Of a stretch of 64,000 bases of DNA, positions 1 through 64,000 are shown one piece after another; the first letter of the stretch is position 1, and each line of letters begins with the position of its first letter. The notes beneath the pieces are model-generated. The model worked only from the letters and a program-made list of their open reading frames with translations, ran no database searches and was not told where the DNA came from. A program made the position numbers and the translations under genes. This stretch comes from a virus (lineage: Duplodnaviria; Caudoviricetes). The stretch is from IMG/VR virus record IMGVR_UViG_3300036762_000065, positions 128,001 through 192,000 of that record; one strand, 5' to 3'.

Positions 1-136
1 ATATCGGGCCGAATACTCGTTTTTGCTTGCTGTCTATTTCAGCACAAGTAGAATGAGCTATGCCGATACCATTCAACGTTATAGGATTACCTATATCGGA
101 ATTCAGAACAGGCTTGTTGCAGAATATACAACGCAT
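1..136 (-). CDS. Partial small Zn-binding protein (CxxC...HxxC), runs off window
   Basis: ATG at 136; manual translation MRCIFCNKPVLNSDIGNPITLNGIGIAHSTCAEIDSKQKRVFGPI with no stop; not in the ORF track. Confidence 0.6.
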   Translation of the reverse strand, partial: MRCIFCNKPVLNSDIGNPITLNGIGIAHSTCAEIDSKQKRVFGPI

Positions 137-138
137 GT

Positions 139-354
139 TTACATACCGTCTGTGTCTAAGTAGTCGTCTTGGATACCTATATTCTGCTTTCTCGCACTCA
201 TCTTACGCACTCGCATAAGCTCCAGTCTAGCCTTGTCTTCTTTTTCCAATATCTTCGGCAAAAACAGATTCGCATCTGAGTTATTACTAAACTTATTAGA
301 CTTCTTTTTGTTTTTACGTTTCTTCGCACATAGAGCTATTTCTATTTCTATCAT
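139..354 (-). CDS. Small basic protein with N-terminal tag variant (MIEIEIALCA)
   Basis: Start reassigned from 447 to ATG 354, which removes the overlap with 362..706 and has AGGT upstream; Lys-rich. Confidence 0.6.
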   Translation of the reverse strand: MIEIEIALCAKKRKNKKKSNKFSNNSDANLFLPKILEKEDKARLELMRVRKMSARKQNIGIQDDYLDTDGM

Positions 355-361
355 GATGCAC

Positions 362-706
362 CTATTTAGAGAAGAAAGAAAATCGTTTCTTTTTGTCGGA
401 TAAATTATTCCCGCAGTGTTTGCAAAATTTGGCATTAAACACAACACTGTTACACTTTGAGCATTTCTGTTTAAGATCCGGGTCTAGTCCGCTATATACA
501 GCAAGAACATTCAATACCCTCAAACGTTGGCCGTCTGTGATGCGTTTTATATTATTTCCGAGCAAAAAACTGAGTTCATTTGAGTTGGTAAATTCTTGAT
601 CTTTTACCAGTCTCTTACACTTATTTATAGCTTCCCTGTTTTTCTGTGTACGTGGTGTTTGTGTCAGTGTGTTTAAAAACTCAATTAAATGTTCGCATGT
701 GGCCAT
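362..706 (-). CDS. Hypothetical protein with C-terminal zinc ribbon
   Basis: CSKC...CKHCG motifs. Confidence 0.75.
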   Translation of the reverse strand: MATCEHLIEFLNTLTQTPRTQKNREAINKCKRLVKDQEFTNSNELSFLLGNNIKRITDGQRLRVLNVLAVYSGLDPDLKQKCSKCNSVVFNAKFCKHCGNNLSDKKKRFSFFSK

Positions 707-716
707 TTCTTTTTAC

Positions 717-1439
717 CTATTTTTTATTTGCTAAGGCAGCTTCTGCCCACACTCTGTCAGGCATTTTAGCAGAGACCATAGCATCTCCCGTCTGCTTAAC
801 AAATATGTCTAATGCGTCTTCTTCAGACATATCTGAAGTTATTTCGTTTTCTACAGGAGCAGCAGAGGCGAATGCTGCAATTTTAGCTCCGTGTATTAAT
901 GCAGTATGTTCCGCAAGCCCTAGTCCTATACCCTTTGCTGCACTAGCAAGACCTGCACTTAACCCACCACTAATTGCCATTGGTCCTATCACCATAGCTT
1001 CGTGTATAGCCGCAGTTTTTAGTGCATGTTTTTCGTGACTTGTCATTTTCTTGCCGGTAGCTAGTTTCTTAATTCCTCTACCTGCATCTTGCCATTCTTT
1101 TACTTCATGCTTAATAGCTTTAACGATACCTTTAGAATTATCTTTAATCATTGAGCCAAATGTACGTCGTTCTTTGGACTCCGGTTTATGGCCACCTCTA
1201 CCGAAGAATTCTTTTTGGTCTTCGCTAAACTTATTCCAGTGTTTCTTAATGTGGTGACTCACTTGCACTTTAGCAACCGTGTCTTTGCCTTTTTCGGACT
1301 TTTTAGCTTTGTATGCCACTGCATATTTAGAGGTAGGGTACTTCTTAACATAAGCTTCTTGCCCTGCTTGATCCATTTCGTAGAACCAAGCACCTTCTTT
1401 AGTAACGGTCTTTGATAAGGAAATCTGTATAGGTATCAT
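717..1439 (-). CDS. Basic protein with N-terminal tag MIPIQISLS; putative virion-internal protein
   Basis: Shared tag; AGGA RBS; Lys-rich with Gly/Ala-rich hydrophobic segment. Confidence 0.75.
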   Translation of the reverse strand: MIPIQISLSKTVTKEGAWFYEMDQAGQEAYVKKYPTSKYAVAYKAKKSEKGKDTVAKVQVSHHIKKHWNKFSEDQKEFFGRGGHKPESKERRTFGSMIKDNSKGIVKAIKHEVKEWQDAGRGIKKLATGKKMTSHEKHALKTAAIHEAMVIGPMAISGGLSAGLASAAKGIGLGLAEHTALIHGAKIAAFASAAPVENEITSDMSEEDALDIFVKQTGDAMVSAKMPDRVWAEAALANKK

Positions 1440-1448
1440 TTGTAGTTC

Positions 1449-2990
1449 CTATTTATTTCCTGTGAATTGCACATAAGTAAAGCAGCTATATTTTCCATGC
1501 TTTTCTTCTGGACATTCGCCTTTAAAACTTATAGTCAGTGAGTTTTCAAAGAATAGGCCGGGAGCACCTGCTTCTATATCTATTATCGGACTGACAATAT
1601 TTAAAATCTTCTTCTCGCCAAGTGTCATCTTAACATAATTGTCTTCTGTATTAGACTTGTGTTCGTGTGGGAAGTATCCTCCTATAACAGCACGCCATTG
1701 TTCTGTAGCTAATGCTGGTATGGTTATTTCAGTAACGTTACCGTCTATGACTATTTTAGCACTACCTTCTGCCCCTGCTACCAGAGCAGGAAACATAATA
1801 AGAGGTATAAACCCACCGTGCTCATTACACACTCTAAACAGATCAGTGTATGTATCTGCGTTGATACCAACACCTCCGTGTACGCCTCCGTATCTACGTA
1901 GTACTGTCATAAATCCATATTCTTTTAGAGGGTCGTCTGCACTGTAGATAGGAAATTCTAGGCCGTCTGACTTGACTACAACTACGTCATCTATACTCAC
2001 TCTGCTCATTGGCATTTTTGTAGGAAAACGTTTGTAGTTGTTAGGGATTACATACGCAGATTCTTTGTCTAGTCCTACGTCCAGTCCTTTCCCTGTTTTC
2101 CCTGTTATGAAGTTTAAAAATTTCAATTTAGCCCTCAATATAGTATCGTGCCTAGGACTCAAAGGTAGTACATGAGTACCATCCAACACCTCTAAATATG
2201 TAGAATTCTCTATAGTACAAGAGGCGTACTCGGCATGTTCTAAATTAACATCTGTGTCCCTAGTACCGTGTATTATTAAAGCAGGTGAGGTTATGTTTAT
2301 TAAAGGATATCCGTTAGCTTTTAATTCACGTAAATCATTCTCTACGCCTTTTTTGCGTAACTTAGGGTCCATGAGACTATTTGTAATACGTTTAAACAGA
2401 CTTAAACGTACAGGGTCTCGACACACGTTATAACTTAAATCCCGTATTTCCCTACTACTCAAACTACTTGTGCATTTCAGCATCATATAGATTCCGAACC
2501 TAGGAAACAGGCGCACAGACAACTTACTCATTAAAAAGTATATGTCGGATAAGGCAGGCTTGTACGTAAGCTTTCTACTTATGAAGTCATAGGGAACTTC
2601 ATACCGTTTACTAACACCGCTTTCTATTATAAGTCCTATACACCGCTCTGGATAAAGGGCTGCAAAGTGATATGCTATACCTGAGCCTGAACTTATAGCG
2701 TATATGATTGCCTTAGGAATGTCTAATTCGTCCATTAAACATTTCATCATAATAGCTTGCTTTCTAAAAGAGGAATTTTCGTCTGACAAAGGGGTTTGTC
2801 CATAACCAGGTCGCGACCAAGCTACCACACTACAAGCACACTTGTGCATTATATCGTTTAAGTAGGGTTCAATTTGATCATAACCGCCAGGAGTTCCGTG
2901 AATAGCAACTATACGAGGGCCGGAAGCTCCGTATGTTTTGTACTCAACTTCACCCAAGGCTGTATTAATAACACTACTTTTAATGTTCAT
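1449..2990 (-). CDS. Alpha/beta-fold hydrolase fused to an unknown ~200-aa C-terminal domain
   Basis: HGTPGG oxyanion motif, SRPGYG, AISSG nucleophile elbow, HGTRD, late GTH His. Confidence 0.85.
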   Translation of the reverse strand: MNIKSSVINTALGEVEYKTYGASGPRIVAIHGTPGGYDQIEPYLNDIMHKCACSVVAWSRPGYGQTPLSDENSSFRKQAIMMKCLMDELDIPKAIIYAISSGSGIAYHFAALYPERCIGLIIESGVSKRYEVPYDFISRKLTYKPALSDIYFLMSKLSVRLFPRFGIYMMLKCTSSLSSREIRDLSYNVCRDPVRLSLFKRITNSLMDPKLRKKGVENDLRELKANGYPLINITSPALIIHGTRDTDVNLEHAEYASCTIENSTYLEVLDGTHVLPLSPRHDTILRAKLKFLNFITGKTGKGLDVGLDKESAYVIPNNYKRFPTKMPMSRVSIDDVVVVKSDGLEFPIYSADDPLKEYGFMTVLRRYGGVHGGVGINADTYTDLFRVCNEHGGFIPLIMFPALVAGAEGSAKIVIDGNVTEITIPALATEQWRAVIGGYFPHEHKSNTEDNYVKMTLGEKKILNIVSPIIDIEAGAPGLFFENSLTISFKGECPEEKHGKYSCFTYVQFTGNK

Positions 2991-3042
2991 AAGACTCTAC
3001 CAGTACATGTTCAATGAGGCACTTAATACGTTCCATACGCGC

Positions 3043-3483
3043 CTATCGTGTAACTTTAAGTTTAATTACAGAATCTTCTTTAAAGACAAGAACATCCCCG
3101 TCTAAGTATCCTATAGCTCCTTCTATCTTTCCAACACGTTCTATCATTTCGGCATTAGTGTTTACTACAATAGGTACTTCTATACGTCCTGAGTTTATCG
3201 CGTTGTCAAGTCTACGTTGGTAACTTGCTTTACCTATACCTAGATAGTTCTCAACAAACCAGATGTGAGGGAAGCTGTCTCGAGGCATCAAAACAATAAC
3301 TACAGGAAGCCCGTTATCCCATCGTTGTGTTGATGTGAATACAGTAAATAACTCTTCGGACGAGAGCGTTTTGTTCTTATTAATGCTATTTACAATAGGC
3401 GGAGTGTCGTAAGGATCGGCATAACATATAGCACTTGCAGCAAGTGTAGTTACAAGCATTAACCCAACTATTGTTTTCATCAT
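3043..3483 (-). CDS. Secreted small periplasmic-binding-protein-like (phosphate ABC SBP-like) protein
   Basis: Signal peptide; RWDNG...V....GAIGY pattern; paralogue of 33762..34193. Confidence 0.7.
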   Translation of the reverse strand: MMKTIVGLMLVTTLAASAICYADPYDTPPIVNSINKNKTLSSEELFTVFTSTQRWDNGLPVVIVLMPRDSFPHIWFVENYLGIGKASYQRRLDNAINSGRIEVPIVVNTNAEMIERVGKIEGAIGYLDGDVLVFKEDSVIKLKVTR

Positions 3484-3492
3484 ACTCCCATG

Positions 3493-4272
3493 CTATCCGT
3501 CTGTTTGTTTCTTAGTATTAAGTAGGAGAGTTCTCAATTTATTTTCAATAAACTGCAATCTCTCATTCATCTCTGCCTTTTCTTGTATTTTTATTTTATC
3601 CAGTTCATTAAACTGTTCTCTTGACTTCTGTTCAAGTTCTTTCAACAGACCGCTTAATTCCCGTACCTTCAACTCTATCTCTTTGTACTTTAAAGCGTCC
3701 GTAGTTTTTAGCTCGCTTATGAGTTCTTCTATAGTTTCAATATTTTCCTTTGCCCTAGCCTCATCTTTAGTTACAACTTCCTTGACGAGGACTTCCATGC
3801 TTTTCACTATGTTTTTAGCTTCCTCTGCTTGAGCAGCATCAGTAGAACGTAAGTCTTCCACTTTAGCCTTAAGATTTTCAAAGCCGTTTTCTAGTGTATT
3901 AAGCTTAACGTACTCTGTCGCTACCACTCCACTAAAAGCTACTGCAAAAGCTACTGCTTTTCCTGTAGTAACTTTAGTGCCTTCTAACAAATCAGGCTGT
4001 TCAGATTCGGCCTTAGGTGCTTCTTGTCTTTGTACAGGAGACGGGTACGGAATACCTTGACTACTGTTATTATACTGCGGAGGTATATTATTAGGATTTT
4101 GACCTCGGCGCTGATCGTAATAAAAGTTTTGCTCGTAATATTCTGAATTGTACTCTCGCGGAGTATGTTCATTTCTTCTTTGTCTGGAAATATCGCGATT
4201 TTCATGAGGACTATCCATAGAATCATACGGATTTCCTATATCAAAAGGATCTCGAGGATTATTATCGGACAT
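3493..4272 (-). CDS. Single-pass membrane protein with long coiled coil
   Basis: Polar low-complexity N-terminus, hydrophobic AVAFAVAFSGVVA, heptad-rich C-terminus. Confidence 0.65.
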   Translation of the reverse strand: MSDNNPRDPFDIGNPYDSMDSPHENRDISRQRRNEHTPREYNSEYYEQNFYYDQRRGQNPNNIPPQYNNSSQGIPYPSPVQRQEAPKAESEQPDLLEGTKVTTGKAVAFAVAFSGVVATEYVKLNTLENGFENLKAKVEDLRSTDAAQAEEAKNIVKSMEVLVKEVVTKDEARAKENIETIEELISELKTTDALKYKEIELKVRELSGLLKELEQKSREQFNELDKIKIQEKAEMNERLQFIENKLRTLLLNTKKQTDG

Positions 4273-4299
4273 TTTACTTCCTCAATATAGTTTACAATA

Positions 4300-7200
4300 T
4301 TATACTACCTGTATGTTTGATACAGTGCCGCTACTAGGCCAAATATCATATAGTTCAGAACTAATACGCCAGAAAAAGCGAGTAACGTTTTGCGAACTGT
4401 AATAATTTAATACAGCATCCTCTGCATAATATCTGCCTATATTGGAGATTTCCATATAATTAAAACTTTGCAATGGTACGTTACCGCTTAAAATGATTTC
4501 AATGTTTGTGTCTAAAGTATTTCTGTCTCTTTTTACCAGTATGGCCTTTATCAATCTGCCATTAACGGATGCTCCGTTCAACATAGCGCCCATTGCAGGG
4601 TGAATGCCAGAAATTAACGCTGAATACCCTTTTCTATCTACAGTAGCCCCTGATGTATTTAATGCTGTTGTTATGCTAGTGTTTGCACTAAATATTTCTG
4701 TGCTAATACTAGCTTGTACTGTGTTTGTAGGGAAAGCTAATCCTGTTATGTTGTTACCTGCAGCATGTTTAGATGTAGAGTCTCCACCGTTTTTGTATTT
4801 TGATACGTCCCAAGTAAAGTCTGTATGTTGTCCGCTTCCGGCGTTACCTATTGATGCAGTCTGTGAGGAGTATGTACCCCAACCAGGTATACGTATAGCT
4901 CCTATGTCGGAGTTAGTCAGCCCCTGCTGGTGCAATTGTAGCCAAAATTTATCTCCTGTTGCACCGAGCGTCGGACTACCTGATGAGTAGCAACCTATAG
5001 CAGTTATCTCAGGTACGCCTTGCGTACCGGTGTTTATAGCTGCGCCTATTCTTCTGATTGTCGGATAATTAACAAACCCGTTAGCTTCTGAAGTCCCTAA
5101 GTTCACAGGAGCTGAGGCAGGTAAGATAACAAGATCCGTATCTGAATACCATGCCTGGTTATTCATTTCCACACTGATGAAACCGTCGTTGCTGATTAAA
5201 TCATACTGATCAGCAGTTATAGTCCAGCTATATATAGTTTCTCCTTGGACGCTGTACTCCTTGGCACTAGACGAGTACAGTAGAGTTCCTATACGGTGTA
5301 CGTATATAGAATCAAAAAGATCAAAAGACAGTCTCTCGCCTTCGAAAACTATTCTAATAGTATACGTATTAGAATAGTTCCTGTAAATAATAACCTCTAT
5401 GGTGTCTAACCCTATATGTATAGGACTGTCTATAGTGCCTCCTTGATCAGGTGCAGGAATAGTAAAATTCTGCGAATTAAATGTTTCATACCAGTTTCTC
5501 CAGAAACCGTATACATCATGACGAGAAACCCCGTTAGTGTCGTAGTTTGCACTGTCTCCTGTTACAACACTTCTATTAGTAAGAGTCTGTGCTGGTATAG
5601 TGCCGCCAATCCACTTCATTTGAAAAACAACGCTCTGTGTGTAAAGAGCATTAGCAGAATTGAACAACTCCTGGCCTATAGGCCACACCCACGCAGAATC
5701 AGTGCCTAAGAAAGTAGGTTGAAAGTTACCTCCCTGTAGATTATCTGTATAGAATCGACCTACGCCTTTTATTTCTATGTAATCAAAGTGATTTTGAGGC
5801 AACCCAGTCTGCCGCAAAGATAAGTATAACAATCTTGTATTGGAGCCAGTGTCTTGATAAAAGATGATAGTACCTAACTGCACACCGTTTACCAGATCGT
5901 TAGCTTGTATGCTATCTCCAGTAAGCTGGGAATGTCCGACGCTAGGATGAACGTAGCCTGCCCACGTCTGTGTAGCATTAGATGTACGTCCTACTGTAAG
6001 ACGTTTGTTGAATACTGCCGACCTTAAGTCTAAATTAATTACAGTAGGAATAACAGGGAAGTTTAAACCTGATTTGTTGTTTGCAAATTTACTGATATCC
6101 CACTCCCACTGACAATGTGAGTTAGAAGCATTATTAGTGAGAGTCGCGGAATCCGAAGCTAAATCCGCAAAGTTTGGAATACGCACACACCCGAATATAT
6201 TTTTAGGTATATCAACAGCATTCAATTGAATACGAAATTTATCATCTCCTCCTAACGTACTGTTTACAGGACTGTAACAGTCTATTGCCGTTATTTCGTA
6301 TGAAGGTATTTGTGTGTCTGTATTTAAGCAGGCACCTACATGAAAATTGTTGAAGTACCTGGAGAATCCTTTATAGTCTCTGCCTGAAACAGCATAATCT
6401 CTACCGGCTTGTGTTGGCAATAAAACCAAGTCTACGTTGCTTGTCCAGTTTTGATTGTTTATCTCTACACTGATACCACCGTCTGCAATTATCTGGTTAT
6501 ACTGAAATGCTGATATATTCCAGCGCCAGTATGTACGTAAGTTGTCTGTAGTGACAAACGAACTTGTTTCGCCAGAAAGAAGCACACCCAGACGAAATAC
6601 AGTTAACGAATCGAATAAATCTTGGGCTAATCCTGCTCCTTCTACGGCAAAGCTAAAATAATACTCGTCCGCATTTCCTACATTGCCGTGATCTCTAAAA
6701 ACAACAGCTTGTTGTACTATCAAACCGTTTTGTATTGTATCAGTGCTGATACTGCCTCCGTCTGCGGATGCTGGCTCCGTCTGTGTAGGCAGATCGTTGA
6801 ATCCTGACCAATAGCCTGTAATATCATACGTGTTGTTCGAAGTATAGCTTTCGCTGGCAGAAGTTATTAAAATACGCTCGTCCAAGGACTGTATTGGAGG
6901 ATATTCTAGTATAGGACCTGCTTCTTTACCTTCAAACACAAGCTGTACTTTTAAATTATTGCCTGTCTTAATACTACCTACTTGTGTTATATCTAAACTA
7001 AAAACATCATTGACTTCTCCTGTAACATACAGAGGATCAGTAGTGCCAGTATTATAGACGGTTCCTATGTTAGCGCCCGGTGCTATATAAATGTCGGCTA
7101 CATTAACGCCATTTTTCTTCAACAGAGCTAACACAGGACTGCCTGTAGGAGAATCCCCTATTGTTGCATTTGCACCAGTTATTGTGATTGGAGAAGCGGC

Positions 7201-7329
7201 TTTATATCTACATGCGTTATTTCTTACAGCAAAGCCTGTTGACATATCTACCAACACACTATCCTGTACGACACTAAGAAATGATATATCAGCACCTAGG
7301 CCGACTTTAATTACGTTATCGAATTTCAT
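4300..7329 (-). CDS. Large tail fibre / receptor-binding-like protein with internal duplication
   Basis: 1009 aa, beta-rich; N-terminal P.G....KKNG domain; two homologous ~420-aa halves. Confidence 0.7.
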   Translation of the reverse strand: MKFDNVIKVGLGADISFLSVVQDSVLVDMSTGFAVRNNACRYKAASPITITGANATIGDSPTGSPVLALLKKNGVNVADIYIAPGANIGTVYNTGTTDPLYVTGEVNDVFSLDITQVGSIKTGNNLKVQLVFEGKEAGPILEYPPIQSLDERILITSASESYTSNNTYDITGYWSGFNDLPTQTEPASADGGSISTDTIQNGLIVQQAVVFRDHGNVGNADEYYFSFAVEGAGLAQDLFDSLTVFRLGVLLSGETSSFVTTDNLRTYWRWNISAFQYNQIIADGGISVEINNQNWTSNVDLVLLPTQAGRDYAVSGRDYKGFSRYFNNFHVGACLNTDTQIPSYEITAIDCYSPVNSTLGGDDKFRIQLNAVDIPKNIFGCVRIPNFADLASDSATLTNNASNSHCQWEWDISKFANNKSGLNFPVIPTVINLDLRSAVFNKRLTVGRTSNATQTWAGYVHPSVGHSQLTGDSIQANDLVNGVQLGTIIFYQDTGSNTRLLYLSLRQTGLPQNHFDYIEIKGVGRFYTDNLQGGNFQPTFLGTDSAWVWPIGQELFNSANALYTQSVVFQMKWIGGTIPAQTLTNRSVVTGDSANYDTNGVSRHDVYGFWRNWYETFNSQNFTIPAPDQGGTIDSPIHIGLDTIEVIIYRNYSNTYTIRIVFEGERLSFDLFDSIYVHRIGTLLYSSSAKEYSVQGETIYSWTITADQYDLISNDGFISVEMNNQAWYSDTDLVILPASAPVNLGTSEANGFVNYPTIRRIGAAINTGTQGVPEITAIGCYSSGSPTLGATGDKFWLQLHQQGLTNSDIGAIRIPGWGTYSSQTASIGNAGSGQHTDFTWDVSKYKNGGDSTSKHAAGNNITGLAFPTNTVQASISTEIFSANTSITTALNTSGATVDRKGYSALISGIHPAMGAMLNGASVNGRLIKAILVKRDRNTLDTNIEIILSGNVPLQSFNYMEISNIGRYYAEDAVLNYYSSQNVTRFFWRISSELYDIWPSSGTVSNIQVV

Positions 7330-7337
7330 GATATTAC

Positions 7338-7733
7338 CTACACTACGGAATAATTTATCTGCACAACAAGATCGCGACCTTGGAACGTAGTACCTACTTG
7401 CAACACATCTACAGAAATATTATCTGTATTAGTCAGAGAGGAGCTTGTTAGGCTACCTACAGGTACCGTAATTTCAACATCTCCTGCAGGTAATACAATA
7501 GGACTGTCTATCAAAGCAATGCCGTTCTTTTTAATACTGATCTGTATGTCATTACCTATTGCCGCAGCACCTACAGACACAACTATATCTGTAATAGCAA
7601 TATGAGCGTTCGGATACCAACGACTGAAATTATTAGACACACTCAGGTTGCCTGAAAACACAATAGACTTGGAGCCTATCAAGCCTGTTGTTATGTTGGT
7701 ATTCGGTAAAGCGTTAAGTCCATCCACTAGCAT
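7338..7733 (-). CDS. Virion structural protein (stand-alone KKNG domain)
   Basis: Homologous to the N-termini of 4300..7329 and 7743..9461. Confidence 0.65.
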   Translation of the reverse strand: MLVDGLNALPNTNITTGLIGSKSIVFSGNLSVSNNFSRWYPNAHIAITDIVVSVGAAAIGNDIQISIKKNGIALIDSPIVLPAGDVEITVPVGSLTSSSLTNTDNISVDVLQVGTTFQGRDLVVQINYSVV

Positions 7734-7742
7734 AATATACTC

Positions 7743-9461
7743 CTACGGATTGATGTAAAACATAATAGCTGGCGAAGTACTTGGCCATTCTGTGAACTTC
7801 TGAAGGCTGATATGCCAAATGAAACGAGTGTTGTTATTAGCTACAAAATTTGTTATTTCTGCATCCTGTACATAGAATCTTCCAAATCCGTCTATATCAA
7901 TCCAACTGAAAAGCGTGTTATTGTGTTGTCCGTCGAAGGCTATTTGGAACAAGATGCCCGCATCATTAGCTCGTGCGTCTACAACACCAAGTCTATTTAT
8001 TATTTCAGATCCTTGCCAGTTCCTGGAACTAATAGATCCTACACCTGTTTGATATCCTGTTGCCGCCTGATAAAACTTGTAATTATTGGAGTTGGACGTA
8101 AGAGTACCCATAGTTACACTTCTGTTGTAAGTGTAGAATTCCGTATCTATAGTAACAACAGCTTTAGTCAAATCTACAGCAGTTTTAGGCATAACATAAG
8201 GTTGTTCTCTACTCAATGTCCAATACCATGCAGTAGACGCAAAGTCGCTCAAATATTGAAAATCCCCGGGAATAGAAGCAGACCCTGCAAATACACCAAA
8301 CCCTTCTATTCTAACAGCCCCTAAAAATGTCTTGGCTCTATTTCCAGACAAGAAAACAGACAACACTTCACCAGTACCGTTAAATGCTCCGTTGGTTGGC
8401 ACACTTGTTTTATATATAGCTAAATAACGACATACACTTCCATTAAAATCATTATTCAGTAGCATACCTATTTGACCGCGTGCGGACAGGTAGTTAATGT
8501 TAGATGTACCAACTAGACCCTTAAACCCTGTCAACCTATATGCACCGTCTAAAATAGGAGTGCATGGAATCAACATTGATTCCGTTGTTTCTAAATCTGG
8601 ATTTTTCTTAATTCGTATATTATCTGTAGGACTCGCTTTAAATGATTTAAACTGGTCGTCTGTTAAATTCCAACACCAGGTTGTCATGTTTGTATTCTGC
8701 GTCTGTCCGTAGAATGCCATGTCAGGAGATGATAATCTTCCTAGACTCTCTATGTAGATATCGTCAAAATACTGCTCCGGTATATAAGCACCTTGTATAC
8801 ATATATTCAAATGGTAGGTATTGGCTGTTTTGTTATGATATGCTAGTATCTCTTTAATACGCAATCCACTGACAAAATCACCACTTATCGTTCCAAAAGA
8901 TGCCGCAGCAGGAACTTGCATTAGCGTATATGACAACCTGTCTTCAGCATACCCGTTGAATTCGTAGGTATTAACCGCATCAGCAGCATTTATATTTAAT
9001 GCTTTGGTGAAGGCTATACTGTCGAAGAAAGTGTTGTTTAGAATCTGGGTTAATGTTGTGCTAGGGTCATGTATCGTCTGATAGTTTATCTGTACATTTA
9101 TGTTGCTACCAGGCACTGTCGAACCAACTTGCTTCACTTCAACTTGGAGTTTATCTCCAGCAATTACGTCTTTTGTGAGTAATTGTGAGGTGTTTACAAA
9201 AACATAACTGCTTCCTTGTGGAATTACAATGGTGTTTTGTAGTATAGACACACCATTTTTCTTTAAGACAAGTATTATGTCACTTCCAGAAGGAGGTACG
9301 CTTAGGGATATATGAATACCTGCTATAATACAATCTTCAAAAGATATCCATAGCAAACTATCTTCATTGGCGTTTAGCGTACCTTGAATACCTAGATCAA
9401 CGCTGCCTGATACGCCTACTATCTGAGCGTATTCTGATAAAGTCAAACTATCTACGTACAT
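7743..9461 (-). CDS. Tail fibre-like protein, paralogue of 4300..7329
   Basis: Same N-terminal domain and one copy of the repeated unit (F..I.I.G.GRFY..DA....TRF.W). Confidence 0.7.
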   Translation of the reverse strand: MYVDSLTLSEYAQIVGVSGSVDLGIQGTLNANEDSLLWISFEDCIIAGIHISLSVPPSGSDIILVLKKNGVSILQNTIVIPQGSSYVFVNTSQLLTKDVIAGDKLQVEVKQVGSTVPGSNINVQINYQTIHDPSTTLTQILNNTFFDSIAFTKALNINAADAVNTYEFNGYAEDRLSYTLMQVPAAASFGTISGDFVSGLRIKEILAYHNKTANTYHLNICIQGAYIPEQYFDDIYIESLGRLSSPDMAFYGQTQNTNMTTWCWNLTDDQFKSFKASPTDNIRIKKNPDLETTESMLIPCTPILDGAYRLTGFKGLVGTSNINYLSARGQIGMLLNNDFNGSVCRYLAIYKTSVPTNGAFNGTGEVLSVFLSGNRAKTFLGAVRIEGFGVFAGSASIPGDFQYLSDFASTAWYWTLSREQPYVMPKTAVDLTKAVVTIDTEFYTYNRSVTMGTLTSNSNNYKFYQAATGYQTGVGSISSRNWQGSEIINRLGVVDARANDAGILFQIAFDGQHNNTLFSWIDIDGFGRFYVQDAEITNFVANNNTRFIWHISLQKFTEWPSTSPAIMFYINP

Positions 9462-9488
9462 ATTGTTTTACCGAGTTTGTAGGGAAAC

Positions 9489-9524
9489 AAAAAACGGGTA
9501 TGGAGTCGAAACTCACATACCCGT
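9489..9524 (-). terminator. Intrinsic terminator
   Basis: ACGGGTATG...CATACCCGT stem followed by a T-run on the minus strand, just after the stop of 9528..10097. Confidence 0.7.
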
Positions 9525-9527
9525 ATT

Positions 9528-10097
9528 CTAGGCTAATGAGCCTGCAAATGTATACGAAACATCAGCTAATGTAGAGTCTGCCGGAGTAGGTGCTACTACA
9601 ATAAGAGATTCTCCGGTAGTAACATACATAGGATTAGACCCTACTTGAGAGAATGTTCCTACAGTATTACCTGCTTCAAATATTATACTTCCTATAGTAG
9701 CTTCAGTACCTTGGCGTGATATTTTCTTTATACTTAAAGTGGTTTGTGCTGTTGCTCCTACTACAGAACGGGCTAAACACCCTTCAAACCCTATCTTTAT
9801 AACAAAGCTTCTAACTGCCAGTGCTCTTGATAGTACAGTACCTGATGACATTGTACCGACAACCTGGCCACCTACATCATAAGGCACTGCACTGTTATCA
9901 GGACTGTTTGATATCCAGTCAACATCGGTAGCGTTGTATGTATATATACCAGGATTCTTTCCGTTATATAGTTCAGTTAGTTCAAAAACATCACCTTGAG
10001 AAGGGCTGCCTGGAAAAGCAACTCCTCGTTTTGTAGCATCCAGCACCGTTTTACTTATGTTACTACCGTCAGCAAGTAAAATACCATCTATCAACAT
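9528..10097 (-). CDS. Virion structural / fibre-associated protein
   Basis: G.AFP..P..GD.F N-terminal motif shared with 49422..50054; C-terminal domain related to 7338..7733. Confidence 0.65.
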   Translation of the reverse strand: MLIDGILLADGSNISKTVLDATKRGVAFPGSPSQGDVFELTELYNGKNPGIYTYNATDVDWISNSPDNSAVPYDVGGQVVGTMSSGTVLSRALAVRSFVIKIGFEGCLARSVVGATAQTTLSIKKISRQGTEATIGSIIFEAGNTVGTFSQVGSNPMYVTTGESLIVVAPTPADSTLADVSYTFAGSLA

Positions 10098-10108
10098 AAC
10101 ATTTCCCC

Positions 10109-10327
10109 CTAGTGAATAGAACAGGTACCTGTTCTAGCGACGGACCATGTTATTTTAACGTTCATTGAGTCTATTGCTTCGACAGATACAGGTAAAACCT
10201 TTTGGACCTTTAAATCAATCGTTACATGACAATCACAAACCGGAGAGAGTGTATTCAAATTATGAGTTATGATCCACTCGGTCGCTGCTTCGGTTTGCTC
10301 ATGGTAGTGCTTATAAGAAGCATTCAT
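10109..10327 (-). CDS. Small structural protein (H.Q...A..W.I.HNL domain)
   Basis: Domain repeated in the three adjacent genes. Confidence 0.7.
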   Translation of the reverse strand: MNASYKHYHEQTEAATEWIITHNLNTLSPVCDCHVTIDLKVQKVLPVSVEAIDSMNVKITWSVARTGTCSIH

Positions 10328-10339
10328 GATATCTCTCCG

Positions 10340-10939
10340 TTAGATACAGCGAACCGTTCCGGTTTGCGGGTTAGTAAATGTAACTGTGGTTTGGTTAACA
10401 GTATCGTGAGCAACAGACAAAGGCTGAACTTCAGAATTACCTATGAATACTCGCGTAATAGGATTATATCCAAGCCCGTGCGTAACAACCCAAGTAGTAG
10501 AAGGGGTGTTAAACACTTGCTCATGGGCAATGTTAGCTCTTGGATGTCCTTCTGTATTACCTAACTGTAGAATAGCTTTACCTGCTTGCGCGTTGGTAAA
10601 AGTAATAACAGTTTGATTATACGTCTGTACAATATTATCTGCAATGATGTGATTATTCGAAGTGTCTAGCACTTGAACCATAGCGCTCGCAGTTTCCAAA
10701 GCGTGGTTGATTGTCCATGTAGTGGAAGCTAAACTTTGGCTATGTACATGTGTATTAAGCTCGTTAGTTAGAGGAGCCCATAGTGGAATACCTCCATCTA
10801 TTTCTACACACATCATAACGCGCTTATCTTTAAAGATAACTTGCCCGGCTTTTGAAACTGTCGGGAAGTTTACAACAGACTCCAGAACAATGTTTTTCAA
10901 CAAGTTCTGAGACATATCAATGTTACCTAATGCTTTCAT
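10340..10939 (-). CDS. Structural protein with two H.Q...STTW...H.L domains
   Basis: Internal repeat; GAGG RBS. Confidence 0.7.
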   Translation of the reverse strand: MKALGNIDMSQNLLKNIVLESVVNFPTVSKAGQVIFKDKRVMMCVEIDGGIPLWAPLTNELNTHVHSQSLASTTWTINHALETASAMVQVLDTSNNHIIADNIVQTYNQTVITFTNAQAGKAILQLGNTEGHPRANIAHEQVFNTPSTTWVVTHGLGYNPITRVFIGNSEVQPLSVAHDTVNQTTVTFTNPQTGTVRCI

Positions 10940-10960
10940 AACAAATCCTCAACGTAGTAG

Positions 10961-10986
10961 AAAAGGGTGGAGCTATAGCTCCACCC
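10961..10986 (-). terminator. Intrinsic terminator
   Basis: Perfect palindrome GGGTGGAGCTATAGCTCCACCC (10965-10986) plus TTTT on the minus strand after 11002..12702. Confidence 0.75.
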
Positions 10987-11001
10987 GATCATGTTAACTG
11001 T

Positions 11002-12702
11002 TTATACTTTTAAACCGTTAACAACTACTCGACAAGTTTCAGCGTTTGAAAATGTAACAACAAGGCTGTTAGCATCTGTAAAACTTACTGACTCAGGAAT
11101 AACAACTTCACCTGTGGAGTCGATTACAGTTACGCCAACATATTGAGTTCCCATGTTGTGTGTAACTGTATGGGTTGTTGAAGGAGTTACGGTCTCCGCA
11201 TACAAGAAGTAACCGGCACCTAGCTTACTGTCAAGATCGGTGATAGCTTGGTTGATAACAACAACGCCTGCGTCGTAGTGACCTTTAGAGATTGCAGTAG
11301 TAGCTGATGAACCGCTTTGATCATTAGAAGACAAGATCAAGTCACCAGTCATTGCTTGAGCACCGTCACGATACATAACGCGATTACGCATTTCAGCATC
11401 ATCAACAAATACACCAGTACCGTCTACAGTCAGGCCGCTTGATGCAGGAGTCAATACAGACAACGCACTACCGCCAGCGCCTTGTAAACCATTGCCGACG
11501 ATAGAAGTATTCAACATACCTTCTACAATACCAGCAGTGTTTACTTTCAGACCGCTTGCAGTTGTTGCCATACCGCCGGCAGCATCAATCTTAATAGAAA
11601 GCTGTGCAGCAGTATTGGTAGATACAGTAGAGCCGTCTTCAGTATTGAACAAACCGCCTGTAGCAGAACAATCAACACCGACTTCATCTGTAGGTAACTG
11701 ACCGATACCAGCACCGAGATTTACGTTGATAGTGTTACCGCTCTTAACAAGGCCTACACCTGCATTCAACGCATCCAAGCCGCCGAACTGACCCCAAGCT
11801 GTTCCGTTAAAGTACTGCCAGCTTCCTGTATCACGATCCCATGCCAAAGTACCTTCACCTTGTACAGAAACATCATACACAACTTGGAAGTCCGTGCCGT
11901 CAAACTCAACGATATCGCCATCTGCAACACCTGCAATAGTACCGAAGTTAGTGTGCAGTGCTCCTACGTCCGTAAGAATATAACGGTCACCGGTGGTTGG
12001 TGTGGCTGTAGGATCAAGAAGTGCATCAACTTGAACAGCAAGCACATCACCTTGGAAATCCAGACCTGCAAGTGCAGATTGCATTTGAGCCAAGTTGACT
12101 GCATCGGTAGGGTTTACAGCAGCAGCAATATTTGTAATTGAGTTGCCACCCATAACCAAGTTGCCGCTCATAGAGTCGCCGACTTTGTTTACAGGTACAT
12201 AACCCAATGCAGCTTCTTTACCGTCGATTTGACCTTGGATTGCAGAAGTAACACCTGCAAGGAACTCAATCTCAGCTGCCGTAGTAGAAGTAGCAGAAAT
12301 CAACTTACCACTAGCACTTGAAACAGTAGCCATACTGTTAGTCAAGTTTGTAGCTACCAAGTCAGATGTAGCACCTGTCAGATTGTCTTGCTTTAGTGCA
12401 AGTGCAGTATCCAAGTGGCCTTTAGAAACAGCACCGGTTGCAGCAGCTCCGCTTTGGTCATTGCTGTCCAAAGTAAGTTCGCCTGTCATAGATACGGTAC
12501 CATCATGCTTGATATAAGCACTTAGGTCACCGCCACCAGTAGCAATAATATGAGTAGTAGTACCATCATAATACTTCAAAGCTTTAGATGTAGTATTATA
12601 CCACATTTGCGACTCTGCAGGGCTACCTGGGTCAGCAACCAAATTGTCGATTTTTAAGTCTTTGACTTGACCATCAATAGATAGATTACCATTAACGCGC
12701 AT
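11002..12702 (-). CDS. Abundant fibre/whisker-like structural protein
   Basis: Gly/Ala/Thr-rich, MTG.L.L and DAVN..Q fibre motifs, C-terminal HN(M/L) domain, own terminator. Confidence 0.75.
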   Translation of the reverse strand: MRVNGNLSIDGQVKDLKIDNLVADPGSPAESQMWYNTTSKALKYYDGTTTHIIATGGGDLSAYIKHDGTVSMTGELTLDSNDQSGAAATGAVSKGHLDTALALKQDNLTGATSDLVATNLTNSMATVSSASGKLISATSTTAAEIEFLAGVTSAIQGQIDGKEAALGYVPVNKVGDSMSGNLVMGGNSITNIAAAVNPTDAVNLAQMQSALAGLDFQGDVLAVQVDALLDPTATPTTGDRYILTDVGALHTNFGTIAGVADGDIVEFDGTDFQVVYDVSVQGEGTLAWDRDTGSWQYFNGTAWGQFGGLDALNAGVGLVKSGNTINVNLGAGIGQLPTDEVGVDCSATGGLFNTEDGSTVSTNTAAQLSIKIDAAGGMATTASGLKVNTAGIVEGMLNTSIVGNGLQGAGGSALSVLTPASSGLTVDGTGVFVDDAEMRNRVMYRDGAQAMTGDLILSSNDQSGSSATTAISKGHYDAGVVVINQAITDLDSKLGAGYFLYAETVTPSTTHTVTHNMGTQYVGVTVIDSTGEVVIPESVSFTDANSLVVTFSNAETCRVVVNGLKV

Positions 12703-12812
12703 TAGTTAATACTCCTGATTTACATGTAATTAAGTGTACTTTTGCACACAGTATTAAATTAGTAACTGTAAAAAAAATATATACAACAACTAATGTTAAA
12801 TAAGGTAAAGAT

Positions 12813-13679
12813 TTAAGTGCCTGATACAGGCTGCACCTTTACGATTCCTATTATAGGAATAGCGAAAACAACACTAACATTATTACTGTCAAGTACTTCT
12901 ATTTCGGCAGGTATAACCATTTTGTTGTTGTTGTCAAACACTTGAACAAGTACATTACTACTATCCAAGTTGTGGGCAACTTCCCATGTCACTTCTGCAA
13001 CAGATTGAGCATGTACATAGCCGTTTGTGTCTGTAAAACCTTCAAGTGCAAGAATTCTATTTTCATGGTTAACGTTTACTTTAGTCTTTAGTATGTTTAA
13101 CTGGTTTATAACATACGAAAGTCCTTGCGAAAATCCGCCGAACCGTGTCTCTAGCGCACCTACTAAGCTTTGTATCCAACTCTTAGCAACAACCTCGTTC
13201 GCTCCGAAGTCATTTCCTGGAACATCTGTTCTTACTGTTAGAGGTCCTGTTAAGTCTCCTCCTTCAGAAGACAGCGCCCCTATTTGTTGTGCTGTAGTTC
13301 TATGAGGGTTGTCTATGTTGTTACTGTGGTCTATGTGGTCTTGATCGCCAGGTTCCGGTATGTCCCAAACCTGAGGAGGCACAAAGAAAGATGCGTATGT
13401 TGTTAATTGATTCCAAGTGTGTGAATAAGAAGCTGAAGCAATACGAGACTGCCTCTTTAATATCTTGCCGTAGTCGACATTCTGGCTATCCGCTACTAGC
13501 CAAACAATATTAAGAGGTGCTGTTACGTTGTAGGGTTCTGTAAAAGAAACAACAACTTGTGTATTTTCATACGAAGTAGGTGCCTCTAAAACTAAGGATA
13601 TTGCTTTTGTACTAGATAACCCCTTGCTGCCAGCAACATCAAACAACCTAGCTATAAGTTGTTCTAGTTCTGGGTCCAT
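12813..13679 (-). CDS. Fibre-associated structural protein
   Basis: H.....NPH.TT..QIGAL fibre motif, coiled coil, C-terminal HNL domain. Confidence 0.7.
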   Translation of the reverse strand: MDPELEQLIARLFDVAGSKGLSSTKAISLVLEAPTSYENTQVVVSFTEPYNVTAPLNIVWLVADSQNVDYGKILKRQSRIASASYSHTWNQLTTYASFFVPPQVWDIPEPGDQDHIDHSNNIDNPHRTTAQQIGALSSEGGDLTGPLTVRTDVPGNDFGANEVVAKSWIQSLVGALETRFGGFSQGLSYVINQLNILKTKVNVNHENRILALEGFTDTNGYVHAQSVAEVTWEVAHNLDSSNVLVQVFDNNNKMVIPAEIEVLDSNNVSVVFAIPIIGIVKVQPVSGT

Positions 13680-13738
13680 GGAGATATTCCTCTATGTGTG
13701 GTTTGACGTTACTCAAATAAATTATATTTATTTTCATG

Positions 13739-14251
13739 TTAAATAGCAGTTGTTTGAATATTTTTCAATTCATTCATTCGGGTTAGGTAAATATCGTCTG
13801 CGCACATACGAACACTATAAATCTGTTTAGCTATATCTTGCAATGTAGCTATATCAACCTCTTTTAATGTCCTTGTCCCGTTAATCATACAGTGTATTTT
13901 AGGCACGAAGTTTTTGTCTAAGCTACATATGTTTAATGCTAGATTGAGTTCCATAAGAGCCGAGTCGTCTGACATCCAGCAGATACCGCTTTCATCAACA
14001 TAGCCTCGTATTTTACTGTCAACACAACATCGTTTATGTTCGTCTTCTGTTTCTTGGATACTACTATCTACAGTAGGTTTACTGACATTCAACAGCATCC
14101 TATTTTTTATAATAAACTGTGAAGGGTTCTTTACAATCATATCGCGCTTTTGTGCAGAGACAGGTATATTAGGTGTTTTTAACGTGTGTTTGTCGGCATT
14201 TAGTATCGCCAATATATCTCCGCTTTCTTCATCGTAATGTAAAAAGTACAT
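13739..14251 (-). CDS. Putative tail fibre assembly chaperone
   Basis: Size, position after a fibre gene, YF.YD...G.I start; start reassigned to ATG 14251. Confidence 0.5.
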   Translation of the reverse strand: MYFLHYDEESGDILAILNADKHTLKTPNIPVSAQKRDMIVKNPSQFIIKNRMLLNVSKPTVDSSIQETEDEHKRCCVDSKIRGYVDESGICWMSDDSALMELNLALNICSLDKNFVPKIHCMINGTRTLKEVDIATLQDIAKQIYSVRMCADDIYLTRMNELKNIQTTAI

Positions 14252-14253
14252 TC

Positions 14254-15063
14254 TTATCTCCCTAGTGCTATCCAATATAAATCCCAACCAGACATCGCTA
14301 CAGGTCTAGTACCTCCAAGTCCATCAGGCTCTGTAGCAAGTAAACTTGTTGAAACACCTAATTCACAATAGCCTGCATTAAAGCTATTGATATATACTTT
14401 GTTGGCTACGTTACTCGTAGGGTTTACCCACTGTAAAATTATAGCTCTTGGACTTGTGTCAGAGAATGCTTCTGGAAACAATATACGTTTAAAGTTTCCA
14501 GGTACTGCATCGGTGAATCTCCCCCAAGAAAGAATCCTACCTGTACTTAGTGTCTCGTATGAGCTTACTGTGCCTGTCACTAGAACAGGAGTAGCGCCGT
14601 TTGCACCAGCTGGACCTTGAGGACCTGTCGGACCTGCTGGACCTTGAGGTCCAGCTGAAGCTGCAGGACCTGTCGGTCCTGCTGGGCCAGTAATACCTTG
14701 AGGACCTCTGTCACCCTTAGGACCTTGACAACCCCTCTCTCCAGGTCTGCCATCAATACCGTTTCTGCCGTTCTGTCCACTAGGTCCTTTAGGTCCTGTA
14801 GAACCTCTTTGACCGACACCTATGTTAGCCGGTGTCATGAATCCTGATATATTTATGACGTTTACTACATTAAATCCATCAGACAAATACAAAGATAATA
14901 TGCCTGTAGTAGCATCATAGTTTCCATCATTTACAAACAGATCGTCACTGCTAGTACTTAGCGATTGAGCCTCTACTGAACTACCGTTAAAGATAAGTTT
15001 ATCGTTAGCTACAGCGTTACTGCCTGCGTCTAACATATCTAATGGTGTTTTTGTTAATGACAT
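14254..15063 (-). CDS. Collagen-like fibre protein
   Basis: Long Gly-X-Y run; N-terminus paralogous to 18929..19432. Confidence 0.85.
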
Positions 15064-15075
15064 TCTAATACTCCA

Positions 15076-15243
15076 CTATTTAACGTCTAACCATTGTGTA
15101 CCATCAGCACTACGTACTTTAGTATTGTGAGGACCCATCTGTATGCGTTGTCCGCTACTACTTATAACAGTCCAAGCACCTAAAGAAAAGTTTGTTTGCC
15201 ATGCACTACTTGGGTTTTTTCGTACTTTTAAAACTACAGCCAT
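15076..15243 (-). CDS. Small structural protein
   Basis: AGGAG RBS before ATG 15243; LKVR...W repeats like the N-terminus of 15254..18403. Confidence 0.6.
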   Translation of the reverse strand: MAVVLKVRKNPSSAWQTNFSLGAWTVISSSGQRIQMGPHNTKVRSADGTQWLDVK

Positions 15244-15253
15244 TTTAATTCTC

Positions 15254-18200
15254 CTATGGACAAACAACAGAATAATTCCACGCAGTTCCGTTAGGACCTG
15301 TCACGATCATTGTGAATATAGATTGATTTGTTACAGCAAAATCATGGAAGAAAGTTAATGTACCTTTGCCTGACACAGGACCTCCTGTAGTAGCAACTGT
15401 ATTGCCGTCATACACAACATCAAATTGATCGGGTTGACCGAACGCATTATAGTTTATTGTTACTACACCGCTACCTGTACCTATGTAAATAGCGGTGTTA
15501 GTTACACCAGCACCTCCACTACCGCTAGTATTACCACACGGTGTAACAGCTTGATCGTCATTTGTTATTGTACCTGTACCTGTAAAGTCTGTTGCTAGAA
15601 CACAATTAACAGGCAGAGATAAAGTAAGCTGCAAAGTTTCATCTATTTCCGCATCGGTATCTCCGTACACTTCTATACCGACAACACCGGACACATATCC
15701 AGGATATATAATCAATGTACCTGACTCATTCCTATAATCCACACCGGCCGTAGCAGTTTCCGCAAAAGAAGAATAACGTACAGATATGTTCCTATCTCTA
15801 GGTAAGTTGTCAGCAAATGAAACAGTGAACTGTAATAACTTTGAACCGGAATCCCCTTCAGTAACCGAGCCGTCTGATATGTTCAATACAGGAGGATTAA
15901 AAAACTCATCGTTGATAATAGTACCTATAGCTTGAGAATCTGACACCACTGCATTTACAGGATTCGACAGGTTTATAAAGAACTGCTCATCCGGCTCTAT
16001 TGCAGTATCCCCTTTTATAGAGACTCCTATATTACCGCTAGTTTGCCCTGCAGGTATTGTAAGTGTACCTACTATTGATGTAAAATCTGTATTTATTGAA
16101 GCTGTATTTCCTGTCGTACTGTAGTTAACAGCAACATTCCTATCTCTTGGTAAATTGTCTACAAAGCGCACTACAAAGATAAGTAAAGAAGTTCCGCTGT
16201 TGCCTTCGTTTTTAGAAACATCGGCAATAGCTAGAACAGGAGGAACGTAATCAATATCATCATTTATTAATGTAACAATTCCTTCAGGGTCTGTTATTTT
16301 ACAGTTGATAGGATCGGATAGTAGTATACGTATAGTTTCATTGGCTTCTTCGGAAGTGTCGCCTAGTATATTTATGTATTCTGTCTTGCTAGTCTGCCCT
16401 GCTGGTATTGTAACTCTGCCAAAGTTTGTTTCATAATCAGAACCTGCCAATGCAGTACCGTTTGAAGTAGTTGCAAAGAAACTAACATCTCTGTCTACAG
16501 CAACAAGAGGTCTAAGTTCAAACGTGTAACTTATAGTATTATATACATCACCTTCAGTAACAGACTTATCTATAAGTTTTATTTCAGGCTTGTTGAAAGG
16601 ACACTCTACTAAGAAACTCCAACTTGTTTTACCGCTTCCTGTAACGCGAATCAATACGTCTTGACCTGCGGCAGGGTTAAATGGGAAAACAAGATAGTCT
16701 TCTCCTGCAACAGGGCCGCCTGTAGTAGCAATCAAAGAACCATTCTGGAATACTTCTAACGTATCCATTATGTTATACATTTGATAACGTATACTAACAT
16801 CACCTGCTTTATTACCTAATCTATAGTAAGTGTCTGTTACTCCAGCGCCTCCTGAGTGTACAACACTCTCTGCATCAAATCCACAAGGAACAGGGTCGAC
16901 AGAACTGCCGGTATCTCCTGGGCAGTTAACTAAGTACACCCAGCTAGTGTCACTATTTATAGACGTAACACGTACAGTAACAAGAGGGTCGTCTATTACA
17001 GGCACGTATTCAAAAGACAAAAGCCCTTCACCTACAACGTAACCTGCTGTCTGTGCTACTTTCTGTCCTTTGTAGAACACTTCCATTTTATCAGCTATGT
17101 TCCACATTTGAAATTCTATTACTACTGTTCCTGCTTCTGTACCCATATCGTGTATAAATTCGTGTACTCCTGCACCGCCTCCGTGACTAGGAACAAAAGT
17201 CCCGTGACAAGGAGCAGGGTCTGCCGGAGTTCCATACTCATCTTCAGGTTCTTCTACAGGGCACATCCAACTAAGCTGCCAATCACTATCCGGGTCCTGA
17301 CGCACACGAACAAATACGAGGTCCTCTCCTTGTGTAGTTCCTGTCTCAAAATAAAATGTAAGTCTATCAGAAGTATCTACTTTACCGTCTGTAGTAGCTT
17401 GTCGAATTCCGTAATGGTATATGTCTATAGAAATGCGTCCTGTGTTTATACCATAATCAAAATGCACGTAACCGCCTACGTCGGTATCCATCTTAATGTA
17501 GAATTCTATTATGTCACTGTCTGCAATACCAAATATTGTACAAGGACAACTTTTAGGGTCTTCAAACGTACCTTCTTCCGGACATGTACTTTCTCTAATA
17601 CCTGTCTGATTCTCTTCACACTCTCCGTCTAATCCTTCTCTGACAATACACGTTTCACCTGTTTCATCAGTCCTCTCGCCGCTAGTCTCACCACATGCAT
17701 CAGGAAGGTCATAGCCAGGAGGATAAGGTTCCCCGGGAGTAAAAGTACCACCAGCGCAGTTGGTATCTCCTGCACCCTCTTCTGAACTACCAGCATCAGC
17801 GTCATCCCACTTATTGTTGCTGTTATTATCCCTACTATTAGTATTGTTAGTACTAGGTTTAGAGTTATTTCCATTATTACCGCCGCCTGCAGGATTAGTA
17901 ACTGTACTAGGGTTAGTTGAAGTACCTAAATTACCAGTTCTATTAGAGCCTGTTCCGGAGCTTCCTGAGTTTGTATTTCCGTTTGAATCGTTAGGGTTGT
18001 CAGGGTTATCGGGATTGCTTGGATTGCTTGGATTGCTTGGATTGTTTGTTCCGCCGGGAGCGTAGTCCGAGTATGTTCCTCCGGACTCAGGATTGTCAGG
18101 CCCGTCAGGAAGTAACTCTTCAGGAGGGATGACTTCTCCTGTTTCAGGATCAACAGGAAGTCCTGGCCCTGAACCGTTGGCACCTTTACCGTCAGGAGTA

Positions 18201-18403
18201 CCTCCCATAGGGTCAACGTCACACTCGCTTTCTGAAATACAGTCTATATTTACCCAGTAGTTATTACTGCCGTGACGCGCTGCAAGCTTTCCTGGGATAA
18301 GTCGTATCCAGCGTGTATTACTAGGATCGCGAACATAGAATTCGGATTGACATATGTCAATCCATTTACTGTTGTCAACATCTCTTACTCTCAGGCGGCC
18401 CAT
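15254..18403 (-). CDS. Large virion adhesin-like protein with three Calx-beta domains
   Basis: Three V.EG.SG...TA....DY....G.L.I..G.....I.GD...E.DE...I.ND repeats; four Cys-Pro-terminated repeats; Asn/Pro/Ser linker. Confidence 0.8.
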   Translation of the reverse strand: MGRLRVRDVDNSKWIDICQSEFYVRDPSNTRWIRLIPGKLAARHGSNNYWVNIDCISESECDVDPMGGTPDGKGANGSGPGLPVDPETGEVIPPEELLPDGPDNPESGGTYSDYAPGGTNNPSNPSNPSNPDNPDNPNDSNGNTNSGSSGTGSNRTGNLGTSTNPSTVTNPAGGGNNGNNSKPSTNNTNSRDNNSNNKWDDADAGSSEEGAGDTNCAGGTFTPGEPYPPGYDLPDACGETSGERTDETGETCIVREGLDGECEENQTGIRESTCPEEGTFEDPKSCPCTIFGIADSDIIEFYIKMDTDVGGYVHFDYGINTGRISIDIYHYGIRQATTDGKVDTSDRLTFYFETGTTQGEDLVFVRVRQDPDSDWQLSWMCPVEEPEDEYGTPADPAPCHGTFVPSHGGGAGVHEFIHDMGTEAGTVVIEFQMWNIADKMEVFYKGQKVAQTAGYVVGEGLLSFEYVPVIDDPLVTVRVTSINSDTSWVYLVNCPGDTGSSVDPVPCGFDAESVVHSGGAGVTDTYYRLGNKAGDVSIRYQMYNIMDTLEVFQNGSLIATTGGPVAGEDYLVFPFNPAAGQDVLIRVTGSGKTSWSFLVECPFNKPEIKLIDKSVTEGDVYNTISYTFELRPLVAVDRDVSFFATTSNGTALAGSDYETNFGRVTIPAGQTSKTEYINILGDTSEEANETIRILLSDPINCKITDPEGIVTLINDDIDYVPPVLAIADVSKNEGNSGTSLLIFVVRFVDNLPRDRNVAVNYSTTGNTASINTDFTSIVGTLTIPAGQTSGNIGVSIKGDTAIEPDEQFFINLSNPVNAVVSDSQAIGTIINDEFFNPPVLNISDGSVTEGDSGSKLLQFTVSFADNLPRDRNISVRYSSFAETATAGVDYRNESGTLIIYPGYVSGVVGIEVYGDTDAEIDETLQLTLSLPVNCVLATDFTGTGTITNDDQAVTPCGNTSGSGGAGVTNTAIYIGTGSGVVTINYNAFGQPDQFDVVYDGNTVATTGGPVSGKGTLTFFHDFAVTNQSIFTMIVTGPNGTAWNYSVVCP
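18012..18043 (-). repeat. 9-bp coding tandem repeat (GGATTGCTT x3; NPS repeats)
   Basis: Direct reading of the sequence. Confidence 0.8.
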
Positions 18404-18413
18404 CTAATTATCC

Positions 18414-18677
18414 TTATTTTGTACGTAACCCGTGTGCGGCTGGATTCTTTCTAACTACACTTCTACGTTTCGACACCTTTTCTTTTAGTGCATCACGTTT
18501 CTCTTCAATTTTAGTTTCAATGGCCTCAATACGAGCTTTAGCTTTATTTATTTTATCTTTATACCCGGTTCCTTTTTCTTTTTCCAAAGTTGCAATTAAA
18601 TCTTTTTGCTTTTTTATCTTTTGTTTGTCCGTAAGTTTTGCATTTTTTGTTGTGCTCAAGCTAATAAGAATTTTCAC
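18414..18677 (-). CDS. Small Lys-rich protein with tag MKILISLS
   Basis: Shared N-terminal tag; coupled to the upstream stop. Confidence 0.75.
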   Translation of the reverse strand: MKILISLSTTKNAKLTDKQKIKKQKDLIATLEKEKGTGYKDKINKAKARIEAIETKIEEKRDALKEKVSKRRSVVRKNPAAHGLRTK

Positions 18678-18919
18678 TATAAATCTCCTAGTATGTTTAG
18701 TATTTCCAATTCTTTTCTTTGTATTATTGCGTCAGGTGCTATTTCAGACAGTCCGCTCAACTCTATCACAAGCTTTGCTACCGTAGGGCCTATTTGTTCA
18801 GCATTGTGTTCAGCAAATACCGCAGCATCTTTATACGCTTTGTTGCCTATAAGATGCTTTAACTCTAACGAGAGAGAATGCTTTACGTCTGTGCTTAAAC
18901 TTATCTGTATAGGAATCAT
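18677..18919 (-). CDS. Small protein with tag MIPIQISLS
   Basis: First 9 aa identical to 717..1439; AGGAG RBS. Confidence 0.75.
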   Translation of the reverse strand: MIPIQISLSTDVKHSLSLELKHLIGNKAYKDAAVFAEHNAEQIGPTVAKLVIELSGLSEIAPDAIIQRKELEILNILGDL

Positions 18920-18928
18920 TAATGTCTC

Positions 18929-19432
18929 CTAAGGTTTTATCCAAAGTGCTCCAGGCATCGCTGATCCTGACGGGTCCTCTGTCTGTATAAATATCTGCAC
19001 TATACCATCTTGTCCTGCGTCTCCTTGAGGTCCTGTTGGACCTTTAGGTCCTGTAAACCCTCTAGGACCAGCAGGACCTTGAGGACCCTGAGCACCCTGA
19101 GCACCCGCAGGACCGGCACATCCTGTAAATCCGGTAAACCCGTCAGCCCCGAGTAGTCCGTCAGTGCCGTCAGCCCCGCTCAAACCTTGGGCTCCTGCAA
19201 CGCCGACGCCTATATTGCCTTGTGTCATAAAGCCAGACACTACAAGTTCAGTACCGTTGGCAAGTAAGAGAGTAAGCTTACCGTTAGCATCGTCAAAATT
19301 GCCTCCTACCACACCTAAGTTGTTAGGATTCTCTTCAGGATTTAAGACAACTTTCTCACCGTCAAAGCGCACATCAGACCCAGGAATGCCTTTTGCATCG
19401 AGCATAGTTAGTGGTGTTTTAGTTAAAGCCAT
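18929..19432 (-). CDS. Collagen-like fibre protein
   Basis: Gly-X-Y run, C-terminal P.....GALW. Confidence 0.85.
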   Translation of the reverse strand: MALTKTPLTMLDAKGIPGSDVRFDGEKVVLNPEENPNNLGVVGGNFDDANGKLTLLLANGTELVVSGFMTQGNIGVGVAGAQGLSGADGTDGLLGADGFTGFTGCAGPAGAQGAQGPQGPAGPRGFTGPKGPTGPQGDAGQDGIVQIFIQTEDPSGSAMPGALWIKP

Positions 19433-19435
19433 TTC

Positions 19436-19627
19436 TTAACTCCTGAAGTTCACTTTTTTAGGATGTATACGACAAGCTAGTTTTAACAGAATTAATGAGG
19501 TTGTTTGTTCTGTTAACTTATAGCCCAGGCATTTAAAACATTTACCTTCCTGTTCAATACAAAACGATTGTTCGGAAGGAGATGTATATTCATGTTTACA
19601 GTCTGGACATATCATTTTTAAAATCAT
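19436..19627 (-). CDS. Small Cys-rich (zinc-finger-like) protein
   Basis: CPDC...C.....CFKC. Confidence 0.55.
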   Translation of the reverse strand: MILKMICPDCKHEYTSPSEQSFCIEQEGKCFKCLGYKLTEQTTSLILLKLACRIHPKKVNFRS

Positions 19628-19647
19628 GATTGCTGCCCTTGTAGAAC

Positions 19648-20352
19648 TTACTTAGCGTGTTTTAAATATGACTTTATTGCTTTAACGACAAAAACTCTAT
19701 CTTTGTCTTGTTCTGCACTAGATAGTTTGCTAAATGGTTTTTTCTGGTGCTCTTCTGCCCACGATCCGTTACGTTCGAGCCATTTTTTATGTACGTGATC
19801 GGCAGCTTTATCTAAAGCACCTGCATCGAGCTTACCTCCTTTAGCAGCTAATTGTATTCCTTCCACAACAGCTTCGGCATTCTTCTTGTTCTCTGCTTTC
19901 CAATCTTCAGGTAAGTCTTTATAATCTGTGTTCAGTATATCAACCTCGTCTTTACCGTTTTTCTTTATCCACGCTTCATCTTTAGTTTTCTTTATCCTGG
20001 TTTTCTCATTAGGCTTATCTCTTCTATATTCTTTTTGCCAATCTGAGTGTCCGTTAGATGCAACATCGTCAACCATTGCTTTACTGTGTTTTTTTATGTC
20101 TACCTTATCGCCCATTTTCTGAATCAACGCAGAACCTTGTTTTTGTACTAATGTACCTTTAACAGGAGCTTTCTTGGTAGCAGTTTTACTTTTAGTTACT
20201 GTAGTGCCTTTGACAGGCACGAGCTTGCCGCCTACCGATTTGTGGGTTATTATACCTTCTTTGTTTGCGTATCTGCCGAAAGAAGCATGGTGCAATCCCA
20301 TTTTCTTTGCTTCAGCACCAGCATCGCTAGATAGACTTATATGTATAAGCAT
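19648..20352 (-). CDS. Basic protein with tag MLIHISLS and RyR-like domains
   Basis: H..W...Y.DL.E..K and H..W..R....F..L...EQDKDR patterns. Confidence 0.7.
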   Translation of the reverse strand: MLIHISLSSDAGAEAKKMGLHHASFGRYANKEGIITHKSVGGKLVPVKGTTVTKSKTATKKAPVKGTLVQKQGSALIQKMGDKVDIKKHSKAMVDDVASNGHSDWQKEYRRDKPNEKTRIKKTKDEAWIKKNGKDEVDILNTDYKDLPEDWKAENKKNAEAVVEGIQLAAKGGKLDAGALDKAADHVHKKWLERNGSWAEEHQKKPFSKLSSAEQDKDRVFVVKAIKSYLKHAK

Positions 20353-20434
20353 AAAAAAGTTCCTTATTTAGTATTGTGTTTTTGATTACTATATTATGAT
20401 CATTACGGTACATACGTATGACTACTATGGTACA

Positions 20435-21151
20435 CTAAGGCCACGGGCTGCCGATCGGAGGATCGACTAGCCCTGTATCAGGATCGACTATTTCTCCGCC
20501 TCCACCGGGTGCAGGTTCAGGCTCCGGTGCAGCAGGAGGAGTTGCGTCAGGATTTACCCAAAGCGTTCCAGGCGCTACTGCACCCGGGTCTGTGGAACTC
20601 ACTATAATAGACACACTTCCTACAGGCCCTGGAGCACCAGGTTCTCCCGGAGGCCCTGCTTCGCCTCTAGGTCCTGTTGGACCCAATGCGCCTTGAGGTC
20701 CTGTAGGTCCTTTTATTCCCGGAGGACCTTTAGGCCCCGGACAACCCTTAGGTCCAATAGTACCCTGCTGACCTGCGCGCCCATCTCTGCCGTCTTCTCC
20801 TTTAGGGCCGGTAGGGCCAGGAGGTCCTTCGCAACCTGCATCCCCTTTCTCCCCGTCTTTACCGTCTTGCCCTATCTTACCATCTTTACCGCTAAGGCCT
20901 TGAGGCCCGGTCGGCCCTGTTGGTATATTAGACGCTGTAGGGAATCCTTTTATCGACACAGACTCTCCGTTCTGCATCGTTATTGTAAGTATACCTTGAA
21001 TGTCATCAAAGAAACCACTTACAACTTCTGATATCTCACTCTCAGTCGGAGCGACTAGCTTAAGGCGCTCGTTGTCTACAATTATTTCTGTAGCTCCGTC
21101 AGCACCACTAGCTTTTACTTGATCAATTAGAGGTCTAGTTAAACCAACCAT
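20435..21151 (-). CDS. Collagen-like fibre protein
   Basis: Gly-X-Y run; start reassigned to ATG 21151 (MVGLTRPL, aligns with paralogues). Confidence 0.85.
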
Positions 21152-21152
21152 T

Positions 21153-21404
21153 TTATTTCTCCATACAATCTTCAACAACTGTACGTAATTTTTCTTTGTA
21201 GCTCTTACCGGAAGAGCCTACAACGCGAATGCTACCATTCTCACTGATAGTGGCTATTTTAGTATTACCGGAAAAAACGATTGTTTTATTTGAAAATCCG
21301 CTACTATTATCTACAACGCCTTTTAAACCTATTGATTTTAATTTACGTTGCAGTGAAGATAGATCAACTTTTTTACTTTTTGCTATAGATATTTGTATTT
21401 TCAT
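21153..21404 (-). CDS. Small basic protein with tag MKIQISIA
   Basis: Shared N-terminal tag; AGGA RBS. Confidence 0.7.
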
Positions 21405-21413
21405 AAGTTATTC

Positions 21414-22166
21414 CTAGATAGGTATGCCCCAAACAACTGATAATAAATCCGGTTCGTTAGCTGATACAACAACATAAGTGTTCAACGCAACACCGTCAGT
21501 GCCTGCAGCCCCTGCTTCTGCACTGCTACACTTATCTCCTCTGAAGCCTCTAGAGCCTTCGAAGCCGTGTACTCCTGCAGGTCCTTGAGGTCCTTGAGCA
21601 CCTTGCGTTCCTTCACACCCTTCAGGTCCTTCATCTCCAGGGTCTCCGTCTGCACCATCGTTACCGGCAGCTCCGGGCGCGCCTTGAGGCCCGACAGGAC
21701 CGGGACAACCGGTAACACCTAGTTTACCGTTGCGTCCGTTATTACCGTCGTCTGCATCTTTGCCTCTATTGCCTTTAGGACCTGTAGGGCCGACCCCGAA
21801 GTCTTTTTGCGTATAAAACCCGGAAACAGTAACAAGTTTTTTATTGGCTTTCACTACGAATAAAGTACCGGTCTCTTTGTCGAAGTTTATTTCTTTGATG
21901 CGGCCTTCATTAGTAACAGTTCTGTTCCTATACGTTATTTCAGACGTACCATCTTTCCTACCGACTTGTAGAGTATCATACCCGAAGCTATCAAACATGG
22001 CATAATCAAGATTTTCTATTTCTTGACCTTCATTTTCAAGCCTAACGTTTGCAGAATTTTGCTCAGGCGTGTTTGTAAGTATGGTTTGACCTATAGGTAC
22101 TTTAGTCAAATCACCTTCCGAAGCACGTTTATACAACTCTGATTTAGAAACACCTTTAATCGTCAT
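21414..22166 (-). CDS. Collagen-like fibre protein
   Basis: Gly-X-Y run with GC.G motifs. Confidence 0.85.
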   Translation of the reverse strand: MTIKGVSKSELYKRASEGDLTKVPIGQTILTNTPEQNSANVRLENEGQEIENLDYAMFDSFGYDTLQVGRKDGTSEITYRNRTVTNEGRIKEINFDKETGTLFVVKANKKLVTVSGFYTQKDFGVGPTGPKGNRGKDADDGNNGRNGKLGVTGCPGPVGPQGAPGAAGNDGADGDPGDEGPEGCEGTQGAQGPQGPAGVHGFEGSRGFRGDKCSSAEAGAAGTDGVALNTYVVVSANEPDLLSVVWGIPI

Positions 22167-22722
22167 TTAACGTCCTCACAGCCGTATAGAAATAACTGTA
22201 CACTTCTTCAATATCAAGTATAGAACTACAATCTTCCAACTTGTTCAACACATCCCGCTCAAGTCTAAGTAAAAAACTCGTTGCCTTTGCCATACGTAAT
22301 TTTAATTTCTGTATAGACAACTGATGCAAACAAACAGGGTCACCTTGAACATCGGGTATATAGTAAGAGCACTCATCGGCATTTGCATACAGGCACACCA
22401 AAGATATTGTGTCTGTATTGAGCTTAAAACTTCTGTTATTGAACAAAAGCCCAGTAGCCTTAACATAAGCTAGTTTTCGTAGTATAGAAAGCTTATAGGT
22501 TCTTCTTATAGTCTCTACATTGTCTATAGTTACTATATCACCATTAACGTATCTATACTTCTTACCATCCCCTAGATTAGCATTAAGTACATTGTAAGCA
22601 TCTTCAGTTAATACCTTGCAGCCTTCAGGTAACTGCATATGCTCTAAATTAGAAACCTCCTGCAGTTCAATAGTTTTTATAAAATCATTGTCGTCTATTG
22701 TTGCAAAATAAACTATGTACAT
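22156..22722 (-). CDS. Putative tail fibre assembly chaperone
   Basis: Size, position and architecture similar to 13739..14251. Confidence 0.5.
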   Translation of the reverse strand: MYIVYFATIDDNDFIKTIELQEVSNLEHMQLPEGCKVLTEDAYNVLNANLGDGKKYRYVNGDIVTIDNVETIRRTYKLSILRKLAYVKATGLLFNNRSFKLNTDTISLVCLYANADECSYYIPDVQGDPVCLHQLSIQKLKLRMAKATSFLLRLERDVLNKLEDCSSILDIEEVYSYFYTAVRTLNDD

Positions 22723-22729
22723 GACTCAC

Positions 22730-25700
22730 CTATGCAATGTTTATTTTAGGAGTGCCTATTACGTTAAAGTTTACCATAAGCAAACTTTCATACTTTGATG
22801 TTTCGGCTTCTTTAATACGCATCTTGGCAATTATGTCAATATACCCTGCAGGTATGTTATTCTTTATTACTTCAAACACTTGCGTAAGACTTGCATTAGC
22901 GTATGCTTTTTGATCATTACCGTTACTAGGTAACGCAGAGAATCCTGCTGTGCCTGTGCCTTTTATCTGACGGCCGTACTCAGGTTCTCGCATACTTGTT
23001 GTTCTAAAACCTATAACATATTCCATACGTTCGAGTCCTGCAGGACTGACAAACCCTGGGCCTAGTTCAGCACTGAAATCCGCTATAACAGTAAGCAATA
23101 CGTCATCTGTTAAATTAAGTCTCCAACTGTAGATTATTTCATTAGAGTTGGACTCTTTTTGCAGTGTACTCATTTTAAAGTTTGTACTTGACGTAAACGC
23201 CTCTGCAATAGTGCTTTCAAACGTATAAACGGGATGTATGCCTGTTATCTTAATCCCTCTTCCGCTCTTGAACTCTACAGCAGGTATAGGCAAAGAGATT
23301 TGCTTTGCGTCATGGCGTATGAGCTTGAGGCTCTTTGAAGTAAGTATAGCATCGACAACAACACCGGTAAGGTTTGTACGTGAACTTCCTTGTGCCTTGA
23401 CGTTGTTGAATATAAGTACTTCAACTTCTCTGCCTGCAGGTATTGGACTACTTAATACTAGATTGTTATCGACAACTGTATATAGATCACGATGTATATG
23501 GCTACCTGACACCGACAAGAAAGTCATATCTTTTGTTTGTGGGTGTATAGGCAGTTCTACAAACAACGTTTGCCCTACAGTAATAAGCTGTTGTGTAATC
23601 ATCTCTGTACTGTAGCCGTCTTCTTGCCTGCGGACCATTAACGTGATTTCAATACTATTTCCAGGAGAAGGCGGTTGAGTGAATACTATTTGTTGTGTAG
23701 CCGCATCGTAAGTATAACTCACAGTTCCTTGCAGTACGCTTTGTATGTGTACGAAACAATACTCAGCACCGTCTATAGGGAAGGTCAATGTAAATCTTGT
23801 TTCTTGTCCGTCACCTACAAATTTATTGGTAACAAAATCTATGTAAGTACCGTTACCTGGGTCCTTAGTATACATACGTAAATCAATGCTTACGTTGCTA
23901 GGTATTGGCTCAGCGAATTCTATTTCACTCCCTTCAATATCAAACGCTGTCTTATGTTGGAATATACCACCAAGAGCAGCAACCATATAGTTATTGTCTT
24001 TAAGTACAATGCCGCCTAAGTTATAACGCCGTGTGACTCCATCACCTACTAAAGATAAGTTTGTAACTCTCAATCTTCCGGGAGCTTGATACAATGTACT
24101 TACTATTTCACTGCCTCCCCTAGGAGGTGCCCATACAGGAAAATCTCCAGCACCTCGAATAAGTGTCCAGTCATCTGGAATATTAATTCTACTAGGTAGA
24201 GAATCGTCACAACAATTACCTCCGGCGCCTGAACCTGAGGTCCCAGGAATTACAGTTGTTTGAGGCATGTTTACTGTTATGCCAGGATTAGTGAAAGCAA
24301 CGTTGAATACTTTATTACCTATTCCGGCATTTGTAGTTCTGTATAGTAACCACGTACTAGGATTATCTCCTATGTTACGAGTTAACGTTATCGGACTAGA
24401 CGCTCCTGTCCAGTCATTTGTACTGTTATCAGAAGTGTCTGTAAATACAGCAGCACCTAATGCGCTAGGGTATACAAAATAACCATACAGAGTTCCACCT
24501 GTTCCAGAACCTCCTGTAGTTACGCTAGGGGTCGCACCTGCAAATTCAAACGTGTAGTCTATTATCTTTTGACCCACATCCGGGAAATCCATTCTATAGA
24601 CGCGCCAGTTTGTAACAACACCGCCTACAGTACGAGTGAACAGTACAGGACCTGTTTCAAACGAGAAGCTACCATCATCGGGCCATTTAGCTCCGTCCCA
24701 TCCTCCACTGAATGAAGTAGCTGTATCGGTAAATACAACATCTCCAAGCTCTTCTGGTGCTATGAAGTAACCATAGTTACCTCCAGAAGAACCTGTATCA
24801 ATAGTAAACTGACCGTTATTTGTGTTAGGTAGTTCTGTACCACCAACTGCTATTAAATTTCCTATCTCCGCTTCTGTGTCTGCGCCGATTTGACCAACTG
24901 CAAATATAGGACGTAATTGTATAGTAGTACCTCCACCACCCGTATCGTTATCTACTACGTTTATAGTAAAGTTCTGATTGCTTGTGTTAGACAGTTCGGT
25001 AGCAGAAGTTAAAAGGTTTTCCAACTCTTGCGTAGTGTCTATACCTGCAACACTTGTAGCGAACATAGGAAGTGCAGGTATCTGGTTTACTACAGTCTGA
25101 TCTTCTGTACTGCCCGAGCATCCGCATCCACAACAACCGCCCTCAATACGTTTCCATATAGATATAGTGCTCGAAGAATCTAGTATAGAAAAAGGATACG
25201 CATCGGCTTCCATGAAGTTATCGTTCAACTGACTGTAAGAGAATCGTCTTGTTTCTCCTGCACCAGGGCCTGACACAATGTTAACAATGACAATCTCACC
25301 GTTTGCAAACCTATTATCGGCACTTATAGTTGCTCGCTTGAAACTGTTTATAGAAGGTCCTGAATCAGGCACACCTATGTATGCACGTTCATGTGAACTA
25401 AATGCCCATTGGAAATTGCCTTGACCGAATCGAAGTGCAAACGCAGGAGAAGTCGTACCGTCTATGTTTGTTAGTGCGTCTAATACACTAATAACGTTGT
25501 GGGTACTAAGTACAGGTGATGGTAGTTGTCGTATAAATGGAGTTACTGGTATACTACTGTAGCTGCCGATAGTAACGTCTATTGTTGATAAATCACACTC
25601 ATTGGTAGTTATTATGGCTACAATTTCAGTACCGCTTTGGTAATGTAGAGTGTATGCTTCTGTGAAAACACACCGCGCAAACATGACATTGTTTTCAAAG

Positions 25701-25984
25701 AATATCGCGCCTTCCTTTATATCAATTCCGCCGGCAGGTGGAACATAATCAGGTATAAAGAAAGTAAAACGAGTGCTGAATTCATCCAACACTTCTACAA
25801 AATAAATATCACCTTCAAAAACAGTATTACCTTGAATATCGGTATGGTCATCGCTGTGAGGAAAATCACTGTCACCGACTTTAAACTTAACCGGGCGAAC
25901 AAGCAAGCCTCCGGCACTTGCATTGTTGACAGCTTGTCTGCCTAGTGTAGTTAGTTTTAATCTATTGTCCATTTTATTATCCAT
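22730..25984 (-). CDS. Baseplate-attached tail fibre / wedge protein
   Basis: LT..GR.A....FKVGD fibre-attachment N-terminus; GDG....F.L repeats; GGWDGA domains. Confidence 0.75.
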   Translation of the reverse strand: MDNKMDNRLKLTTLGRQAVNNASAGGLLVRPVKFKVGDSDFPHSDDHTDIQGNTVFEGDIYFVEVLDEFSTRFTFFIPDYVPPAGGIDIKEGAIFFENNVMFARCVFTEAYTLHYQSGTEIVAIITTNECDLSTIDVTIGSYSSIPVTPFIRQLPSPVLSTHNVISVLDALTNIDGTTSPAFALRFGQGNFQWAFSSHERAYIGVPDSGPSINSFKRATISADNRFANGEIVIVNIVSGPGAGETRRFSYSQLNDNFMEADAYPFSILDSSSTISIWKRIEGGCCGCGCSGSTEDQTVVNQIPALPMFATSVAGIDTTQELENLLTSATELSNTSNQNFTINVVDNDTGGGGTTIQLRPIFAVGQIGADTEAEIGNLIAVGGTELPNTNNGQFTIDTGSSGGNYGYFIAPEELGDVVFTDTATSFSGGWDGAKWPDDGSFSFETGPVLFTRTVGGVVTNWRVYRMDFPDVGQKIIDYTFEFAGATPSVTTGGSGTGGTLYGYFVYPSALGAAVFTDTSDNSTNDWTGASSPITLTRNIGDNPSTWLLYRTTNAGIGNKVFNVAFTNPGITVNMPQTTVIPGTSGSGAGGNCCDDSLPSRINIPDDWTLIRGAGDFPVWAPPRGGSEIVSTLYQAPGRLRVTNLSLVGDGVTRRYNLGGIVLKDNNYMVAALGGIFQHKTAFDIEGSEIEFAEPIPSNVSIDLRMYTKDPGNGTYIDFVTNKFVGDGQETRFTLTFPIDGAEYCFVHIQSVLQGTVSYTYDAATQQIVFTQPPSPGNSIEITLMVRRQEDGYSTEMITQQLITVGQTLFVELPIHPQTKDMTFLSVSGSHIHRDLYTVVDNNLVLSSPIPAGREVEVLIFNNVKAQGSSRTNLTGVVVDAILTSKSLKLIRHDAKQISLPIPAVEFKSGRGIKITGIHPVYTFESTIAEAFTSSTNFKMSTLQKESNSNEIIYSWRLNLTDDVLLTVIADFSAELGPGFVSPAGLERMEYVIGFRTTSMREPEYGRQIKGTGTAGFSALPSNGNDQKAYANASLTQVFEVIKNNIPAGYIDIIAKMRIKEAETSKYESLLMVNFNVIGTPKINIA

Positions 25985-26007
25985 TTATCGTGTGGGATAT
26001 TGTACTG

Positions 26008-26217
26008 TTAATTAGACATAGGGCTGGATACGCGACATTTAGTGCAGTACCACACTGTTTCTACATTTGCAGCAAGACCTGTCCCCATCTGCATACTACA
26101 TTTAGGGCAAGTCCCTTCTTTAGAGTTATCCATAGCTCCGCTTGTGGACTCTGTTCTGCCAGAAGCCTCAGCCAGAGGGTCAAATAACTCACGTCCGCTT
26201 TTTGTTAGTTTGCTCAT
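26008..26217 (-). CDS. Small zinc-ribbon protein
   Basis: CPKC...YCTKCRV; AGGAG RBS. Confidence 0.7.
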   Translation of the reverse strand: MSKLTKSGRELFDPLAEASGRTESTSGAMDNSKEGTCPKCSMQMGTGLAANVETVWYCTKCRVSSPMSN

Positions 26218-26244
26218 AGTGTATCTCCTTTAAATTAAATTACT

Positions 26245-26778
26245 TTAATCTTTGATAATATTTGAAGGCAATTTGCAATACATCTTTATAGAAATAGGTT
26301 TTTTCGAAAGTTCTAAATTCACGCTTTCTATAAGGCGTTTTGTAGCAACACTTAAAGTTCCTTCTACCGTGTCTAGTGTTATGTGCGGTGTAAAAGAATC
26401 GTAGGAGTGCTTGGCTCCAGCATCTATAATACGCTTGTGCATATCTTGTATGTTACCGTTTTCAAGACCTGCAACCACATACGTTCGCTTATCGTGACCA
26501 ATCCAGTGTTTTATACTAACGATATCACAGACAACAACTTCCATTGTACGGTATAGTTCTTCGGCACGTACAACATCAACAACTTCTTTAGGGCTATATA
26601 TTAATGTGCAGTGTAGCTTTGATGTGTTGACCTTTATACCAAGACTGTCGCACAATTTCACTATGTTGTTAATACTCGCATCATCTGGTGCAGAATGCAT
26701 ATACAGCCCGCTTTCTGCATTATACTTTTCGTGATACAGCTCTGGACCTTTAGCAATAGCAATTTGTATAGGTATCAT
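26245..26778 (-). CDS. 2H phosphoesterase, T4 gp57B/Acb1-like, with tag MIPIQIAIA
   Basis: Two HxT motifs (LHCTLIYS; HSYDSFTPHITL) at typical spacing. Confidence 0.8.
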   Translation of the reverse strand: MIPIQIAIAKGPELYHEKYNAESGLYMHSAPDDASINNIVKLCDSLGIKVNTSKLHCTLIYSPKEVVDVVRAEELYRTMEVVVCDIVSIKHWIGHDKRTYVVAGLENGNIQDMHKRIIDAGAKHSYDSFTPHITLDTVEGTLSVATKRLIESVNLELSKKPISIKMYCKLPSNIIKD

Positions 26779-26787
26779 TGTAGTTCC

Positions 26788-29700
26788 TTATATGAATGTT
26801 ATTAAATATGAAGACATGCCTAAAGCAGCGAAATCTGTACGATACAGATACCATACAGTCTCAAATCCGTTTATAGTTCTACTGATAGACAGAGGACCTA
26901 AATTCTGTCCTATTGTACCGTCGTTTGGCCATGTTGCTCCATCCCAACCTCCTATAAAGCCAGGGGCATTGTTATCTGAGAATACAGCAACGCCTAAATC
27001 TGCAGGATGTGCAAAGTATCCGTACTGACCGTTCACTATATTTAATGATATAGACTGTCCACTTGCATTTGTAGGTAACTGAGATGTTAAGAATGCACTT
27101 ACACTAGCACTGTCACTAACTCCTATAGGACCTGTTCCAAATACAGGAACCAGCTTAGTTACATTGATAGTGAGTTGTCCGCTTACTGTATCAAAGCCTT
27201 CTGAATACGTTGCTGTTATAGTAAACGTAGTGTTGTCTGGTACGTTATTATCAATATACAGACGACCGCCTGCATCTAAAGCAATGCCGCTAACTGGAGC
27301 TCCTCCTAGTATACTCCACTCAACAGAACTCGAAGGCAAAGTCTCTCCGCTTCCAGGAATCTGAGGAACGCCTTGTCTTATGAGTTCAGCAAAATAAGAA
27401 TGTTCTGTACTTGTCATAACACTGGCAGGGCCCGATATAAGTATATTGGACAACGGGCTTTGGGTTGCAATTAACGTAACAAGAAACGTATCTGTAACTT
27501 CAAAGTTACCGCATGAGTAAACGGCACTTATTGTAACAGGAACTCCTGCGCCATTAACTGAATGTAAATAGCCATCATCATCAATAAGTGCAACCTCAGG
27601 ACTTACGTCAAGTGACCATGAACTAGATACGAGTGTTTCACCGCACCCGTTTTCAAATTCTATTGCCTGTGCGTAGCTTCCAACGTCTGTTGTTTTTACT
27701 ACAGGAGGCCCTATTATCCTGCTCGTCAGTGGCGTATCTGTATTACTAAGTGCTCTGTTTTTAACAACAACAACATGCTCTGCTACTTCTTTAAAATAGT
27801 GGGCTAACACAACGACTTTAGTATCTTTGGCGACAACACGCCCTTGTACAACACCGGGAGATATAACGTCTGCCATAGTTTCTGTTTCGTTTATAGCATC
27901 AATAGGCTGTACTGTCCATTTTGGGTTAACTACTTCCAAACTACCATCCTCATAAACTGCGGTTGCGGTTAAGAATATTCTACCAAGCTCATCGACTTCA
28001 TTAGGCCCAGATATCAACAACGCTGTTATTATAGAAGTCTTTGGAACAAGAACAACAGGCTTAGTCTGTATATACCTCTCTATGCCTATAATGTATGTTG
28101 CTTTAACTTCGATCAAGGCAGGTACGCTAATACCTGTAAACACTAACTTACCATCAGTGTCTATGCTTATGTTATTTATATTACCTACAATGCTCCATAC
28201 AGGAGTTATTTCTATATCCGTGTTGTTACTGTAGTGGGCGTATGCTGTGTATTGTGCAACTATGTCTTCTGTTACGTTGTTCGGTCCTATTATATTTAAG
28301 TTCTGCAACAGTACAGGAGTGTCAACAACTACAACAATAAATGTAGCAACTTTACCGTCGGCCCTTGCGGTTATCGTAACATCGAGAGGACTATCTACTG
28401 AACCTGCATCAAATACACCACTACTACTTATGTTGAATTTATTTGTTGCCCATTCTGCCTCGACCGATGTTACAGTTCCGTCAGTCCATGTTGCGATTGC
28501 AGAGAATTGAGAGCGCGATAACTCAACTACGGTCGTTGCACCTAGAATACGTAAGGATTCAATATTTGTTTCTTCTTTTATCACTTTGATTACTTTACGT
28601 GCAACTGCCTTGATTCCTCTATACTGGAAAGTAGCATCGACAGACACATGCAACTCACCTTCTGTATATCCGGCAGTAGCTAGTCCGTTTGTAGCGACAT
28701 ACAGAGAAGGGCTGCTAGACTTCCAAATAGGCTGCACTACCTTAGTGCTGTTATCAGAAAACGTTGCTACTGCGGTTAGTGTTCTCTCATCCCCTTCATA
28801 CAATTCATCATCCGGCAAGAACGCTTCTAATACAGCCTGGGCTCCTGCAGAACTTGGAGCAACTTGACTAATAGTAGCTTCCAAAGAAACAAGGTATACG
28901 TTAGGGTCTATGTATTTTAAGCTCACTTTCTTACTACTTATAACACGGGCCCCTGATCGTGAAACGTATTCGGCAGATAAGAAAATATCAACACTCTCTG
29001 ATATATCGAATACCGACAATTGATTATTGGCGTCCATTACAGCATACGGAGAAACGAGTTTTACTAAACACTCTATTTCTCCTCGTTGTCCGTCTTTAAA
29101 TACTCCAACAGGAGTGTACTGAGCCACGTTGCCACGTAATACTGTATCAGGACCGACAATATCAATAGCAACAATATCGTCATTGTATGCCTCTATAATT
29201 ATTTCCTTACGTGCGACAAGTCCTTTATAATAGGCTGTAATGACAACGGTTGTATCTTTAGACACAAGACCAAACGATGTTTTACCGTTAGATGAAAAAC
29301 CTACTAATGATGTTTTATTAGCTCGCATATCAACAGAGTATATAGGTACGTAGTTATGCTGTGCGATAGTTCCGTTAGTTACCGCTCCCTCGTTTGGAAA
29401 TTCAACTTCAAATGTATTTTGCTGGGTGCTAGGGAAATCAGTTCTATGCAAATACCACTGACTTGTAACATTGTCAACAGTTCTTGTTATAAGAAGAGGG
29501 CCGGTATCTTGTCCTACTGTGCCGTCGTTAGGCCATGTAGCTCCATCCCAACCTCCTGTAATGTTTTCAAACCCACTAGAGATTCCTGTAAATACAGCAA
29601 CGCCTAACGCAGCAGGGTATACAAAATAACCATACTGACCTACGTCTATATCTATTGTGAATTGTTGAGGGCTGGAATCATCATTTAAATAAATTAAGTT

Positions 29701-30519
29701 GCTGGAAGATATTTCAATGTCTGTATCAATACCTATAGTGTTTGTAAAGAAAGCAGGGAGCCCTACAGCAGGTAATTCATAGTCACAGACAGAGTACCCT
29801 ACTCTAATCATATGATCTGTAGCTTCGCGCACTCTGCTTGGTGCTTCAATAACAAGATTTCTATTACAGACTCCGTTACCAAACGTGTAAAACCGGTCCG
29901 GACGTACAAACATAGTGCCTGTTATGTCAAGGCTGCCTTTCATCTGAATTAGGAAACGAAAATTATGTATAACTAAGTTTATCGGTGCAAATTCATAGAA
30001 AGCATCTATAAGTCTATCTTTAATTGTTTGGTTCTCTGCAACGATAAGATTCTTATCTGTGCTGATCATCTCCATTGCAAGACCGATATGTGTAGCCTTA
30101 TACCAATCTCCTCCGTCTATGTTTAGAGGGCCGTATGGTTGTCTATAGAAATCCACGTAATCCTTAGTGTATAGATCATGTACGATTGTTTCTCTACCTA
30201 GAACAAAACTTATTGCTTTTGTGAATTCTGTAGTTCCGCTAGTTTCGTGAAAAAGAGGAAGCATATAAATTGCTCGTGCCAATCTATCCACGTTGTGTTG
30301 TATTATATCAATAGGTATATCAAATCCCATCTGCCTAATAGAATTAGCTACTATTACAGGGTCCGAAGTCTCTATTATATCACGAATAGTCTCAAGTTCT
30401 TTTATAGGACTTCTTATCTGCTCCTCGACCGTTTCCGAAAGAGCCTCAAAAAACTCAAGCCATGTAAGTTCCTCTGAGAATATTTCAGGTTGAAGACCTT
30501 CATAAGTAATAGATGACAC
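26788..30519 (-). CDS. Baseplate wedge protein with tandem Ig-like repeats
   Basis: Follows the gp6/J-like gene; repeated I.GP..V....A.A.Y.DG....V...W units; two GGWDGA domains. Confidence 0.75.
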   Translation of the reverse strand: MSSITYEGLQPEIFSEELTWLEFFEALSETVEEQIRSPIKELETIRDIIETSDPVIVANSIRQMGFDIPIDIIQHNVDRLARAIYMLPLFHETSGTTEFTKAISFVLGRETIVHDLYTKDYVDFYRQPYGPLNIDGGDWYKATHIGLAMEMISTDKNLIVAENQTIKDRLIDAFYEFAPINLVIHNFRFLIQMKGSLDITGTMFVRPDRFYTFGNGVCNRNLVIEAPSRVREATDHMIRVGYSVCDYELPAVGLPAFFTNTIGIDTDIEISSSNLIYLNDDSSPQQFTIDIDVGQYGYFVYPAALGVAVFTGISSGFENITGGWDGATWPNDGTVGQDTGPLLITRTVDNVTSQWYLHRTDFPSTQQNTFEVEFPNEGAVTNGTIAQHNYVPIYSVDMRANKTSLVGFSSNGKTSFGLVSKDTTVVITAYYKGLVARKEIIIEAYNDDIVAIDIVGPDTVLRGNVAQYTPVGVFKDGQRGEIECLVKLVSPYAVMDANNQLSVFDISESVDIFLSAEYVSRSGARVISSKKVSLKYIDPNVYLVSLEATISQVAPSSAGAQAVLEAFLPDDELYEGDERTLTAVATFSDNSTKVVQPIWKSSSPSLYVATNGLATAGYTEGELHVSVDATFQYRGIKAVARKVIKVIKEETNIESLRILGATTVVELSRSQFSAIATWTDGTVTSVEAEWATNKFNISSSGVFDAGSVDSPLDVTITARADGKVATFIVVVVDTPVLLQNLNIIGPNNVTEDIVAQYTAYAHYSNNTDIEITPVWSIVGNINNISIDTDGKLVFTGISVPALIEVKATYIIGIERYIQTKPVVLVPKTSIITALLISGPNEVDELGRIFLTATAVYEDGSLEVVNPKWTVQPIDAINETETMADVISPGVVQGRVVAKDTKVVVLAHYFKEVAEHVVVVKNRALSNTDTPLTSRIIGPPVVKTTDVGSYAQAIEFENGCGETLVSSSWSLDVSPEVALIDDDGYLHSVNGAGVPVTISAVYSCGNFEVTDTFLVTLIATQSPLSNILISGPASVMTSTEHSYFAELIRQGVPQIPGSGETLPSSSVEWSILGGAPVSGIALDAGGRLYIDNNVPDNTTFTITATYSEGFDTVSGQLTINVTKLVPVFGTGPIGVSDSASVSAFLTSQLPTNASGQSISLNIVNGQYGYFAHPADLGVAVFSDNNAPGFIGGWDGATWPNDGTIGQNLGPLSISRTINGFETVWYLYRTDFAALGMSSYLITFI

Positions 30520-31989
30520 TTAAAATGCTCCTTGATTGTCGAGTGTTCTTTCTGAATACACTACATCTATCGTAGGGGTACCGTCAAGCACTACATAACT
30601 AAGTTTATTCTCTGGCTTTATTTCTTCTATAGGACTAAGTAATTCTACGTAATCTACACCATTTACTTTCTTTGCAGCTTCCGATAAATCCGATAAACTC
30701 AAACGTCTGCCTAGAATACCTGGCTTTTTCTGGAACAATTTTAATACGTTTTCAATTATAAGTATACGAATTTCGCTAACGTCAAAGCTCGGACGTATTG
30801 CCACTTTTATTCTAACACGTACATAAATTTTAGTAGGATTCCATGTCTGTATAACAAGTGCTCGGTGCATACGAGGATATAACCAGTCAAGAACTGCCTG
30901 CCATTGTGCTGTACGTGGATTAGGATTAGCTCCTCCAAACGTATCTGTATTTTCTGGAAGTAAGCAGAGGCGTATTACATTCATCCAGCTATTATCGTTT
31001 GGTGCAATATCTTTTTGTCCTAGCACCACAACATCCGCAACACCGGGATAATCCATTAAACTAGCTCTATAGTCTTTTGGACTTATAACTTTTTTCTTTG
31101 TACGGAACATGTTCGGTGCAAACAACTTATAGTATAAACTACTCTTCTGATTAGAGCCACCTAGAATTGAACTCGTTGTTGTGCCTGCAATATCAGGATA
31201 CTGTTCGACAAATGCAGCTACGCCAGGAGCTCCTACATTTTCATCCGCACCTTTGGTGATAACATATCTTATTTTCAACACATTACCGAACTGCAAAGAA
31301 GCTCCGTAAGTCCCGTCACCGAAGAAGATACTAACGTCACCTGTAGAAGTTGTAGACTCGTAATAAACTCTATCTGAGGCAGTGTGTTCAAATATGGCGT
31401 TTTCTGTAGGACTCCACTCATCAACAACCAACGAGGTTTTGTTCTCTGTATAAACGAATATGTCTTCTGTGCTTACTGTAAAGCCGGGTTCTTCTAAGAA
31501 GAATTCCTTAAGTGCCAACGAAGCGTAGTTGTCTAAATCAAATTCCTTTACTGCCACAGTACCTTCATATACATTTACATTTTCTATAGTCTCGTCTGGA
31601 ACAATAACTAATTGATTTCTGTTGAAAAACTTACGAGAGCCTACTTGAAAAGCAGAGTAAGGAGGGATGAATTTAGTTTCTGTGTAGTTGTTTGTTATAC
31701 TGAGTGTCGCAGCAGCAGGTGTCTTCCTGCTTATTTTAATTCCTAGCCATCTAGTTCCACTAAATATACTACTGTCTCTAACGGCAGTAGGTAAAAAAGC
31801 TTCCCGTAAACTCATTTCTGTGTAAAATTGGTTTACTACGCTAGTACCAGCAAACATATCTAGTACAGTAGTGCCTACGGAGGTAGGAAGCAGATCAATC
31901 CATGTTCCTTTTTCCTGTAGCTTTATACGCAACGCATCGTATAGGTGTTGATAATCTGGTTTTACATGACTTATAGGTAGTGTGGCCAT
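30520..31989 (-). CDS. Baseplate wedge subunit (T4 gp6 / P2 gpJ-like)
   Basis: EAFL.TA...SS, FGDG.YG, Y..T.G, V...DY motifs; next to the gp25-like gene. Confidence 0.85.
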   Translation of the reverse strand: MATLPISHVKPDYQHLYDALRIKLQEKGTWIDLLPTSVGTTVLDMFAGTSVVNQFYTEMSLREAFLPTAVRDSSIFSGTRWLGIKISRKTPAAATLSITNNYTETKFIPPYSAFQVGSRKFFNRNQLVIVPDETIENVNVYEGTVAVKEFDLDNYASLALKEFFLEEPGFTVSTEDIFVYTENKTSLVVDEWSPTENAIFEHTASDRVYYESTTSTGDVSIFFGDGTYGASLQFGNVLKIRYVITKGADENVGAPGVAAFVEQYPDIAGTTTSSILGGSNQKSSLYYKLFAPNMFRTKKKVISPKDYRASLMDYPGVADVVVLGQKDIAPNDNSWMNVIRLCLLPENTDTFGGANPNPRTAQWQAVLDWLYPRMHRALVIQTWNPTKIYVRVRIKVAIRPSFDVSEIRILIIENVLKLFQKKPGILGRRLSLSDLSEAAKKVNGVDYVELLSPIEEIKPENKLSYVVLDGTPTIDVVYSERTLDNQGAF

Positions 31990-31992
31990 CGT

Positions 31993-32391
31993 TTATTCGC
32001 CTTGTTTTCTTTTTCCGAGTGTAAATTCAAAACTAACTGTTTTGCCTTCTAGTTGGCTTACTTTGTATTCTATATTTACATAAAAGTTTTGATTCGACCT
32101 ATCTGCGATAACTTCAATTACTGTAAAATTAACTCGGAATTCTAAGTTGCTTTTTAGTACGTTCTCCAACTCTCTTTGTATATTGTCTGCCGTTATGTCG
32201 TCTACAGGGTCGTACAAATATCTATGCAAATTACTGCCGATGTTAGGTCGCCACCATTTAGAGCCTTTCGGAGTTTGAGTTATCATGAGTATATTTTGAT
32301 TTATACTATGCTCATTAAACACGAGTTCCGCATCATTACTTGTTCCTGCGTTTACGCTAATGTCACTGTAAATAATATTACTAATGGCCAT
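31993..32391 (-). CDS. Baseplate wedge subunit, gp25-like
   Basis: YSDI...SI.QNI....TPKG....P..GS.L..YL..P.D...E.RV. Confidence 0.9.
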   Translation of the reverse strand: MAISNIIYSDISVNAGTSNDAELVFNEHSINQNILMITQTPKGSKWWRPNIGSNLHRYLYDPVDDITADNIQRELENVLKSNLEFRVNFTVIEVIADRSNQNFYVNIEYKVSQLEGKTVSFEFTLGKRKQGE

Positions 32392-32392
32392 G

Positions 32393-32707
32393 TTATCCAC
32401 CTGCAAAAGAAGTAAGACTACCCATAGCAGATTTGTCTCCGCAAGTTAAGGTATCTAGGAATCTAAAGGTTTGTAATTGATCTGTGAATGTTGTAAAACT
32501 GCCTACACCGGCTGCTGTTGAGTGCAAACAATGTGGTGCATAAGCATCTGTAATACGAGTTTGCGGTATTTGGTCTGTAAATTTAGTTATGGAACTTACT
32601 ACTGCTGCGGTCGGACACAAGTTGTGTCCAAAGTTCATATCAACACCAAGTCTTGTTTTAGGTGCCTGGTAACCTGCTTTCGTGAAGTATGCTGAAACAC
32701 TAGACAT
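32393..32707 (-). CDS. PAAR-like spike tip protein
   Basis: R.G....H..CP, PHC.H, CGD metal-binding pattern; upstream of gp25-like gene. Confidence 0.7.
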   Translation of the reverse strand: MSSVSAYFTKAGYQAPKTRLGVDMNFGHNLCPTAAVVSSITKFTDQIPQTRITDAYAPHCLHSTAAGVGSFTTFTDQLQTFRFLDTLTCGDKSAMGSLTSFAGG

Positions 32708-32728
32708 AAGTTTCTCCTCTTGTGAATA

Positions 32729-32735
32729 TAAATTA
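32729..32735 (-). promoter_or_regulatory. Candidate phage promoter motif TAATTTA (representative copy)
   Basis: Same 7-mer in sense orientation upstream of starts at 12702, 13679, 26217, 32707, 57735, 33762, 39019 and 43730. Confidence 0.4.
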
Positions 32736-32792
32736 GCTTTATTACTAAGTTAATTACTGTAAATACGTAGTGATACTGACAGGAGATATGCC

Positions 32793-33119
32793 GTGAGTGA
32801 AGACATAAATTTAAGAGAAAAAGTAATTATCAACAGTGTCAGGAAAAGTTCTGAACTACTTGATATAAATATTTATAACAGCCTAATCAATACTATAACA
32901 GAGCTAGAGGAAAGCGTATATAACAACGAAGACACTATAAAGAAACTAACCGAAGAATTAGATAGGTATCGTGAGGTTATCAAGAAGGAGATTGACATCA
33001 GATACAGATGGCAATATGCGACCTCAGGTCTAATTGTTGCATATATAGGTTTCAACGGTTATGTGTACAAAAATGAGATATACAACCTGTTTGTTTATTT
33101 GTTTAAGGTAATGTCATGA
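32793..33119 (+). CDS. Coiled-coil protein with C-terminal hydrophobic segment
   Basis: AGGAG RBS; first gene of the plus-strand block. Confidence 0.65.
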   Translation: MSEDINLREKVIINSVRKSSELLDINIYNSLINTITELEESVYNNEDTIKKLTEELDRYREVIKKEIDIRYRWQYATSGLIVAYIGFNGYVYKNEIYNLFVYLFKVMS

Positions 33120-33406
33120 AAAAACTTATCGACATTGATGTGGAAACTGCGGAAACAAATATAGTTATTGCAACAGAAGACATTGTAAATTGTTTTAAGA
33201 AGGGAGTACTATTAGCCAAAACAAGCTTATTTGAAGAACTGAGTTTTATCGAGGGTTGGGTTTCTATATATGCAGAAACATACGGAAATGGATTGCGTGT
33301 ACAATACTGGTTAGACGATGAAATACTTCCAGACATACCTATGGAGAAAGTAAAAGTATTGAGTAAAAAAGAGTTGATGTCGCTATCTGAAGGACAAGTA
33401 CAATGA
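33116..33406 (+). CDS. Hypothetical protein
   Basis: ATGA coupling on both sides. Confidence 0.65.
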   Translation: MKKLIDIDVETAETNIVIATEDIVNCFKKGVLLAKTSLFEELSFIEGWVSIYAETYGNGLRVQYWLDDEILPDIPMEKVKVLSKKELMSLSEGQVQ

Positions 33407-33723
33407 TTATAAAAACAAAGTTTATGGATAACTTCCCTAAAGATGGAAACCATATAGAGTTGGTAACCGGCTTGCCTTGTCGTATACGACAGGGAGGAGA
33501 TCAATTATACTACACAGATAAAGAAGGGTTGTTACGGACAGCTAGTCGATACAAATGGTGTGTAGTATTCGATGAAGACTTGCTTGAAATAGTACCTGTA
33601 AAAGAATTTAAAGATGTTTACAAAGCACTGGATTATGCAGTGTTCGGATTCGCAAGAGTCCTAACTAAAGCATTTAAAGAATTGGACAACTACGAGAACG
33701 TAACAATCACATATCCTGAATAA
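33403..33723 (+). CDS. Hypothetical protein
   Basis: ATGA coupling. Confidence 0.65.
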   Translation: MIIKTKFMDNFPKDGNHIELVTGLPCRIRQGGDQLYYTDKEGLLRTASRYKWCVVFDEDLLEIVPVKEFKDVYKALDYAVFGFARVLTKAFKELDNYENVTITYPE

Positions 33724-33761
33724 AGAAGTAATTTAACAGTGTATAAACAGGAGATAAAAAT

Positions 33762-34193
33762 ATGAAAATCGTGTTCAAAGCAATTATGTTTCTAATGTGT
33801 TTAAATGCTTATGCAGCAAACGATTACCTAGCAATTGTAAGTAATGTAAGTGCGGAAACAACGGAAATATCACAAGATACGTTATACAACATATTCTTGT
33901 TGTCAGCAAGGCAGTGGGATAACGGTGTTCCTATTATTATTGTTATGTTGCCAGAAGACAATTTACAAACACAGTTATTTGTAGAGGAGTATTTAGGTAT
34001 AAGTGTAGCTAGTTATAGACGGCGTACATCAAACGCTTACGCTACAGGACGTGCTTCGAAACCTATAGTAGTTAGTTCTGAACTTGAGGCTTTGTCCGTT
34101 GTAAACAAAACAAGAGGCGGTGTCTGCTACGTAGAAGGTACGTTGTACATAAACGATGAGAACGACAATCTTGTTAAAATCGTTATAAAATGA
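33762..34193 (+). CDS. Secreted periplasmic-binding-protein-like (phosphate ABC SBP-like) protein
   Basis: Signal peptide (AYA|A); QWDNG.P motif; paralogue of 3043..3483. Confidence 0.7.
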   Translation: MKIVFKAIMFLMCLNAYAANDYLAIVSNVSAETTEISQDTLYNIFLLSARQWDNGVPIIIVMLPEDNLQTQLFVEEYLGISVASYRRRTSNAYATGRASKPIVVSSELEALSVVNKTRGGVCYVEGTLYINDENDNLVKIVIK

Positions 34194-35455
34194 GACACAC
34201 AATGAAAATAATACTAATGTTTCTAATGTTTTGTATATCTGGAGCAAGTGGTGCTTCAGAGTATAGTCGAATTGAAACAGAATACGGAACTTTCAATGTT
34301 CGTGGTAATATAAGCTTTGTTTCTTTCTACAGTCCTGACAATAAATTTAAATCTGACAGTGACTTAGAGCTAGGTGAATCGTATGCCGGTCTAAATATAG
34401 ATTTTATTGCACAACAGTATATAACGGTTAGGTCATATATTACAACAGATGGTTTGAATTACGGATTTTTCGAACTGTCGGATTCTTATGACACTACAAC
34501 TTTAAGCTTACGTGCAGGACGAGTTAATAGACTTAGCACTTTCTTCAGCGGTATGGGCCCTCATGCAGACAACATGAACTTCTTACCTCAAGGAACCACT
34601 ACGAATAGGACAGGAATAGCAATATTCAGATTCGACGGCATACAGTTGGCATTCAACACTTTCTTCTGGAAGAAACACAACCTATCTGTAGAACTATCTT
34701 ACGGAAAGATACTACTTGACCAAGACGATAGTGGAGGACTTAGCGGTTATTCTGTTCATGCGTTGTTCGATCCTACGAGAGTAAACTTTGAAAGCTTACA
34801 TAACGATATGTACGTACCTTCAATAGACATAAGGTATAGTTATGAAAACTTCCAATTGTTTGCAGATATGTTTATTGCAAATCACACAAAAGGAAATCTA
34901 GTAATAGACTATGACATAGACAATTCCATACTTGAATATCAGCTCGGTCTACCTCCAGGTACACTACCTCCAGGAACAACTCCTATAGAGCAACCTGTAC
35001 AAGTAGGATATAGAGACAGTTACGAAAATAATCTGATGGATATAGGAATGGGTTATTCGTTCGATGCTTTTGAGTTACTGTTTATGGGATTCCAAAAATA
35101 TTCAAAAGTAGGTGCTAAGGAAGCTGTTCCTGGAACTTTCATAGACTACGGTATTACTTTGATGGTAAGAGGCAATATAGCAATCTCTACATTAATGTAC
35201 GGAGGATTCACAGGGTATAATGAAGATAATGGACAGGAATTCTTAGCTAAGAGCGGTATAGTTGCTCCTGATTGGGTAGGAGAAGGTAGAGGCATATTTG
35301 TAGGTACTTCTCATGACTTTAATGAACGGTTCCGTATAATAGGAGAAGTTCAGTTTAACAAAGGTGGAAGTTTCTTACATGCGACGTATCAAGACCCTCT
35401 AACTTCAAAAGAGTACTGGAATGTTATTAGCTTTTCAGCACATTACTTTTTCTAG
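34190..35455 (+). CDS. Outer-membrane beta-barrel (porin-like) protein
   Basis: Signal peptide, amphipathic strands, LRAGR and FDG motifs, C-terminal Phe beta-signal (SFSAHYFF). Confidence 0.7.
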   Translation: MRHTMKIILMFLMFCISGASGASEYSRIETEYGTFNVRGNISFVSFYSPDNKFKSDSDLELGESYAGLNIDFIAQQYITVRSYITTDGLNYGFFELSDSYDTTTLSLRAGRVNRLSTFFSGMGPHADNMNFLPQGTTTNRTGIAIFRFDGIQLAFNTFFWKKHNLSVELSYGKILLDQDDSGGLSGYSVHALFDPTRVNFESLHNDMYVPSIDIRYSYENFQLFADMFIANHTKGNLVIDYDIDNSILEYQLGLPPGTLPPGTTPIEQPVQVGYRDSYENNLMDIGMGYSFDAFELLFMGFQKYSKVGAKEAVPGTFIDYGITLMVRGNIAISTLMYGGFTGYNEDNGQEFLAKSGIVAPDWVGEGRGIFVGTSHDFNERFRIIGEVQFNKGGSFLHATYQDPLTSKEYWNVISFSAHYFF

Positions 35456-35464
35456 GAGACAACT

Positions 35465-35893
35465 ATGTATACAGAAGGAACAAACGGAGACAGTTTATTA
35501 TCTGCCAATGATCACAAGCTATGGTCGTTAGTATACCGCTGCCTTTTTGACTATATGACAGTTGTCATATTTAAACACAAAAGTGCAGACATAGTTAAGG
35601 ACTGTCCGGCACGTATAGAATTTTTTGTACAACAAGAAACTCCAAACACAGGAGAGTGTTACAAATTCTTGATTAAAGAACTAGAAAAATTCCGTTTAGA
35701 TAGACAACCACCTAATAAAGCATTCGTGTTAGGCTATCCTGGAACTATAGTAACTGTTAATATGTTTAGCGGTGTTAATTCATATTTAATGGACACTGAA
35801 CTTAATCACTTAACTGCGGAATACATCGACATGTTTAAGAAAGCTAACGTGAAAAAACGCAAAGATCCTACCCTTAAAGTTAAAGAAGAATAG
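35465..35893 (+). CDS. Hypothetical protein
   Basis: AGGAG RBS. Confidence 0.65.
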   Translation: MYTEGTNGDSLLSANDHKLWSLVYRCLFDYMTVVIFKHKSADIVKDCPARIEFFVQQETPNTGECYKFLIKELEKFRLDRQPPNKAFVLGYPGTIVTVNMFSGVNSYLMDTELNHLTAEYIDMFKKANVKKRKDPTLKVKEE

Positions 35894-35895
35894 CA

Positions 35896-36081
35896 ATGCT
35901 ATTCAAAAAGGTACGTAAAGGAAAAGGTCCTAGAACTTGCGACCGTTGCGGTTTTCCTTTAGCAGAAAATGAGATTTATATTAAACACAAAACAAAAATT
36001 AAAAAGTCTCAAATTCATTCTAAAGAAATCTATTCTTACCATAAAGCCTGTTGGAAGATAATAAGGTGTGAAAAAATATGA
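35896..36081 (+). CDS. Small CxxC...HxxC zinc-binding protein
   Basis: CDRC...YHKAC. Confidence 0.65.
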   Translation: MLFKKVRKGKGPRTCDRCGFPLAENEIYIKHKTKIKKSQIHSKEIYSYHKACWKIIRCEKI

Positions 36082-36317
36082 ATATACAAGAACTAGAAGA
36101 ACTTATCCATCCGCTAGCATTACCTGAAAACGTGTTTTTGGAAGTTAAAGCTTATTGGGTATCGTATGACACAGACGGCGAATCCCACACACACGGACCC
36201 AATAAGCTTATTGTTATACGTAAAGACAACAGTATAGATTTTATAGGTAAGAAAGTTAACTCGGCTAATCGTAGAATAGGCGGCATACTTAAGTTTAAAG
36301 AACTAAAAGGCGTATAA
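36078..36317 (+). CDS. Hypothetical protein
   Basis: Coupled between neighbouring genes. Confidence 0.6.
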   Translation: MNIQELEELIHPLALPENVFLEVKAYWVSYDTDGESHTHGPNKLIVIRKDNSIDFIGKKVNSANRRIGGILKFKELKGV

Positions 36318-36318
36318 T

Positions 36319-37194
36319 ATGTACTTAAGCGGCGAACAACAATACCTTAATCTATGTAGAAGAATACTAGATGAGGGCCACATGATACCAAATGAACGGA
36401 CAGGGAAAGGTTGCTTAACAGTAATCAATGCAGACTTCGAGTATGATTGTTCTGCAAATAAGTTCCCTTTGATTACAACACGTAAGGCTTTCTGGCGTTC
36501 AGCAATAGCAGAGCAGCTAGGATACTTAAGAGGCTTCGACAACGCCCAACAGTTTGCAAACTTAGGCTGTAAAACATGGTTTAGTAATGCAAACGAAACG
36601 AGTGCTTGGTTATCTAATAAGCATAGAAAAGGCGATGATGATATAGGTAGAGCGTACGGTGTTCAGTTGCGTGATTGGCGTAATCCTGAAGGTGAGAGAA
36701 TAGATCAACTACAGAAAGTTGTCGATGTTCTACAAACAGGGTATGATAACCGTAGGTTGATTATGACTTATCACAATCCTGGAGAACTAGATAGGGCAGC
36801 ATTAGATAGTTGTATGCACACCCACCATTTCAGTGTACTGGACAACACATTGTATTTAACAAGTTACCAGCGTTCTATTGACGTACCGTTAGGTCTAGTG
36901 TTCAACATGGTGCAAACGGTATTTCTATTGCGTGTGTTTGCACAGATATGCAACTTGAAGTGCGGTAAAGTTTTCCACAAGCTTGTTAACTGCCACATAT
37001 ATGATGATCAAATAGAGTTGATGCGAGATGTTCAGCTGGTACGGGAACCTTACGCAGAACCTACATTCCACATAAGCGAAGATATTAAAACTCTTAAAGA
37101 TTTGGAGACATGGGTAGATCCTCAAAACAAAGATCATTTCTGGGTTGAAGGTTATCAATATCACGAATCTATAAAATATCCTTTCGCCGCATAG
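36319..37194 (+). CDS. thyA: Thymidylate synthase
   Basis: NERTG, FPLITTRK, YG.Q.R, catalytic Cys in AL.SCMH, YQRS.D..LG..FN, HIY. Confidence 0.97.
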   Translation: MYLSGEQQYLNLCRRILDEGHMIPNERTGKGCLTVINADFEYDCSANKFPLITTRKAFWRSAIAEQLGYLRGFDNAQQFANLGCKTWFSNANETSAWLSNKHRKGDDDIGRAYGVQLRDWRNPEGERIDQLQKVVDVLQTGYDNRRLIMTYHNPGELDRAALDSCMHTHHFSVLDNTLYLTSYQRSIDVPLGLVFNMVQTVFLLRVFAQICNLKCGKVFHKLVNCHIYDDQIELMRDVQLVREPYAEPTFHISEDIKTLKDLETWVDPQNKDHFWVEGYQYHESIKYPFAA

Positions 37195-37309
37195 TGTAAA
37201 GTATATTAAAGACTACCCGTGCAGGTAGGAGCTACTCCGATTGTTTTGTTGAGCAATCTTTTGTGAAGGAGCGGTTGAAGTCCGAATCAACTTTTAACAG
37301 ACTGGAGGG

Positions 37310-37522
37310 GTGTGTATGAATCATAACAATCAATACAATATGCTTGAGAAAAAGGAAATAAATAAGAAAAAGGAAGCTGCACTTATACAGGCTCAGGTAG
37401 AAAAGTTTTTAGCAACAGGCGGCTCTATAGTAGAAGTTGCAGCAGCCTCTAACGTAGAAGAGGTTAAAGCAAGCGTGTTGCAAGCGCTAAGGAAGCAAGA
37501 GCTTAATTATGAACACCTGTAA
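37310..37522 (+). CDS. Small protein resembling the SutA RNA-polymerase-binding helix
   Basis: K.KE...I..QVEKFLA.GGSI.EV resembles the SutA core as recalled (KQKERDALAKAMEEFLSRGGKVQEI). Confidence 0.55.
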   Translation: MCMNHNNQYNMLEKKEINKKKEAALIQAQVEKFLATGGSIVEVAAASNVEEVKASVLQALRKQELNYEHL

Positions 37523-37569
37523 GAGGATCGAGGATAGTGCTATATTATATGAACTGAAAAGGAAATATC

Positions 37570-37743
37570 ATGACGACTAATATCATTACCACGATCTTCT
37601 TTGTATTCGCAGTACTCTTCACTACAACAGGGACATTTAAGGTCCAATATGTTATTAAACACAGGCTAGAATACGACGGCTTGCACTGGCACTTAGCTTC
37701 AGTATGTTGGGGCGTTGTGTTTTACTATTTCATATCTAGGTAA
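37570..37743 (+). CDS. Small two-helix membrane protein (57 aa)
   Basis: AAGGA RBS, open frame read manually, two hydrophobic segments. Confidence 0.5.
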   Translation: MTTNIITTIFFVFAVLFTTTGTFKVQYVIKHRLEYDGLHWHLASVCWGVVFYYFISR

Positions 37744-37814
37744 AAAGAAGTAGACCTAAAATGTTGATACGGCACTTAATAAAAATATTTCTGTAGCAAA
37801 ACAGGTGAATAAAA

Positions 37815-38306
37815 ATGAATAAGAAACAAGCATACACAGAAGCACACAAGGCACTGGATAAAATAGATGATTTATTGTACCGTGCAAGACGAAACCACAG
37901 GCTATATATAATTAGAAAAACTATTAAGCAGTGGTCTAAGGACTTTGTACATAATTGTATTGTTCATCCTTTGATGTGCTTTACGACACTAAAAACAGCG
38001 AACAATATCCATGATCGTAACGCACTGTGGGCTTTCGGACTCAATAAACTAGATGAGTTGAAGTTAGAATCTGAAATAGCTCCGGAAGTTATTTATCAAT
38101 ATAGATGGCGTGATCTTAATCCTAACACTGTAACATACTGTCAGTGGTGTGATTGGACTACTTGCAATGAAGAGGAATACAATAACAGGTTGGGGTTAAT
38201 AATAGAGTGTGATGAACTAGGTTGGTACCAGGTACGTACTCTAATAGTATCAGAAACCCACACTGCACAAAGAATAAAGGATTTTGAGCTTGTATCCTTA
38301 AGATGA
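37815..38306 (+). CDS. Hypothetical two-domain protein
   Basis: C-terminal QW.DW..C.E..Y domain shared with 40410..40883. Confidence 0.7.
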   Translation: MNKKQAYTEAHKALDKIDDLLYRARRNHRLYIIRKTIKQWSKDFVHNCIVHPLMCFTTLKTANNIHDRNALWAFGLNKLDELKLESEIAPEVIYQYRWRDLNPNTVTYCQWCDWTTCNEEEYNNRLGLIIECDELGWYQVRTLIVSETHTAQRIKDFELVSLR

Positions 38307-38345
38307 TACTAGATTGTTTCAAGTTTAAAACTAACTACTCAGGGC

Positions 38346-38663
38346 TTGAGAACTATGAAGAGTGAAGGTGTCGTAGATAATGACGAGAAACGACTGGATG
38401 AAGGCAAGTCCGTTCAAGATCGACTTGTTATGCGCGGTAATTGGATTGCCGCAGAAGACAAGTTGCCACCACCCGAAACACCCGTGTTAGCTTTTGTACA
38501 TGGCATAGACATACCCATAGTTTTAGAAATGAGATGGGAAACCTGCAACCCAATGGTTGAACCATATTTTAATGATTTTCTTTATTGGGATAACCCTCAT
38601 GACGATGGGCAAAATTATGAAGACAGGGTATTTGCATGGCAACCACTACCAGAAGACCCTTGA
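38346..38663 (+). CDS. DUF551-like phage protein (domain begins at Met 38430)
   Basis: WI...D.LP.....VL...V.AWQPLPE.P signature. Confidence 0.75.
   Translation: MRTMKSEGVVDNDEKRLDEGKSVQDRLVMRGNWIAAEDKLPPPETPVLAFVHGIDIPIVLEMRWETCNPMVEPYFNDFLYWDNPHDDGQNYEDRVFAWQPLPEDP
38375..38435 (+). repeat. Degenerate attC-like site A
   Basis: Right arm GTCCGTT...TTGTTATGCGC matches sites B-D; left arm (AGATAAT) eroded. Confidence 0.45.
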
Positions 38664-38664
38664 T

Positions 38665-38716
38665 ACACATAACCACAAGCACAACGGCTAGTCCGTTGAT
38701 GAGTAGGGTTAAGTGT
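38665..38716 (+). repeat. attC-like site B
   Basis: ACATAAC-CACAA-GCACAACGG-CTAGT-CCGTTGATGA-GTAGG-GTTAAGT imperfect hairpin just after the stop at 38663. Confidence 0.65.
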
Positions 38717-38996
38717 AAGTTTTGGAAGGTAGGCTTAGAAGCAGCCATCCTTTAAAGAGTGGGGTCTTTGCTCCTTGTGACATGTAACTACCTGGAGCGT
38801 TTTTGTAAGGTAGTGAAAGTTGAACCAACCGCTGACTTTGATCAGAGTTATGTTGGGTAGACAAGTTGCGTGGAGGATAACGCCAAAGAGCTAGTAAGAA
38901 CCTGTGAAATGACATGGGCATAGCGTGAGTTGGAGCGGTAAAAGTCGTACCCAACCTAACAGTCCCTTTAGCGTAACAGCACACCAGAACTTACAC
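38713..38996 (+). ncRNA. Structured RNA mimicking 23S rRNA H43-H44 (L11-binding GTPase centre) with a 210-nt insert
   Basis: GGCTTAGAAGCAGCCATCCTTTAAAGAGT...GCGTAACAGCACACCAG; 13-bp closing stem 38713-38725/38984-38996; compensatory pairs; no credible ORF. Confidence 0.8.
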
Positions 38997-39018
38997 CTAA
39001 TTTAACTAGGAGATAGCC

Positions 39019-39216
39019 ATGTTTTCAGAAGACGATTTGATTAATGTATGCGTCTACCCAGACGGTACACAAAGCCACAAGCCCCTGCCAGAGAAAGGGG
39101 ATGATTATGAATGGAGGCGCACCATTTACTGTGCGAGGTGCAACTCAGTATTGAGATTGCACCCCGAAGAGCCATTCGCTTCATGTGGATGCGGCACAAC
39201 GGAGTGGTACAAATGA
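39019..39216 (+). CDS. Small zinc-ribbon protein
   Basis: AGGAG RBS; CARC...CGCG. Confidence 0.7.
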   Translation: MFSEDDLINVCVYPDGTQSHKPLPEKGDDYEWRRTIYCARCNSVLRLHPEEPFASCGCGTTEWYK

Positions 39217-39590
39217 ATATAACTGATATGACAATAATCGGCGCGTATAACCCTGAGCACACCGGAGCTTTCGCTATGACAGATATGGATAAATACACAA
39301 AGCCAATTTATGACGGACACTACGCCGCAGTGAAAAAGCTGGACGCGAAAGCGTCCGAGTGCTGCGACTTGTTAGTGTGCCCATTTTGCGGCGGAGAGCC
39401 AGAACTTGATACGAGCAGATACTACAAGCCGATTGTTGGTAGCGATGTACATAAGAGCGTTTCGGTTTATTGCACAAGCGAAACCGGCTGCCCTGCAGAG
39501 ATGATGTTTTGTTACGCAGACTTCCCAGATTTTACGGTTGAGCAGCTGGCTGATTTAGCAAAAGAGTTTTGGAACAAGCGAGCACACTAA
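39213..39590 (+). CDS. Lar-family restriction-alleviation-like protein
   Basis: L..CPFCGGE...V.C....C...WNKR; ATGA coupling at 39213; stop lies inside attC-like site C. Confidence 0.7.
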   Translation: MNITDMTIIGAYNPEHTGAFAMTDMDKYTKPIYDGHYAAVKKLDAKASECCDLLVCPFCGGEPELDTSRYYKPIVGSDVHKSVSVYCTSETGCPAEMMFCYADFPDFTVEQLADLAKEFWNKRAH

Positions 39591-39643
39591 CCTTTTGCAC
39601 AGTGGCAAGCGTAGCGCGTCCACTGATGCTAGTTGTTATGCGC
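39585..39643 (+). repeat. attC-like site C
   Basis: CACTAAC-CTTTT-GCACAGTGG-CAAGCGTAGCGCGT-CCACTGATGC-TAGTT-GTTATGC; covaries with site B. Confidence 0.7.
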
Positions 39644-39671
39644 TACATTACCTACAGAGTGAGAAATTAGA

Positions 39672-39968
39672 ATGACTGAACAAGCTATTGAGAAAGAAAT
39701 ACAAGAAAAGAACTTAAACGCACCGCGCTTAACGCCTGACTTGATTGATGCGGCAATTAAAGAAGAGGACTACCACGTTTTTGAAAATACATGCTTAACA
39801 GTGTGTTGCCTGACATTACGCAACGGCTTTACTGTAACGGGTGAAAGCGCGTGTGCAAGCCCTGAAAACTTTGATGCTGAAATAGGTCGAAAGATTGCGC
39901 GTGATAATGCACGCAATAAGATTTGGATGCTTGAAGGCTATTTACTTAAAGAAAGACTAGCGAATTGA
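39672..39968 (+). CDS. N4 gp49 / Sf6 gp66-family protein (putative nucleotide-signal sponge)
   Basis: APRLTP..I...I, T.LTVC.L.L.NGFTV.G.SAC.SPENFDAEIG.KIA..NA..KIW.LEGYLL. Confidence 0.85.
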   Translation: MTEQAIEKEIQEKNLNAPRLTPDLIDAAIKEEDYHVFENTCLTVCCLTLRNGFTVTGESACASPENFDAEIGRKIARDNARNKIWMLEGYLLKERLAN

Positions 39969-39991
39969 TAAAATTGCGCTGCTTACACAGG

Positions 39992-40052
39992 GCGCATAAC
40001 ACAGTATTAGACGGCTACGTCTTTGTAGTCCGTTGATGCGGGTTGTTATGTG
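39992..40052 (+). repeat. attC-like site D
   Basis: GCATAAC-ACA-GTATTAGACGG-CTACGTCTTTGTAGT-CCGTTGATGC-GGGTT-GTTATGT hairpin. Confidence 0.7.
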
Positions 40053-40075
40053 ATTATTAATTTAGGAGGTGAATT

Positions 40076-40198
40076 ATGTTCGATGTTGACAATTTAGAGA
40101 AAAGAATCGAGAAACTTGAAGAAGCTATTTTAGACTTGACTAACGAAAACGCAAAAATGAAAGCGTTATTAGAAAATATTATAGCAGCACTAATCTAA
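40076..40198 (+). CDS. 40-aa coiled-coil peptide
   Basis: AGGAGG RBS; MFDVDNLEKRIEKLEEAILDLTNENAKMKALLENIIAALI. Confidence 0.6.
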   Translation: MFDVDNLEKRIEKLEEAILDLTNENAKMKALLENIIAALI

Positions 40199-40210
40199 TT
40201 TGGAGGATAT

Positions 40211-40315
40211 ATGAGTATTCAATGGGTTCGTGGTCACAGTGGTAACGCAGGTAACGAAATTGCAGATAAACTATGTGGTGATGCTGCAAGGGCACTTAGA
40301 GATAGAACCTTGTAA
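40211..40315 (+). pseudogene. 34-aa ORF equal to the C-terminal fragment of RNase HI
   Basis: MSIQWVRGHSGNAGNEIADKLCGDAA matches the RNase HI WV.GH.G...NE.AD.LA motif; GGAGG RBS. Confidence 0.7.
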
Positions 40316-40409
40316 ATAACAATTAAGTATAGGAGGAATAATATGCAACCTATTTTATTTATAGTAATAAATGTAACCATATACGATGTACTGAACAAGG
40401 AACTTTATA

Positions 40410-40883
40410 ATGCATAACTATGACCTTAACATAACAAATAATCAGTTACAGGTAATTGAATTTACAGTGCAGTTTTTTGAATTTGTTCATAAGTTTAGTA
40501 TAGAAACAAAGGCAAATATGACAGGGCTTGATATCATCAATTGGGCACTTGATGAGGTCTACGTGAATTTACCTATGACAGATGACCAACAACAATTGTC
40601 ATATATAAATTTTATAGGTCCTGAAGGGGAGCTAACTGTAGCAGACGATGACAATGAAGGTAGGGCTTGGTTAGGTCGTATGGTTACTGAAGTACGTATT
40701 ATTAGCCAGGTAAGTGATAAAGGTATAGCTTATAGACACCGCTATAAAGAATCTAATGAACACACGGTTAATTTCGGTCAATGGTCTGATTGGGAATACT
40801 GTGATGAAGATAAATATAATGAAATTTGTGCTTATATAAAGTCCGGGTATACGTACGAAGCTCAGAGGTTAGTATCCGGATAA
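40410..40883 (+). CDS. Hypothetical two-domain protein
   Basis: AAGGA RBS; C-terminal domain shared with 37815..38306. Confidence 0.7.
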   Translation: MHNYDLNITNNQLQVIEFTVQFFEFVHKFSIETKANMTGLDIINWALDEVYVNLPMTDDQQQLSYINFIGPEGELTVADDDNEGRAWLGRMVTEVRIISQVSDKGIAYRHRYKESNEHTVNFGQWSDWEYCDEDKYNEICAYIKSGYTYEAQRLVSG

Positions 40884-40909
40884 CATAAAGAGTTTACGAG
40901 GCTTTAAGA

Positions 40910-41410
40910 ATGGAACCAACTTATTTTTTAAGAACAGCTTGGGATAGTGAATGGGCTGAAGTGACTAAAAACCAGTTCATATGTGCGGAACGAGATGCAG
41001 GATTTTATCCTAAAAGCGGAAAAGAAGATGAATGTGCTACAGGCGGGTTTGGTTCCGCTTTTGGTGTGTCAGGTAGAATAATCTACAACGAAGAGGAAAT
41101 AAAAATGAGTAAGAAATCGTTAGGTAACACAGACGTAAATGGTGCAAAGAAAAACGTAAGCGACCTTGTTGTATATGGTGACGGCGATCTGTTTAAACTT
41201 TTGTCCAAAGCAAGCAGCCAGAACGAAGGCTGGATGAAAAGCACAAAAGCAATGGAAATAGAAGGTGTTGGTTGTGTTGTTCAAGTAACTACGCAACAAG
41301 GTAAGCATGTTGCAGAAGCCTTAACTTTTGTGCCTGGTGTTCGCATTGAGGAATCTGTATTGGATGAAGATACAGATATTGCTGTAAGTCGAAAGTTGGT
41401 GGCTATATAA
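40910..41410 (+). CDS. Hypothetical phage protein, possibly with a second start at 41105
   Basis: KASS..EGWMKSTKAMEI.G.GC.VQVTTQQ block; internal GAGGA plus in-frame ATG. Confidence 0.7.
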   Translation: MEPTYFLRTAWDSEWAEVTKNQFICAERDAGFYPKSGKEDECATGGFGSAFGVSGRIIYNEEEIKMSKKSLGNTDVNGAKKNVSDLVVYGDGDLFKLLSKASSQNEGWMKSTKAMEIEGVGCVVQVTTQQGKHVAEALTFVPGVRIEESVLDEDTDIAVSRKLVAI

Positions 41411-41437
41411 TTGAGTTTTATTTGATGGAGTAGAGTT

Positions 41438-42001
41438 ATGAGAATAAATATAATAGCAGCAGTCTCCATAAACGGAATTATAGGACATGACGGAAGATTG
41501 CCTTGGAAGTTGAAGGCAGATATGGAATTCTTCAAAAAGATGACGTCCAACAAGATTGTCATAATGGGCAGAAAAACATTTGAATCAATAGGACGAGCTT
41601 TGCCTAATAGAGTTAATATTGTTATAACTTCGGATCCTACTTGTGGACAAGATTGTGATATTTTAAATGCGTCTGATTTTACAAGCGCATTAGAATTGGC
41701 TGCAATTTGTATAGAGCAGAATAAAGACGAGGAAGGCATAGATTACGAGGACGTATTTATAATAGGTGGAAGTAGTGTATACGAACAAGCCTTAGACGTT
41801 GCAGACCGTATGTATATAACACAAGTGCATGAGATTGTTGAAGGTACTGTACGATTCCCGTCTATTGATACCCATAAATGGAATAAAGATACACTGCTTA
41901 ACTCGAAAAAATGCAATGATAACGAATATGATTTTTCTATAGTGCAGATGGATAAGATCAAAGCTCCTTCTTACATTTATTCCAGAAGTTGTTGCAACTA
42001 A
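41438..42001 (+). CDS. folA: Dihydrofolate reductase
   Basis: IAAV..NG.IG..G.LPW.L..DM..FK..T, IMGRKTFESIG..LP.R.N, IIGG..VY. Confidence 0.96.
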   Translation: MRINIIAAVSINGIIGHDGRLPWKLKADMEFFKKMTSNKIVIMGRKTFESIGRALPNRVNIVITSDPTCGQDCDILNASDFTSALELAAICIEQNKDEEGIDYEDVFIIGGSSVYEQALDVADRMYITQVHEIVEGTVRFPSIDTHKWNKDTLLNSKKCNDNEYDFSIVQMDKIKAPSYIYSRSCCN

Positions 42002-42011
42002 TAGGTGTATC

Positions 42012-42233
42012 ATGAACTTTCTAAGTCTATTGATAATAGTAAACCTAGTACTGCTAACTATTTTAATCGGTTTTTACATACTACCATTTAGACCTATTAA
42101 CGTCAAGCATAAAAGGAGACCTAGAGAAGATTGTGAGGATTGTTTAGGTACAGGAGTTATTAATAAAAACGATATGTTGTGGGAAGCGGAATGCCCTTGT
42201 AGATTAAAAACTCCTACGAAAAGTGAACATTAA
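42012..42233 (+). CDS. Membrane-anchored small Zn-finger protein
   Basis: N-terminal TM; CEDCLGTG...CPC. Confidence 0.65.
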   Translation: MNFLSLLIIVNLVLLTILIGFYILPFRPINVKHKRRPREDCEDCLGTGVINKNDMLWEAECPCRLKTPTKSEH

Positions 42234-42255
42234 TATATTAACTAAGGAAATATTT

Positions 42256-42510
42256 ATGGAAAATCAAAACGAAAGCAATGCACTTACAGGCACAAGTAAA
42301 GTCATAGAAGGAACATATGGCAAAGTAAATCCTATAATGAAATACTTTGAATACGAGCATTTGCCGCAACATTTACAAGATGTTAGTGCACCTGTTTGTG
42401 AATTAGCAAAGAAGATGGATCGAGAGTTGCCGGAAAATGCGGAGAAAGAAGCAGGTCTTCGTAAACTACTCGAAGCTAAGGATTGCTTTGTACGCTCATT
42501 GGTGAAATAA
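42256..42510 (+). CDS. Helical-hairpin phage protein (possible Acb2/Tad1-hairpin-like)
   Basis: YF.Y.HLP..LQ.VS.P...LA......LP...EK..GLRKLLEAKDC.VR; AAGGA RBS before ATG 42256. Confidence 0.65.
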   Translation: MENQNESNALTGTSKVIEGTYGKVNPIMKYFEYEHLPQHLQDVSAPVCELAKKMDRELPENAEKEAGLRKLLEAKDCFVRSLVK

Positions 42511-42558
42511 AGTATTGCACAGTATGCGATTGTAATTTCTCTAATACAGGAGAATACT

Positions 42559-42793
42559 ATGGATACAGATTACAGATTACAGATTCTTTGGAATAAAGTA
42601 CACAAAGCAAACACTCACAGCATTACTTGACGAAGACATTACACTTTACAGGGAACGTATAAGTTCCCTAAAGCAAGTGACAAATGTTGATGTAACCGAG
42701 ATGATTGAAGTGTATGAGTCTATAAAAAACAGATTGTTTACAAAAAACAATTTAGAGACAAGGCTTGTATCCGAACAATATACATACAGGTGA
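42559..42793 (+). pseudogene. 75-aa gene frameshifted by an extra 7-bp repeat unit
   Basis: AGGAG RBS, ATG 42559, ACAGATT x3; with x2 the frame is open to TGA 42793. Confidence 0.65.
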
Positions 42794-43116
42794 TTATTAT
42801 GTTGGTAAAAATTCATAGATCGGAAGGATTTCGTGCATACATGGAAGCCAAAAACGTTCAAGTCTTTGATATGAATTCCGTAGAAGACAAAGATGAAATT
42901 AATTTAGAATACGACAAACGTATTGAAACGCAGAACAGGGCACAAGACAAGAAGGATTATTTAAAGTTGAGAGATTCGTTAGTAGGCATGTTACGTATAC
43001 TGGTTAGCGGAGAAGACGTAAAGGACAGTTACATTGTTAAATTTGTCTTTGCTAATGATATCATATCTATAAATGCAGAACATATACCTTTCGGTGCGTT
43101 CACAACCAAATCATAG
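42790..43116 (+). CDS. Hypothetical protein
   Basis: ORF track; same strand as neighbours. Confidence 0.6.
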   Translation: MIIMLVKIHRSEGFRAYMEAKNVQVFDMNSVEDKDEINLEYDKRIETQNRAQDKKDYLKLRDSLVGMLRILVSGEDVKDSYIVKFVFANDIISINAEHIPFGAFTTKS

Positions 43117-43125
43117 GAAGCACAA

Positions 43126-43464
43126 ATGCAACACAACGTAGTTGTTAATGTGGACACGCAAACACATGTGTTAGAAGATCCTAACTTCATTGTACATAAC
43201 TTCACTAATATACCTAAACATGAAGAATTCTACGCTATAATGCAATGGCCTGGAGGTTGCGTAAAAGAAAATGATAAATACAGCACGTATAAAATAGATG
43301 TTGATAGGATAAATGCAGCACACCGATTAACATACAGTGCCTTTAAGTTAGGTAAGATAAAAGCAAGCGATGCCAGTTTAATAAACGCATTCATAGAAAA
43401 GTTGCTGGCATTTATGAAACTCAAATCGTTAACGAGTTTAATACTAATAAGGAGTGTAAACTAA
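43126..43464 (+). CDS. Hypothetical protein
   Basis: AGGA RBS. Confidence 0.6.
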   Translation: MQHNVVVNVDTQTHVLEDPNFIVHNFTNIPKHEEFYAIMQWPGGCVKENDKYSTYKIDVDRINAAHRLTYSAFKLGKIKASDASLINAFIEKLLAFMKLKSLTSLILIRSVN

Positions 43465-43465
43465 T

Positions 43466-43714
43466 ATGTATTCAGATAAGTTGGAAGTTAAAAAAATTAT
43501 CGCAACAACAGTACTTGTAGTAGTATTGCCTATTGCAATGATGGTCACTACGTATAACATTACGGTAGCAAAAACAATTAATATAGAAACTAGAATGGAT
43601 GAACTGGAGCATAAAATCTCCCTTATAGAAGCTCGCTATAAGTACAACACCGCTATGTTTAAACAAGAGCTGGACTCCTTGCAGGACAGATTAAGGCTGC
43701 TCCAGCAAAAATAA
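43466..43714 (+). CDS. Small TM plus coiled-coil protein
   Basis: Hydrophobic IIATTVLVVVLPIAMMV followed by heptads. Confidence 0.6.
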   Translation: MYSDKLEVKKIIATTVLVVVLPIAMMVTTYNITVAKTINIETRMDELEHKISLIEARYKYNTAMFKQELDSLQDRLRLLQQK

Positions 43715-43729
43715 TTTACAGGTGTGTAA

Positions 43730-44362
43730 ATGAAAGACCAACTGTTAATAAACGCTGTGAATATTATATTTGAACAGGTCAGCAGACTGTATGATGCTTA
43801 TGGAGAATTCATAAACGTAAATAACATTCAAACCAATGAAATGTTGCGCATATCCTCTGCAATAGAAACTGCGGTTAATATAGAGTACAACTATATGCTT
43901 GGGAAAGTAGTTCCAGATTCTTTGTATGTAAAAGCAAAAAGAGTACATTACCAATGCAAACGTGAGCTTATTCGATCAAAACATATGTCGTTCGAAAACG
44001 CTTTCGACACAGACACTTCAAACGTCAGGCGAATAACTGAGGTATTGAGTAACTGTAAACTACGTGCTTGTATAGAAGACAATACTGGAGGTATATATGT
44101 AATGCCCACAGTATTGTTGGATAGAATAAGTACGTTAGAGCCTTTTATAGTGTGGTACTTAAAAAATGTTCTGGACGAAGTGTCTCGTAGGTACGTATGT
44201 GCCCATATAAAATACCCTCCGGAGATGTCGGCAAACGATATGATTAAAGACATAAACAGGCGCTTAGACCTAAAAGAACAGGAAATGCGCAACTCCGGCG
44301 CTGGTGATTTCTATTGTCATGTACTTAGTTATATGGGTATATTTGATAAAACTCGAATATAG
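43730..44362 (+). CDS. Hypothetical protein, tandem paralogue 1
   Basis: Aligns with 44375..44998 (YQCKRELI, LRA, Y(L/M)G). Confidence 0.75.
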   Translation: MKDQLLINAVNIIFEQVSRLYDAYGEFINVNNIQTNEMLRISSAIETAVNIEYNYMLGKVVPDSLYVKAKRVHYQCKRELIRSKHMSFENAFDTDTSNVRRITEVLSNCKLRACIEDNTGGIYVMPTVLLDRISTLEPFIVWYLKNVLDEVSRRYVCAHIKYPPEMSANDMIKDINRRLDLKEQEMRNSGAGDFYCHVLSYMGIFDKTRI

Positions 44363-44374
44363 AAGAGAATACGT

Positions 44375-44998
44375 ATGACAGACAAGTTAATAAGTAATGC
44401 AGTTAAGCTACTGTTGGATAATGTCATAGATAGATATAATTCTTACGGTAACCAAATTAAGATAGACAACTGCGGTGCGTCTGTTATAAAGAAAATCTCT
44501 TTGTCTGTAGAAACTGCTTTTAAACTACAAGGCAAGTACATAAAGGAAAATCCTATAAATAAGGATTATGCAAGTCTAGTTTTATTCATACAATACCAAT
44601 GCAAACGTGAACTTATAGTAGGAGACATTCAAACATTCTCAGAAACGTTTGATGTGGATAGCGAGCAACTACAAAATATTAAAAACTTTGTAGGGAATCG
44701 GGTCAGCTTACGTGCATTCGTAGTGAACCAAGACACACCGAATCCGAATGTTGTTGTTAGCCATAATGTAAATCTAGCTAGATGTTGTAAAGTACACAGA
44801 GAAGCAGGATGGTACATAGCAAACGCTGTCGAGGAAGTGGTTAAACTATATATGCCGCAATTTGAGTATGCTCACGGTATGACATTGGAGCAGATGGTTA
44901 AATACACAAACGAAAGACTAAAAGAGTATGAACAAGAACAAGAGCAGTTAACAGGATATAATATGCACAGTTGTCTAATCAATTATTTAGGATGGTAG
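44375..44998 (+). CDS. Hypothetical protein, tandem paralogue 2
   Basis: Aligns with 43730..44362. Confidence 0.75.
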   Translation: MTDKLISNAVKLLLDNVIDRYNSYGNQIKIDNCGASVIKKISLSVETAFKLQGKYIKENPINKDYASLVLFIQYQCKRELIVGDIQTFSETFDVDSEQLQNIKNFVGNRVSLRAFVVNQDTPNPNVVVSHNVNLARCCKVHREAGWYIANAVEEVVKLYMPQFEYAHGMTLEQMVKYTNERLKEYEQEQEQLTGYNMHSCLINYLGW

Positions 44999-45045
44999 GC
45001 CTGTTTACGTCAACAGCGCCAATTACAAGAAAAACGGTGAATTAG

Positions 45046-45612
45046 ATGGATAAGGATATGAGCAACAAACGTTTACACAAACAAGAACCTGTATTTACAA
45101 AACCCATAACAGACTACACAATGTTTAAGCAATCTATGCTGCTTCGACTTATGGCAATGGCTCGTACAATTGAAATGACTCACGTTGAACAGAATGATTG
45201 TGGTACACAAGAGAGTCTTGGGTTAAGAAGTTTAATATTACCTACAGTAACTTACGAACTCATCCGAATAAAGAAACAGGACGCTCAAGAAATATACATC
45301 TATGTATGTACAGCCGATGAAGAAACTGTGTCTAGGAATTGCTGTGTGTATGCGAATGGTGATGTATTGGTATGGGGAGCGTGGATGGTAGAACTATTAG
45401 AAGCACTACCATCCACATACGAGAAAGTAAGAACAAAGTACTATGATTTGATAATTAAACGGCGTACAGAAGAAAATCTGTTACCTGAAATGACAGAACC
45501 TTGGACAGCTAAAGAAATCGCGGAGTTTAATAGAAACTTTAACAACAGTATGTTCGTTTCAAAAGAAGTATTAGACGAACACTATAAAAATTTCGAATAC
45601 GTTATCTATTGA
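45046..45612 (+). CDS. Hypothetical protein
   Basis: Last plus-strand gene; stop overlaps the convergent gene. Confidence 0.65.
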   Translation: MDKDMSNKRLHKQEPVFTKPITDYTMFKQSMLLRLMAMARTIEMTHVEQNDCGTQESLGLRSLILPTVTYELIRIKKQDAQEIYIYVCTADEETVSRNCCVYANGDVLVWGAWMVELLEALPSTYEKVRTKYYDLIIKRRTEENLLPEMTEPWTAKEIAEFNRNFNNSMFVSKEVLDEHYKNFEYVIY

Positions 45613-46073
45613 AACCACTCATCTTTCATTTCTAATGTAGGTTCATCTAACGTAGGGCTAATCCAGAAATCTCTAGGCTGACACCAATAAGCGGGGGCGT
45701 TTTCAAGCACGTTAATATTTGCATGAATGAACGCCTCTTGTACCAACTCACTACAAAACCACTTATTAGGTTTGTGTGTGTTCTTAAACAGCGCAAAACC
45801 TAAATAAGCACGCCAATCGTATTTCCCTCCTATGTGTGAGTGTAGAAAATCATAAAACTTCTGATACTGTTCTTCCGTCACTTTAAGAGTACGGTAACGT
45901 CTATTAATGAGATGGCTAAAGTCAGTAAATTTATGTACACCTACTGTTCTTGCGCCTATCGCATAGTCTTTAAACATGATCTCAACATGGCTGAATTCAC
46001 AACGTTGTGTCCATCGTAAGAAGGCACTCGATAATCTCTTAGTAGTACTGAAAGCTATAACTATTGTTTTCAT
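45606..46073 (-). CDS. Permuted papain-like (NlpC/P60, YiiX-type) peptidase/amidase
   Basis: FSHVE...G.KYDW...WFCSELV (His before Cys). Confidence 0.85.
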   Translation of the reverse strand: MKTIVIAFSTTKRLSSAFLRWTQRCEFSHVEIMFKDYAIGARTVGVHKFTDFSHLINRRYRTLKVTEEQYQKFYDFLHSHIGGKYDWRAYLGFALFKNTHKPNKWFCSELVQEAFIHANINVLENAPAYWCQPRDFWISPTLDEPTLEMKDEWFQ

Positions 46074-46079
46074 ATAATG

Positions 46080-46799
46080 TTAAACTCCTGGCGGCTTAGG
46101 TCTATATAATTCCAATCTTCCGAATATCTTAAATGCTTGTGGTGCGTCCTCTCCATAAAGTCCTGTGGCGTTACGTACAGTAATTCTAACAGTAAGTCCT
46201 TGTGGTAAACTAGCCCTGTCTTCTGTGTTGAGAGTAATTGGATAGTCTCCGTATATAGGAACTTCCTTACCAAAATATAGTAAGTGTCCGTATACAGGAT
46301 GTCGGACTGCAATATCTACAGTTGCTCCAAAAGGCGCATTCTTACAATGAACCAATCCGTCTTTTAGATAAACTAATTCATTAAAATTCAAATCGACTGT
46401 CTTTTCAACATCAGATGCCTCCATACTAAAAAACATCCGCTCGCCATCACCTATACCGGCACCATCACCACGAGAAGTGAAGTAACTATAGTGATTCATA
46501 GGCCTAGGAGATGAATAGACGTAGGGTATTTTAGAATCATCCTCTGCTCGTAAAAATTCTGTTTGTATGGTGTCATTAGGTGCTACATAATTCGACGCAC
46601 TATGGGCACCTACTATGCTGTCTAGGGCATCGTTATCTGTTGTAGGTAATGCTGCCTTAAACCACACACTTGTCGTAGTAGTACCAGCATCGTAATCTAT
46701 GTGGTCTAATGCTATGGTTATTGCAGAACTGGCCTCTATTTCATCCGACAAAAGAGCCGGATGAGATTCCTTGTTATATTCATATTTTACCGAACTCAT
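46080..46799 (-). CDS. Putative virion structural protein
   Basis: In the fibre operon, coupled to neighbours. Confidence 0.6.
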   Translation of the reverse strand: MSSVKYEYNKESHPALLSDEIEASSAITIALDHIDYDAGTTTTSVWFKAALPTTDNDALDSIVGAHSASNYVAPNDTIQTEFLRAEDDSKIPYVYSSPRPMNHYSYFTSRGDGAGIGDGERMFFSMEASDVEKTVDLNFNELVYLKDGLVHCKNAPFGATVDIAVRHPVYGHLLYFGKEVPIYGDYPITLNTEDRASLPQGLTVRITVRNATGLYGEDAPQAFKIFGRLELYRPKPPGV

Positions 46800-47389
46800 T
46801 TACCAACCCTCTGTATGTCAATTCTACCATCCCACATCGAAGCAAGGACATTTTTCTTACCACTAGCGTAACGTAGTTTAAATGTCTGTACACCGTCCAG
46901 TCTCATTGTTTTAAAATAACTAACTGGTATGTTTTGGGAACTTCCTGTAGAGAAAAACGTTCCTCCTGCTTCATTCGGTTCCTGCGTATGGCAATAAATC
47001 TCAGTATCGTTATGTAATAGTTGTGCCCAGAAATTACCGCCGGTATGATTAAAATTCCACATGTATGCCCAACTGACTCTATACAAACCATCTTCCAGTT
47101 CATCTGTTGTCAGACTTAGGAAATCAACATAGTCATAGGATGTGGTGGATTTAATAGCACAATGTTCTGCACCTGCATAGTAAGCCGTAAATGGTTCTGC
47201 AACATTGCCGAAATTTATAGGTCCAAGAAACTTATCATTGTTGAAAGCATCGCCTATCTCACAGCTTCCTGTTTCGGCAGTAATGTTTATCCATCTGTAC
47301 GCATTCAATTCTCTTTTGTTTGCAGTAATGTTATCGTGAGGCGCTTCGGACTTATCGACAACAGCACCGTTTTTTACGAGTGCCCACAT
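46796..47389 (-). CDS. Putative fibre-associated protein
   Basis: WALV.NG.V...C.IGD start; beta-rich C-terminus. Confidence 0.6.
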   Translation of the reverse strand: MWALVKNGAVVDKSEAPHDNITANKRELNAYRWINITAETGSCEIGDAFNNDKFLGPINFGNVAEPFTAYYAGAEHCAIKSTTSYDYVDFLSLTTDELEDGLYRVSWAYMWNFNHTGGNFWAQLLHNDTEIYCHTQEPNEAGGTFFSTGSSQNIPVSYFKTMRLDGVQTFKLRYASGKKNVLASMWDGRIDIQRVGK

Positions 47390-47398
47390 ATTTATCTC

Positions 47399-47920
47399 CT
47401 ATACCCAATTAGGGCCGTTATAAGCTTCTAGCTGGGTGATGTTGTATGTCATTACTGTAGTTATATCAGACCTACGCACACCTTCAATATGTCCGTACAT
47501 TACTTTCAATGCGGCCTTGGCGGCGTCATACTGTGCAACTACTAAAGCAGCTAGGTATTCCACGGTCTCGCCTGTGTGCGAAGTCTCTGCATTCATTATA
47601 GGTGTCGGTGTAGAATTCAGAACGAGGTAGGCAGAAGCCTCTGTATACTTCTCCTCGTATGTTCTTATTTGTTCTGAATCTTCTGTACCTAAAACTGCAT
47701 AGTAGCGACTAAGGCGTTCGCTATTTGCCTCATCTCGAATTTTATTCGTAATGAGTTTCCTATAGTATGTTAGCCTATCTGCCTCAAGCGTAATTTCATC
47801 CACTGAATCACCGACTTCCCAAACTATGGACGCGTAAGATTCAGGATCAGTAGAACTAACCTGCTTGTCAGGGTACATAGCACCAATTACAGATATTAAT
47901 GATGGTTTTTCTACATACAT
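47399..47920 (-). CDS. Putative tail fibre assembly chaperone
   Basis: TY..K..EA..Y......TP...AE....G....LA..V......IEG.R pattern. Confidence 0.65.
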   Translation of the reverse strand: MYVEKPSLISVIGAMYPDKQVSSTDPESYASIVWEVGDSVDEITLEADRLTYYRKLITNKIRDEANSERLSRYYAVLGTEDSEQIRTYEEKYTEASAYLVLNSTPTPIMNAETSHTGETVEYLAALVVAQYDAAKAALKVMYGHIEGVRRSDITTVMTYNITQLEAYNGPNWV

Positions 47921-49422
47921 TATACATACACCTCCTGAATTAGGATAGAATTGGACTTACTGATTGCTCCACCCCATCCGCCTTGTGTTGTACGCGCACA
48001 TATCCAATAATCATTATTAGGACCTGAGAACGATCCGCATCTAATGGAATAGGTATGTGACGCTGTGTCTCCTGGAGCGTCCAAAATATCTGCTACCAAT
48101 GACGCATTCTTTATTGGATCGGAGCTCTCTCTTGAACTATATATAGAGCCGCCTATTAGTAAACTATCTCTAAACACTGCGTAACCAAAGCCGGATTGCT
48201 TTTTCTCGTAAGAAGCCATGTGTAAGGTAATTTGCAATCTCAGCTTACTATCGGCTTTTTCTAGTGCAATATTTTTAGAGTAGACTTCTGTACCGTTTGA
48301 TATTGTAGGAGGTGTATCATCAGGTAAATAAGAAGTTCCCCAACGTTCTGCAATATTCTCAATACTAAAATTAGATGTACTAAGGCCCTCTTTACCACCA
48401 CTAGACTCTTTGTTTTTCCAAACACCAGACTCTAGTGTAAGTACATCGCCTTCTTGGGAGTTTGTCAGTGTTACATCAGACAAACCGTTTAACGTAGTTA
48501 TACCGCTACTTGGTCCAGTAGGTCCTATGTCACCTTTCGGTCCTTGAGGACCTGTTGGGCCTGTAATAGATGTACCGTCGTTGCCTTGTGGACCTGTAGG
48601 CCCGATAGCTCCAGTAGGTCCGGGTAATCCCACAGGCCCTATAATACCTTTAGTAACAAACCACGCACTGACTTGTGCTCCTGAAGCACCACCTCCGCTA
48701 CTGACAGTACGGAAATTTAATAAGCTCCCTGCACTAACAACAAGCTTGTTTATATCGTCTTGCGGAAAAGTCTGAATACCGTTACCGGAAGAAGCAACAA
48801 CAGACTTAGAAACAGGAGAAGTGTTTATAAGTAACTCTACTTCGGGGTTTCCGAAGTTAGTGCTTAAGGTCATTGCGTATAAGACACAATCTATAGGAAC
48901 GTATATACCTTGTGCGGCAGGAGCCTTGTCAGATGCACCAAACGACCACTGCATTGCGTTAGCGGAAAGAGCACCTGAACACTCAGCAACAACATTAAAG
49001 AAGCCTCCGCCTCCGGCATCTGCGAAAGTGATGTTTCCTACACCATCGGTTATCATAACCTGTCCACTTTGTCCATCACTAGGAGGCAAAGTAAGTCCTT
49101 GTATCTTGACAGTACCTGTTTCTTTGTTTGTTTCTAATATGGTAGTGCCTTCTGCATTCTTCGCTATAACATTATTCGTAACGACACTAGAAGCTCTTAA
49201 AAATCTACCGCTTAAAAAATCTACTGCATCTGTGCTACTTAAATCAGCCGTACCATCATTTAAAACAATTGAACCTGAATTTAGAGCAGTTATTAAGTCT
49301 GCGCTGCGAGCCAGTAACGATAGAGGTAGATGGTCAAACGATTCCGTTGTATTAGCAGGAATAGAATCTCCAAAAGAAAATTCGAGTTTGGTTTCTGTTA
49401 TATTTTTTAGATTAATAGACAT
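47920..49422 (-). CDS. Tail fibre protein with collagen segment
   Basis: DG..GQV..TDG.G, Gly-X-Y run, L..LSDV motifs; TAATG-coupled start at 49422. Confidence 0.8.
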   Translation of the reverse strand: MSINLKNITETKLEFSFGDSIPANTTESFDHLPLSLLARSADLITALNSGSIVLNDGTADLSSTDAVDFLSGRFLRASSVVTNNVIAKNAEGTTILETNKETGTVKIQGLTLPPSDGQSGQVMITDGVGNITFADAGGGGFFNVVAECSGALSANAMQWSFGASDKAPAAQGIYVPIDCVLYAMTLSTNFGNPEVELLINTSPVSKSVVASSGNGIQTFPQDDINKLVVSAGSLLNFRTVSSGGGASGAQVSAWFVTKGIIGPVGLPGPTGAIGPTGPQGNDGTSITGPTGPQGPKGDIGPTGPSSGITTLNGLSDVTLTNSQEGDVLTLESGVWKNKESSGGKEGLSTSNFSIENIAERWGTSYLPDDTPPTISNGTEVYSKNIALEKADSKLRLQITLHMASYEKKQSGFGYAVFRDSLLIGGSIYSSRESSDPIKNASLVADILDAPGDTASHTYSIRCGSFSGPNNDYWICARTTQGGWGGAISKSNSILIQEVYV

Positions 49423-50054
49423 TACGCTCTCCACCTAACCATCAAACAAACAGTAACTTCTGCCATATTAGAATTACCTATAGTGCGGCGGCCGCGTGTT
49501 TGTAGTAAGTCACCTTCATTAAAATCTAAATCTAAGTTAACATTATATACTTGTACAGGATTGTTAGAGCCTACTGCAACCATAGATACGAGATTTTGAT
49601 GCTGTACATTGTCTATATAACAATCTACTTCTATTGTTGTAGCATCGCCTCCATTCTGTGCTTGTGCTGTTATACCTACAATTGTTCCGCCATACGGAGC
49701 AATGTATCCTGCTGCTGCCCCTACGTTAGAGCCTACTCCAAACCAAGTATCGCTTTTTGCTTGTATATGATTGTAAGTGTACGGAAATACAGTACCGCTG
49801 AGTGTTTTTCCGCGAGTAGGGTCTTCATACATAGGCATTGTTTGGCTTGAACCGCCTACATTAACCAGAGAGGCTACGCCTACAGACTGCCACTCAGTAT
49901 TTATAAATAAGTACAGACCGTCTTCAATAGTCGCGTGACCTTTAAGTACAAACAACTCTCCTTCTTGAGGAATAGGAAACACGCTGCCCATAGGGCAACC
50001 TAGGTTTTCTATACTACTGCCATCAACTAGAGTAAGCTTGCCGTTAACTTTCAT
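49422..50054 (-). CDS. Fibre-associated structural protein
   Basis: N-terminus similar to 9528..10097. Confidence 0.65.
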   Translation of the reverse strand: MKVNGKLTLVDGSSIENLGCPMGSVFPIPQEGELFVLKGHATIEDGLYLFINTEWQSVGVASLVNVGGSSQTMPMYEDPTRGKTLSGTVFPYTYNHIQAKSDTWFGVGSNVGAAAGYIAPYGGTIVGITAQAQNGGDATTIEVDCYIDNVQHQNLVSMVAVGSNNPVQVYNVNLDLDFNEGDLLQTRGRRTIGNSNMAEVTVCLMVRWRA

Positions 50055-50335
50055 TTCCTCACTCTCCTTATCCGCGAACGCTTAGGTGCAGGCTCGCGTT
50101 CCATACGTCCTAGCCAGTTTGTTTTAGTAACTTTTATATCTACTTCATCAGGGTCGATTGTAGAACGTTCTGGAACTTTCTCCCTACGTCTGAGTTTCTT
50201 ACGGCCTTTCTTACGCTGTCTAAACTGTTCTGTAGTTTCTGTATAGGCACCATCCTCATCCGCGTACCTAGGCAATCTAGCACCGGCGTGTTTGTCTATA
50301 TGGGACCTAGATACACTAATAAGAATCTTTATCAC
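50051..50335 (-). CDS. Small Arg/Lys-rich protein with tag MIKILISVS
   Basis: GTG start with GAGG; shared tag. Confidence 0.7.
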   Translation of the reverse strand: MIKILISVSRSHIDKHAGARLPRYADEDGAYTETTEQFRQRKKGRKKLRRREKVPERSTIDPDEVDIKVTKTNWLGRMEREPAPKRSRIRRVRK

Positions 50336-50344
50336 AGTAAGCCT

Positions 50345-53125
50345 CTACTTAGACTGAACAAGATATGTTTTATTGCCTAAAGAACTAAAATCAGTTCTAT
50401 ATACATACCAGTCTTGGGTAATGTTGTCTACTGTCATGCTTATAGTAACAGGCCCTATTTCTTGCCCGATGTTACCGTCGTTTGGCCATGAAGCACCGTC
50501 CCAAGCACCTTCGTAGTAATTACTCTTATCCGTAAACTTGACTTGGCCTTGAGCAACAGGTATAGCAAAGTATGCGTAATTACCAGCAGTAATTGTTACA
50601 CCTAGGCTAATTCCATTAACAGGCATGAGCGTAGTGTTGGTAAGTACTGTAAGTGCTTGAGTTCCGTCAAATCCTGTAACTAGATTACCAACACCGTGCC
50701 TAACATTTTGTATTTTATTAACTACTTTTACTTCGATGTTTAAATTTTCGGTACTAACCAAGTCAACAAAACTACCCAGAGCCAGTATTGTAAGTCCGTC
50801 AGAAGTAATATCACAATATCTTGCAAAACTGTCTTGTAATGCAGGTGCGCTTGATGGAGTTTTTATAGAGCTTGCTACTTGCCACACGTTATTTATTTTC
50901 TTTATAACGTACACATCACCATCACCATCATCACCTCTAATAGAAGAAGTTACAATAGTATTATCCTGCGATATACTTAAACTAAATCTAAAACCAAATC
51001 GAGCTCCTGCGAAAGGATCTGGATTATCTATCTCCGCAGCATTATTCCAAAATGTATGATCGTTAGTTGTGTATATAAATATAGAACCGCAATTTACAAA
51101 ACTTCCTACCTGTTTTCCAGATGCCCCTACACACAATAACTTACCATCGTAGTTTAGTCCTGTGGAATAACCAAACTTATCTATAAATTGCACAGGAGTA
51201 ATAGTTGCAGTTCGAAGCCAAGAGCTAATTTTCTTATATATACGAACTCTCTGGTCTGACAGGTTAGAACTAACTGCAATTACCTTACCGTCACCGGACA
51301 TAGATACAGAATACCCGACATTCGCATTAAGTATAGGAGCTTCTGACGCCTCTAAAAGACCTGTATTAATCCAAGAGCCTGAAAATTCAAACACATAAGC
51401 AGCACCTGAGTTTGAAACCTCGTCCTTATCTTTATACACAGCACCGGACACGAATGAGTTACCTGAGGCTGAGCAGGCTACGCTATAGCCTAGTCTATCT
51501 GCTCCTGCGGTGTTAGCCACTCCTACCTTTGTCATAGTGTAGTTTTCTGCAGCCAAGTCTATAACATACACAACGCCGCTGGCGGCTCCATTACCGTCTA
51601 AGTTATCTCCGTGAGCGCCTACAAAGATTCTCGATCCGTTTGCGTTTATAGCAACAGAAGCTCCGAATCTAGGGTTAGTTCCAGAAACGGTTGGAGCGAA
51701 CTGTATTAAATGCTTCTCTTTAAAGAATCCGTTTTCTTTTACAAAAATATATAACGCTCCGGAATGTCCGGTATCAGGTACTTGAGAAGCCGGAGCACAT
51801 ACGGCTATAGTATTTCCGTCATCTGATATACAACCTAACTCACCAAATGTAGAATCTTGTGTAAGTATAGAAGGTACCAACATTGTACTTTGAATCCACT
51901 CTAGGGTTTCCGCACTATAATTGAATACAAACCCGGCACCTACATTTGATACATTAGGGACAGACACATTACGTACAACAATGTAAGCATCGTCTTTCAA
52001 GTTTTCAGGACCAGTTGTTAGTTTATTAAGAACGAGTCCATTGCCTATTTCGTCTTGACCGCCAGGTCCGTTGTTTGCGCTAATAGGACCGTATACAGAA
52101 ACATTATCTTGATAAATCTCATACTCTACATTCTGGTGACCGTCAGCAATAACACGGAATTCATGTTCTCTATTGTCAGACAAATCAAACTTGAAAGCAG
52201 CAAATTTACTTTCAGACAACGTAAAATCAAGAGGAGTATTAATAACTATGTCTGTCGGACTTGCCAGTGCAGTCAATGCATCGTCTTGGCCTGTTACTAA
52301 TGCCGAGAAAGCTTCTGTAACAACGTTGACACTAAAATCGGTTATTGTACTTGCAGAAGCCTCTGTATCGTTAACGAGTAGGTAGTGGAAATTATCTCTT
52401 GAAGCGTGTCGGAAGTTTATCTCATCTGTTCCATTCGGCCCATTGTTTGAATCTATAATACCAGTTACAGGTAATAAACTACTACCGTATAGACGTAATG
52501 TAACTGCGCCTGTTCCTATAGCATTATGTATGTGATCCCTACCGCTTTTAGGCATATATTTAAACGCAAGATACTGCTGGCCCTGCATCTTAGCAACATA
52601 CGCAGGGCCGTCTGGTACTATAGTAATAGCATTGGCAATCGCTGTAGTTATGTCAGCATAGCCGATGCCCGGGTCAGGGTCTGCTTCTTGTCTTAGGCTT
52701 ACAGGAGTACCGTCAAAGTTTATACGATAGGTCTTTGTACCGAGCGAACTAAAATCAGTTCTATATACATACCAATCGCGAGTATCTCCGTCAAACGTTA
52801 ATGATACTGTAATAGGACCTGTTGTCTGTGCTGTAGTACCATTTGTTGGCCATGTAGCACCGTCCCAACCGCCTTGAAGGCCAGTACTCGTGTCAGTGAA
52901 GCTGATAGCTCCGTTCTCAACAGGAGTAGCAAAATACATATAACTAGAATTGTCATCGTTTATAGTAAACGTAGAGCCTGACACACTCTTTGTCATTGTA
53001 TTGGCAAGTAGGTTTATATAGTCGTTATTGTTAGGACTTCCTGGTAATATACCAGCTCCGAACCTAGGGTAAGGAATAGCAGGAATAGGTGCTCTTTTAT
53101 AAACCGGTGTTAGAAAAATAGTCAT
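50345..53125 (-). CDS. Virion protein with FG-GAP-like beta-propeller flanked by two GGWDGA domains
   Basis: About seven FG.SV.....G....VGA...G..Y.F repeats. Confidence 0.8.
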   Translation of the reverse strand: MTIFLTPVYKRAPIPAIPYPRFGAGILPGSPNNNDYINLLANTMTKSVSGSTFTINDDNSSYMYFATPVENGAISFTDTSTGLQGGWDGATWPTNGTTAQTTGPITVSLTFDGDTRDWYVYRTDFSSLGTKTYRINFDGTPVSLRQEADPDPGIGYADITTAIANAITIVPDGPAYVAKMQGQQYLAFKYMPKSGRDHIHNAIGTGAVTLRLYGSSLLPVTGIIDSNNGPNGTDEINFRHASRDNFHYLLVNDTEASASTITDFSVNVVTEAFSALVTGQDDALTALASPTDIVINTPLDFTLSESKFAAFKFDLSDNREHEFRVIADGHQNVEYEIYQDNVSVYGPISANNGPGGQDEIGNGLVLNKLTTGPENLKDDAYIVVRNVSVPNVSNVGAGFVFNYSAETLEWIQSTMLVPSILTQDSTFGELGCISDDGNTIAVCAPASQVPDTGHSGALYIFVKENGFFKEKHLIQFAPTVSGTNPRFGASVAINANGSRIFVGAHGDNLDGNGAASGVVYVIDLAAENYTMTKVGVANTAGADRLGYSVACSASGNSFVSGAVYKDKDEVSNSGAAYVFEFSGSWINTGLLEASEAPILNANVGYSVSMSGDGKVIAVSSNLSDQRVRIYKKISSWLRTATITPVQFIDKFGYSTGLNYDGKLLCVGASGKQVGSFVNCGSIFIYTTNDHTFWNNAAEIDNPDPFAGARFGFRFSLSISQDNTIVTSSIRGDDGDGDVYVIKKINNVWQVASSIKTPSSAPALQDSFARYCDITSDGLTILALGSFVDLVSTENLNIEVKVVNKIQNVRHGVGNLVTGFDGTQALTVLTNTTLMPVNGISLGVTITAGNYAYFAIPVAQGQVKFTDKSNYYEGAWDGASWPNDGNIGQEIGPVTISMTVDNITQDWYVYRTDFSSLGNKTYLVQSK

Positions 53126-53134
53126 TGCTCTTCC

Positions 53135-53317
53135 TCATGCGTTAGGAGACTTGTTGTTAGTGGTATCTGTGTCCATCTCAACACCTTCCTCTTCATCGTC
53201 ATCCACAACATCGTCTTTCGGTTTCTTAGTGCGGTTAAACTCTATAACTCCTAGTTGATCAAACTTTAAATCGGTTTCGTGCTTTGTGCTCGCTATAGCT
53301 ATTTGTATGGGTATCAT
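53135..53317 (-). CDS. Small acidic protein with tag MIPIQIAIA
   Basis: First 9 aa identical to 26245..26778; AGGAG RBS. Confidence 0.7.
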   Translation of the reverse strand: MIPIQIAIASTKHETDLKFDQLGVIEFNRTKKPKDDVVDDDEEEGVEMDTDTTNNKSPNA

Positions 53318-53320
53318 AAA

Positions 53321-55048
53321 CTATCTCCTTACGTTCTTAGCTATTTTAATTGCATTTAAAAATTTAGCATCTAGCCTAGCACCTATTTTATTAGCAAAGT
53401 TCTCTACTAGAAAAGGATCAATGTAATTCTGAATAGCGGTTGTAGGTGTGATATTACCGTTAGACGTATGGCCTAACTGACCTCCAACCTTCTTAGCTTG
53501 TTCGATCAACCAGTCGTTAACTTGCTTATCGTTCCATTCACCGCCTTTTGTATACGGGCAATTTTTTATTGCTTCGACAAACATACCTGTAGCTTTTGCA
53601 GTTCTCAAGTTCTTTGTCTTGATGTTTGCAGGGAATCCTTTGCTTGTCATGTATTTTTTCAGGGCTGCGCTAGTTAAAGGAGCTCCTAGATAATCAAACA
53701 GTATGTCTTCTTTGCCTTTACCTTCTACAAGTGTACGTATAGCATTACCAAACTTCTTATTTCTAATAGTATTAAACTTAATAGTGTAGTCGGTATTTTC
53801 AGTAGACTTACCTCCGGTGTAGCGTATATGCACAGAATGGTCATCTAGTTTTATAACATGCTTGACCCTAAGTGAGGTTGCGCCGAACGTAGCACTACCC
53901 TTTGTAGCTTGCCCTTCTGCTCCCGGACGTGCTCCTGTCTGATACACAAACTCTAGTAATGTAGCCAATACGTTATCTTTAGTGTACGCTTTAGGTAACT
54001 TGCCTACATCAACTATCCACTTGTTAGACAGTGCTTTTAGTTTAGGCAGTATATTATTGACTGTTTTAAAATTCTTCTGTTTGTTGGCAGAGACTCGCTT
54101 GGTAGAGTATGCGCGTAAAAATACCTTACCTCCTATTGCTTTAAAACTACATACATAAGCATTATCTTTCTTAGGGTCATATGAAGGATTCATTACGACC
54201 TCGCCTGTAGGAGCTTGCTTTAACTCAAGTCCTGCAGTTGTATAAAACTTACCTTGATCGTCAATATTTCCTACAAAACCTAAAGGTAATGTGTGCGGAA
54301 TAGAGTGCTCTTTAGCTGCACGTACAACCTCGTGAATAGGAAGATATGGCTTGCCGCTTTGACGTATAAAGCTTTCAAGAAATGTTTTAAAGTTTGCACG
54401 TAACTCTCGGTTAAGCTTCAAATACTCAACATGCTCTGGTAACTTGACGCCTTTCTTCTTTGCAATTTCCTGCCACTCACTCAGTTTATTAGCAGGCATT
54501 TGAATGCCGCCTACTTTACCGTGCTTTAACACAAGTGCTTCTACAGATTTCTGTATGTTGGAAACGTCTGGGATTTCCTCAATAAACATGTCTGTAATAT
54601 CAGGCTCTCTAAACATAGAAGAGACTGTTCTCTTTATGTAGTTTAAAGCACTGGCGGATTGTCTTTGGCTATAAAGTCTAATGTTGTGGAACATTTTCAA
54701 TTGTTGCTCATCAACATCCAATTCCGATTTCAGCAATACTTTATTTGTATTAAACGACTCTATTAAACTAGATACCGCATTATCAAACGCCTTATTGTTT
54801 TCGTTTGTGTTTGCTAGAATATGCTTAACTGCAATAGTTGCTTCCTTTTTCCCAAACTTAAAGCGTTTAAAAAATTCTTCACTGTCTGCTAACCACGTGC
54901 TCGCCTTACGTTTGGTATCAGCATCATAGTCATATTCATAACTCATGACCAGTAGTATGGCTAATTTAAGGAAAGCATCCGTTGTACCTTGAGACACCGC
55001 ACTTAGCGAAGTCCAATCTATATTTTCTAATTTACGTACTGTTATCAT
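53321..55048 (-). CDS. Type IB DNA topoisomerase-like protein with long N-terminal extension
   Basis: TGARPG (R), TFGATSLRVKHV, GGK (K), KNLRT (R), LGH (H), IQNYIDP (catalytic Y). Confidence 0.8.
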   Translation of the reverse strand: MITVRKLENIDWTSLSAVSQGTTDAFLKLAILLVMSYEYDYDADTKRKASTWLADSEEFFKRFKFGKKEATIAVKHILANTNENNKAFDNAVSSLIESFNTNKVLLKSELDVDEQQLKMFHNIRLYSQRQSASALNYIKRTVSSMFREPDITDMFIEEIPDVSNIQKSVEALVLKHGKVGGIQMPANKLSEWQEIAKKKGVKLPEHVEYLKLNRELRANFKTFLESFIRQSGKPYLPIHEVVRAAKEHSIPHTLPLGFVGNIDDQGKFYTTAGLELKQAPTGEVVMNPSYDPKKDNAYVCSFKAIGGKVFLRAYSTKRVSANKQKNFKTVNNILPKLKALSNKWIVDVGKLPKAYTKDNVLATLLEFVYQTGARPGAEGQATKGSATFGATSLRVKHVIKLDDHSVHIRYTGGKSTENTDYTIKFNTIRNKKFGNAIRTLVEGKGKEDILFDYLGAPLTSAALKKYMTSKGFPANIKTKNLRTAKATGMFVEAIKNCPYTKGGEWNDKQVNDWLIEQAKKVGGQLGHTSNGNITPTTAIQNYIDPFLVENFANKIGARLDAKFLNAIKIAKNVRR

Positions 55049-55061
55049 GGTAGCATCCTAT

Positions 55062-55925
55062 TTAAAAAGAACTAACTGGAGTGTCTTTCCATTTTTCTGA
55101 AATGAACTCAAACATGCCGGCAGAATCTAGTTTATTTTTACGCATATACTCTACTAAGCTAGATACGGTCTTGTCAGGCATTGCTTTACTGTTGTGTATC
55201 ATATTATTTAGTTGGATAATGAAGTCGTCTTTTCTAAAAGGACGAGAACGTCTTAGCCAATTTAACCCGTCTCTGGTCAACCTATCTACATTTAGGCTGT
55301 CGTTGTAAATAAGTTCAAGCAAGCCTTTACCTGCTTTCATGGCATGCCTGTAGAAATAACGCTCGCGCTCACTACCTTCTAAATTAACTTCTTTTAAACT
55401 AAGCGAATTACGTTTATCGAGTAGTTGTGCCGACTTATTGTCTCTATACAAGTAAATAGGTATATCCAACTTCTTTGCTAACATAACAAATTTTCTTGTC
55501 ATACTGTTAGCACGCACATTAGGCTTTTCGTCTAATAAAAGATGGATTTCTTTTATATATTGTTTAGCATTAGGGATTTCAGGCTTGTTACTAAGTAGTC
55601 TGTCTTCCATCTCGTAAGCGCCTTTCTTGTGCTTACGGAAATCTTCGCCCCAGTAATCAACAGCTACTATTTTGTACTTATGCCCCAACTTATAGCCGTC
55701 TAACACTAACTGTACACTATTCGCAGACATCTTATTGTAGTTGCCGTGTACACTACGGGCAGTGGAGAAATAATACATGTAGCCCTTATTCAACACAGAA
55801 TCCGACTGAGTGCCTCCTACAGAACTTAATCGCAGCTTATTTGATGCGAGCATAAGATTGGCATTATACATACTTGTGTAGTGGAAAAGTAAATCTGTAC
55901 CGCTAATAGATATTTGTATTTTCAT
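55062..55925 (-). CDS. Protein with tag MKIQISIS; putative ADP-ribosyltransferase-like fold
   Basis: LFHYT...FSTARS...YEMEDR. Confidence 0.55.
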   Translation of the reverse strand: MKIQISISGTDLLFHYTSMYNANLMLASNKLRLSSVGGTQSDSVLNKGYMYYFSTARSVHGNYNKMSANSVQLVLDGYKLGHKYKIVAVDYWGEDFRKHKKGAYEMEDRLLSNKPEIPNAKQYIKEIHLLLDEKPNVRANSMTRKFVMLAKKLDIPIYLYRDNKSAQLLDKRNSLSLKEVNLEGSERERYFYRHAMKAGKGLLELIYNDSLNVDRLTRDGLNWLRRSRPFRKDDFIIQLNNMIHNSKAMPDKTVSSLVEYMRKNKLDSAGMFEFISEKWKDTPVSSF

Positions 55926-57226
55926 AGCAAGTCCTTAATCTGCAAATAATCAAGTGCATAAGAATCTTCCAAGGTAGCAGCAATCGCGGACGCATCTACT
56001 TCTATACCTATTGTGTTTAAGCGCCTAATGCGTATAGTTTTATTACTGCCAGATGCCTCAAGAACGAAACTATCTCCGTTAGTCAAAACAATATTTTTAT
56101 TACACGAAGCAAGTACGGTATCCTTATCGCTAACATATGTGTATATACAAGAACTTGTTGATAATTTTCCTGAGACAATACAAACAGGATAGTAATCAGG
56201 TACAGTAAGCACCATGTCTTGTTTAATTAGTTTATACTTTCGTCCATTCAACGTAATCCCTACAACATGCATTCGTATAGCGACGTAATGGGATGTAGGA
56301 TTAGTCATTGCTTTGAACTGGCCGAACACCTCAAGAGATTGACTGTCTCGTTGTGCTTGGGTTATGCCGAATGATTCCAAAAACGCTTCTGTACCAACAT
56401 CTAAATATACGTTCCTAGATAGCCGTATAGACATGTGTTGTTTTCGATCTGCATATGTTATGTAATCAGCACGTAATGATCTAAATGGGATATTTTCCTG
56501 CTCTAGGTAATCTGAACTAGGAGTGTACTGATCTGAAACAGAAGTGAACTCACTATTCGGAAGATGTTGTACGTTAGAAACAGACTCGGCGAACTCGGAA
56601 GCCATTTGAATTGTATCTTGTTCGTTTATAGCTCTCCATGTGCCTCTACCTAGTACTACAGGTTCTGTACGTTCACAATAGATTGTATCAACATTTTTCG
56701 AAGGGTCTGTATTTTCAGGAATAATGCTATACTTTATAGTGACTTCTGTTTTATCTTTATTTAAAACTATACTAAGGTCGCTATATTCACTGTAAGCAAC
56801 GTACAATGTGTCTAAATACTGTTCTACAGTTCTAGGTTTATAGTTACAGTCTCCTGGAACAACAGTATGCCCTATTTCAAAACCATACAGTGCTCTATGT
56901 GACCAACCGTACCACTTATTATCAATAACACTCTTACCTATAGAACATGTTTTTGAGTCAGGTGTTCGTAAAATAGGTCTGATACCTTTTTCTTCGCACA
57001 AGTACTTGGCATCATCTACATTGCCTATATAGTCGCCGTTAAGGTTTAAGGCATAAGTCATCTCAAACGCTTCCGTACCGAGTCCGTAAGAACCGGGTGG
57101 AAACACACAAGTCTCAACAGTATATCCGTGTTCTAAATTAGGTACAGTAGAAACAACAAAGGCGTCAGGGTAGACGCTACTTTTCTTTTTGATTTCTATA
57201 TTTATCTTTTCCATCATAAAACTCAT
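55922..57226 (-). CDS. Hypothetical phage protein
   Basis: Long ORF; CSIG......KWYGWSHRA..GF.IG block. Confidence 0.7.
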   Translation of the reverse strand: MSFMMEKINIEIKKKSSVYPDAFVVSTVPNLEHGYTVETCVFPPGSYGLGTEAFEMTYALNLNGDYIGNVDDAKYLCEEKGIRPILRTPDSKTCSIGKSVIDNKWYGWSHRALYGFEIGHTVVPGDCNYKPRTVEQYLDTLYVAYSEYSDLSIVLNKDKTEVTIKYSIIPENTDPSKNVDTIYCERTEPVVLGRGTWRAINEQDTIQMASEFAESVSNVQHLPNSEFTSVSDQYTPSSDYLEQENIPFRSLRADYITYADRKQHMSIRLSRNVYLDVGTEAFLESFGITQAQRDSQSLEVFGQFKAMTNPTSHYVAIRMHVVGITLNGRKYKLIKQDMVLTVPDYYPVCIVSGKLSTSSCIYTYVSDKDTVLASCNKNIVLTNGDSFVLEASGSNKTIRIRRLNTIGIEVDASAIAATLEDSYALDYLQIKDLL

Positions 57227-57264
57227 TCTGTCAACACGGATAGAATTGAAATGTTCTGTATTAA

Positions 57265-57735
57265 TTAGGCTGCCATCGGACTTAGTTCGAGTATGTAGCT
57301 CATCCTGTCAAACAAGTTCAAGTACCTTAAGTTCTTTCTGTCCTCCATAGGCACTTCAAAACCTACATAGTGTGTGTCCTGTACATTCCACACTGCCATA
57401 TCTGTAGGCTCGTAAACTCTATTGTTTTCTACACAGAACGAGTGCTCCTCTATTTTCCAAGGCTCTCCTGTTTTAGTTCGAGATATTACGTACCCGACAT
57501 ACAAAAGGGCTGCTGGGTGAGTTTCGCAGTATCGAATAGCATTCTGGTGAGGCGATGAAGGATTACCTGTAGCAACATGCTTACCTAGCTTTATCTCAGG
57601 TAATTTCCGCAAACGTTGTTGCAGATCGCGCCAAAAAGGACGAGCACTAACAACACTGTCTATAATAACAGATGGTAGGTGTGAATAATTAGTGGCTTGT
57701 GCTCTGGCCATACATATATCTATTGCGAACATCAT
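57265..57735 (-). CDS. Hypothetical protein, possible papain/transglutaminase-like fold
   Basis: HQNA...GY...W....HSF...EPT...YVG. Confidence 0.55.
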   Translation of the reverse strand: MMFAIDICMARAQATNYSHLPSVIIDSVVSARPFWRDLQQRLRKLPEIKLGKHVATGNPSSPHQNAIRYCETHPAALLYVGYVISRTKTGEPWKIEEHSFCVENNRVYEPTDMAVWNVQDTHYVGFEVPMEDRKNLRYLNLFDRMSYILELSPMAA

Positions 57736-57786
57736 ATTAATCCTTATTAGATTTATGTGTGTAAATTACAAATCTTATTAGATTGT

Positions 57787-58452
57787 TTAACGTATGTGTA
57801 ATATATCACGAACAATATCAATAGATGTTTTTATCACTTCCTCTACAGGACGATTTGCATCAATGACAATAAACCTATCAGGCTCCCTACTAGCTCTATC
57901 CAAAAGGGTGTCTCTAACTTTAGTAAAATACTGCATACTTCTTTCTTCGAGTCCGTTAACTTCTTCGCCTACAACCATACCTCTAGCTGCCTTTCTTTCT
58001 ATGTAAGTATCTATAGGTATATCATACAAAAGAGTTTTTGTAGGCTTGGGGATAAATCCTGCTTCTGCAACAACATCATGCAGTGCCATTAATCTGTATA
58101 GATCAGTAGTATCGGCAGAACCCGCACTTTGATAAGCAAATGTACTGTCGTAAAATCTGTCGGTCAGTACAACACTTCCTAGTCTTAGTAAAGGAATTAT
58201 CTTATTAACGCAATGATCTATACGTGCTGAATAAAACAATAGTGCTTCGGCCAGTTGTGGAATATAAGCATACTTTGAAGTAGCTTCAAATATAAAACCT
58301 CGCAGGTCTTCTGCGAACGGAGTGCCGCCAGGCTCTCTAGTTTGATGATGTGGTATATCTAAGTCACGCAACATAGAGGTAATCGCGTTTAGGTTTGTTG
58401 TCTTGCCGCTACAATCAACACCTTCTATAGAAAAAAATGTGCCTTTATTCAT
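57787..58452 (-). CDS. tmk: Thymidylate kinase
   Basis: F.SIEG.D.SGKTT, TREPGGT, LTDRF.DST.AYQ, IDA. Confidence 0.95.
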   Translation of the reverse strand: MNKGTFFSIEGVDCSGKTTNLNAITSMLRDLDIPHHQTREPGGTPFAEDLRGFIFEATSKYAYIPQLAEALLFYSARIDHCVNKIIPLLRLGSVVLTDRFYDSTFAYQSAGSADTTDLYRLMALHDVVAEAGFIPKPTKTLLYDIPIDTYIERKAARGMVVGEEVNGLEERSMQYFTKVRDTLLDRASREPDRFIVIDANRPVEEVIKTSIDIVRDILHIR

Positions 58453-58457
58453 GACTC

Positions 58458-58799
58458 TCAGTCTCTTGTGTTGGGAAATAATGGAGCATAACGGTTTTGT
58501 ATTCCTTGTATATCTTTCAACCTATCTGGAGTAATTAGGTATTCTATCTTCAATTCTCCGAACTCGTTGTATTCCTGCAGTATAACATGCCTACACGCAA
58601 ACAGTTTAAGACACTCAACAGGCTCAATCTCATTCGTAGTATCTTCACACGAAAAATATAAATTTTTCAAGCTTAAATAGATACGTTCTTGACTGTTACA
58701 CTTATCCACTTTTATTGTTTGGGTTATCCAAGAATCTGCACGGCATGACAGCCCAAACAATAAAAGCAAACACGTAAAAAGACGCATCGTAGACCTCAT
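58458..58799 (-). CDS. Secreted or lipoprotein-like hypothetical protein
   Basis: Hydrophobic N-terminus ending FGLSC. Confidence 0.55.
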   Translation of the reverse strand: MRSTMRLFTCLLLLFGLSCRADSWITQTIKVDKCNSQERIYLSLKNLYFSCEDTTNEIEPVECLKLFACRHVILQEYNEFGELKIEYLITPDRLKDIQGIQNRYAPLFPNTRD

Positions 58800-58996
58800 T
58801 TCTTTAGTTCGTTGAGTTTTCGCAATAACTCTGCTTGGAAACTATCTCTTTGTTCATCGGTACACCTGCCTGCAACTACAGGATGTACTTTAATGACTCC
58901 TTGAAATACAGATACAGCTCGCATCATACCTTCTGCTTGTTCTTTTGGTAGGTCAGGGTCTAGGGTTACTGTAAAACCCATAACATACATACTCAT
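58796..58996 (-). CDS. Small hypothetical protein
   Basis: ATGA coupling on both sides. Confidence 0.6.
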   Translation of the reverse strand: MSMYVMGFTVTLDPDLPKEQAEGMMRAVSVFQGVIKVHPVVAGRCTDEQRDSFQAELLRKLNELKK

Positions 58997-59499
58997 GCTC
59001 CTATACTTACTCTTTGTATACGTTTAATGTTGTGTCTGGAGTCCCCTCCTCGCCACGCTAGTTTTACTATAAGCTTTCGTTTGCTGCTTATATCCGTATC
59101 CCTAGTTTTAGCATTGAGTACAACAGATATGGTACCAGTGTGTTCCATAAGTACCATAATGCCGACACCTTCTCGTTTTAAATCTTCTTTGATCGTGCTA
59201 TAAAATTTACTATCAAACAGCTTCTGAGGAATAACGAAATAGAACTTGTCAAACACTCCTATTTGTAAGTAATCGTACCACTTAGTATCTGCCTTGTAGT
59301 CGGAAGCACAACTTTTGATTTCGCAACCTACGAACATGCCTTTAGTATCAAACGTAACAAGGTCTACTCGCCTACTACCCCACGCCTTTACGCCTATTTC
59401 TCTATAAACAGAATAATTCTTCTTCACATAGTAATAGGTAGCAGCGAGTAATAGTTTGTCTGTTATTACTCGCCTAGTTACTTTAGGAACGTTAAGCAT
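58993..59499 (-). CDS. MmcB-like PD-(D/E)xK nuclease
   Basis: RVDL...EIKS..SDY..D.KW..Y....D.FYF..P. Confidence 0.8.
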   Translation of the reverse strand: MLNVPKVTRRVITDKLLLAATYYYVKKNYSVYREIGVKAWGSRRVDLVTFDTKGMFVGCEIKSCASDYKADTKWYDYLQIGVFDKFYFVIPQKLFDSKFYSTIKEDLKREGVGIMVLMEHTGTISVVLNAKTRDTDISSKRKLIVKLAWRGGDSRHNIKRIQRVSIGA

Positions 59500-61132
59500 T
59501 GAGATTTATCCTTCTTTTTGCCTCTCTCAGCACATCGTCAACTTCTTGCAAGGTATTCAATTTCTGCCTTAATATTAGTTTTGTTATAAAACTAAAGGTT
59601 TCGTCTATTGTCTTCCTGCCTTTAAAATAAAATTCAAATAGTGTTTGCATCTCCCTTGCTAGATCATTAAACACTTGATCGTGCTTCCCAGACAGGTTAG
59701 CGTAACTACGTGCATAGTGCAGTTCCTTCAAAGGTTCAATACCTCTAACCAATGTTGTGATTTCCCGTTTAAACGCGGGTAATTTCATAAATAAGCTGTC
59801 AGGAGTGTCTTGCCAGAATTTAAACAGATACGCCCTATCGGCCTCTGTAAGCACATCTAACACAGACTCCTTTAGTAACCCGGAGGACGCGGATTTCTTG
59901 TATTCAGGCATTCCACTATTTAACATAACTATGGTTGCAAATCTCAAAAAAGACAAGACTCTAACTTTTTCAGTGTGTTGAACTATGGATTTTATATTTT
60001 CAGAAACATCCATTGTATCGTGCTTTGGAACTATCTTTTCTGCTATAGTGCCTGTGAGATTTTTAATAATGTCATGTACGCGAGGATTTAATGTAAGATT
60101 AGTAAATTTCTTACGTGTGTTATTCAACGTAAATTTCTTTGTCAGGGAAGGGAACTTAGTTACGAAAGGGTCTCGGGTTTTACCGTAAGCATAGTTCGTG
60201 TAAACACCGTGACCTACTTTGGCACCGTATGCTCCTATTATGTCCTGTATGTGCTCTTTGAACGGAGCGTTTGAATAAACTCCTCTGAACGAATCGTTGT
60301 TATAAACAATTAAAGTATATAAATCAAGGTCTAATTTATCAACAGGCATATCCGCTGTATATTCAGGTACTTCAAACCCTAGAGCATTAAGTCTCTTAAC
60401 AGCCTGTACGAACAAAGGCCCGTGCCCATTACGTATATTATTCTCATCATACTCGGTCTTGCCTTGCTCCACAGCAAGTTTTTTATGATGTAGATGTACC
60501 ATTTCATGAAGAAGCGTATTTACAAGACGCTTCTTGTTTGTAGTAGCGTTTTTACTTATACGTATGGCTTGTTTAAGTATCCTATCTCCCATCCATTCTG
60601 TAAGTGCATTACCTGCTACTTTATATGCATTAATGATAATAAGCTTTGTTTGGACACTCAATACATTATTGAAATACTTTTTGTTTAATAAGTTGAACAA
60701 CCTGTGCAGCTCAGGTCTTGTTACAGGCATGTTGACTTCTGGATAAATCTCGTTTTCTGGAACGTCTTTTGCAGGAACATGCTTTCTAGGTACTAAAGTG
60801 CTCTTCTTGGCAGGAACAAAACGCGCACGTATATTTTGAGGATCAAGACCGCCTGCACCTTTCTTGACATTAGTGCCGTTAACTTTCCCACCGAATCCTT
60901 TAGACTTCTTTATAAGAAAAGAAGCTTCTTTTTCTGTCAGAGTAAATAAAACGCTCACATCGGCAGAGTCAATCAACTTGAAGTTTGAACCTACTTTACG
61001 TATACCAAACTTATCTTTGGGTTCCAAATTTAGATCGTATTTACTGTGATGATTTTCAAAAGATTTTTTACGACCGTAGTATGTGAACCATTCATACAGT
61101 TCTACTTTAGCGGCAGATATGGACACAAGCAT
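59492..61132 (-). CDS. SprT-like zinc metalloprotease with tag variant MLVSISA
   Basis: F..LN.KYF...L, TLLHEMVH, GHGP.F. Confidence 0.8.
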   Translation of the reverse strand: MLVSISAAKVELYEWFTYYGRKKSFENHHSKYDLNLEPKDKFGIRKVGSNFKLIDSADVSVLFTLTEKEASFLIKKSKGFGGKVNGTNVKKGAGGLDPQNIRARFVPAKKSTLVPRKHVPAKDVPENEIYPEVNMPVTRPELHRLFNLLNKKYFNNVLSVQTKLIIINAYKVAGNALTEWMGDRILKQAIRISKNATTNKKRLVNTLLHEMVHLHHKKLAVEQGKTEYDENNIRNGHGPLFVQAVKRLNALGFEVPEYTADMPVDKLDLDLYTLIVYNNDSFRGVYSNAPFKEHIQDIIGAYGAKVGHGVYTNYAYGKTRDPFVTKFPSLTKKFTLNNTRKKFTNLTLNPRVHDIIKNLTGTIAEKIVPKHDTMDVSENIKSIVQHTEKVRVLSFLRFATIVMLNSGMPEYKKSASSGLLKESVLDVLTEADRAYLFKFWQDTPDSLFMKLPAFKREITTLVRGIEPLKELHYARSYANLSGKHDQVFNDLAREMQTLFEFYFKGRKTIDETFSFITKLILRQKLNTLQEVDDVLREAKRRINLNA

Positions 61133-61293
61133 AGGTTCTCCAATTGCGATTGCTTAATATCGTCTTCGGTCAGCGTAAATTCTTTTTTATTGTTTAAAAA
61201 GGCAACGTTAATTATATGTATTTCAGGATAGTTCAATGTCCTAAACTGCGTCTGTATACTTGTACTATTATCAAACAACTGTACAGTGTTCAT
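61102..61293 (-). CDS. Small hypothetical protein
   Basis: Fills the gap; overlaps the next start by 31 nt. Confidence 0.4.
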   Translation of the reverse strand: MNTVQLFDNSTSIQTQFRTLNYPEIHIINVAFLNNKKEFTLTEDDIKQSQLENLCLCPYLPLK

Positions 61294-61318
61294 ATAATTA
61301 CCGGCTAAATAGGTGTTG

Positions 61319-61819
61319 TTAAAGAACTACAATCTCTTTAACGCCTGTGAGTTTATAATTCTTTGTAAGTGCTGGAGTTATTTTTGAGAAGTTAATTGCG
61401 TACATGCCACTGTCTGCTATTGTTACCGGAACGCTACAGGTGCCGTTAACTACAACAATTTTTAACATTGCTGCTAGGGTACCGCTTAATTTATTCATTA
61501 GAGGTACATAGTAGGTACCGTTAAATGAAGTATCTATGTTGCTGTCATTGCGAACTTCAACAACGAAGTCTGAAGCCGAGCCTCTCACTAATTCAACAGG
61601 ACCTGATATGTCAATAGTATTTTCTACCAACACAGGAGGAATAAAATTAGTTCCATCAAATGTATAATCACAATCAACTATAACAGAAGAATCAACTACT
61701 TTTGTAAGAGGGTCAGTCTCATCGTATTGCAGAAGACCAGCAGACCCTGAGATAATAGTAATAACAAGGTTACTGTTGTCTAGTTTAACGTACTTTTTGT
61801 TTTCTTCTATCGGTAACAT
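61319..61819 (-). CDS. Putative fibre-associated protein
   Basis: Y....F..P chaperone-like start plus beta-rich C-terminus. Confidence 0.6.
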   Translation of the reverse strand: MLPIEENKKYVKLDNSNLVITIISGSAGLLQYDETDPLTKVVDSSVIVDCDYTFDGTNFIPPVLVENTIDISGPVELVRGSASDFVVEVRNDSNIDTSFNGTYYVPLMNKLSGTLAAMLKIVVVNGTCSVPVTIADSGMYAINFSKITPALTKNYKLTGVKEIVVL

Positions 61820-61820
61820 G

Positions 61821-62171
61821 CTACTGTACTCCTATATCTTCTATTATTAATATAGCATTAAGTGTTGTAGTCTGACCTTGCGTATTGAAGAGAATATTTT
61901 GACCAGGGCCAAGAAAATAACTTCTACGGTAAGGTGTACCATTATTATTACGAAAGCTATTATTTAGAGGTAGGGAGGACGTGCCGTTAGCTGCAAAATC
62001 CTCTATTGATACCGTCCCACGTATAAGGTTTCCTCCAATAGTTATTGAGCCAGAAGCGGAAGGTATAGTAATTCCAGTTAATATTAATTCAGCTACTTTA
62101 CCTACAGGTAAAGTATAAAGACTTTGATTACCCGACGAACCAATATTTAAATACTGTATTTCTTTAGACAT
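61821..62171 (-). CDS. Small beta-rich structural protein
   Basis: LYT.P.GK.A motif; coupled to neighbours. Confidence 0.6.
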   Translation of the reverse strand: MSKEIQYLNIGSSGNQSLYTLPVGKVAELILTGITIPSASGSITIGGNLIRGTVSIEDFAANGTSSLPLNNSFRNNNGTPYRRSYFLGPGQNILFNTQGQTTTLNAILIIEDIGVQ

Positions 62172-63151
62172 TAGAAGAGCCCTTTACTAAATAATCCTGT
62201 AGAACCACCACCGCTTCCTGTAGGCAAGGGTGATCCGTTTTGTGAGATAGTGCCTATAACATTAAGATTTTTGTTTAATGTAACTGTAGCACCTCCGTCA
62301 ATTCTCAAAAACGCATCACTGGATAAACCGTCCAACAAATCAGCATCTAGTCCTGAACCTGCACCGTCTACGGTTTTAATGGCAATTAACAATTCATTTG
62401 CTGTTGAATAGTGGTTTGTTTGAGAATGGTCATAGGCAATCTTACCCCGATCTCCCCTATATGCAGTAGAAGAGGTCTCACCTAGTGCTAAGTCTGACCC
62501 TGTAGGCACATAAGAAGAGCCTGACCATCGGTATGTAATGTTAGTGTCTATAGCTATATAAATTTTACTGCCTTCTCCCGTAACAGGAAACGCTGCTAAG
62601 TTAGCATGTTCAATAACGTCATCCACGTAAGAAGGTAATTGAGAACTTGGTACACGTCCTTGTGCGTCTAATTGCGCTATACCGTTATTAGCTCCCACCA
62701 AGGTGTTATCGACTTTTAGGTTTAACTCTATTTGTGCAGCACTACTTACGGGCTTATCTGCATCGGAAGTATTATCAACGTTACCGAGACCTATATCAGA
62801 CTTGGTATGTGTATGGCTAATGTCCGAGTAGTCAGAATCATGGTTGTGTGTTAAAGTACTATATTCAGAATCATGGTTGTGTGTTAAAGGACTGTAAGCT
62901 GTGTCATGATTGTGAGTAGAGGGCTGTACTGTGAATTCTGCCCATGTTGTTAAATCTGGACCAAGTTTGTAGTAAGTTGAATCCGCTATAACATAAACTA
63001 AAATACCTTCTTTCCTAGAACCTAATACTATATCATCTCTATCAGTTGTAGTATTTACAACACGAAAGCCGCCTCGTAATTGGGTATCTTCTAGTATGAA
63101 AGGTACAGAACCGGAACCGGGCAACATAAATGAAGATAGAAAAATTGGCAT
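62171..63151 (-). CDS. Tail fibre protein
   Basis: THNHD metal-knot repeats, GLGNVDNTSD..KPVS, QLPSYVDDV, GSGLDADLLDG. Confidence 0.85.
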   Translation of the reverse strand: MPIFLSSFMLPGSGSVPFILEDTQLRGGFRVVNTTTDRDDIVLGSRKEGILVYVIADSTYYKLGPDLTTWAEFTVQPSTHNHDTAYSPLTHNHDSEYSTLTHNHDSDYSDISHTHTKSDIGLGNVDNTSDADKPVSSAAQIELNLKVDNTLVGANNGIAQLDAQGRVPSSQLPSYVDDVIEHANLAAFPVTGEGSKIYIAIDTNITYRWSGSSYVPTGSDLALGETSSTAYRGDRGKIAYDHSQTNHYSTANELLIAIKTVDGAGSGLDADLLDGLSSDAFLRIDGGATVTLNKNLNVIGTISQNGSPLPTGSGGGSTGLFSKGLF

Positions 63152-63230
63152 AGAAAAACCTCTTATATAAATAAACTTCTAAGAAACTGCACTAATTTGG
63201 ATAACATTGATACAGTGCTATTCATTTTTG

Positions 63231-63920
63231 TCACTGTAATGAAGCACTTATATCTAATATTCTATACATACCGCGTAGATTATAGAAAAATTGTGTTGAG
63301 TTAGTACCGAGCTGGACCAAATCTTCTCTAAAGCCTAATTGACCTGTTGCAGCAGCAGGAACATAACTTGTATTACTATTGCTAGGTAAGTGTTGATTCA
63401 TAAATAATGAAGCTTCTGCCGATGCTAATGACGGTGATGTGCCGAAAGAATTTTCGTTGTATATAGCTCCAGCCGCAAAGTTATTAGTGTTGATGTTTGT
63501 CTCAGGTATGTTCGATACTCCTAAATCTCCGTATGTAAAATCTCCAAAAGCCCCAGAATGCAGACCTTGTAGGAATTTGCCTGATCCTAACGGAACTAAG
63601 AATTTAAAAAACTCAAACCCTATCGGCTGTACTGTGTCGTTAAATAACAAGGAACGACTAGGTGTTTCCATAAGACCGGAATTAACACTAGAAAAATCTG
63701 ATGCTATTTCTGTATAGGTTAATACGAAGCCTATATCATCCACTGTATCATACGCCAATAGGTGAGTACGATCTGTAACAACAATAGATCCATCCGAACG
63801 GGTATAACTATAAGGGCTTTCTAGGTTGGAATTCACACCAACACTTCGTACCAGTGCAATTTCTTGAAGTGCAGTGGATTTATTTATCGAAACCGTACCT
63901 AACAACGCAGGAACAGACAA
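63231..63920 (-). CDS. Putative structural protein (start uncertain)
   Basis: Long ORF on the block strand. Confidence 0.5.
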   Translation of the reverse strand: MSVPALLGTVSINKSTALQEIALVRSVGVNSNLESPYSYTRSDGSIVVTDRTHLLAYDTVDDIGFVLTYTEIASDFSSVNSGLMETPSRSLLFNDTVQPIGFEFFKFLVPLGSGKFLQGLHSGAFGDFTYGDLGVSNIPETNINTNNFAAGAIYNENSFGTSPSLASAEASLFMNQHLPSNSNTSYVPAAATGQLGFREDLVQLGTNSTQFFYNLRGMYRILDISASLQ

Positions 63921-64000
63921 TGCGTTTATATAAAACTTCCTACAATATATTGTGGTAGACTTAATGCCATCAACAGCATAAAATACAGGACGTAAGGTTC

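Follow-up and report, generated by a model that had tools for sequence, protein, structure and literature searches.

Integrons are regarded as repositories in which bacteria keep genes for resistance and against phages. On the bottom strand of their attC recombination sites the extrahelical bases stand on the 3' arm and the strand is cut at AA|C (PMC2727003, PMC8946536), the extrahelical base that selects the strand being normally a G (Bouvier 2009, PMC2727003); top-strand recombination of attC is also known, at a low rate (PMC9892861, PMC2727003). Groups of two or more attC sites with no nearby intI are known as CALINs, and their mobilisation in trans has been proposed (Cury 2016, PMC4889954). 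Qi et al. (2023) reported such clusters in lytic phages without intI, for example Pseudoalteromonas phage PH101/H101, and found that IntI1 recombines the PH101 sites with bottom-strand preference, IntI recombination of a folded single strand being shown for sites of PH101, TJE1 and P12002L (PMC9892861). The layout of PH101 was called typical, with no inversion reported (PMC9892861). The locus described here resembles those phage CALINs in its cluster of attC sites, its lack of intI and its short-site architecture. Phage CALINs, IntI1 activity and CALIN mobilisation in trans are therefore already published; what this locus adds is natural gain and loss in the form of an exact presence/absence allele, high-identity cassettes shared with other phages, an attI-type end site putatively linked to chromosomal IntI, and RNA cargo. 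A literature search, with subscription journals mostly outside its coverage, found no description of inverted phage cassettes.

The array lies in a complete phage record with terminal repeats (IMGVR_UViG_3300036762_000065; 241,706 bp), of which the window analysed here, 64,000 nucleotides in length, comprises bases 128001-192000. It sits between thyA and dfr among a run of small co-oriented genes, in the early-type part of the 242-kb genome (Table 1). Its GC content of 45.5%, against 39% genome-wide, falls in the top 1% of equal windows, in agreement with the GC enrichment noticed in a first-pass annotation of the sequence. That annotation had proposed an integron-like cassette platform in a phage without integrase, and this has held up: units are gained and lost precisely, and the complete genome has no integrase. 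Of the four related hairpins that it named (A to D), we recovered B, C and D at the same places and failed to support A, and a further site, E, had been missed. By definition the array is a CALIN, as B, C and D are significant and E is supported, with all four on one strand and within 1.4 kb (the definition being at least two attC within 4 kb).

Table 1. Features of the cassette array and its immediate flanks, in window coordinates.
Feature	Position	Strand	Description
DUF551-family gene	38355..38663	+	102 aa; PF04448; retained in close relatives L097/L104/L105; homologues in other phage arrays
Site A	38375..38435	+	degenerate; inside DUF551 frame; right arm and GTT box alone family-like (G at 38427)
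Site B	38667..38714	+	attC-type hairpin, bottom strand on +; crossover 38672|38673; junction seen in relatives
Variable block	38673..39999	+	1327 bp; three units: B + ncRNA + 65-aa gene, E + Lar, C + gp49; missing from close relatives
ncRNA	38709..39000	+	similar to the GTPase-associated centre (uL11-binding) of 23S rRNA, with an insert of ~210 nt; carried along in the B unit
65-aa gene	39019..39216	+	two CxxC-type motifs; ends ahead of site E
Site E	39245..39377	+	long attC-type hairpin, inverted repeat I14; loop holds Lar start; crossover 39250|39251
Lar-family restriction-alleviation-like gene	39276..39590	+	104 aa; PF14354 at 33 bits, over cut-off; stop is the TAA of site C
Site C	39585..39641	+	attC-type hairpin; crossover 39590|39591; 38.2 bits
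N4 gp49 / Sf6 gp66 family gene	39672..39968	+	98 aa; PF13876; cassette also in four other phages (L003, L004, L084, L119)
Site D	39994..40051	+	last site; left arm of attI type joined to loop and right arm of attC; crossover 39999|40000
40-aa coiled-coil-like gene	40076..40198	+	behind site D; common to relatives

Sites B, C and D share a common plan of AAC, five unpaired bases, a 3-pair and a 6-pair stem and a variable loop; on the 3' side a T comes first, then six bases, a single bulged base, three further bases, five unpaired ones and GTT. A covariance model (R1), built from 39 phage sites of other contigs with the window sites and near copies left out, scored B at 41.8, C at 38.2 and D at 27.1 bits, and these were its sole matches in a search of the 242-kb genome. 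Folding against shuffles gave z values of -4.7 for B, -2.8 for D and -1.0 for C, and a strict architecture scan found two sites in the window versus one in 40 simulated 64-kb sequences. Inverted R boxes (AAC and GTT) are present in B, C, D and E, and the L boxes are paired in B, C and E around a central spacer of 5-6 nt that is unpaired; in D the outer L stem is unpaired in part in the model alignment. Stems covary across the site family in an alignment fitted to structure, and the covariation first noticed in the inner arms of the window hairpins holds. Site E is weak by score (15.5 bits, E 0.34; fold z -1.2) and draws its support from a 99.7% identical copy of the E + Lar unit in another phage contig (L158), which begins at the AA|C of its left foot; the GTT box of E and the end of Lar are exact complements over 10 nt. 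Site A folds no better than shuffles (z +0.3), scores 11.7 bits (E 2.7) and has AAT where the left box requires AAC; the identity of the window to homologues in other phages begins within it, at 38425. A near-identical copy of site C precedes another gene in L083. No family for the sites was found in Rfam, and a pattern scan of bacterial genomes returned six matches, none confirmed by the covariance model.

Hairpins standing between co-oriented genes, one of them (C) overlapped by a weak terminator-like match, could act in RNA only, as terminators or processing sites. Terminator-like matches are nevertheless near the shuffled count (5 vs 2.9 +/- 1.7), and such a role leaves the precise gain and loss of units and the DNA junctions at AA|C described below unexplained, making this explanation extremely improbable. 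An added RNA-level effect of the hairpins beside their DNA role is possible.

Model R1, applied on the phage gene strand, scores 43.8 bits on attC-aadA7 with every pair present. The match is to the strand that does not bear the aadA7 gene, which places the phage genes on the attC bottom strand. With the gene-sense strand as the bottom strand, the crossover would fall at AA|C at the left end of the hairpin, and a cassette would consist of a hairpin and the gene downstream of it. Both extrahelical bases are on the plus-strand 3' arm in the window, as on the bottom strand of aadA7; the longest ORF, by a crude ORF call, is on the site strand in 49 of 56 inter-site intervals of related arrays; and the published bottom strand of PH101_attC2 is the strand of all 18 annotated genes around it. 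Judged by the model match, the window sites are ordinary attC architecture read from the other strand and not the distinct site family that had been suggested. Their outer bases do deviate from strict RYYYAAC/GTTRRRY, as do those of the IntI1-active PH101 and TJE1 sites.

In common with canonical cassettes (attC-aadA7, Vibrio VCR; PMC2727003, PMC8946536) these units have an invariant AAC/GTT core, an unpaired central spacer, a variable loop, end complementarity of 9-11 nt for Lar and gp49 and a predicted bottom-strand cut at AA|C. Unlike them, the gene is on the bottom strand behind its own hairpin, which can hold the gene start, and it is on this orientation that the array departs from the canonical gene cassette. 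Unlike canonical integrons, the array has no intI and would need no cassette promoter Pc, and in B, C and D the two extrahelical positions of canonical attC, six pairs apart, and the T are present but the distal extrahelical base is A where G normally stands (E is irregular); across 90 sites of the family this base is G in 48, A in 24, C in 11 and T in 7. Treponema integrons have their integrase turned relative to attC (PMC4889954), whereas here it is the cargo genes that are turned, while attC, attI and, on one contig (L127), intI keep the usual geometry. In PH101 (L086, 3599-3655 and 5001-5057) a hairpin and its leader are present twice, with identity running from the left foot, consistent with a duplicated inverted cassette. 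Published phage CALINs thus deserve re-reading for polarity.

Close relatives of the phage from other samples (L097, L104 and L105) lack exactly 38673-39999 and have the end of the DUF551 gene joined to D at AA|C. A precise gain or loss among relatives had been anticipated at G/TT; the precision was found and the joint is another. The D hairpin is whole in these relatives and identical over 135 nt, the body of B is not retained, and no more than 6 nt overlap at the join, even though a longer stretch inside the sites is common to B and D. Identity of L097 to the window is 95.8% on the left-hand side of the join and 100% on the right-hand side, which makes the join a lineage mosaic point as well, and the difference may be a gain or a loss. 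Nine contexts have a gene end in common with the window. Compared as BLAST-anchored pairs, with one mis-anchored row (L125) left out, they agree at 91% over the 25 nt leading up to AA|C and at 43% beyond it. (A census of 40-nt flanks was rejected as a junction measure; it was noisy, with A+T-rich leaders matching by chance.)

Different hairpins follow one and the same gene end, five in the case of DUF551, five for gp49 and two for Lar, and one identical DUF551 protein has the same hairpin upstream in three contexts and two different hairpins downstream. The hairpin travels with the gene downstream of it, entire for E + Lar, D and one DUF551 protein, and as loop and right arm for gp49; one end in L158 diverges 10 nt ahead of the site. 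The gp49-family unit is 39591-39999, in place of the cassette 39636-40045 recombining at G/TT that was first put forward as the main unit. Both this cassette and the Lar one turn up in other phages within the same borders. That mobile units bounded at AA|C are real we regard as very likely. The B unit (B, ncRNA and 65-aa gene; 578 bp) was not found in the other contexts searched.

The first-pass polarity, in which genes would move mainly together with the hairpin downstream, by plus-strand recombination at G|TT, finds some footing in three related pairs that switch hairpin at G|TT, with two keeping a similar downstream hairpin, and in the existence of low-rate top-strand recombination, and end complementarity fits it as well as the opposite polarity. 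Such G|TT switches are a minority of the related cases, however, and the main route is already contradicted by the relatives without the block, in which the body of D and not that of B remains. It also sits poorly with two extrahelical bases on the plus-strand 3' arm and with five hairpins behind the end of DUF551 and five behind that of gp49, and we consider it very unlikely.

Passage of a unit through a circle would lead one to expect complementary cargo ends across the gene. These ends are complementary over 10 nt for Lar, 9 nt for gp49, 6 nt for DUF551 and 4 nt for the B unit, and the first pass had correctly noted that C at its right end is the exact complement of D at its left end over 9 nt. 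Complementarity of at least 7 nt occurs across the gene in 37 of 56 units, compared with 12 of 56 within one site. Sites themselves also change: cassettes that are otherwise identical differ in the loop, sites have exchanged loops and arms with one another, in some related pairs the break falls within the stem, and in one pair two genes common to both are separated by entirely unlike hairpins. Such swaps, the RecA-family protein encoded in the genome, a non-site deletion with 5-nt microhomology just downstream in the relatives and the coincidence of the join with a lineage mosaic point would all suit hairpins that are relic repeats, among which genes move by homologous or microhomology recombination (for instance by the phage RecA-like protein) with no site-specific enzyme now acting. 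Against this, the joins are concentrated in a 5-6-nt overlap at AA|C and stay clear of the longer stem that is shared, cargo ends are complementary mostly across the gene, and family stems covary (in the alignment fitted to structure). We therefore think a relic origin of the repeats quite unlikely.

The search of the rest of the genome for a tyrosine recombinase, recommended at first pass, was negative: the complete genome has no PF00589, TIGR02249, resolvase or IntI-like match, and searches with IntI1 and P0018 found none either. The genome also lacks RecT and serine resolvase, and the one weak match to a Y1 transposase, over 46 positions, is below cut-off. Nor did 19 phage records, of which 9 are near complete and almost all contain such sites, yield a tyrosine recombinase above the cut-off. 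The recombinases found beside this site family are integron integrases only. On a 1.8-kb marine contig (L127, 1-1767) a family site and an 84-aa gene in the same orientation accompany a half site and the gene of an integron integrase. An inverted cassette of phage type holds the first position there, beside the attI-type site and intI, and this contig may be a bacterial integron with a captured phage-type cassette or a phage integron. On a bacterial contig (L159) the same half site and a promoter-like box stand just before intI, among housekeeping genes, and the integrase passes TIGR02249 (402 bits vs a cut-off of 265). We read the half site before intI in both contigs as the putative attI of that integron family. 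Relatives of the L127 IntI were not found as phage-borne genes in viral contigs, and in cultured phages the search returned known integrons only.

The attI-type half site is the last site of the arrays in L114/L120, L149, L145 and L158, and in L125 it closes the first of two sub-arrays. In our phage D is the last site and the point where the extra block joins. Its left arm matches attI-type arms at 11-13 of 14 positions, against a mean of 5.2 and a maximum of 9 of 14 for 85 attC-type arms, which explains its poor pairing; a 12-base match to this arm occurs once elsewhere in the genome, with 0.09 expected by chance. The element falls short of a complete integron in having no intI; D combines an attI-type left arm with an attC loop and right arm. 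This apparent attI-type end ties the array, by sequence, to IntI rather than to another enzyme. A non-IntI tyrosine recombinase (Xer-like) from another phage or element could act on the same sites with the same polarity, given that the host enzyme in trans is one that we infer and that the extrahelical G is often replaced; we judge it unlikely, as only integron integrases adjoin the site family (L127, L159), PH101 sites work with IntI1, and the 19 related phage records gave no tyrosine recombinase over the cut-off.

We propose that these are mirror-image cassettes moved by IntI acting in trans, a mechanism that, taken whole, is probably correct. Each site would fold as single-stranded DNA on the gene-sense strand into the attC bottom-strand shape, as the model match indicates, and a single strand would cross over at AA|C, where the hairpin has its left foot, by chemistry presumed from IntI. 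The mobile unit would be a hairpin, a gene and the next AA, in accordance with the junction positions. As the phage is without a recombinase of this class, the enzyme acting in trans would be an integron integrase from the host or a co-resident element, with D as an attI-derived docking site at the downstream end to which new units would be added one after another. A hairpin could carry a gene start, as in E, and since the genes run with the surrounding phage genes no cassette promoter would be needed; a sigma-70-type promoter scan for Pc, a type of scan that does not cover phage promoters, gave nothing above shuffles. The loop and arm swaps would be the product of homologous recombination or of rarer top-strand events. 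Insertion at attG (Loot et al., 10.1101/2022.09.11.507474) is a route by which a first cassette could enter a genome without attI; it needs GWT only, whereas the end site in the window is a specific attI-type arm. The AA|T ends seen at site A, at the end of the ncRNA and in L022 were considered as attG insertions and do not fit GWT.

More tentatively, and with rather more doubt than belief, we suggest that lytic phages, whether small or jumbo, draw on a common pool of mirror-image cassettes and have captured attI from hosts without its integrase, that the chromosomal IntI of the host would load accessory and counter-defence genes and an rRNA-mimic RNA into the phage during infection, and that D would be such a docking site, to which this lineage has added three units. 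Should phages employ that enzyme on inverted cassettes, the integrase of the host would diversify its enemy as well, and part of phage mosaicism would have a defined site-specific cause. The locus is of value for its natural before and after alleles, its precisely placed borders, the cassettes that other phages share with it and the enzyme family that it offers as a candidate, which together make the idea testable by a standard assay.

The DUF551 gene is presumably the oldest unit of the array. Site A was first thought to supply its start methionine (GTTATG), a proposal that we discard: gene callers place the start upstream of site A (101-102 aa), and in homologues of the protein the site-A Met is internal. 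The overlap of the Lar stop with site C, by contrast, is as first described. Anti-defence cargo is suggested by the single Lar-family match. The 65-aa gene has no Pfam or PHROG match and its look-alikes are all unnamed. BLAST against cultured phages matched gp49 and thyA pieces only, and relatives chosen by thyA (L001/L002) were rejected as comparators, being too distant and without sites.

In the ncRNA of the B unit, positions 38721-38760 joined to 38971-38988 match an annotated 23S rRNA segment at 46 of 58 positions, and its core motif is present in ten viral contigs (L085, L087-L095), often among tRNA genes. In this phage RNA family both halves of the 23S rRNA uL11-binding site are kept around inserts of varied length; Rfam has no such family and our literature search found no description. 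The matching ends of the ncRNA had been taken for cassette-like boundaries and the RNA gene for part of the shuffled cargo. The closest homologue (L087), 80% identical, has the same closing stem and no hairpin site, indicating that these ends are RNA structure, namely the closing helix of the ncRNA. As a stand-alone cassette it was rejected, because no site follows it and the stem exists without sites. The 5' arm of the closing stem and the GTT box of B occupy the same place, and B departs from the family just before that box. The B unit looks composite, with the ncRNA riding in the variable block.

Several minor observations concern the surroundings of the array. The downstream deletion in L097, L104 and L105, a second one of ~590 bp (window 40135-40730), fuses the 40-aa gene to the tail of a 157-aa gene. 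The thyA region is itself mosaic (window 36319-37800 vs L097 3548-4714): the thymidylate synthase of the relatives differs, is 388 aa long and comes after small ORFs, and an HDOD-domain gene lies upstream. An independent assembly of the same phage (L096), 100% identical, starts at window 39596, a break 5 nt inside site C that could reflect mixed alleles in the sample or chance. Upstream of the array, a 70-aa gene (window 37310-37522) has a below-cut-off match to the SutA RNA-polymerase-binding domain and is a possible modulator of host transcription, and just downstream a 166-aa gene (window 40910-41410) has a precomputed Pfam match to PF26760 (Lockin). In L028 (~2920-2960) what we take to be a CRISPR-repeat-like sequence replaces the upstream hairpin of a gp49-family cassette. 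The terminal sites of L114, L119, L125, L145 and L158 have an inverted 7-nt repeat ~19 nt apart over a sigma-70-like promoter, and this promoter of the attI-type end sites points at the next phage gene, which stands in the place of intI.

Follow-up and report, generated by a model that had tools for sequence, protein, structure and literature searches.

A structured phage RNA resembling the GTPase-associated center of 23S rRNA

Results

The locus and the parts of the element

The phage record IMGVR_UViG_3300036762_000065 is 241,706 bp long with direct terminal repeats, and the window, i.e. the whole stretch of DNA that was analyzed, comprises 64,000 bases of it. On the plus strand of the window, an element of 284 bases (38713-38996) lies in a block of plus-strand genes, between a gene for a DUF551 protein (38346-38663) and a 65-codon ORF (39019-39216) that starts 23 nt past the element, has a ribosome-binding site, and for which no family was found. 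An earlier note, made from the letters of the window, had described the element as a phage RNA mimicking the GTPase-associated center (GAC) of 23S rRNA, and its coordinates and letters were found as described when the sequence was re-read. Genes nearby encode thymidylate synthase, a Lar-like protein, an N4 gp49-like protein, and dihydrofolate reductase. This copy lies among early-type genes and outside any tRNA array, the single tRNA call in the phage record being a doubtful one of 95 nt inside an ORF, 10 kb off and on the opposite strand. Neither a sigma-70-type promoter nor a terminator was found flanking the element on the plus strand. A protein-coding reading of the locus was rejected, the antisense ORFs over the element (38709-38984 and 38569-38748) matching no PHROG or Pfam family at E values up to 0.1.

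When joined, window positions 38721-38760 and 38971-38988 align without a gap to the 58-mer of E. coli 23S rRNA that constitutes the uL11/GAC domain; the match proposed earlier holds against the real E. coli gene, with 45 of the 58 positions identical. The reference was the E. coli 23S gene (L156), fetched for comparison, whose position numbers we take to be the conventional ones; the annotated gene start in L156 agrees with the conventional numbering to within 2 nt. The element opens with the 5' strand of a closing stem (38713-38725), the equivalent of the top of H42, whose final 5 nt are the counterparts of rRNA 1051-1055, and ends with the complementary 3' strand (38984-38996); as the earlier note had it, the stem has 13 bp, one of them G-U, and its free sequence adjoins the 1055/1104 pair from directly beneath. 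Inside this stem, the H43 hairpin (rRNA 1057-1081) with the 1067 loop occupies 38727-38751 and differs from E. coli only at 1058, 1061, and 1080. It is followed at 38752-38760 by the junction 1082-1086, with its U-A pair, and the 5' strand of lower H44 (G1087, A1088, G1089, and U1090). A variable arm of 206 nt (38761-38966), with a base helix GGGG(U)/(G)UCCC, then stands between rRNA 1090 and 1091 and leads into a UUUA linker (38967-38970), which is UUUG in most family members. The upper H44 hairpin (1091-1100) and, after it, A1101, C1102, and A1103 complete the domain at 38971-38983, all of these parts being on the plus strand. Both loops are intact in the window, the counterparts of A1067 and A1095 being found at 38737 in UUAGAAG and at 38975 in GUAACA, and U1060 and A1088 are retained. 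Position 1061 is A, and U1061A is a stabilizing change in the rRNA domain, as reported in PMC1802607. Among the differences from E. coli that had been called compensatory, those at 1058/1080 (U-A to G-C) and 1090/1101 (A-U to U-A) stood, whereas that at 1054/1105 did not, E. coli already having G and U there, so that the change is one-sided.

No Rfam model reached its gathering threshold across all 64,000 bases of the window; no described family was matched at that score, GOLLD and ROOL included, and nothing else rRNA-like was present in the 64 kb by Rfam, in agreement with the claim that no further rRNA surrounds the element. A permissive scan of 38600-39100 matched positions 1181-1232 of the LSU rRNA model (E 1.3e-4; gathering score 50), all other matches having E values above 1. 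Genuine LSU rRNA would be expected to match RF02540 or RF02541 with at least 50 bits and to have adjoining rRNA domains; what was found amounts to 22.3 bits over 52 model positions. The folding energy of the whole element was not significantly different from that of shuffled sequences on either strand (z -0.79 on the plus strand, where 19 of 100 shuffles fold equally well, and z -1.53 on the minus strand).

A family in phage genomes

The earlier note had proposed searching each half of the element against phage genomes. In a blastn search of 50,697 phage records, only the H43 half matched, in 8 GenBank records that represent 6 distinct phages, namely Pseudomonas phages pf16, UNO-G1W1, Milchi, and Astolliot, Aeromonas phage 4_4572, and Xanthomonas phage XacN1; 41 nt are identical between the window element and the pf16 copy, and no other match in the phage records was obtained with 18 kb around the element as the query. 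These loci have a common plan, in which a stem of free sequence is followed by the H43 half, an insert, and the H44 half and is completed by the return strand. A second blastn search added half-site matches in Serratia phage BF, seven Erwinia phages, and Xanthomonas phage XbC2; blastn of one member (L050) gave no match in the phage collection. A pattern for the H43 half and junction found 23 loci in IMG/VR, and a pattern for H44 found at least 120 loci in viral contigs. In total, a recognizable element was present in 138 loci, and 13 pattern-derived loci were without one by regular expression. With duplicates removed, the family comprises 112 distinct elements besides that of the window, which come from contigs in IMG/VR and from cultured phages of Pseudomonas, Aeromonas, and Xanthomonas. 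A CDS annotated as "hypothetical protein" covers the site of the element in three GenBank records. When the H43-junction pattern was run over one genome per species from 185,579 prokaryote species, it returned four loci, of which two were chance hairpins in Planococcaceae, one was a true archaeal 23S gene (1622 bits), and one was an element. The last is carried by a 3.9-kb contig with six tRNA genes (five by Rfam) that is filed under an archaeal MAG and is most likely viral in origin. The element family is restricted to phage or viral contigs.

Conservation was measured with the halves swapped to avoid circularity, the 5' half on loci found via the 3' pattern (72 usable of 88, with 15 skipped for indels) and the 3' half on 19 loci found via the 5' pattern. 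Twelve positions, G1055, G1059, U1060, G1063, U1066, C1072, C1075, C1079, A1084, A1085, G1087, and A1088, are invariant in the 72 loci, and the pairs G1091-C1100 and C1092-G1099 are invariant in the 19. The two loop adenines are nearly so, A1067 being A in 65 of 72 loci and A1095 in 17 of 19. The family also has signature letters unlike those of E. coli, i.e. G1089 and U1090 (each 72 of 72, both partly forced by the filter) and A1101 (18 of 19), all three of which are carried by the window; U1090 and A1101 form a Watson-Crick pair just below the arm. Among the 19 members found without use of the 3' half, 16 have UUUG as the linker, 2 have UUUA (one of them being the window), and 1 has UUGG. 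The RNA side of the interface with the L11 C-terminal domain, as listed in PMC1802607, consists of 1058-1060, 1062-1065, 1075-1083, and 1088; these listed nucleotides, together with U1060/A1088, are all kept or covarying in the window and in the family, and none of them lies at the entry point of the arm. The family is under selection for the complete GAC fold, both loops, and the letters of the uL11 interface, outside any ribosome.

Covariation and a covariance model

The earlier note had called for a covariation test, and this was carried out on an alignment of 39 of the 57 elements that are no longer than 215 nt, leaving out five near-duplicates, three members with an extra hairpin inside H43 (L080, L040, and L105), and ten of the longer elements among the 57. 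The structure placed on the alignment consisted of the rRNA-derived pairs and the arm-base helix, i.e. 26 modeled pairs. Across the 39 sequences, 91.2% of 1003 cells are paired, a value reached by none of 500 shuffles (69.7% after shuffling), and the covariation score is 0.537 as against 0.143 for shuffled alignments and 0.09-0.16 for alignments in which the pairing partners were displaced by 1-3 columns. Compensatory changes, i.e. changes on both sides, occur in 18 of the 26 pairs, including 8 of the 9 closing-stem pairs, 1057/1081, 1058/1080, 1082/1086, and all 5 arm-base pairs, and loops and pairing are kept among homologues. For example, the 1082/1086 pair is U-A in 24, C-G in 11, and A-U in 2 of the 39 sequences. 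A model-fitted alignment of 98 distinct rows agrees with this, with 90.7% paired and a score of 0.520.

A covariance model (R1) was built from the 39 sequences, the window being excluded, and matched the window at 38710-39000 on the plus strand with 97.7 bits (E 5.6e-33) over model positions 1-182 of 182, ending 4 nt past the closing stem; the next best match in the window had an E value of 0.22. Over 100 sources, R1 gave 105 matches, a few long-armed members being split in two, and in the whole phage record it found one copy of the element. The minimum-energy fold of the shortest member, which is independent of R1, reproduces the four helices. With a closing stem that covaries and a model that scores the window highly without having seen it, the earlier proposal that the element is selected for structure, rather than being rRNA debris, is supported; the element is a phage-encoded version of H43/H44 that stands free of the rRNA, is under selection for its structure, and is closed by a stem that covaries.

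The arm between 1090 and 1091

The 206 nt between the halves had been taken for a spacer in the earlier note. Instead, they constitute an obligatory base-paired arm common to the family, with covariation at all 5 modeled pairs of its base helix. The insert stands at exactly the same point in every one of the 113 sequences, and two joined-form patterns, with either the phage or the rRNA letter at 1101, found no arm-less copy in the viral collection. The arm is 37-365 nt long (median 128), the shortest arms being plain hairpins. By blastn, 29 of the 113 arms fall into one cluster (pf16 type), 24 into ten clusters of 2-4, and 60 are singletons; the window arm clusters with that of L020 alone. For the window arm and those of L020, L019, and L033, an alignment fold predicts 36 pairs, 25 of them with compensatory change, in four sequences only. 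A module made of a short helix, an ACC/UAAG internal loop, and a CCN-tetraloop-NGG hairpin with a variable closing pair (G-C, G-U, U-A, or A-U) is shared by 28 of the 113 arms and lies 12 nt from the end of the arm in 25 of these 28; the window arm is without it. The idea that the pf16-type arm is a sarcin-ricin loop mimic was dropped, the letters being too variable among members. In our interpretation, the arm is an expansion that has been retained, or an accessory domain, and makes a three-way junction in H44.

Two other explanations turn on this arm. The first is an adaptor or scaffold ribonucleoprotein, in which the GAC replica would be a handle recruiting uL11 and the variable arm the working part tethering another molecule, an arrangement that can be likened to Y RNAs, where a protein-binding stem is joined to a second module. 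The absence of arm-less copies in both pattern scans, the covarying base helix, and the conserved module, at a constant distance from the arm's end in 25 of its 28 carriers, speak for such a role, but a tolerated expansion fits better with 60 of 113 arms being singletons, with a range of 37-365 nt, and with the shortest arms being plain hairpins, and we consider the adaptor unlikely.

The second explanation, which we regard as distinctly improbable, is a split gene, in which the 206-nt insert would be an intron, either self-splicing or protein-dependent, and the mature RNA a contiguous GAC mini-helix of about 80 nt. Deleting the insert and linker does restore a contiguous rRNA-like sequence, the diversity of the inserts resembles that of introns, and the border letters are like those of group I splice sites, with U before the insert in 72 of 72 loci (partly forced by the filter) and G as the last linker nucleotide in 17 of 19. 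On the other hand, the window has A (38970) at the would-be terminal G, with the U at 38760 present, and the first bases of the insert pair with its own last bases, not with the upstream exon. The A1101-U1090 pair just below the junction suggests that a three-way junction is kept. Furthermore, no arm matched an intron, ribozyme, or other Rfam family, RF00028 included, at E values up to 10 for the 501 bases of 38600-39100 or up to 1 for 17 loci. The core of a group I or II intron needs more than 37-54 nt, and arms of this length occur in the family. On these grounds, the group I reading was rejected for the family.

Genomic context of the family

A tRNA gene is present in the fetched flank of 60 of the 112 elements, in all 60 on the same strand as the element; flanks of about 900 nt were covered for most loci and of about 300 nt for the last 40, which makes this count a lower bound. 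In 53 of the 112, the tRNA is within 150 nt, typically a few nucleotides from the closing stem; the copy in phage pf16, for example, stands between the genes for tRNA-Asn and tRNA-Pro. This bears on a third explanation, that of a cis-acting leader that would mimic rRNA and regulate the 65-codon ORF at 39019-39216. Mimicry of rRNA is known from the mRNA leaders of ribosomal proteins, and the ORF that starts 23 nt past the element is preceded by a ribosome-binding site, but in these 53 relatives the close neighbors are tRNA genes, not ORFs, the window phage has no ribosomal protein gene, and no Rfam leader family scored above noise, which leaves a leader function highly improbable.

A tail protein links the window phage distantly to the Pseudomonas jumbo phage PaBG (37.7% identity). 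In PaBG, Lu11, and HRDY3, the three nearest cultured relatives by this protein, R1 had no match, and the same scan route did find the element in the 241,706-bp window phage record; because none of the three has a match, the element is accessory, and dispensable for that phage group. No match to uL11 or uL10 genes was found in the window phage record, and the only bL12 match was sub-threshold (12.4 bits). Since the record encodes none of the three, any uL11, uL10, or bL12 partner must be that of the host. A link between the element and phage-encoded stalk proteins was considered and rejected, none being present in the window record and bL12-like matches occurring in 3 of 50 element-bearing records (2 over the cut-off), too few, with no control set, for an association.

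No RNA sequencing run that contains the stretch was found; two runs of one study matched, each with 0.09 of the sampled words, and the contigs obtained from them were metagenome contigs of other organisms only. A contig joint 38761>38966 was rejected as a sign of splicing, expression, or habitat; because its 27-letter sides show 85% likeness and its loose ends read like ordinary 23S, it comes from real rRNA or relatives.

Discussion

Our analyses leave little doubt that the window encodes, at 38713-38996 on the plus strand, a structured phage RNA that mimics the GAC. That the element might be rRNA debris picked up by the phage, or a chimera formed with host rRNA during assembly, as its 41 nt identical to the pf16 copy and its near-identity to a stretch of real 23S might suggest, is refuted by the family evidence. 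Only 58 nt are rRNA-like, the split within them being at one and the same point in each of the 113 sequences, and both the closing stem and the base of the arm show covariation. Furthermore, G1089, U1090, A1101, and the UUUR linker are unlike E. coli, and a single copy is present in a viral record of 241,706 bp that has direct terminal repeats.

The best explanation overall, toward which we lean on balance, is a stable non-coding RNA that would bind uL11 and, standing apart from the ribosome, serve as a decoy of its stalk base. The ends of the element fold into a self-closed replica of the 58-nt domain (top of H42, H43, and H44), to which uL11 binds in the ribosome and with which the translational GTPases make contact. 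This replica keeps both factor-facing loops and the tertiary-contact nucleotides, and the arm, which leaves between 1090 and 1091, is probably an accessory module. The RNA may be cut out of, or be part of, a phage transcript; in arrays, the tRNAs abut the closing stem, which suggests that the element could be released by the tRNA-processing enzymes that trim the neighboring tRNAs. Like the isolated rRNA domain in vitro, which is able to fold alone and to bind the L11 C-terminal domain (PMC1802607), the RNA probably binds host uL11, and such binding is plausible because the nucleotides of the interface listed there are conserved in the family. The earlier note had also named translational GTPases and RelA, which are plausible, and L10 as possible partners; since the closing stem is without conserved sequence, the uL10 site (lower H42) has probably not been copied. 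Together, these features suggest that phages imitate the ribosomal uL11 site to capture a host factor.

What such capture would achieve can be proposed in more than one form. RelA activation requires uL11, and an off-ribosome decoy of the stalk base might withdraw uL11 and so blunt the uL11-dependent activation of RelA. Alternatively, the decoy might soak up a host factor or toxin that recognizes the GAC, e.g. a Tre23-like ADP-ribosyltransferase. Tre23, a toxin of interbacterial warfare, ADP-ribosylates H44 of the GAC at bases 1095-1098 and blocks EF-G, according to PMC8661411, and the existence of a toxin that modifies this helix makes a decoy for rRNA-directed toxins plausible. Going by the sequences, we give the role of decoy or titrator, taken by itself, slightly less than even weight. 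More tentatively still, the RNA may be a replica of the stalk base that is loaded with host uL11 and represents a new class of anti-host or anti-defense RNA acting in trans, either titrating uL11 so that RelA cannot raise ppGpp or absorbing a GAC-directed toxin or sensor, with the exchangeable arm as a second module.

Several observations weigh on the other side of the uL11-binding decoy. Being placed inside H44, the arm might interfere with folding or keep a partner from binding. The folding energy is not significant, and the window copy has the minority UUUA linker and lies outside a tRNA array, with neither a sigma-70-type promoter nor a terminator beside it. The lack of the element in the three nearest cultured relatives and of uL11, uL10, and bL12 in the phage was also counted here.

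Full-text literature searches found no description of a phage GAC mimic, and the word rRNA is absent from the pf16 genome paper. According to a large survey of viral structured RNAs (PMC10690425), none of its candidate RNAs coincided with an rRNA prediction; the loop motif did not occur in 6 of its supplementary files, and the family may be present in its supplements under an anonymous identifier. The phage GAC-mimic family is undescribed in Rfam and in the literature searched. Phages are known to import tRNAs, a few ribosomal proteins, and RNA decoys, whereas a free-standing replica of a functional rRNA domain is undescribed in the sources searched. If uL11 or a GAC-directed factor is bound, the family would represent a new way in which phages interfere with translation, with the stringent response, or with toxins of abortive infection. 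Many large phages have tRNA arrays with unannotated gaps, for which the family would also provide an explanation, and a GAC that by nature tolerates an insertion at a given point could serve as a structural or biochemical tool.

Compared with known systems, the element shares with the GAC of 23S rRNA (E. coli 1051-1108), to which uL11 and thiostrepton bind, the same helices, both loops, the 1082/1086 pair, U1060/A1088, and an identity of 45 in 58 positions. Unlike it, the element is free-standing and phage-encoded, is closed by an unrelated covarying stem in place of the remaining H42, carries an arm of 37-365 nt and a UUUR linker between 1090 and 1091, and has A at 1101. Leaders of the L10_leader type (Rfam) are cis-regulatory and bacterial, lie upstream of ribosomal protein genes, and have only a loose resemblance to rRNA. 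The element is like them in being an off-ribosome RNA that imitates a protein-binding site of the stalk region, whereas it differs in being phage-borne, often between tRNA genes, and near-identical to rRNA, with no match to an Rfam leader above noise. GOLLD, ROOL, and the T4 stable RNAs C and D are large or stable RNAs near phage tRNA genes, and the element resembles them as a non-coding RNA near tRNA genes in phage genomes; to our knowledge, none of these copies an rRNA domain. RNA mimicry itself has precedents, for example the pseudo-ToxI of phage PhiTE, which imitates an antitoxin RNA (PMC3475682), and tRNA-like Y RNAs, which imitate tRNA (PMC4201824). Like these, the element would be a small structured RNA that imitates another RNA to capture a protein, but what it imitates is a domain of ribosomal RNA and not an antitoxin RNA or a tRNA. 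Finally, phages have been reported to encode domains of the stalk protein bL12 that keep the residues for contact with uL11 and with EF-G/EF-Tu (PMC6375957). Both these domains and the element are phage genes aimed at the same ribosomal region, but whereas the bL12 domains are proteins that enter host ribosomes, the element corresponds to the RNA part of the site and, being unable to join a ribosome, would act apart from it.

Genomic context of the element

The only tRNA called by ARAGORN in the 242-kb genome of the window's phage is a 95-nt tRNA-Ile(gat) at window 48958-49052 on the minus strand; this call falls within a 504-codon open reading frame (window 47920-49434) and is probably false, so this jumbo phage seems to lack a tRNA array. 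On the plus strand at window 37310-37522, a 70-residue open reading frame gave a match to the SutA RNA-polymerase-binding domain that remained below threshold (24.0 bits versus a cut-off of 29.3).

Among other carriers of the element, which reproduces the uL11/GTPase-associated center of 23S rRNA, the XacN1 locus (L006 830-1480) has it right after a gene annotated as a 2'-5' RNA ligase, and a hairpin resembling an intrinsic terminator comes after the element. Matches resembling bL12 were detected in three of the 50 viral records bearing the element (G046 131946-132035, G006 34798-34887, and G004 42119-42202), two of them ∼1.5-2.5 kb away from it (loci L103 and L015), which is too few records to claim an association between bL12 and the element. 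A further locus, L033, is a 3.9-kb contig carrying six tRNA genes (five by Rfam) together with the element; it is filed under a Thermoplasmatales MAG, an archaeal bin in which a piece of phage DNA appears to have been placed.

In GenBank, short coding sequences annotated as "hypothetical protein" lie over the element in L003 (1572-1679) and in the Milchi locus (L004 1530-1661), in both cases on the strand opposite to it, as well as in the Kaldavass record, which was retrieved as a blastn match. These annotations probably represent an RNA gene mistaken for a protein-coding one.

Structural variation within the family

Immediately 5' of the recognized element in the Astolliot locus (L005, ∼1165-1500), there appears to be a second, divergent copy, and the same stretch in Milchi likewise resembles one. 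In this putative copy, the hairpin bearing the 1067 loop is altered and the H44 hairpin is changed, and its arm, the family-specific insert between rRNA positions 1090 and 1091, is similar to the type found in XacN1, L009, and L024. The covariance model built from 39 family sequences without the window (R1) gave no match to it at E values up to 0.001. The divergent copy may represent a sister subfamily of the element.

The arm is not the only site of expansion: in three members (L080, L040, and L105), the 3' strand of H43 is interrupted past the GCAGCCA motif by an extra hairpin, making this strand a second tolerated expansion point. Within the arm itself, a conserved module, exemplified by L001 1630-1660, is present in 28 of the 113 members and consists of an ACC/UAAG internal loop beside a hairpin capped by a GNRA or UAAC loop; in 25 of these 28 carriers, it sits at a fixed distance of 12 nt from the arm end. 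Its UAAG strand is probably similar to one of the strands in the 11-nt tetraloop receptor.
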